A stretch of DNA of 64,000 nt from Saccostrea cucullata. Taxonomy: Eukaryota. The stretch's first letter is position 1, and each line of letters starts with the position of its first letter. The translations under genes and the position numbers were made by a program. Of this stretch, positions 1 to 64,000 are shown one piece after another. Below the pieces are notes generated by a model. That model saw only the letters and a list, made by a program, of their open reading frames with translations, did no database searches and was not told the origin of the DNA. The stretch spans positions 434,001 to 498,000 of the forward strand of contig NW_026933217.1 of the NCBI RefSeq assembly GCF_032062105.1, written 5' to 3'.

Positions 1-3000
1 GTATTCTGATTGTAGGTAAGGAGAGGGAGTAATAAAATAGGATTGGAAATAATTAGATATCTCAAAGAGTATGTAAATTTCATAGAAACTCATTCAAACT
101 TTTACAGATCTCTGGATTCAAAAGCAGGCAGAGGAATACATAGGTAAGTTACAACGCGGTAAACCATTTTGCATTCTTACTTAATTTTGTTTTGCGCGAA
201 AAAATATTTCAAAGTGAAATTAACCAATTAAGTCTGCAAATAAAAATCAAAGATTATGTGCTTTCACAGCCCAGCACATTGAAGAACGGGAGAGAAAAAG
301 TAAGTATGTTTATCTTCGAGATCAGATTGGGGGGGGGGGGAGTTAGTATCAAGGCAATGTTTTAATGAGACTGTTACAATAGTGTATTTTATTGGATTAC
401 AAACCATATAATACGTTTGATTTTTACATAAAATGTTTGCTTTTATATGTTTTAGGAGCGGACGAAAACTTGCAGAAATATTTAGGTACCTTTTCTAAAA
501 GATCAATTTGCAAAATCTTTCGCAAAATTAATTTCACGAATCTCCATTTTCGTATAAAACATTTGTTGTTTCAGAGCCACTCAAGAAGCCGTGGAGAATG
601 ATCTCGACAGAAGATGGTGATCCGTGGACTCCACAGGTCCGTGTGAAATATTTTATCACATTATATACACACCACGTTAAAAACTTCAATCTGTCAATAG
701 TACATGTACCTATTATTTCTCTGTAGAGAAGTGGACAGGCTTTCACTTGTATGTGAAAGCCTGTCATTTTCTCTACGGATAATAATGTACCTAAACTTGT
801 ATATGATTGTGGTTTTTTTCATATATGCTGATAATTACGTTTATTATTAATTTTGAATTCCATAAAGGATATAATGGGGTCTTAACTAATTTTTATCTGT
901 CTAATTTATTTTTTTTTAATTTAAGTTCGATGTTATGGGCAATTTGGAAAGACATTTTGACTTCTATTAGCAAAGTAAATATAATTTAATAGATTTATAA
1001 AAGAAGTTGTTTATGATTACAAAATTAGTCCGAAACAAATGGTATGGTTTTATTCACTTATTTCCAAATTCATATGATACAAGTAACAACGGGAACAATG
1101 ACATGATGTTCATTCCATTTCTTGCAAATTTTAGCATACCGGTATTCTGATTTGTGTTTTATCTTAATCACATATGCAATCGAATTTGTTCTAAATGTAA
1201 TTAACTAATGCAATTTGGCGTTAAAGGAATAGAAAATGTATTTTAAACCTAGGAAAGTGAATAAACTTGCAATGCAGTGGTGGCTATTATTCTTAAGTCA
1301 ATGCCAGAATTTCATCGCAATTTCTTACGGCAATGTGTTTAATGTCGGCCAATGCAGGTTGCACAATTATCAAAAGGGCCAATGCAGGTTGCACAACTAT
1401 CAAAAGGGCCAATACAGGGAATGTGAATCGCTCTTTCTTTATCCTTTTCCCTCTCTCTTTCTATCTATGGTCACTCGGGCATTTCAAGGCTCTTAAGGGC
1501 CAATACAGGCATTGGCTGACTCTCTCGCGCTCTCAAGAGAGTCCGTCAATGTCTGCATTATCTAGAGAGTCGGCCAATGCCTACATTGGACCTTGAGAGA
1601 GTCAGCCAATGCAGGCATTGGCCGACTGCACATCAGTCAGTCAATTCAGGCATTGGCCAACTGCGCAGTCAGTTAATGCAGGCATAGGCCAACTGCGCAG
1701 TCAGTTAATGCAGGCATTGGCCGACTGCACATCAATCTGTCAATGCAGGCATTGGCCGACTTCACATCAGTAAATCAATGCAATATTTTATCACATTATA
1801 TACACACCACGTCAAAAAGACCGTCAAAAACTTCAATTCATTCAATAGTACATGTACCTTTTATTCTCTGTATGTGAAAGCCTGTCATCTTCTCTAAAGA
1901 GAATAATGTACCAATATGATTGTGTTTTCCCTTGTCTGCTGATAATCACGTTTGTTATTATTTTTTTTTTAATTGTGAATGCCTGCATTGACTGAAAGAT
2001 GCTTGCATTGACTGACTGATGTAGGTTGGCCAATGCCTGCATTGACTGACTGTGCAGTATATTGATAGACATTATAATGCACAATACCTGACAGAGCTGC
2101 ATATTACTGGTAATCCTGCATTGGGGAATTGGAAAATGTAAATTATCTGCATTCGGATAAAGCTGCAAAAATTTAGTAGCATAGCAACAATGCAGGTAAG
2201 GAGATGTAAAATGGAAAAATAATTCTAATGAAAACATCTCCATCTGGAATTTCAGTATTTTACTTTTACTAATTTAACTTTATTTTGCTCAACTTTGAAA
2301 AGCAAAATTTTGTCAATTCAAATATGTGCTTCAGCATAGGTTTTTGTAAGGTGATGCACGAGTCATTTATAAACAAAGCTTAAAATGGTAAATGTTCGGT
2401 TCATAGAAATATAGTCAGAGCTCTTGAACTGGTTACTAATGCCTTTTTATTTTAGTATATATTTCTAGTTCTTCATAATCTTAAATACTGTATGTTGTAC
2501 TGTGTTGTTTATGTTATATATTTATTGGTTTTTTTTTTTTCATCATTTTGTTATAAAGTTCAAAGAACAACTCCTGGAAAAAATTGTAAAACTGAAGCCA
2601 GCTGCAGAGATCAACTACTTCAATATTTTGCTTCTTGGTCAAGCTGCATCTGGAAAATCGTCTTTTTTCAATACATGTGCCACTGCAATAGAGGATAGTA
2701 ATAGACTCAAAACCCTCAGTCAGGTTTATCAGAAGGCTTCTAAAAGTGTGACTACATCGGTAAGCAAATATTTTGACAGGAATCAAATAAATAATAAAAT
2801 TTGAATTAGAAAATGCAAACTATGTGTTTTTATTCGCATTTTCTTGAAAATATATTTAAAATTTACAAATTTTACCTTACATTATATAATATGATTGACT
2901 TTAAAGATGAAGTCTGAAGAATAATCGAGGGTAAAAACGCGTTACATTGAGAATTTAGATCTTCTATACATTTTTGTGAGCATTTTCAATTAGTCATTGC

Positions 3001-5910
3001 CTGATTTTCAGAACCTGAGGATTGGAGTACCTGAATTAATGTTGAATACATGTATAAAGATACTGTAACCCAACTTTTATTCACGACGACTTTATTTCGC
3101 GATTTACCGAGGATAAACTAGTTTGTGACGATTTATTTTCGCTATCAAGCCTATTTTAGCTCTGTTGTTTATAGGCTCATAGACCTTAAGGACCAGTTCG
3201 CGGCGATAAATATTCGCGATGACGAAGCTCTCGCGAACATCGCGAAAATTTCTCGCACGCGCATAAAAGTTGGTTTACAGTATGCGACTTAAAACTGAAC
3301 AAGACTCATATAAATAAGGCATACGCCATTTTCGATATTATTATCTACTAAATCAGCACCGGGATATATCCTTCACATTCGTAACATATGGCTGCTTTAT
3401 TGTCATATATTTCCATTTCTAATTTTAACTGTTTGAAAGTTTAGGGAATTTATTTCTCGATAATTCTGTCGAAATGTAAATTAGGCAGGTCGATAAGTCA
3501 GCAGCTAAGGAGGCATAATATGCATGCAAATCTCGTGCCTTTGTGTTTGATGTCAGTGTGCGAGAACTATTGAAATTGGTGTGGAAGTCCTCGTGTAATT
3601 TAAATCAATTAGTCTACATTTTTAATGTCTAAGTCTACAGTTTTATTTCACAATGAAATGGAAATATAAGGAATCACTGTCTAGTTTTAAATGACATCAA
3701 CAATAGTGGAAACATTAATTTTAGCAAACCGGCTTCGTCTGTTATGCAAATTTGTGTTGTTGATTTGTATATTGTAAATGTATGTGAGCTTGGAATGGCG
3801 ACTCGCGCTCGTGCTTGTTACTTCAGTATCTTACATTACCTTTGTTAACATTTTATTGCAGATAAATGTACATGTATTTGTGTTTATGTGTAAATTGTAC
3901 TGACGTATGTAACTGTTGAACTTCTAATAATTTATTGTATTTTACTCTCCTGTATTAGAAGAGTTACTTTTTTGTTATTACCGAGTGCTGTGTATCTTTT
4001 TACTCTTTTGTCTAGATGTCAGTGTTACATCTCCCTGACAATTGTACCAATGTACATCGGTGATGGCCGATTACACTAAACACTAACCAATTGAGCGTTT
4101 ATAAATAGGGGACCTCAGATATAGCGAGTAAACCATCGAAAATGGCGGATATATTCCTTTTACGAATCATGTTCAGCTTCAAAGTAGCCTTTGTAGACTA
4201 TGTTGTTAATTCTAGATCTTATTATATCCTTAAAGTTGATAATTTTATAGCTACTAGTATATGGTACATCTGACCAAAATTAACTCTTTGTAATGAAATA
4301 TTCTCTGTATAAGCTTGATGAATACAAACATTTTCCTGTGATGCTTTAGCTGGAAGTTTTCCCGCTTCATACTAGAGACGGACAGATTCTACCACTTCGG
4401 TTGTTTGATTGTAGGGGACTCAATGTAGAACACGGTGTACCCACGGAAGACATTATGCTGATTGTTCAGGGACACGTACGTAACGGATATGAGGTATATA
4501 TCTGGCTACAGTTCCTTGCATATTGCTAACATATTAATTGTGTTTTTTATTATCCCTCGGTATATGTGAATTTACATATTTTTGCATAAACACAGGATCG
4601 ACAAATCCCCTAAATTAAAGTTTGTAATACTTACAATGTATAGAGTCGTTTTACAGTTTCAAAGTTCTGTGTTCTTTCTTGAATTTATATAGTTCTGAGC
4701 TGAGAGCTGGAGAAAAAATGACTAAACATGATGAGACTCTTCAATGTTAGAGACAATATTTATAATTAAAGTGTATAAAATTATTGATGAAAACATATCA
4801 AATAGTTTTAAAATTAATTTTCAGATTAATCCAGAAGTTTCCATCAAGAAGGAAAACCCCAAATATAGAGAACATGCGGGGCTTAAGGACCGCATGCATT
4901 GTGTGGTGTATGTCACTAACGCTGAGAATCCAACAGAACAACTGACCGATCCGAAAACGGAGGAACAGCTTAGATATGTCCGGGAATCGATCACCTCTGA
5001 CCGTGAGACCAATAAAATAGCTTTATTTCATATACATATCGATTGATTGATCGATTGTATGTTGTTTTATAGTTACCTTTCGTTTTAGAATTTTTATAAA
5101 GAGACATCAATATGTACCAGTGAAGGGCATCAATTTATAGACCTAAATTTACTTATGGGTCATTGAGCAGTGAGGGGTCTGTATCGTGCCTTACGCTTGT
5201 CGTGACAGAAACCTGGAGTTTTAACGTCCACTTCAATTAAAGGACCCGCAACTTTCACCTAATTCAAAGAGCCAGGCGATCAGCAAAATTGCAACCCAAT
5301 TTTTCTTGACTTCTTCAGTCGCAGTCGGGGTTCGAACCTATCCAATACATATTGAGATAACAGAAATTAAATGACATTACACTTGAAATTGAAAAAAGAG
5401 GTCTATGGGCCAAATCACTCACTTGAGCACCTTTATCAGATAAAATCAGAGAAGTACAATGTTCTGAAAAGTTTGAATATAAAAGTGTCTAATTGTGTGT
5501 TTTAAATGAGCTAAGTAATTAAGTTTAATTCAATTTCGCAGACATGATTGCATTAATTGGTAATGCATTCTGGCAGTCACTGTTTCAATGTTTTTATTTC
5601 CATTTTACTTGCAGATGTCCCACAAGTAGTCCTCTTCAATAAGATCGACAAACTCCGTATTTCCAACAGAGATGATTTGGGTGATGTTTTTAGAAGTCAG
5701 AGCGTGAGAGATGCATGTTATAAGGCGGCAGAATACATGCAGATTCCACTGATGAATGTTCTACCCATGTCCAACTACCACGAGGAAAATCTGCCAACTC
5801 TGGTGAAAAATATTTTGGCGCTCTTTTATTTATTGACCATGATGCAGAGAGCAAACGATTTTGTAGCAAACAGTGCTAGAGGGAATGTTCCAGAGGACTT
5901 TTATGATTAA
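1..5910 (+). CDS. IFI44: Interferon-induced protein 44-like P-loop GTPase, spliced, 5' end outside the window. Exons: <1-15, 108-143, 270-299, 456-485, 575-636, 2559-2759, 4350-4493, 4825-5002, 5615-5910
   Basis: All introns are GT-AG and the phases join into one ORF: ...ILIVDLWIQKQAEEYIAQHIEERERKRADENLQKYLEPLKKPWRMISTEDGDPWTPQ|FKEQLLEK...NILLLGQAASGKSSFFNT...SVTTS|LEVFPL...LRLFDCRGL...GHVRNGYE|INPEVSI...LKDRMHCVVYV...|HVPQVVLFNKIDK...PMSNYHEE...RANDF...*. The motifs KPWR, ILLLGxxxSGKSSFFN, DxxG, GHV..GY, D+.HCVVYV, PQVV...K.D and NY..E are characteristic of the IFI44/IFI44L family. The symbol marks the family, not one-to-one orthology. Confidence 0.9.
1347..2060. repeat. Intronic GGCCAATGCAGGCATT-core minisatellite/palindrome cluster
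   Basis: 30-bp tandem pair from 1347; imperfect palindrome ~1490-1600; 31-35-bp units GGCATTGGCC(G/A)ACTGC..CAGT(C/T)AATGCA at ~1612-1781; reverse-complement units at ~1978-2058. Confidence 0.8.
3061..3282. mobile_element. Tc1/mariner-type MITE (TA target)
   Basis: TA|CTGTAACCCAACTTTTAT...ATAAAAGTTGGTTTACAG|TA terminal inverted repeats; CGCGA-rich interior. Confidence 0.8.
5040..5340 (-). mobile_element. tRNA-derived SINE, degenerate
   Basis: On the minus strand: B-box-like GGTTCGAACCCC at the 5' end, body motif CACTGCTCAATGACCCATAAG, and an (AATC)n tail. The same family occurs at 21905-24950, 39108-39340 and 52820-52900. Confidence 0.65.
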
Positions 5911-6187
5911 ATGTATACTGTTAATAATTATTTCTTCTGAGGGGATTTGTGTCATTTGACAAACCAAATATGTAATATAAAGGATGACTGCACTTAACGC
6001 CGGTTTTTGGGTCTTTTTCAATCTCTGTTGTCACATTTATTTTTGTTTTTATTTTGTCAGAATCATTTGTGTTAGAGTTTGGTCTATTTAAGAAATAAGG
6101 TAATTTTTGATTTCGGGATATAAAAGACGTCACACACAATAAACGAAGGGCTTGTGATGAAAATCGTGGACAAGTAAACATCACTAT

Positions 6188-6495
6188 TTATAGCTGAAAG
6201 ATGTTTTAAAATGATACCTTATTACTTATATTTACATTTGTGACTTATTCATACTTTATATTTACCTGATTGTGACTTTAAGCGTGTGAAATGCGTTATT
6301 TTTCAAACTCAACGGCAAGTATGTAATCCACTGAACGCGCGTCGACCCTTTATGACGTCACTGAGAAATTACGTCAAACGATTATCCATACGCACATCTA
6401 TGACCTCTTGACCCCGTACCTGTATTCATACAGTTATAGATACGCATTCCTTTTGGTAGTGTTATATAAAGGAAAACATTTGCAAATGTAAATAT
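6188..6495 (-). mobile_element. Hairpin cassette, family A, copy lacking most of its hairpin
   Basis: About 300 bp, closely matching the reverse complement of 7220-7525, e.g. CCACTGAACGCGCGTCGACCCTTTATGACGTCACTGAGAAATTACGTC. Confidence 0.8.
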
Positions 6496-6704
6496 TTCCA
6501 AATGAAATGCAATGTCATAAAGGTTATAAACTGCGTTGCAATAAAATAATTCGTTGTTTCCTTACCCCACCTCTCTGCAAATATCGGGAAATCAGATTTA
6601 TCTGCCCTTGAATGAAGATAAGATTTATAAATATGCATAAGAGGTGGAGCTAATATTGTTATGAGTTGTCTAAAATTAGAATAGTTAGTGTATTTATATT
6701 TAGT

Positions 6705-6705
<1 letters not shown>

Positions 6706-6754
<49 letters not shown>
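6706..6754. repeat. (CT)n microsatellite
   Basis: About 24 perfect CT units. Confidence 0.95.
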
Positions 6755-6757
<3 letters not shown>

Positions 6758-7219
6758 ATATGTTTGTCACTTTTATCTTTTAAGTTTTCAAATAAAGTAT
6801 ATAACTAATAACAAATAATACCGGCCGGTAAAAGTAGTCATTCTTATTGATAATCAAAAGCATTGGCTGATGTCAACAATTTGCGTGTTCGAGCTCAGAC
6901 TAATGCACAGTACAGAATCAATTATATTCAGATCCGGGATCGAGACCCGCAAACAGCAGTAAGACTAATTTTATTTTTCCTTTTTATAAAAAAGAAAGAA
7001 AAACATCACACTTACTTTTTTTTTTTTTTTTAAAAATAGTTTCTTTTATAATTACTTTTCCGTATAAATTAGCGAGCTGGGGAATTTCAATTTTATTTAC
7101 TGGATCTTACTTTAGATGTTCATATTAAACAATGGTTCAAAACATATACATATAAATGAATCTTTTTCTTCATATGAAGACTATGAACATGTAGAGACAT
7201 ATAATGCACTCAAAAATAT

Positions 7220-7650
7220 ATATTTACATTTGCAAATGTTTTCCTTTATATAACACTACTGAAAGGAATGCGTATCTACAACTGTATAAATACAGGTACG
7301 GGGTCAAGAGGTCATAGATGTGCTTATGGATAAACGTTCGACGTAATTTCTCAGTGACGTCATAAAGGGTCGACGCGCGTTCAGTGGATCACATAGGCCG
7401 TTGGGTTTGAAAAATAATGCATTTCACATGTTAAAAGTCACAATCAGGCAAATTTAAAGTATGAATTAGTCACAAATGGAAATATAAGTAATAAGGTATC
7501 ATTTTAAAACATCTATCGGGCTATAAATACGGGTCGGTACGAGATTAAATTCAACATAAAGCCCTTCGGGCTTTATGGAATTTAATCTCGTGACCGACCC
7601 GTATTTATATCCCGATAGATGTTTAAAAATGATACCTTATTTCTTAAATA
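7220..7650 (+). mobile_element. Hairpin cassette, family A, complete: short sub-terminal inverted repeat plus ~163-bp palindrome
   Basis: Starts ATATTTACATTTGCAAATGT, with the inverted partner CAAATGGAAATAT at ~7473-7485. Palindrome 7485-7647 is centred on CATAAAGCCC-TTC-GGGCTTTATG. Confidence 0.8.
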
Positions 7651-8026
7651 TTTACATCCACTGAATATTTTCTTCTTTATTTCTTAAGAAAACCCATTGC
7701 GTTCATCACTGCATAAACTACATTAGGCACATCACCTGTACAGATTTCTTTATCAGTGGCCGTTCCATCAATGAAACGTACAAAGACGTTCGCATTATTA
7801 ACACAATAATTAATATTTTTGATCCTAATTAAAATGGTAATTTAAACAGATATAAATATAAACAATAAAATGTCTTTCTTTGTTTGTTATTACTGGAATG
7901 AACGGTCGCAGCTATTGCAGAAAAATTCACATAACCCGCTTACGCGGGTTATGTATTTTTTCTGCAACAGCTGCTTCCGTTCATTCCAGTAACAACAAAC
8001 AAAGAAAGCATTTTATTGTTTAAATA
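7648..8026 (+). mobile_element. Hairpin cassette, family B, joined head-to-tail to family A
   Basis: ATATTTACATC...GATATAAATAT, then a ~165-bp palindrome (7859-8023): TAAACAATAAAATG...CATAACCCGC-TTAC-GCGGGTTATG...CATTTTATTGTTTA. Confidence 0.75.
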
Positions 8027-11000
8027 AAGATAGTAAAATGAAATGATTTTGAGATAAATATAAGAATAATCTTATAGATATCCAAGAGAAAAAAGAATAG
8101 CCCGTGCTCGATGGGAATGAATTGAAACAGATATCTGATATGGACAATCACTATCGCCCAACAGAATGCGTGTTTCCTTACACGTCACGTGATGGAATTT
8201 AAGTATTCGCAGAGTTACCTGGGTATAGAAATCGCGTGGTTAATTAATATTATTCAACAGGTAACAACGTGGTCAAAATGGCCTGTTTACTATAGAGAAA
8301 GTGAACACACGAGAAACAGTTTATTCTCTTTTTAACCATGAGCGCATGTTTGTCTATTGATCTCCTTTTGATATGAGGTAATTTATATAAATATACAACT
8401 ACCATAAAAAGGAGAACAATAGACAAACATGCGCTGACTATGCATTAAGCCTGTAAAAAGCTGGACATACTCATTATCCTATGGAGATTCCAGAATATGC
8501 GATGACCCCTCCCTACAAAAACGACTTCGAACTTTGTTAATACGAACTTTTAATTAACGTAATTACACAAAGTTGCAGTTAAGAAATTTACCATTTCTAC
8601 CATTAAAAATAAAATGCCCATCTTTAAAATTGATTATGTCGCAATTTTTGAGTTTCTTTAAGTGCAGTCATCCTTTATTAAAAAGCAATTAGCATTATTT
8701 CTTTAGGTATTTATTTGTTAATCGATTGTCGTAAGAAGACGTGAATTTGATTTCATTAAAGACGTCACACAATTTATGTGCTATTTACATCACCTTTTCT
8801 CATCCTATATTTGCTGTATTCATGTAGATCTTAAGACGTCACACCTAATTGATGTGCTAATTATCACACTACAGCTCATCTTGTAAAACTCTAATGCTCA
8901 ATTTTATCTTGCCATTTAATTTCATATAATCAAATATATCAAATAGTTATCAAGTTCAAAAATATATGTCTTGGATAGAATTTAAAACAAGGATGTAAGA
9001 GAATGCACGTGGTTAATAATTCTGGAAATATTTGTCAGAGACTCTTTGTATCTCGTGGCATGCCTGGGGCCATACAGGGAGGTCAAAAGTTATATGACCG
9101 CCATGGAAGTTAACTAAACCAAGTGTAGATCTATATATATCTTTAACAGAATTTTTTAAGAAATCAGAGACAAATTCCCTGATCTACAAACAAAAGTTAG
9201 CTGAAGAAAAAATGGTATAAAAATCATACAGTCGAGATCTACACAGATGGTTCAAAAGACAACAATAAAGTTGCGTCAGCTACTGTAATGAATTAAAAAT
9301 AATGTATTAAACATATGAATATCTACTGAGTTTCAACAAGGACTGGAGAAGACATCTTATATATAAGGAGTCCTATAGTGATACATACAGCTGTAAGTAC
9401 TGCAGACTATTACGAGTGTGGAGGTCGTTCAGAAAAAAATGGTCATGCATCTCTATCAATGGCGAAATGATATCTAGTCATTCCTTGATATCTCAAAAGT
9501 GCATATATAATTGGCTGCTACATGTACCTATGTACACCTGTAAACAACCTGCATGGCTGTTTTAGAATTCGTGAATTCATTCACATAAGATTTTCTTTTG
9601 AAAAGTTCATAAAATTCAGCAAATGGGGCATGGCGCGTCAAAGTCGTATCACCTCCATGAAACATATTAAATTATAATCATGATACAGTAATGTCAAGTC
9701 AGATTGATGCAAAGGATCAAATCGACCGCAAACAGAATTTAATTTTGCATTTCAAAAAGCAATTTCACAATTTTAAAAACATCCATGCAAACAAAGCACA
9801 AGATATTCAAAGCTGAAATAGTGATCATTTTTATTTCAGACTGTCTTCAGAGCAAACTAAATAAATAATTTCTTTAAAAATTAAAAGTTTGGTGCATTTA
9901 CTCATCAGATTCATCGATGTTATGAAGTCAATGATAAGAATTTGTTGAACATGTTGAAATCAAAATGAATTTTTGGGCCTCGCCGCCTCTCAAGATGAAC
10001 CACGTGTTGATACCCCGGATCATTGTCGCGTGATAATATCCATGGTTTCTACACACTTGGTGCTGCAAGGTGCGTTGCAAAATGTAAAATAAAATTATAT
10101 ATCCTTGTCATTCGCAGCTGTTACATAAGCATATTCAAAACAATTTTTACTACTTGGACAACTTTTCAAATTTTATTCACTAACGCATTAAATATCACGT
10201 CATTATTATCCGGAAAATCATGACAATTCCCTTTCGTATCTTAAACACTCCCAGGCTGAGGATTCCTTATTGTAAACTCTTTTTATTTAAGGAATGAATT
10301 AAATAGCAACCCAAATTATACTAAATATATACATGTAACCTGGGTTGGGGCAGTTTTTTTTATCCAATCAAATGACGCGTTACAACCAAAATTAAATTAT
10401 TTAACTATAAATCATCAATTATCTGATAAGAAATGATTAAGAAATTGAAACATGATAACAACAATCAATATTTAGTACTATAAAGCAAGTTTTTAAAATA
10501 TTTTACTCATGATTTTATATATGAAAAATCAATCAAGAATTATTTTAAGTTCAAAAAAAAGTTTCATTTCCCCATGTGCACTTTCTAGCACAACCAGTCC
10601 ACAAATAGATCGCTGCTGCGGTCGATATCATATAAAGTTCACTTAGTATACTATCAAATTCCTCTATCAGTACTTTTAGTACTTTGATGGCATGTCCTTC
10701 GGAACTCGCAACGCAGTTTCTTCGTAGGAAGGCAATCAAGGAAAACCGAATGTTAAATACACAGAGAAAATTCGATTTTTATGAGTGTAAACAAAATAGA
10801 CCAAGCTGATGGTTCTAAAGTAAGTCTTTAAATCAGGTAAGATTTTCTTGGAAATGAATTTGCTATCAAGAAATCTTCATATTCCACTGGGCCTGATATT
10901 TTATCAGAAATGTCCTTGCTCAAAATATTTACCACAAGCCTCTGAATGCATGCATATCACATGGCCAGGAGGGTGACTGACCTAACAGAATATATTCGTC

Positions 11001-24950: not shown

Positions 24951-25544
24951 CAGATAATCATTGAAATTTTATATTTAAGGAAAGGAGCAAGATATATTCT
25001 GTATGTTAATGGTAAACATGTATGATAATCATTGATTTGATTTTTGCATAACTGTACCATATTACATTGTTCTTTAGTCATCATATTTAACATATATAAT
25101 AAAGGCCATGTTCAATCTTAACAAAGGGCAAGGTCAAATTCAGTACAAATAAATGGATCAGGCAGATTTCATTGCTGGAAGCCAGAGAGTTCAGTTGATA
25201 GCTAGGGCTCCTCACTGCATGGAGATTCTAGAGGCTTCTCAGGGATCAAATTCTGGTTTCATCCTTGACAATTTTTCTCCCTCACTAAATAATTCATTGG
25301 TGCCTTGACCAGGATTGTGACAAGGTAAAAGACTGCCATGCATGTAGGGAAGAGCTTTGGTCTTGCAGACAAATCATTTATGGAAGGAAAGTTGTGGTGG
25401 TCAGGCAGTTTTATATATATAGGGACCTAGCAGCTAGAGTTTAAACCATGCATGATCTACTTTCAGACCCTAGTTCGCACCCTTGCCCATTTACATGTAA
25501 ATTGATATTATTCAATCTTGCTTGTTATTTAGATACTCAATTTG

Positions 25545-26243
25545 CAGGCACGTAGCAACGGGGGGGGGAGGGGGGGGTGCCCCCCTTACTTTTTTTCCCC
25601 AACATTACCTTTACTATTGAAATAATGTCCATTGAAAGGTTGGTTGGCCCCACCACTTCTTACCACAGTACGTACATATTGTATAGTGATATGAAGGATC
25701 TGTAGTATTGTATGCAAAAAAAAAAAAAAAGAAAAAAAAAACTGAACGTGACAAGAAGCTGGACGTGAAAAAGTTGGCCACTACCCCCCCCCCCCCCCCT
25801 CCCCTAACAAAATAGGATTTTCGTGTTTGGGCAATTCCCTTTTCTTTTTTTTTTTTTTTTGCTTTTCAACTTTTACAGATAAGGGTGCCCCCCTTACTTT
25901 TTTTCCCCAACATTACCTTTACTATTGAAATAATGTCCATTGAAAGGTTGGTTGGCCCCACCACTTCTTACCACAGTGCGTACATATTGTATAGTGATAT
26001 GAAGGATCTGTAGTATTGTATGCAAAAAAAAAACAAAAAAAAAAACTGAACGTGACAAGAAGCTGGACGAGAAAAAGTTGGCCACTACCCCCCCCCCCCC
26101 CCCCCCCCTCCCCTAACAAAATAGGATTTTCGTGTTTGGGCAATTCCCTTTTCTTTTATTTTTTGCTTTTCAACTTTTACAGATAATAAAAAAAAAAATT
26201 CTCTGGTTGTCCCCCCACTTTCAAAAACGATGCTACGTGCCTG
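25545..26243. mobile_element. MITE with CAG...CTG ends, 5-bp TSD (hAT5-like) and an internal ~310-bp tandem duplication
   Basis: TIR CAGGCACGTAGCA / TGCTACGTGCCTG; TSD ATTTG; segment ~25575-25882 repeated at ~25883-26186. Confidence 0.8.
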
Positions 26244-26699
26244 ATTTGAATATTAACATGTACAAAGCATGAGTATTTATTTATAATTGATAAATGCTAA
26301 CTGCTTCCATTAAAATTTGCACTCCAAGAACATAAGAATTCTCATATATCTGTCTCACGATTATAGAGAAAAAAAATTAAAGAGACAGGTTTCAAAATAT
26401 ATATTATGTTAAAATATATAAATGTCCCTTTAAGATGCCCTTTTGCATTTCTTAAAAGTCTTTGTGGAACAGAATGACCGGTATGGATTTTCTAGGGGGC
26501 GAATCAATCGTGTTCAGTTTATTCACCGTCGGGTTCGTTATTCGGCTAATTCTATACCCAGTCAAGGCCAAAGAGAAGGGACAAAGCTGCTAAAAATCTT
26601 TCTGCACATAAAGTTGGATGTTACATGTATCTAGTAGTAAGTTGCCTTTGAGACAAGAATTAAGATTTCAAATAGAAATTGAACGTATGTGAAGGTTCA

Positions 26700-26797
26700 T
26701 GTTGCAGGCGCTCACATAGTCTCCTGACGATTAATTGAAGACAGGTGCTTGCGCATGCCATCCTGGCAAATTTGTACACAGTTATGTAAACAGTGAG
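26700..26797 (+). promoter_or_regulatory. Candidate promoter and non-coding first exon of zinc-finger gene B
   Basis: NRF1-like TGCGCATGCC near 26749, donor-like ACA|GTGAGT near 26792, and a downstream acceptor TTCCAG at 27580. Confidence 0.35.
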
Positions 26798-27642
26798 TTT
26801 TGTATCTTAAATTTAACCAGGTTGAGATCAGGGACGAGTTTCCCTTGATCAGTGGTATGTTTAGAAGCCTTGGGTAATTTCATCAGTATTTAGAGGGTTT
26901 GATTATAACATCAGAGAGGGGGAGATTGTGCAGAGCAGAGAGATAACTGTTAATTGTATCTATCTGTAGTGGTGGATCCAGGAATTTCATAAGGGGGTAT
27001 GCAGGGTAAAAGAGTGGGTGGGGGTGTCAGGGGCTGCACTGAAACCCTTAATGAGTCGAGGGCAAAGGTATAGAGGTAAGAGTCATGGGGCAAAGCCCCC
27101 AGAAGCTGAAGAATTCTTTCTATTCAAATTCCTTACAAATAAAAGATACAAGAACTAAACTGAAGGTACACTCTTGAAAGACATCATTTCAAAATAAAGG
27201 GGAGGGGGGTATGGTGGGTTGGAGGGGTGTTTGGATCCACCTTTGAACTGAATCTAGATTATGAAATGTTCATTGTAAGAAAAAAGTCTTTGTAGTTTGG
27301 TTTTTTATTAAATGTAAATAGTAAAGTATATAGTCATCTGCTTTTGTTGCCTAATATAACTTATGTAATTCATTAGAGTGAGCCATTATGATAAATTACC
27401 GTTTAAAAAAAAATGTTTTAAAACTATGTGTCATTTATACCCTATAGTCTTTTCATCAATAGGGATCTTATGAGCTCCTACTGTTATAAAATTTCTAGTG
27501 TGTGAAAGTTAAGTATAATCTTGATCATATGAACAAAAATTTTAGTCATATTTAATATTATAGTGGATTTCATTTTCCAGGGAAAGTTGAAAATGGAGAA
27601 AAGGGAAGGATGTTCTTAGTGGGAGCCTAGAAAGAATCAAAA

Positions 27643-30600
27643 ATGTGTGACAAATCCCAAAACCCAGAGAAGGAACAGAGAACAAATAGCTGTGGAGAAA
27701 GGGATCAACGTCCTGTCTTGAATGGGACTTATGGTCAAATTTTGAAGAGATTTCAAGAAGTTGTCAATGCCCAAAGAACTGGTGGTAATGAAAAACAGTA
27801 TAAGGTGGTTATACTTCGACCAAAACCAAGTGGAAATTTGGGAAGCCCCCAAGCGGTCCCAAAGCACAAAGTTAACATTAAAACCTATCAAACCTTGGCA
27901 GCCTTTTCAAATAGCAGTTTACCTCAAACTTTTTCATCAGTTACATCTGATGGTGAACATGTTCCATCATCTGCCCCTGACATCAAATCTGAGATTAAAT
28001 GTGAAGATAGTCAGACAATGGCAAGCTTTTCAAACAGCAATTTACCTCAAACCCTTTCATCACTTACATCTGATGGTGTACATGTTTTGCCATCTGTTTC
28101 AGACATTAAATCCGAGATTTGTGAAGACGACCAAGAACCGTCAAAGATCGCTTCAGGCTCGTGTTATGATACACAAATTAATTCTCAGAATTATCAAACA
28201 TTTCAGATCTTCCGCACCTCTACATCAGGAGAAGGAATATCACCAGTTTCCCAAGAGATAAAATCAGAGGTTTGCGAAACCGATGTATCATCTGCATTAT
28301 ATTCACAGTCTGCACCTGTGCCATGCAGAGAGCTGCAGAGAGATTTTCAAAATTGTATGCAATCTGGCCCACCACCATATTTCTCTCACTACATATCTAC
28401 ACCCCAAGTCTCTACAATTTCTGAGGCTGTCAAGTCTGAGCCTAGTGAAGAGAATCTAGAATCTGCTCAGATCACAGAGTTTTCAACTGTTAAGCAAGAG
28501 TGTGCTTCAGAGGACTTTATCTCAAATGATAAATCTGTAGATGTCCTGCAAGATATCTATAGTGGAAAAGAAGACCCAGAAATGCTTAAAGAAATCAAAA
28601 CTGAGGTTTATATTGAGAATTTAGAGTTTTCATCACATTTAGAAACTTCTTCTGTATCATCCAAAGAAAAAGGAAGACTCTTTGCAGAAAACTATTCCCT
28701 TGCTGCTGATTTCAATTCCCACAGCTCTTTCAACATACCTGAAGAAAATAGACCAGAAACTGGTTCAACAAGTAGAGTAATCAAAGATGAGGACTACTCT
28801 GTATTTAATCAATCATCACAGATCCAAACTGCAGAATGCAGAAGTTCATCAAATGAGTTGTTACCGACTGAACATCTTGTTCCTGTAACATTTATACCTA
28901 CTATTGTTGATCAAAAAGAATCTGGTCAAATACGTGGACAAGCTATGGTAAGATTTTTCATTTATAATACAATATTTTGGAATAAACGCCCCTCTCTCCA
29001 AGCATTGTTTGATAATTTGAGAAAACATATTCTAAGCCCTTTCCAAGCTTACTTTATTTGATCACGCAGAACTAGCAATCTTTCATATTTATTTAATATT
29101 TTTACATTAACCATGTTAACAGCAGTTTTTCATGGTCCAGTGATTGAAATATGAATAGAATTTCTAGTATTATTAAAGAAATATTTTTTTTATTCATATG
29201 GAGGCCTACAAACTTGACTGCATACTTGCATTGATAAAAAAGCTTTTAAAATATCTTTAATATTACTTTAATCCAATAAATTGAATATTTTCATTTGCAG
29301 GATTCAACCAACAGGCAACCAATAAGCAATGCCTTAAATGAATTCATGCTGACTGGAAAGTTTTTTAAATGTGGATTTTGTGATGCCGCATACAAGGAAT
29401 TGGATGAATTGAGGGAGCATTTTAGGACCAATCACAACCAAATATGTCTTGTTTGTGGAAAACCTGTACCCATGTTGACAGACATGCAGACTCACTTAGC
29501 CCACTGTCAACCAACGCAACAAGGACCTGTTTATGCAAATTGTCAAATATGTTCAAAGCTAGTAAGAAATAAGTCACTGGGCGTACACTATAGGGTCCAT
29601 GGACTAAGACCCCAGGACTTAATATTTAGATGTAATACATGCGGTAAGGATTTCACATTTTGGGACAGAAACCTTAATTGCATGCACTTAGATGGACAAC
29701 CTTCCACCAGCAGAAAAATGATTTTATTTTGCATTTTATGTAAAAAGGAGTTTGAGGAATTGCAACCATTTAAAGAACACTTGAAAGAAGTTCACAGAGT
29801 ATCTGGACCAGAAATGTTCCCATGCAATATATGTTCAAAGATTTACAGTCGCCAGTTTTATTTACAGAAGCACCTGGAGAATCATGAAAAAAGAAAGCAG
29901 CGCGTGCTTGAGCGAGCAAAAATACGTAAGATGGAATCGAAAAAGTTTAGCGAATATCAGAAGCGTCTAAAGGCTTTAAAGAAACAGAATAAAAGCAAGC
30001 TCAGGAGGTGTACTGTGTGCAAAAAATTGGTAATTCAAGCAGGAAATACAAGGGTAAACAACGTAACACAGGGAAAGATTTATGAGCCTAATGAGTGTTT
30101 GTCAATGCAAGCAAAGAAAGTTTTAGATCACAAAGAAAATGTTAAGCTCCAAAGCAAGGAAAATGGGAAGAAAAAGAGTGTCAGTTTTATGTGCACAAAA
30201 TGTGAAGAGCGCACTAAGCTTAAATTAACTCTGTTGAAATGTAGGATGGCCCAGAAAGTCTACAGATGTCAGATTTGTTCACAGACATTCATTAAGTTAA
30301 TTCACTTGAAATCACATATGAATAGTCATGTGTCTAGCACAGAAAAAATCTGCATTATCTGCAGGAAGGCATTTAGTCAAAACCGAAATCTTAGGCTCCA
30401 CATAAAGGGTCATGCAGACACGAATGGCTTTTCTTGTAAGTTTTGTTGTAAAAAGTTCACTTATTGTCATCAGCTTGATATTCATAGTCAGTTACATTAC
30501 AACCCAGAACTTCATTGTGATGGTTGTCACCTGGACTTTGATAAACATTACCGATTTGTTCTCCACAAGAAAAAAGATCCCATAATGCATAAAAGAAAAT

Positions 30601-31169
30601 CCTGTTCAAAGAAAAAAACTCTGCACGCTATGAATCCTGGGAATCAATCTGAATCTTTCAAGTGCGCTGTCTGCGGGAAGAAATTTAGATACAAAAAATG
30701 GTTAGACCATCACCAAATGACATTTCAGGACTTAAAGCACAAGAGATTTTGCTTTGTGTGTGGAATTATGTTCAAACTACCAACAAAAATGAGAAAACAC
30801 ATGAAAACTCACACAAAGGCACCGGAAAAATCGAGAAGGTCTTTCCTTTGCCACATCTGTGGTAGGCTTTTCAAACAAATTTCAAATATGTGGGGCCATA
30901 TAAGAGCCCACACTGTGAAAGAAATTAAAAACTCTGGGACACTAAGGCGCCCCCCTGACAGGAGTTCTGTGCACGAGTGTGGTCTGTGTGTCAGGGTGTT
31001 CTCTAAGAAAAGTTACTTGCTGATACACAAGAAGGTACACGAGAGGCCGGACACTCAAAAATGTCAAGTCTGCAACGGAGTGTTTGGTAGTCTGGGTGCC
31101 CTGAACCGCCACAAGCGTAATGTACATCAGATGTACATCAACATATCTAAGCAGATTGAATTGAAGTGA
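27643..31169 (+). CDS. Multi-C2H2 zinc-finger protein B (~1057 aa, ~14-15 fingers). Coding exons 27643-28947 and 29301-31169
   Basis: Donor ATG|GTAAGA and acceptor TTGCAG|GAT, both phase 0. Repeated CxxC-x12-H-x3-4-H motifs such as CQICSQTFIKLIHLKSHMNSH and CHICGRLFKQISNMWGHIRAH. Acidic/Ser-rich N-terminus with repeated psi-K-x-E motifs. Confidence 0.92.
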
Positions 31170-31285
31170 TTGAAGTCTTGCAAAGGTGTAAAAATCAGAT
31201 ATGTGCATACCATTATGTGAAAAAACGATTCTCAAAGGAAAATAAAATGTATATGAAAAGTAATTTTATTTGTAGATGTACAAAA

Positions 31286-31919
31286 ACTTGTTCTGTGTCT
31301 TAACATGCTTAAAGTAATACAATTTTTTAAACTTGATTTTTTTATTTTCAACTTTGCTTTTCTTAAATCAATTTTACAATCTTGCAGATTCCCGTAGATG
31401 CTAAATGAGTACAAACACTGTATATTATTTATCTAGGTTACCAAATGTTAACATATTGTTCACTGTTCTTATGTAAAATTATCTCAAGTTTAACTTCTTT
31501 TGTTGGGGGTATATCCTTGTATCTTTATAATACAATGTACATGATTGGAACCATTGAAAGCTTTTGTTCGAACTCTTAAAATTTATTGAAAGGTCAAGAT
31601 AGTTACAGAAAATTTCGGTTTACTTGTAGATTACTTGTTCTGTGTCTTAACATGCTTAAAGTAATACAATTTTTTAAACTTGATTTTTTTATTTTCAACT
31701 TTGCTTTTCTTAAATCAATTTTACAATCTTGCAGATTCCCGTAGTACTGTATATTATTTATCTAGGTTACCAAATGTTAACATATTGTTCACTGTTCTTA
31801 TTTTTTAGTTTAACTTCTTTTGTTGGGGGTATATTTTTATAATACAATTTTCATTGAAAGCTTTTGTTCGAACTCTTAAAATTTATTGAAAGGTCAAGAT
31901 AGTTACAGAAAATTTCGGT
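31286..31919. repeat. Tandem duplication in the probable 3' UTR of zinc-finger gene B
   Basis: 31286-31619 is repeated at 31633-31919; the second copy is shortened by several small internal deletions. Confidence 0.9.
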
Positions 31920-34057
31920 ACACATTTCAGAATAGAATGAAATTTGAGGTTCTCATTAAGAGTTGTTGTCCTCCATTTTCACTGAAAGTGGGGAAATATT
32001 AATTAGGGTAAGTCTGTATTTCTGTCTGTAATACTTTCCAAGAAGCTTTTGAGCTTTTGAAATAAAATGCTCTTTGCTGAAGGAAGCCCCCTATTTATTT
32101 TGAGGTACCGAGGTCAAGGTCATTAGAACAATTCACAGATAAGCTTGGACTTTTAGTAAGGCATGGCATTTTGATGCTACATAATTAGCCTCTTAGATTT
32201 ACACAGTTTTCCCTCACTGTTGTAATATACGTAGGATAAAAATTCAGGCAAATGTCAACTGTTGTGTCAAATAGCCAATTACAAGTTCTCGCACGGCTCA
32301 GAAGTGGGGCTTAAGTCGTCTCATCTTTGTCAACAACATTTTAAAGTTTCTGATGTGATATATTTTTTAACCAGTAAAAATCTGATCACTATTTGACAGA
32401 CGCTAATTTAACATTGCGCCAAGAATGACTATTTTTCAACTTACTGAAAGTCCAAGCTTACTTGAGAATTGTACTAATTCATACATTCTGTGTGTTTATG
32501 TGTAAAACATTCATTTCAGGGTGATACATGTATCTCAGGCAGCTTGTTAGTTTTTGCAATATTTAATTTTAACCATAACCCCCTATTGCCCTGCTCCACC
32601 TCCTTAAAGTGTACACCCTCGCCCCCCCCCCCCCCCCCCCTTTTTCAGCTCCTGACTTGTTCTTTTTTCCTGTGGCGGGGGACACGGATTCTCTGAATAA
32701 GCTTGTTACTACAGTGTACATGTAGAGCAAAGGAGAGTACAGGGCATCATGTTTATCATAGGTTATGGATTAATATTTTGACTTCAACCTATTACTAGAT
32801 CAAAGGTTAAAGTATCATAGCTTTTACTTTTAGTTGATAGAAATGGATTGTTTTAAGTACAATGTCTGAAATCACAGATTGCTGTAAATTAATATAATAA
32901 ATTAATCTAATTAAGAATTGTGTTTCTTATAATTTGACCAAATGTTGCTAGCTTAATAGTAAATATATGGCAATGAAGTGGACTACACATAATTATTTTT
33001 AGGTCACCTGAGTATAAACTCAGGTGACCTATTGCTATCTGTTTTTGTCTGTTGTCGCACGCTAACATTTAAACATTTTCAGCTTCTCTGAAACCACTGA
33101 ACCATATTTCAACCAATTTTGGCATATAGCATCTGTGGGTGAAGGGGAACAAAAATTGTGAATTTCATGGCCCCTGCCCCCCTGGGGCCTGGGGGTGAGG
33201 CAAAAACCACTAAAATTAGTGCATTCTTTAAAAATCTTTTTTACTCCTGGACATCAAGCAGTCAAACTGTTTGTATGATTGTAATCAGCATTGAGTCCTC
33301 TACCAAAATAGTGAAATTCATGGCCCCAGGATCAGGGGCCCTAGTGCTAGGACGGGGCTCTATTGATTATATAGTGAAATGCATTAATTCTTTGAATATC
33401 TTCTTCTCCACTCCTGGATATTAAATAAACTAATTAAGTTCATAGTTATGATGAGCAAGAGTGCCTCTATCAAAATTGTGAATTTTATGGACCCAGGGTC
33501 AGGGATTCTGGTGTTAGGGCGGGGCTCTATTGATTATATAGCGAAAATGCATTAAAACTTTGAAAATATTCTTCTCTGCTCCTAATATTAAATAAACTAA
33601 CTAAGTACATAGTTATGATGAGCAAGAGTGTCTTTACAAAAATTGTGAATTTTATGGACCCAGGGTCAGGGGCTCTGGTGTCAGGGGTTAAAGTGTTAAG
33701 GCGGGGCTCTATTGATTATATAGTGGAAATGCATTTATTCTTTGAAAAGCTTCTGGGTATTAAATAAACCAATTATGGACATAGTTATGATGAGCAAGAA
33801 AGCTTCTACCAAAATTGTGAATTTTATGGCCCCAGGGTCAGGGGTTATGAAGTTAGGGTGTGGCTCTATAATGATTATATAGTGAAAATACATAACATCT
33901 ATAAAAATCTTTTTCTCTACTCCTTGGTAATAAGCAGATGGACTATTTATATGGTTATGATATGCAAGGGCTTTTCTTCCTGAATTATGAATTTCAAGGC
34001 CCCTGGGTCAGGGATACCAAAGAAGTGGGGGGGGGGGGGGCTCTACTTATATACTAA

Positions 34058-35856
34058 GGCCATTTTTTTTTTATTAGTTGTTTTACGGATCCGCCGACCC
34101 CATTTTTCAAAGTTTTGGAAAAAAAATAAAAATTCCATTCAACCCTTTTTATATAATCGCCGTCGAACTTTACTTCAAACATATTAAAAAAAATCCAGAA
34201 AGGACCGTACATTGTTTGAATTTTACTTTGTTGTGATCAGAATCATGTAAACGCTTCTACTATCGACCCTTTTAAAAAACTTTGCAAGCGTTTTAAAGTC
34301 AGAGATGAAATTAAGTATGACGGCCATGTGTGAAACATTTTAGGTTTTTCAAAACAGAATATAAATGTTTTAAAGACAGTAATAAATGTATGACGGTTTT
34401 TATGAGCTGATCAGGCTGGTGATTATTCCGTATATGATGTTATCTGATCAGCGAATGGAGCGTGGTTGAGGAAATTACAGCCAAAACCAACGAAGCTGAT
34501 GTCGTCACTTGCACTCCATCCGACACCCATAACTTTTCTTTGAGGGTTTGGCGAAGTTTTAAACAGTTATATCTAATGGTTAGTTAACAGTTCATATATT
34601 ATTTATGACATTTTTAAAAGCACATGTTTGACTGTATTTTAAAAATCTGCAAGACGTGTTGTCAATTGTTAACAGGTCCAGTCCAAAGACTATTTCTACC
34701 TACGTAGCTATTAATAGCTACCTAGGTATTTAAAGCTACCAAAAGTAGCTATTTTTACCTACTTTTTATAATTTCTGCATTTTGCGGCCCAAAGACCAAA
34801 CGGCGCACCATGGTTAATACCATATCTTTTGATACAGTCACACTAATGATAAATACGACAAAATTTGGCCAAAAAATGATTACTTTCTGAATCTGCAATT
34901 TTACATTAGTTTCTATGCAAAATTAATAATATACGATGTATGCATTTTTTGGCCAAATTTTTGTCATATCCATCATCAGTGTGATTGTATCAAGAAATTT
35001 TGTGCTCACCATGTTGTGCCGTTCCTGCATTTGGCCACAAAATGAAAGTAAAGCAGAAAGTAGGTAAAAATAGCTACTTTGGGTAGCTTTAAATACCTAG
35101 GTAGCTATTAATAGCTACGTAGGTAGAAATAGTCTTTGGACTGGACCTGGTTAAAGCATCAGAGAAACAAAAAACTTTTTTGTCATTGTACTGGTATGAA
35201 TCTATCAAATGAAGTGAAAGAAATGTTTCTTAAAGTTTTAAATTTTAGATTTTGAAAAGGAACTGACTCATCAGGATGTTCTAAGACAAAAAATGTTTGT
35301 ATGAGAGTCATAGGAATGTGAAACCCTATGGGGATGACTTATCATTCTAGTAAGTTTATTTGTGTCCATTGATTGTGCACTGAATTTTAGTTTTATACTG
35401 TTTAATACTGTTTAAACCCCAAGACAAATGTGTATTTTGCTTTCATTTTTTTCAAGTTTTTTTTTTTTAAAGATTCAGAAGAAAGGTATTATCTGAATTT
35501 GATTAAACTTTTATTATTTTACAGGGGGTTGTGTAAAATTTGCTGAAGTGTGTTTATCTGAGGCAATGTGGATGTAACAGTGAGAGGACACCTGTATCCA
35601 GTCATAGACATACACAGAAAAGTTTAGCATTGTTCAGATAATATGTCTGCTCTGAGAATCGTTCTCTTTTAGTGAGGAATGCCAAGAAAGACATTTCTGT
35701 GCAATGTTCTGAAGTTGATTTCCCCAACTGCTTTGATATGCTGCATATTAAAAGTTTTGAACATTGAAATCTTCGTTTTTTTTTTTTTTTTTTGTAGCCA
35801 CCCAATGGACATTTTCCAAAAAAAATCCGTAAAACAACTAATAAAAAAAAATGGCC
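34058..35856. mobile_element. PIF/Harbinger (Tourist-like) non-autonomous element nested in the Helentron
   Basis: TIR GGCCATTTTTTTTTATTAGTTGTTTTACGGAT / ATCCGTAAAACAACTAATAAAAAAAAATGGCC; TSD TAA on both sides. Confidence 0.85.
34673..35149. mobile_element. Fold-back MITE with CAG...CTG ends and 5-bp TSD (hAT5-like), nested
   Basis: ~90-bp near-perfect TIRs CAGGTCCAGTCCAAAGACTATTTCTACCTACGTAGC..., with weaker pairing continuing toward the centre; TSD GTTAA. Confidence 0.9.
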
Positions 35857-37706
35857 TAAAAATGAATTGTTTGAAATCTGCTCCTTGATATTAATCAAAC
35901 ATTTTTGATAAGCAAGTGTGCATTTTCAAAAATTGTGCAATGTGTAGACCTAGGGTCCGGGGTTCATTTGTGGTAGAAGCACTCCAAACCTGATTATTGC
36001 TGAATATTACTGATTAATAGTTGACATGCATTTTTGTTCCCTACCCTGCTGATGGGTATTGAGTAAACAAACTAACCATTCGCTAAGTGTATAGTTATGA
36101 TTAGCAATTGTGCCTCTTTCAAATTTGTGAATGCCATAGCATCTAGCTAAAAATATGAACCACATTCGATCATTTAAAAGTTGTTGCATGATGCTCAGGT
36201 GACCTATAAGGCCCATGGGCCTCTTGTTTTAATTTTACAAGATTGCACACTTTTCTTTTCATAATTTCTTTCTATGTTAGTCACAATGCCCAGCATTTTT
36301 AATATCGCAGGTTTTAAAGCAAATGGTTTTAGGCGCTTATTTTGCACACTTAATCTTTAGACCATCAAACCTTGTCATTTACATGTATTTTAAAATCTGA
36401 AGGTCTTGGAATGTACATTGTATCAACCAAAAGTAGGCCAAATTGATATACTTTTGAAATTTCATGGCTTTGTTTATTAATATTTTGGATGAGAATTATT
36501 ATGTATTTGGAGAGATTTATTGCATTTTCATTCAGTTCTTATTACATGGAATTCAAGTTTACACCCTATTTTGGGAAGGTTTTATCTAACCTAGGCTTAT
36601 TTTGATAAAGCCATAATTTTTTTAAGTAACAGTGACCTACTCTTTAGTTGAACTACTCTGTGGAGCCAAGATGCATCAACTATAGAGTTTAATGATTCTA
36701 GGCCAAATAGTACCTGAAATATTTCATTTATATAGCCATAAAAATTGAAAAGTAAGTCACATTGACCTACTTTTCAGTCTACAGGGGACCCAAAATGCAC
36801 CAACTGACAAAGTTTGATGATTCTAAGCTAAATAGTATCCATTATTTAAATACAGCCAAGTAACTTCAAAAGTAGGTCACTGTTACCTACTTTTCACTGG
36901 AAGTTTTTCAATGACCTTAACTGCATCAAAGTTTCAGGAACATAAGCCTTTAAAGCCTCATAAATATGTACTTATGTCATTAGCATAATGCCCAGGAGCA
37001 AAGGATCAACTGACAGATATAAACATTGAATCCTCTTTCATTAGCATGGACTCTGCCTGCTCAGTTTTCCGAAACAAAACACAAGTGCTTCTGCTCATTT
37101 TTAATCATAATTTTTAAAAATAAAGAATACAGTACATGTATTAAATTTCAACATTTCAACAACCAAAATGATACAATGGTTGTGAGATATTAGACTTGCA
37201 CTGTACATCTAGAGGTTTCATCGCTTTAAACCCCAAGACAAATGTGTATTTTGCTTTCATTTTTTTCAAGTTTTTTTTTTTTTAACTTAGTTTCATTCAG
37301 AAGACAATGGTGTCTTCATTCAATCAATTTTTTTCCTTTCCTGGTCATTTTTCCTCTCAAAATATAATGTAGCCAGTCTTTCATTAACATGTTAATGCAA
37401 TAATTTACAATGTTTGATCTCTACTCAAGGTCTTTATAACAAAACAATGCCAAAATGCCTAATCTTGAAGTAAGTGTAAACTTTTAGCTCTACAGAGCAA
37501 TCCAAGATGAAACATTGTATCCATAATTTCTTCTCAATCTTTTCTGACTAAGAAGTTGTAAGGCTTTGAGTAGTGGATGATACTTTTCTTATTTTCCATC
37601 GGATGACCATGTGCTAAGTTTGATAGATGCTCCCTGTCCAACTTCAAACATGTGAAAATGATCTGTAATACATTAATGTATAAACTGTGTTTTGAATAAA
37701 ACCATA

Positions 37707-37871
37707 TACAGTGGAGCCTCATCTATCCGCATGCTTTATTTCCCAGTCAATTTGTCCGGATATCTGAATTACCAGTTAAACAAGACAATAAATATCCGTT
37801 CCGATGAAAAATTGTCCGGATACTGAAGCATCCGGATATCTGGCATCCGGATATCTGAAGGACCATTGTAA
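37707..37871. mobile_element. Tc1/mariner-type MITE
   Basis: TA|CAGTGG...CCATTG|TA ends with internal TCCGGATA repeats. Confidence 0.6.
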
Positions 37872-39792
37872 TTCTATATGTTTAAATACTGTAAAATCAA
37901 ATATTTTCAAGGGGTCAAATTTTAGTGGTTTGAGGAATATCTCTTGGTTTGTGGGGACTTGATTTCTTGGATCAAGAATTAATGATTGCTTATGTATGTA
38001 ACATTTTACATTTCTTGGTGGACATGAATTTGTGGGTCTCATTATACCTTGAAAACAACGAAAATTAAACTCTCCTGAAAATTTGTGATTTCACAAGATT
38101 TTATACAATAATGTTTTAAAAATTTTTTCAAATGGACTGATTTTAGTGACAAGTGATTGACAAGCTTCAATCAAGTTTACTGATCCCTTCCATTGATAAA
38201 ATTAATAAAATAACTAACCGTGTTCTTAACACAAATGATTCCTAAATTTGTATCCTGTAAAGTGGACTTTTTCCATTCTACAAGCAGCTCTCCCTCGTGC
38301 CTTCCTAACAAGCTCTCCATAGACTAGTCTGTAAACTTCATATTTCTGATGTTGAAACCTGTGCTAGACTTTTCATCATGTGCAAGAGTCCACCTCTTCA
38401 CCTGAAATTACATTTTTAATGTGATTATTTTTATAAAATTTTCAAATTTGATTATTCATAACCAGAAGTTTATGATGCCACTATATTTCTATATTTACAG
38501 TAAAACGCAGTTAGAACAAACATGGATATTGAAATTTCATGGATACAGATTTATCTTGGATCCCCAGCTATATCAATTTCACCAATTTCTTTTACAGATA
38601 TATAGAATTAGGGATACAGCGAAGTGATTTCATAGGTCTCTGGCAGTGACTTCATTATAATTGAGTTTTACTGTATTTGTAATAAAAATAAAGGAAGACA
38701 TGCAGTCACTGAGTCTACAAGCACCTGGACTTGCAAAAAAATAGTTTTACATTAAGAGAATTATGCTTTTGATGTGTTTAATTTAACCCATTGCAAGTTT
38801 TAACATCAAATCAACTGTAAACATAGCAATTAGTTAGATATTTTTACATAAAAACTAATTTTTGTTGGGATTTAATTTGTGGTGTTTTCAAGGTATGGAG
38901 ATCCCACAAAATCATGATCACTACAACATGCAATTTAAAATTGTGCATATGTATTACTACTAAACTTTTCTCCAACCACAAAATCAAATCCCCACAAACC
39001 AATATTTCTTTCTCAAACCTAAAAAAAATTGACCCCATGAAAATTTGCAACTTTACAGTCATTCATCCATTAATTATCTAAGTTCATTGCTCAGGGAGAA
39101 TTTTAAAAATGTTTGTTGTTTTAATGTCCCTCTCCAGAATTATTTATTCACTTGAAGACCATCACTTGTTGATGCATGCCAGGATCTACAACATGATACA
39201 GCGACGCATGAGGACCTCAATTTACACACTCATTAAGGACCAGTTTCCACGTCCCACAGTGGATTTGAACCTGCTACCTAATTATCGTCTCCTTATTCCA
39301 TGACCTAGACCAGACACACTAAGCACTGCACCATGTGGGCGACTATAAAATTGGAATACACGACTGCTTACCATGATACGTTTACGGTACATGTATACAA
39401 TATTACTCAAAATTATTAATCAGATTTGGAATTACTTATTTTGCTTTTAGGTGTTCAAATGCAGCACACTAACCTCTCCAACTGTTGCTGTCATCAGGGA
39501 TCTCCCTGTAACCTTAATCTTAGATCTGGAACACTGGTTGTATCTACTCCATCAAGAGCCATTCTCTGGCAAGGCATCGCCTCTCCTGCAAAATTTGAAA
39601 TTACTATTATTTCATATCAATATTCGCCATCTCTCTTAGGATTTTATATGTAAGAAATAAAAATCTGCATTCATGTGTCATAAAATACTAGTAAAATGAG
39701 TGGTTCAAAATATTATAGAGTGATATTATATTCTTTATTTTTACTTTCATGATAAAATCATCAAAATTAATGTAATTGGAAATGAAATGGTT

Positions 39793-40400
39793 CAAACAAA
39801 AGGTCCAATGGACCACAATGCTCATCTGAGTAAATATGGGCCTGCTGTTATTCACTAGACAAGAGCTACCCAAGTGAAATATCTATCATGGTCCCATCCT
39901 ACCATCCAGGGGTTCATAATTTTTAAAAACATATTAGAATCTATACTACTTCAGAAAGCTTCCACATAGTTCTCAGTTTTTCCGTCCAAATGGTTACACA
40001 GAAAAAGATTTTTCCAATGTATTTCAACATTTCTATTATGGCCCCACCCTTAACCATGATATGAACAATTAAGCATGTTCACTACAAGATGTTATGACCA
40101 ATTAAGTTTAAGCTTTCATCAAATTCTGGCCCATGGTTTTCAGAAAAATATTCTTAATAGCCTTATTCTATTTTTGTCTAGTCTGAATTAACTCCCTTTG
40201 TAAGGGGGCGCTGTCCTCTGTTTTGAATATATAAACTGCCCCTCATGATCATCCAAGGATGTTGTGTACTAATTTTTGTTAAAATGTCCTAGAGGTTTTT
40301 AAAAAGAAGTTGAAAATGTGAAAAGTTTACAGACTGATGTACAACAGACATCATGTGATCAGAAAAGCTCATTTCAACTTTCAGCTCAGGTGATTGGAGC
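39793..40400 (-). mobile_element. Degenerate CvA-like non-autonomous Helentron
   Basis: AAACAAAAGGTCCAATGGACC...GCTCATCTGAG at one end and GAAAAGCTCA...AGCTCAGGTGA at the other, resembling the reverse complement of the ends of the 32995-36230 element. Confidence 0.6.
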
Positions 40401-43400
40401 TGATCGCAACAAAGACAATATATATAACTCATTTTTCAGAACTGAATTCAAATGTGTGACCAAAGGCATATATTTTTTTTAAAGTAATCAATTTCATAAT
40501 TTATGTATATTAATTGAGTCAATACCCTTCCTGCTTCTGAAAAAAAAAAATTGATGGGAAGATAATCTGAAGTCTTAAAGAGCATGAAGAGGAGATAGGT
40601 GTCCAAATGTACAAGCATGTCTGAAATTTTATGTACGTAACTTGGTGTCCACAGTGACTGTTTTTAAATCAATAAGCTATTCTTTTCTGGTTAATCCTTT
40701 TTGAAGTATATAAACTTGTAAATGTTTGCATGTTTTATTGAATGACTTATTTATGCCTTATTCCATTATAATCAGAAAATATATCCAAGATTACCAATGG
40801 ACACCGTTACTTACATAAGCACTAGACAAGTAACATATTACTAGAATTTAACAAGTTGTTAAAATATAAAAATAATGTAATCAATAAGGTATGATGAAGT
40901 CATGTTTAATGCTATATTAAATGGAATTTATTTAAAAAGTCACAATTTTTATTTTTAGTTTCAAAAAAGGAGAAATTATGTAAGTTACATGGACACCAAA
41001 CTCCGAATCAGGCTTTAAAAAAGAACAAAAAAATAACAAGACAATCGAACAATTGTCTAAAACTTTTAATATTTCATTTCAAAGCTTACTAATAGACTAA
41101 CTTTTTAATGCAGACAAGTAAATTGTCAGATGGATTGCTAAATATCCTAGGTCTTCTATATTGAGTCTTGTGGATATTTGTGTCATTGTTAGGAACATAA
41201 TTCAGTCATTTTTTGAAAATCTTGTTTGGAAAAAAAAATATATAAAACAAAATACATCGTAAGGTAATCAAAACATTATATTTATTATTATATCCTTAAT
41301 AAAACCAGAAACAAGGCAATTAAAGCACAAATTATGTCACTACATCAAGTAATATAGAATAAAATATAGTACAAGTAATAGTTATTGTATATTTATTATG
41401 GTGTATCCTATTATTTAAGATATCGCGATAAACTTTCTTGTATCATGGCCAATCAAACAGCCACAGATTTTCAGCATGATTTTTAATTAAAAATAGACAA
41501 TGTAGTTTTTGTCATGAATGGAAATCTCTCCTTTCAAGTATTTTTAATAAACATTTGATGTGCGTGTGTTTATGAGAAAGGACGTCTGATTGCAGCATCC
41601 CAGCACATCCCCCCCTGGATATAAGAGTGTGGTGCAAAGGGTTTTTTCCCTTGTCAACTGTTTTTGGAGGCCCCCTTTCTTTTAAATGTAGCTACGGACT
41701 TAAAGTGATATTCTGTGCATGAGTGCAACGACCTGTATCAAAAATTGCTTATTCGTCCCTGGATTGTTAATTAAATTCATAAGAAAACCTTTGGATATCA
41801 AAGAAGAAAAATTCGAAGTTGGAAAAGGTAAATTCAAGTGTTATTCGAAAATAAAGAAAAAAGATACCCGTTGATATGACATATTTGAGAGCTGTCGTAT
41901 TCACGAAAACGCTGTGTCAGGGTCAATTACTCTTCATCTGTGGATGCAGTACAGCGTAATCCCTATATTACAATACGTGGGATATTTTTATATATTTCTG
42001 TGTGGAGTTCATGTCAAGAATTTGATTTCGCGTTGCTGTGGATTGAATATTTGAAGAGCTCCGTGAAATCATTTCGTAGTTTGGGATATATACGTACTGT
42101 AATTTATGTGAAAGACTTATTTCGCTTGCAGAATTTTTGCATTTGTATATTACAAAGCCCATTCATTCTGTAATTTAGATTCAATATACATGTAATTTAA
42201 AATGATGAAATCGCCTTGGTGTTCAATAATTTATTTACACGGCACAGTTTTTGCTGGCTCCACCCATATACACGGCACATTTTTTTTTCTTGATACGCCC
42301 ATCGGTGTATCTCCAGTTATTGTACACTTGACTTCAAAGGAAAAACACCGCAGCCATGATACAATGTAACTTTATCATTAATCAGAAACTAAAATATGTC
42401 GCTTATGACCATACAAAATGCACAAATCTTTCCGAGTCGAGTACTTTCAGTCTAGCATTTGACGTATGATTCGCGTGTTTTGTTACGAACATAAGTGTTT
42501 TACATTATTTGTATAATTTATTAATGATAAAGTTACATTGTACTATATTTTATTCTATATTAAATATTTTAGTTTCTGATTAATAGCTACATATGGTATA
42601 AAGATACAATGACTGTATTTATGTGTAAAAGATTCACTCAAATTGATACAATATGAATATACTTGCATATATTTCAGCTTGTCTGTAAATACATGCCGTT
42701 ATCAAAGCTCTCGTTGAAATAATATTGTATGAAGCTAATTTTGATGGTGTTATTATATGTATGTGGTTGATTTGAATAATGGTATATTTAATGGATTACT
42801 TATAAGGACAAGATGGAATGAGAGAATATTTAAAAAGAGATATCGGAAGAGTGGCACAGTCCCAGGTTTGCTCCCTTGAAGGAATCGATCTGCGACGGAA
42901 GAAAACCGGGAAAAGGCACCGGAATGGGGACCTTAAATTCCAACCAATCAACAGGTAAAAATAAAATATGTCATAGGACGGGACACCACTAAATTCAATT
43001 AACATTGGGCCATTATGTAAACAAGACGTTCAGTTGAAGAATCGCTGAAGGAAAATATATTTATTGGTTGAGCACTATAAATTCATACTAAAATAAATCA
43101 AAATATTTAAGACTCAACCAGTGAGCGAACATTCTATATTAAGTAATGATCGCCAAATGCTAAGCAAACCTAAGATTTCACTAAAAAATAAAAATTAAAG
43201 TACTGAGACAGTGCAGGGTCAAAATCAACTTCCTGCTAAATTTTATTTTCTGACACCCAAGTTTTTTTCATTTTATTTGAATTAAAGAAATTAATTAATT
43301 AATACTTTTTAGGAAGTAAACAATGCAATGCTATAGAAGAATTGTTTGTTTGCCATATCACTTTCTTCAGTTTGATTCAGAATATTTGTATTTTGATCAG

Positions 43401-43726
43401 ATCAATTTATGCACTCTTTCATTTAGCAAAGATTTGATTCATGTGTTCTAGGCAATTCTTCTGTTTTGAAGCCTGGACCAACAGTAAACTATAGTGGTAA
43501 GTAACAGTACACCGTCTAATCAAAGTACGGAAATCACTCATGGGAGTTGAACGTGGTGTTAAATAAAATCTTTGATCGGGAGGTTAAGTGAGTGAACAAT
43601 ATTATTATTTCAAAGGCAGACAACTGTTTCAGATTTTTTGAGTTGCAAAAATCTTGAGAAAGACATTCAGAGAGATTGAATAACAAAAAAATGCAGGGGC
43701 TTTATTGTTGCCTGCCTACATTAGTC

Positions 43727-44080
43727 CTTTTTTATACCCCTGCTGGAAAAGCAGGAGGGTATTTATTAATCTTGATTTCCATCTATCTTTTTGTAACGCT
43801 TTACGTATACCCATCTCTTATCCGCAACTCCTCTTACACCACTGAACGAATTTTTCATAGAATCTTTATTACATATTGCCGTTGTGCACCTTCTATTACT
43901 TTTCCATCCTACACAATATTCATATTCAAGGCGGTTGATCATTTATATAATTCACTGCTCACAGTCTTTAAATTTGTAAGATATTTTTCCTTGGCACCTT
44001 TACCCATGTGTTATGAAAATTCCAGTTTCGCAGGAATAATATCAATGTTGATAAAATGTGTATTTTAACACAGCATCCTT
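43727..44080 (+). mobile_element. Degenerate HINE/Helentron-like fragment
   Basis: TTTTTATACCCCTGCT...AGCAGGAGGGTAT 5' hairpin and a TCCGCAACTCCTC core. Confidence 0.45.
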
Positions 44081-47000
44081 TTAAGAGCTAACAGGTTTGT
44101 TATATAAAACTTCTCTGTGAATATAAATGTATTTCAATTACACGAACATTATACATGGAGTACGTCAGAACTTAATCTTTTTTTTTAATATTTTGAAGAG
44201 AAAAGCAATACCAAGTTTAAAACAAATATTTAATGACCAAACATAAAAACAGTGGTATATGTGAGAGTTTGTGTGCGTACAAGTTATCTGGTATGTAAAT
44301 GAGGTTTTCCTTTTATTAAAAGTAAACTTCATTTTGTTGTTTTTACGAAATGATTTTACGAAAACATCAGTGTCCGTTTTTTGGTTTTAACATTTATAAC
44401 AGAGTACTAGATTTACCGCTTTTGGCAGGTGATACTGCTGATTTAGTAATAGATACGCATGTTTCCTTAAGTTCTTATGCCTTAATGAATTCATTTAAAC
44501 CAAGAAAATGTTCGTGAAAAGTTTGAATAAATTATGTGCACCGGTAAAAAAGAAATTGCTAAAAATCCGGGACCGTCGGGGGTCGGGACGACTAGATCTA
44601 CCGCTTGCCGTTAGTACATGTATGTACAGTTGTCGATCGTATCTTTTTCAGTGTATGACGCCACACAAAAAGTGAGTTTCATTACGAAAAACTTTTGAGG
44701 TTCTTTAGAATTTAGTTTTATTTTGAACGAAATCTAATATTCAAAATAAGATTACAGTATCATTACTACATTTACTTACATTTCAAATTATGAAAATTAG
44801 ATCAATTCTGGAGAAAATGACATGAACTATTTGTTGCGGATGTTTATGCATGTTTTCTGTTGAATATCATCGGAGTAAATCAGCGGACACAGTAGCCTCG
44901 CTTTCGGCTCTATATAATCAACACAAATTACTACGCATGTTAAATACGTGATGACCATGGGAGATTGAACATAGTTCAAATCTCAAAAATCACACCAATA
45001 AAATTGGAAAGATGCCTATATACCCCCCTTTTTTCATACATTTAAACCTCAGCTACTAAAATACATGCAAGCTGAACTTGCTGGGGCCGCTAGGTCATTT
45101 AGGTAAATATAATTTAATTTTTATGGTGACTTCTGCAAATTTAGTTCAGCTGTAGATATATACAGAATTGGTGGGTCTGACATGTATATGGTTTGGGTTG
45201 AAAATAGATCACTAATGCAGGAATTCTGAGATTAACAGATACATGTAGCATGCATTGAATTTTGAGGGGGTTTATTTGAGGAGACCATGCTCATTCATGG
45301 AAATGTGTATGAATTTAAGTGCGGTCTAGATAATGCCATGTTTAGTGGACCTATCTCTGAAGCAAATTAATAAAATAGTACAGGGATTCATTTATGGGAT
45401 TAAATAATACAGGTCCGATAATCTTTGTTTTAGGTGAAAATTTGCTTTTGGCTTCTGAGACAATTTCCAAATCATAAACCATATGTTAAGTCAGTAAGTA
45501 CAGTTAAAGAGTGTTGATATTAAACTGTAAAAGTGCATTTTAATTACTACCAATATACCCTGGGGACTGAAGTAAGGATTTAGATTTAAGAATTTATACT
45601 GTGTTGACAAGTGCTTACCCACTCGATGTCCCATTTAGCCTTCAATTTTTGAAAATTTTTCAACATTAATGATATTACAGAGGATTATAATAAATAAATG
45701 AGATTTTGGTATTGTTGGGCCGTACTTTTTCAATTTTATCTTGCGGGTAGGAGGGGATCATGCGTATACTGACATTATTCCAGCATGTCATGATGTGTGC
45801 AATGAACTTCGAGTTTCTCTCAGCATTAAGATCAAATACACTGTACGTACAAGGACAAATTTAGTATTCCTAGACCTGGAAAAGTGACACAGTGCTTCAA
45901 ATTCTAAGGATAGCTAGGGACAAGATAAAGAAACCTAGGGGTCTGCTTGGTAAACTAATTAAAAGGTAAACGGTTAAGATGAGAGAATGGAATCATTTAT
46001 AGTAAGACGCAGCTCAAGACATTTTCTTTCCAAAGACTATCAAGTTTAGTAAGATCAGGTCATCATTAGGCATAAAACATTTCAAGAGTTAGCTCCCATA
46101 TTGTTGTCAGTTACAATCGCGGGGGTGGGTGGGGGTGGGGGGGTCTAATTCATACAGATAACATTGCATTAGTAAGCATTCTGTACACTAATGTTTACTC
46201 ATGAAATTACTCATGAATTATTTTTGAATAGGAAACTAGTTTTGATGCATGTGCATTATATCATCATATTAAAAGCAAAACATACAGGTGTACGCCTTGA
46301 ATTCATCATCCGCATTTCACAGGGCATGTCCAGGGGACAGTTTCGACTATTAATCCAATTCTTAGTTCTTACAACACTGCAGTATACCTACAATGTAGGG
46401 CTTAAGAATTCTACAAATAATTATTACATACCCACAAATATCACGCAAGGACATAATAAGTGCAATTAAGATAAATAATTTGAAAATTTGACTTAACTAA
46501 TACTTGTAGGTACATTGTCCCAAAGTATTGGAGGGTTTCAGAGATCTCAATTCTAAGGTTAATACTAAGTTGATAATTCAAAATTATACCAAGTTGTTGA
46601 TAAAAAAAGAGGGGGTATGGGAGCAGTGCAAGAAAAATTATGACAGCATTAATATACAATTAACAATTAGAGAGAAAAAATGGCTAAGTGTATATAGGGG
46701 CAACAGCTCTCAGGACATTTTCATTTTGGTTATTAGTTATGTTAACCTACAAATAAGTCAATTGTTTTTAAGGTGCTCTAAAACTTTTCATTTGGGGAAG
46801 GGGGTTATAAGTTCTGATAAATAACCATGGTTCAGTTATTTACCTAATGCAGGCAATGGCTAAATATTGAAAGTAAGGCCAAAGACCATTCTTTTGTCAT
46901 TTTGGGGGAATATCAATTTTCAGCAGTTAAAGGTAAAGTCATTGTAGATATGTGTCTAGCGAGCCAGTATTATTTTTCATTCTTCCAGAATAGAGGCTGC

Positions 47001-50000
47001 ATTTATCATAAGTTATCACATTCAATTGTATTAGCTTGCATGCACTTGATAATAAATATTACAGGGTTCCCCAAACCAGGTAAATTTAAAGTATGAATTT
47101 CTGGCTCTGCTCATCAATTATATAAACAGGGAAAGTCATCAATAGCAGTGAGTGTTGGACCAGGGTGGAGCACTGGGCTAAAACAAGGAGGGATATAGAT
47201 TCTGTTGGCAAGGGTACGGTTGGGTCAATGATGTGGGTCAAATTAAGCACATTAATTATGGTATAGAAATAAGTGGGATATCTAGTTACTCAATAGTATC
47301 TTCATCAATACTACTTTACTAGTATTTGGTTTTTCTCCTACCCTGTATTCCATTGAGATACTCAAGAAATGTTAGAACAAGGAAGCAGGCAAGGAATAAG
47401 CTAAACGTATGGGAAACAAAACGGGTACTTCAAATGGGAAGGGGATGAATAACATGCGTCCCCAATTTATATTGATCATTACAATATTATATCACTCAGA
47501 TAAAACACAGTGGCTTGTCAGAGTTTGGAAATTAAATTTCCATCATCAACATTCAGGGGTTCTTGGGGGTGTTTTGTCAGATGGGATGAAAGCGAAACAT
47601 TTCCTTGTAAATAATAACAAAGCATATATAGTCCATAGAATTGCGTATTCCTTTTGGCAGAGGCACAGTGGTCAGCTTGAAGGTTCCTACCCCCACCATG
47701 TGGCGGTGGGCAACCTGAATGTATGTCTGCAAATGCACACATTCACCAGGTGCCCATGTAGCAATATCGTCACCTTCCAGTTGGTTGTGAAATATGATGT
47801 TGACTGTTGTTACGTTGATGCTGACTGTTGTTACGTTGATATTGATTTGATAATATTTTCATAATATAAATAAATAATTTAAATAATTTAAAGTAAAAAG
47901 AATGTTGATGTTGATGCGTCGGTAGCATGATTGTGAAACCCAACCCAGCATGCTACTTGCCGTTTCGTACGACACATAAAATGTTGTTGTAGGGGGTGAG
48001 CCCTGTTCTCTGGCGGCCCCAAAGTTGTTGTTGATTGTTGAAATACATTTTTCTGACCACTGTGGCCAAAATCTGCCATACAATAAACAATAAACTTTTA
48101 ATGTGTTTTTAATTCTGAAAAGATTCATAAGCAATGTTGCAAATACAAGCATAGGCTTATGTAAGCCCATGCATATTATGGATGTCTGGGTAGGATATTC
48201 CATAAGGCATTACTGTCTTTGATAATGACACATTACACAATATTCCGAAAACGGTCGTAAGTTCGGGGTTTCCATATGAAGACTTTTTCCAGATAATTTG
48301 TAAATACTAATAAAATATTTTAATTTTTTTTTACGAATACTGTTTAGTGGGACATTAACATTGACAAAAATATTACTATTATGATTATCCAAAGAAAATG
48401 GAAATGTAAAGTAAAATTCAAACAATTATACTTATTATAGCTTGGCTTGTGCTGCAAAATTAATCACAAAAGACTTCAACTTGACAAATATAAAGGGATA
48501 ATAGACACTATTGTCATGAAGAGTTTTCTCTCTTGTTCGAATATCCATTGACCTTAAGCATTATGAATTAAGTTTACTTTGTGTAAGTGCGAGATACATG
48601 TCCATGAAACGTTGTTGTTTTGATAATTTCCAGATAAAAGAGGTTTTTTAAAAACATTATTTTAGTATAATTCAGTGTGAAATACTTTAGCAACCTATGA
48701 ATCATGATATTTTAAAGATAATTTTAGAAAATCAGATCTACAAATCTGTGCCCTAGCTCTTAAGTAGTAACCTTGTACAGTTGTAATTATTCACCACAAG
48801 CCCTCCATTATCTACAGTATTTGTTGGAGTATAGTCATGTGAATAAATGAACAAATAAATTTGTTAGAATATTTCTTTCGGACTATCCGCAACATAGGAT
48901 TTTGGAGTTTGATCATTACTTTTTTCCCTACATGTATACCTAAAATTGTAAACCACCACTCCCCTTCCCTAGAGGAATAAAAAAAACCTGTAACAGCTGA
49001 GAAAAAAAATTACACTCCACTGTTTATTCTGTGACATTGATGAAGCCAAAGAGATGACATTTAAGGCTTTCTGGAAAGCCAAACTTGTTATGAAACATAT
49101 TTTTCTTTGAAGTGCAAAATAATAATAATAATAAAAGAGCGATGTGTGACATACTTTATTGATATTCAATAAACTCTATTTTCTACAAATTGTCAAGTTA
49201 ATATCCTTTATTTCTTTTTTATTATCAATTTATTGAGATCATTTTTATTACATTGCAGGTGTTTTCGATCCAATTGAAATACTTATGTATAAAAGTAAAC
49301 AAAAATGTTCGCACTGGACGTTGGATCCTGACTATACTGAAGGTAATATCATAGATTTTGTAATCATTTTGTTCTTTTGTTCTTTGTTTGATAGATATGC
49401 TTTATTTATAACTATTGAAAAAGAGTGCTCGTCGTCGTCTCTATTCAACCCTTATCCCCCCATTTTGAAAGTAACACTTTTTTATACTGCATTTCAAGTA
49501 ATTAGACTCGATAAATTTTAAAAATACTTTGAAAAAATATTTTCTGCATATTCCCGATAAAAACGATGTAGGTATTTTATCTCAGGTTCCTTAGCTTTTT
49601 TACATATAAAATTTGAAATAACAATGCTTCAATTCTTTTTACAGGAAATCAAACTTATATTGGCAGTTTACTGTCCAAAGTTAAAATTCTTTTTAATCGC
49701 ATTTCATATTGTAAGATTTTAGATTTGTTTAAAAAAATCTAATATAACACGTTTTTATAAAGCACTAGTCCCTTATTAATATAAAATTATCATCCCATTC
49801 CAAATGAAAGTATTACCAACTATGCAAAAACTGTTTTTCATTGTCAACCAATTTCACATATAACAAGAGAACATTGATGTAACCATCAATTGTCGCCCGG
49901 GTCAATTGTCGCCAGGGAAATAAATAATGAAAGAGTTGGAAATATTCATTTAATGTATTTCACTCAAAGAATACAAAACACGAACTGAGTCGAGTACGTT

Positions 50001-50299
50001 TTTATGCAAAAAGTAAAATTCGATGTTCTAAAAAAGGGACCTGTCGTTTTGTCGATAGCAAATGATAAGCAACTTTATATATTATGTATAAAGCATATAC
50101 TATTGTTTACAAATTTACTTTATCGAAATAAATATATTATTTATCTCATAATTCATAAAGGGAAAGGACATTCTGATTATCATTCTTTTTAATGTTTAGA
50201 AAATATTCAAATCTGAATAAATTCTCCCACCTCAATCCCCATATATAAACATTTACACTTTTATTATATAATAAATTATATAATAAATTTTGTACATAC

Positions 50300-51090
50300 T
50301 AGACAGTGCAACCTTTTTTCAAAGACATCAATAGATAAATGTGACACATCTTGTGACGTATCATCTGCATAAATATTGACATAAGAGTGCTTTAGACATT
50401 TTGGATAATTATTTACAAATAAAAAGTAAAGGCCCCAATATAGATCCCTGTGGCACTCCTATTGTAACATCTTTTTCATCAGATAAGACACTTTTCCATT
50501 TAACACATTGTGATCTTCCACTAAAATAAGACTGAAACCAATCAAAAGATCTGTGACATATGCCATATGTCAAAAGTTTGTGCAACAATACTGCATGATT
50601 TACAATGTCAAAGGCTTTACTAAGATCATTAAAAAGAACACCAGTTAAATTGCCATTGTCTATATTGTTTACCCATTTATCAATAATGTTATGCAAGGCC
50701 GTTTCACATGAATGCTTTGGCCTGAAACCAGAATGATGTTCAGTTTAAAGATTATTATTATTCAAATACCCATAAAAAGATTTAAAAACTTGCCTTTCTA
50801 TGAATTTGTTAAAAAATTGTTTAACTGACACTAGTTGATAATTGTTAAGAATAAAATTTTCACCCGATTTAAAAGGGGAGTAACTCTAGCTTTCTTCCAT
50901 TCAGATGGAACGTGACCATTTCTTTTAGACTTATTCGTCATAAAAGTTCAAATTTTGGCAATAACATCTCAGCTAATTTTTAACAATTTTACAGAAATAG
51001 CATCCAATCCTGTAGCCTTAGAATTTGACATTGCTTTTATTTCTTTTATGACAAAATCTATGGCAATGTTTGAAATACCAAAAAGACCCC
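50300..51090 (-). pseudogene. Decayed CR1/L2-clade LINE reverse-transcriptase fragment
   Basis: Minus-strand motifs KATGLD, WKKARVTPLFKSG, GFRPKHSCETAL, DLSKAFDIVNH, GVPQGSILGPLLF and, after a frameshift, IYADDT; frameshifts and stops throughout. Confidence 0.9.
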
Positions 51091-51109
51091 CTTGGCATTA
51101 ACTGTTCAA

Positions 51110-51352
51110 TTTCTGGTAAGGAATTATCAAATTTCTAAAATAAAAATAAAATTAAATTTTCCGTCCTTCAACATCACTTCCGGTCAAACCGGAAGAAGCA
51201 GACAAAGGCTTAATTTTGCAATAATTAACATAGATTCGGAGGATTTAAACCATTTTTGGACGTCAACAACCATTTTTTGAAAAATGAAAGTCACTTTCTG
51301 ACAAACAGGACGGAAGACCTACTTGTTGCTTTGCAACGAACTTTGCTCTAGT
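51110..51352 (+). mobile_element. 3' end of a Helitron/Helentron-like element
   Basis: Hairpin TTGTTGCTTTGCAACGA followed by terminal CTAGT. Confidence 0.4.
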
Positions 51353-51997
51353 GTTTTTTATCTTTGTGAAAATATATGTATTAAACAAATGTTTTTATTA
51401 AACAAACTAAAGGTTGGAATATTTGTTTAATTGTATAGACTTGAACTAACATGACGAACAATGATTGAAGCAAAAAAAGTTATTTAATTTTAAATACATT
51501 CTTTCGAAAATATGATGCCTGATACAGATTTCAATACATGTATTATACTTTATTTAGATTTTTTTTTAATTCAACCTCCTTGTAAATATATTTTACTTGT
51601 GATGAATATTTGTCAAGTCTGTATTTCAAGCCCCTCAAAAATTTGGGCAATAAAATTATTGTGCGTTCGTCTGCCCAGGAAAAACATAGCCTTTGTCAGG
51701 AAGTCGATTAGTGAACGGGGTATTTGAGGTAGGCTTGTATGAATTTTCTTATATTGTAGTAGACGATCTCAGCATATGATAAATAACAAAGACGGAAGTA
51801 TCCATAAAGCAGTATGCAGAAAATGATGATTGCTTTTTAAATTATTTTCACTTAATTGATATCCTAAACCTCTATGATAGAAGTATATAACAATTCAGGT
51901 AAGGTTGCAGAAAGCGGTGAATAGTATATTGTTTGAAGAATTTCTCATTTAAATATGTATTTATTAATTTTGAAAATTATATGAAAAATTCCAGAAT

Positions 51998-64000: not shown

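Follow-up and report, generated by a model that had tools for sequence, protein, structure and literature searches.

The 64,000-nucleotide stretch of oyster DNA analysed here (the window) contains units of two repeat families, each unit ending in a long hairpin. The features discussed below are these:

7220..7647, plus strand: family-1 unit, copy A, young subfamily, 428 bp (alignment of 32 copies)
7220..7239, plus strand: copy A 5′ inverted repeat ATATTTACATTTG (7220-7232) followed by the short IR CAAATGT (7233-7239) (sequence reading)
7473..7485, plus strand: copy A 3′ inverted repeat (consensus and whole-unit fold)
7485..7646, plus strand: copy A 3′ hairpin, 162 nt (fold and alignment)
Landmarks within the copy A hairpin: apical stem-loop at 7555-7577, with a 2-nt bulge on the left (7553-7554) and a 1-nt bulge on the right (near 7592); T/T mismatch between 7489 and 7642
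7648..8023, plus strand: family-2 unit, head to tail with copy A, with its own hairpin; reads from other copies start at 7648
60041..60466, plus strand: family-1 unit, copy B, older subfamily, hairpin at 60304-60465
6088..6495, minus strand: third family-1 copy, with head and hairpin base intact and inner hairpin scrambled

None of the window's open reading frames of at least 250 aa overlaps the elements. Elsewhere in the window we noted a 5.9-kb satellite array (53247-59099; 31-nt unit, ∼183 copies, 88–89% matches) with extreme strand asymmetry (GC skew ∼-0.5, AT skew ∼+0.49), and a region dense in short palindromes of the type TTGGGCCAACGTTGGCCCAA with many overlapping inverted repeats (22060-24790), where Tandem Repeats Finder reported no array. 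An open frame of 624 aa (29295-31169) has multiple C2H2 zinc fingers; open frames at 18030-19616 and 27643-29061 gave no Pfam match. A 90-nt hairpin repeat with 44-nt arms starting AATCTAATTAAAATTAGATC, found at 16697-16787 and again at L046:1268-1363, is probably another small element family.

An earlier note on this DNA had described the hairpins of copies A and B as self-contained cassettes. The long hairpins themselves were confirmed at 7485-7646 and 60304-60465, plus one terminal A each, but homology between the two copies begins upstream of them, at 7220 and 60041; each hairpin instead forms the 3′ end module of a longer unit, ∼430 bp in all. The genome that we searched was a 1.17-Gb oyster assembly, and an alignment of 32 genomic copies placed the left edge of the unit at ATATTTACATTTGCAAATG... 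and its right edge at ...CCTTATTTCTTAA, so that family 1 runs from ATATTT... (5′) to ...CTTAA (3′). Most copies are 430 bp long. The 13-nt repeat at the 5′ end is followed directly by CAAATGT, yielding a 14-nt palindrome that was kept in all complete copies. About 250 nt downstream, the family consensus has CAAATGTAAATAT, which matches the opening 13 nt of the unit exactly as their reverse complement; the corresponding right repeat of copy A has one mismatch to the consensus complement. Right repeat and hairpin share one base, which closes the repeat and opens the hairpin, and in copies A and B alike the unit ends a single base (A) past the hairpin. Folding of the whole 430-nt unit as a single strand paired the 13-nt repeats directly against the hairpin foot in both the minimum-energy and the centroid structures, which brings the 5′ and 3′ ends of the unit side by side in the fold.

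Family 1 is abundant: its 24-nt head had 900 exact matches in the genome. The young subfamily of copy A numbers at least 40 genomic copies that are 98–100% identical over the hairpin, while the genomic relatives of copy B, in the older subfamily, are 91–98% identical. The proposal of a mobile, non-coding element is borne out. A flip-flop (parvovirus-like) reading of the hairpin was also considered and rejected, every copy matching at 98–100% in one orientation and at ∼90% in the other.

Folded as single-stranded DNA, the hairpin of copy A had an energy of -73.1 kcal/mol (z -18.7 against dinucleotide shuffles) and that of copy B -49.1 kcal/mol (z -13.0). Comparison of the subfamily A and B consensuses revealed three conserved blocks, at the base, middle and apex of the hairpin. 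The base (21 bp per side) is identical between A and B. The middle block, ACGGGTYGG / CGTGACCRACCCGT, is near-identical, differing by one compensated pair. The apex is again identical; its 23 nt, CATAAAGCCC-TTC-GGGCTTTATG, are shared by copies A and B and absent elsewhere in the window (0 occurrences expected by chance). The A/B changes sit in the two spacer segments that each arm has between these blocks.

Four asymmetries had been listed as common to the two copies. Three of them were found at the family level: the basal T/T mismatch (7489/7642), the 1-nt right-arm bulge in CGTGACC and the 2-nt left-arm bulge beneath the apical stem were present in all four of the subgroups that we distinguished (young A, old A, B1 and B2). 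The letters of the left bulge vary by subfamily (AT or AA versus TT), but its position is constant. The fourth, a mid-stem mismatch, did not stand as a family feature; this position is paired in the subfamily-B consensus, and the mismatch is private decay of the copy B in the window. Two mismatches specific to subfamily A were kept in both its old and its young subgroup.

The differences between the arms of copies A and B had also been said to be mirrored. We aligned 67 distinct family-1 hairpins and scored the 70 pairs common to both subfamily-consensus folds. Standard pairs occupied 97.4% of cells, a level reached by none of 500 shuffles, which had 92.0%; when partners were slid by 1–3 columns, 30–47% of cells were paired. 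Pairing of the arms has thus been kept by evolution and is not a chance effect. Two-sided changes were found at 15 of the 70 base pairs. Between the A and B subfamily consensuses, 58 of the 70 pair positions were identical, 12 had two-sided differences and none had a one-sided difference, so the mirroring holds.

Because alignment cells are not independent events, we also compared the consensuses of the four subgroups. Young A and old A differed at one pair (T-A to C-G), B1 and B2 likewise at one (A-T to G-C), and A and B subgroups at 10–12 pairs; all of these fixed differences were compensatory, with no one-sided change among them. Further double changes were found in two smaller sub-lineages, at pairs 30/150 and 54/128. 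Private changes in single copies were of another kind, with 122 breaking a pair, 36 producing a wobble and 11 double. Since private changes mostly break pairs, inserted copies decay without correction, while the source lineages have always kept the stem. The combination of two-sided fixed changes with unpaired private ones bears the mark of selection exerted when an element is copied.

Divergence between the subfamilies was concentrated in the hairpin, where the A and B consensuses differed at 33 of 163 positions (20.2%), versus 14 of 268 (5.2%) outside it (Fisher p = 2e-6). This suggests either exchange of 5′ parts among old hairpin lineages, such exchange being common in Helitron-type elements, or faster turnover of the spacer stems. 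Within subfamily A the hairpin was 8.0% off consensus and the rest of the unit 5.8%. In subfamily B, among copies picked by their heads (loci L061-L120), the values were 4.5% and 12.6%, which could reflect either several 5′ variants sharing one common hairpin, or correction between the arms.

Such correction is part of an alternative account of arm complementarity, in which it arises by mutational templating, through quasi-palindrome correction during replication or mismatch repair of the folded strand during transposition. Its best argument is the low divergence of the subfamily B hairpins just described. It would also account for the two-sided nature of every fixed subgroup difference, with no one-sided intermediate ever fixed, and the excess A/B divergence of the hairpin is easier to explain if double changes arise in one step. 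However, the preponderance of pair-breaking and wobble changes over double ones among private changes shows that there is no correction in place. Templating should moreover erase mismatches and bulges, and the T/T mismatch, the 2-nt bulge and the 1-nt bulge have persisted through four subgroups, as have the two A-specific mismatches in old and young A. We consider templating an unlikely source of the complementarity.

Insertion was examined at empty sites. Public reads mapped to positions 6600-8300 yielded an allelic empty site in which 7219 is joined directly to 8024, with 3 ambiguous bases; contigs with this joint came from runs with three labels, organism A, organism B and seawater metagenome. 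The empty allele thus lacks 804 bp, made up of copy A (7220-7647) and the family-2 unit (7648-8023). For paralogous empty sites, we removed exactly ATATTT...CTTAA from fetched loci and aligned the joined flanks to the others. Nine family-1 copies lying inside other repeats gave joined flanks that aligned without gaps to empty paralogous sites (for example ...CTGAA|ATCAG..., 98.7% identity), evidence that there is no target-site duplication (TSD). The earlier observation of no clear TSD therefore extends to nine paralogous sites and one allelic site, and the comparison of filled with empty sites that had been suggested speaks for insertion without duplication and against a DDE MITE with terminal inverted repeats (TIRs) and TSD.

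The target itself is loosely defined. From 88 distinct flank pairs we derived the logo T(-10) T(-9) A(-8) W(-7), five free positions, W(-1) | R(+1) T(+2) A(+3), with A in 52 and T in 34 of the 88 at position -1. Family 1 therefore inserts 5′ of RTA and 8–10 nt 3′ of TTA. The TA at -9/-8 is also present in empty sites, so it is part of the target and not of the element. The register of insertion is ambiguous by 2 nt; it can be written as A|T for most copies, the exceptions being the 20 of 88 with G at +1. The two TA steps of the target (in TTA at -10 to -8 and RTA at +1 to +3) are about one helical turn apart, and the target resembles the joined ends of family 1 itself (...TTATTTCTTAA|ATATTT...), offset by one base.

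Precise head-to-tail dimers were found at L025, L057 (B then A) and L067, in addition to the pair of family-1 and family-2 units in the window. The unit starts with ATA, which makes the 5′ edge of a resident copy a good target and fits the occurrence of such dimers; read-through past a first 3′ end would be expected to give the same products. At L099:418-650 a subfamily-B unit is followed by an extra ∼33 nt of A-type 3′ end, that is, by two 3′ ends in a row, as expected after either end bypass or nested insertion.

The absence of TSD and the precise dimers fit rolling-circle (HUH) transposition and exclude a cut-and-paste MITE. Family 1 resembles an ordinary MITE or foldback element of a DDE transposon in being short, abundant, non-coding and AT-rich, with inverted repeats. 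Yet such elements are defined by TIRs at both outer ends and a TSD of fixed length, and family 1 has neither: its right repeat lies 162 nt inside the 3′ end, which leaves the two outer ends without inverted complementarity, and the empty sites and head-to-tail dimers point the same way. We give a DDE origin almost no credence. SINE or retroposon readings were likewise rejected, as the units have precise ends, no tail and no TSD.

The neighbour of copy A proved to belong to a separate family, with at least 40 genomic copies that are 96–97% identical over the whole query. The family-2 unit is 376 bp long and starts with the same 10-nt head, ATATTTACAT, as family 1; its right repeat (7848-7860) matches its own 5′ repeat at 10 of 13 positions. 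Its hairpin of 164 nt (7859-8022, apex 7929-7954; -75.4 kcal/mol, z -20.1) has a stem unrelated to that of family 1. A hunt for more long hairpins, by self reverse-complement BLAST of ∼470 kb of fetched loci, uncovered at least seven families besides family 1 with hairpins of 141–199 nt and unrelated stems, and in several of the long-hairpin families the hairpin abuts the ATATTTACAT head of a next unit. About six of the additional families, counting family 2, keep a common plan of base and apex: the base has the form TAAGNAAT... / ...ATTNCTTA, and the apex is a 9–13-bp stem with ATAA then G+C-rich bases, closed by a 3–4-nt loop.

Conserved bulges had been proposed to form a code. Among ∼8 families with the common base (family 1 counted once), five carry a bulge immediately beneath the apical stem, with 2–3 nt in excess on the left; in two, this place is taken by an internal loop whose excess is on the right. 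Only this small asymmetric joint recurs among families with unrelated stems, and to that extent the proposal survives. It fails for the T/T base mismatch, which was found in family 1 and just one further family, and for the right-arm bulge, whose place within the conserved middle block means that it offers no independent evidence of a structural code. Structurally, then, the families seem to have the joint under the apical stem in common, and the remaining irregularities seem family-specific. Taken alone, the apical stem-loop resembles the usual short palindrome at the 3′ end of Helitron-type elements; what is new in the family-1 end is the lower stem of 65–70 bp around it.

We also weighed whether the hairpin matters mainly as RNA, forming dsRNA from which small RNAs would be made for host regulation or for silencing of the family, with this constraint keeping the arms paired. 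Poly-A RNA-seq covers the family on both strands at ∼100-fold depth, and Rfam gave sub-threshold matches to plant miRNA precursor models (55 against a 140-bit cut-off), which show hairpin shape only. The RNA reads were, however, mostly 90–95% identical and so derive from other copies, and they were equal on the two strands, as for read-through; this coverage carries no information on a role of the hairpin as RNA. Furthermore, the hairpin sits exactly at the presumed cut site of the element, by the inverted repeat, and this placement recurs across families, pointing to a role in transposition. A primarily RNA-level function seems quite improbable to us.

Family 1 most resembles the HINE elements, non-autonomous members of the Helentron (HLE2) branch such as Drosophila DINE-1, the mite HINE-Mo and the Pacific oyster Cg_HINE, whose plan comprises inverted repeats of 12–16 nt, the 5′ one with an IR next to it and the right one followed by a stem-loop (PMC4067079, PMC7492417, PMC11417382). 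The 13-nt inverted repeats of family 1, at the 5′ end and near the 3′ end, are within that range; CAAATGT is an IR beside the 5′ repeat of the DINE-1/Cg_HINE type; and the stem-loop directly follows the right repeat. Also shared are the absence of TSD and of coding capacity, the high copy number, and subfamilies that differ in their repeats and stem-loop. There are differences as well. The family-1 hairpin measures 162 nt, versus a published palindrome of 5–10 bp in a 60-bp tail that holds both repeat and stem-loop, so the long lower stem has no documented role. The family-1 unit ends one base past the stem and has neither a microsatellite nor a central tandem repeat. Its target is TTAW-N5-W|RTA (e.g. 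GAA|ATC) and not the T|T in T-rich DNA of HLE2. The family-1 motifs had no match in the text of the Cg_HINE supplement.

Likeness to canonical Helitrons (HLE1), and in particular to Helraiser, concerns the 3′ hairpin, which in Helraiser acts as a transposition terminator. In Helraiser, swapping the stem sequence keeps ∼90% of activity, while a change in the loop is as harmful as deletion of the hairpin (PMC4778049); there too the stem sequence is free and the loop and structure matter, a result that is matched by the covariation pattern of family 1. Insertion that for most copies can be written as A|T, read-through or composite products and the logic of a circular junction are further points in common (PMC4778049). 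Unlike canonical Helitrons, family 1 lacks 5′ TC and 3′ CTRR and has inverted repeats, and its hairpin, 8 times as long, extends right to the end, whereas the HLE1 hairpin lies 11 nt (10–12 nt) upstream. Possible Helitron-Helentron intermediates have been reported from oysters in the form of ‘Helitron-like’ elements that have subTIRs and an IR (PMC7992393); they share with family 1 the host group, inverted repeats with an IR and an AT-type target, but differ in having TC...CTAG ends and hairpins of 16–20 bp.

Full-text searches of the literature yielded no description of the family-1 motifs, or of hairpins of such length in bivalves or in Helitrons; Repbase or Dfam may well already list the consensus among the Helitron-N entries for the oyster genus. 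Oyster genomes are known to be filled with non-autonomous Helentron/HLE2 elements, and family 1 belongs among these. It is a HINE variant whose terminal hairpin is several-fold longer and whose target motif differs, and not a new kind of mobile element.

Two enzymes had been named as candidate drivers, a Helitron-type HUH protein supplied in trans and a tyrosine recombinase. The first fits the terminal repeat and 3′ stem-loop, the lack of TSD, the tandem junctions, and the open reading frames for Rep, helicase and endonuclease present in the genome. At least 150 matches to the Rep domain exceeded the Pfam cut-off, many of them in open frames of 2000–2800 aa. One intact-looking frame, at L132:5196-9956 (contig C17587), combines Rep, a PIF1 helicase and an AP-type endonuclease, which identifies it as a true Helentron protein. 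At this one Helentron locus examined we saw no long hairpin and no ends matching family 1, and hence found no autonomous element with family-1 ends there; nor did any Rep match lie close to a listed family-1 copy on the same contig.

With the second candidate, a Crypton-like or attC-like tyrosine recombinase would move the hairpin as a cassette recognised by its structure. This would suit an element that has no TSD, encodes no protein and folds into an imperfect hairpin whose extrahelical bases are conserved. Integron attC sites and the hairpins of IS200/IS605 are likewise folded single strands whose unpaired bases guide an enzyme, but the likeness is one of principle only, since attC, with its R''-L''/L'-R' boxes, serves a tyrosine recombinase (the integron integrase) acting at a fixed attI, IS200/IS605 uses a bacterial Y1 HUH enzyme, and the hairpins of both are far shorter. 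In family 1 the hairpin is merely part of a unit with the HLE2 layout of inverted repeat and stem-loop, and insertions are dispersed over hundreds of sites with a loose motif, not directed to a single attachment site. Capture of this kind is thus unsupported, and we judge it very unlikely.

We conclude that the units are probably a non-autonomous rolling-circle transposon of the Helentron/HLE2 type (HINE), a reading supported by the anatomy of repeat, IR and stem-loop, the whole-unit fold, the lack of TSD, the tandem junctions, the covariation, the long hairpins of other families, the Rep-domain proteins of the genome and the parallel with Helraiser. A target other than T|T, ends other than TC...CTRR, the long lower stem and the lack of family-1 ends at the Helentron locus examined tell against it. 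The steps of transposition can be proposed by analogy. The Rep/helicase(/endonuclease) protein of an autonomous Helentron-like element in the same genome would nick the 5′ end and unwind the strand. The hairpin would stall the enzyme, as in Helraiser, with cleavage at the foot of the stem, and pairing of the 13-nt repeats within the single strand could make both cut sites adjoin at the hairpin junction. The base, middle block and apex would be read by sequence, and the two stem segments between them would need only to pair. If only units whose hairpin still folds get copied, covariation would follow.

A more specific proposal, which we hold tentatively and as a whole consider rather doubtful, is that a Helentron-like group found across oysters uses the hairpin as an end signal that is modular and coded in structure. 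It would consist of a base, middle and apex read by sequence, an asymmetric joint beneath the apical stem, and spacer stems that turn over several-fold faster than the remainder of the unit while still pairing. Such turnover could be driven by switching among cognate Rep enzymes or by escape from hairpin-derived small RNAs, and the long lower stem would set the 3′ cut site beside the paired terminal repeats.

The HINE reading has a practical side for annotation. The units are a visible share of oyster repeats and form precise chimeric dimers, and tools based on TIRs and TSDs would mis-call them as MITEs or foldback elements. To our knowledge, the way in which a Helitron-type 3′ end is recognised is known for a single element, reconstructed from a bat and bearing a hairpin of 19 bp, and we know of nothing comparable for the Helentron branch. 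The oyster genome offers thousands of copies, four or more subgroups within family 1 and a number of other families, and together these reveal which positions need sequence, which need pairing only, and which unpaired bases are kept. Their variation provides ready designs for cleavage and transposition assays. If the hairpin is indeed a modular, structure-coded end signal, the copies would amount to a deep mutational scan carried out by nature, showing which features of folded DNA are read by a eukaryotic HUH transposase.
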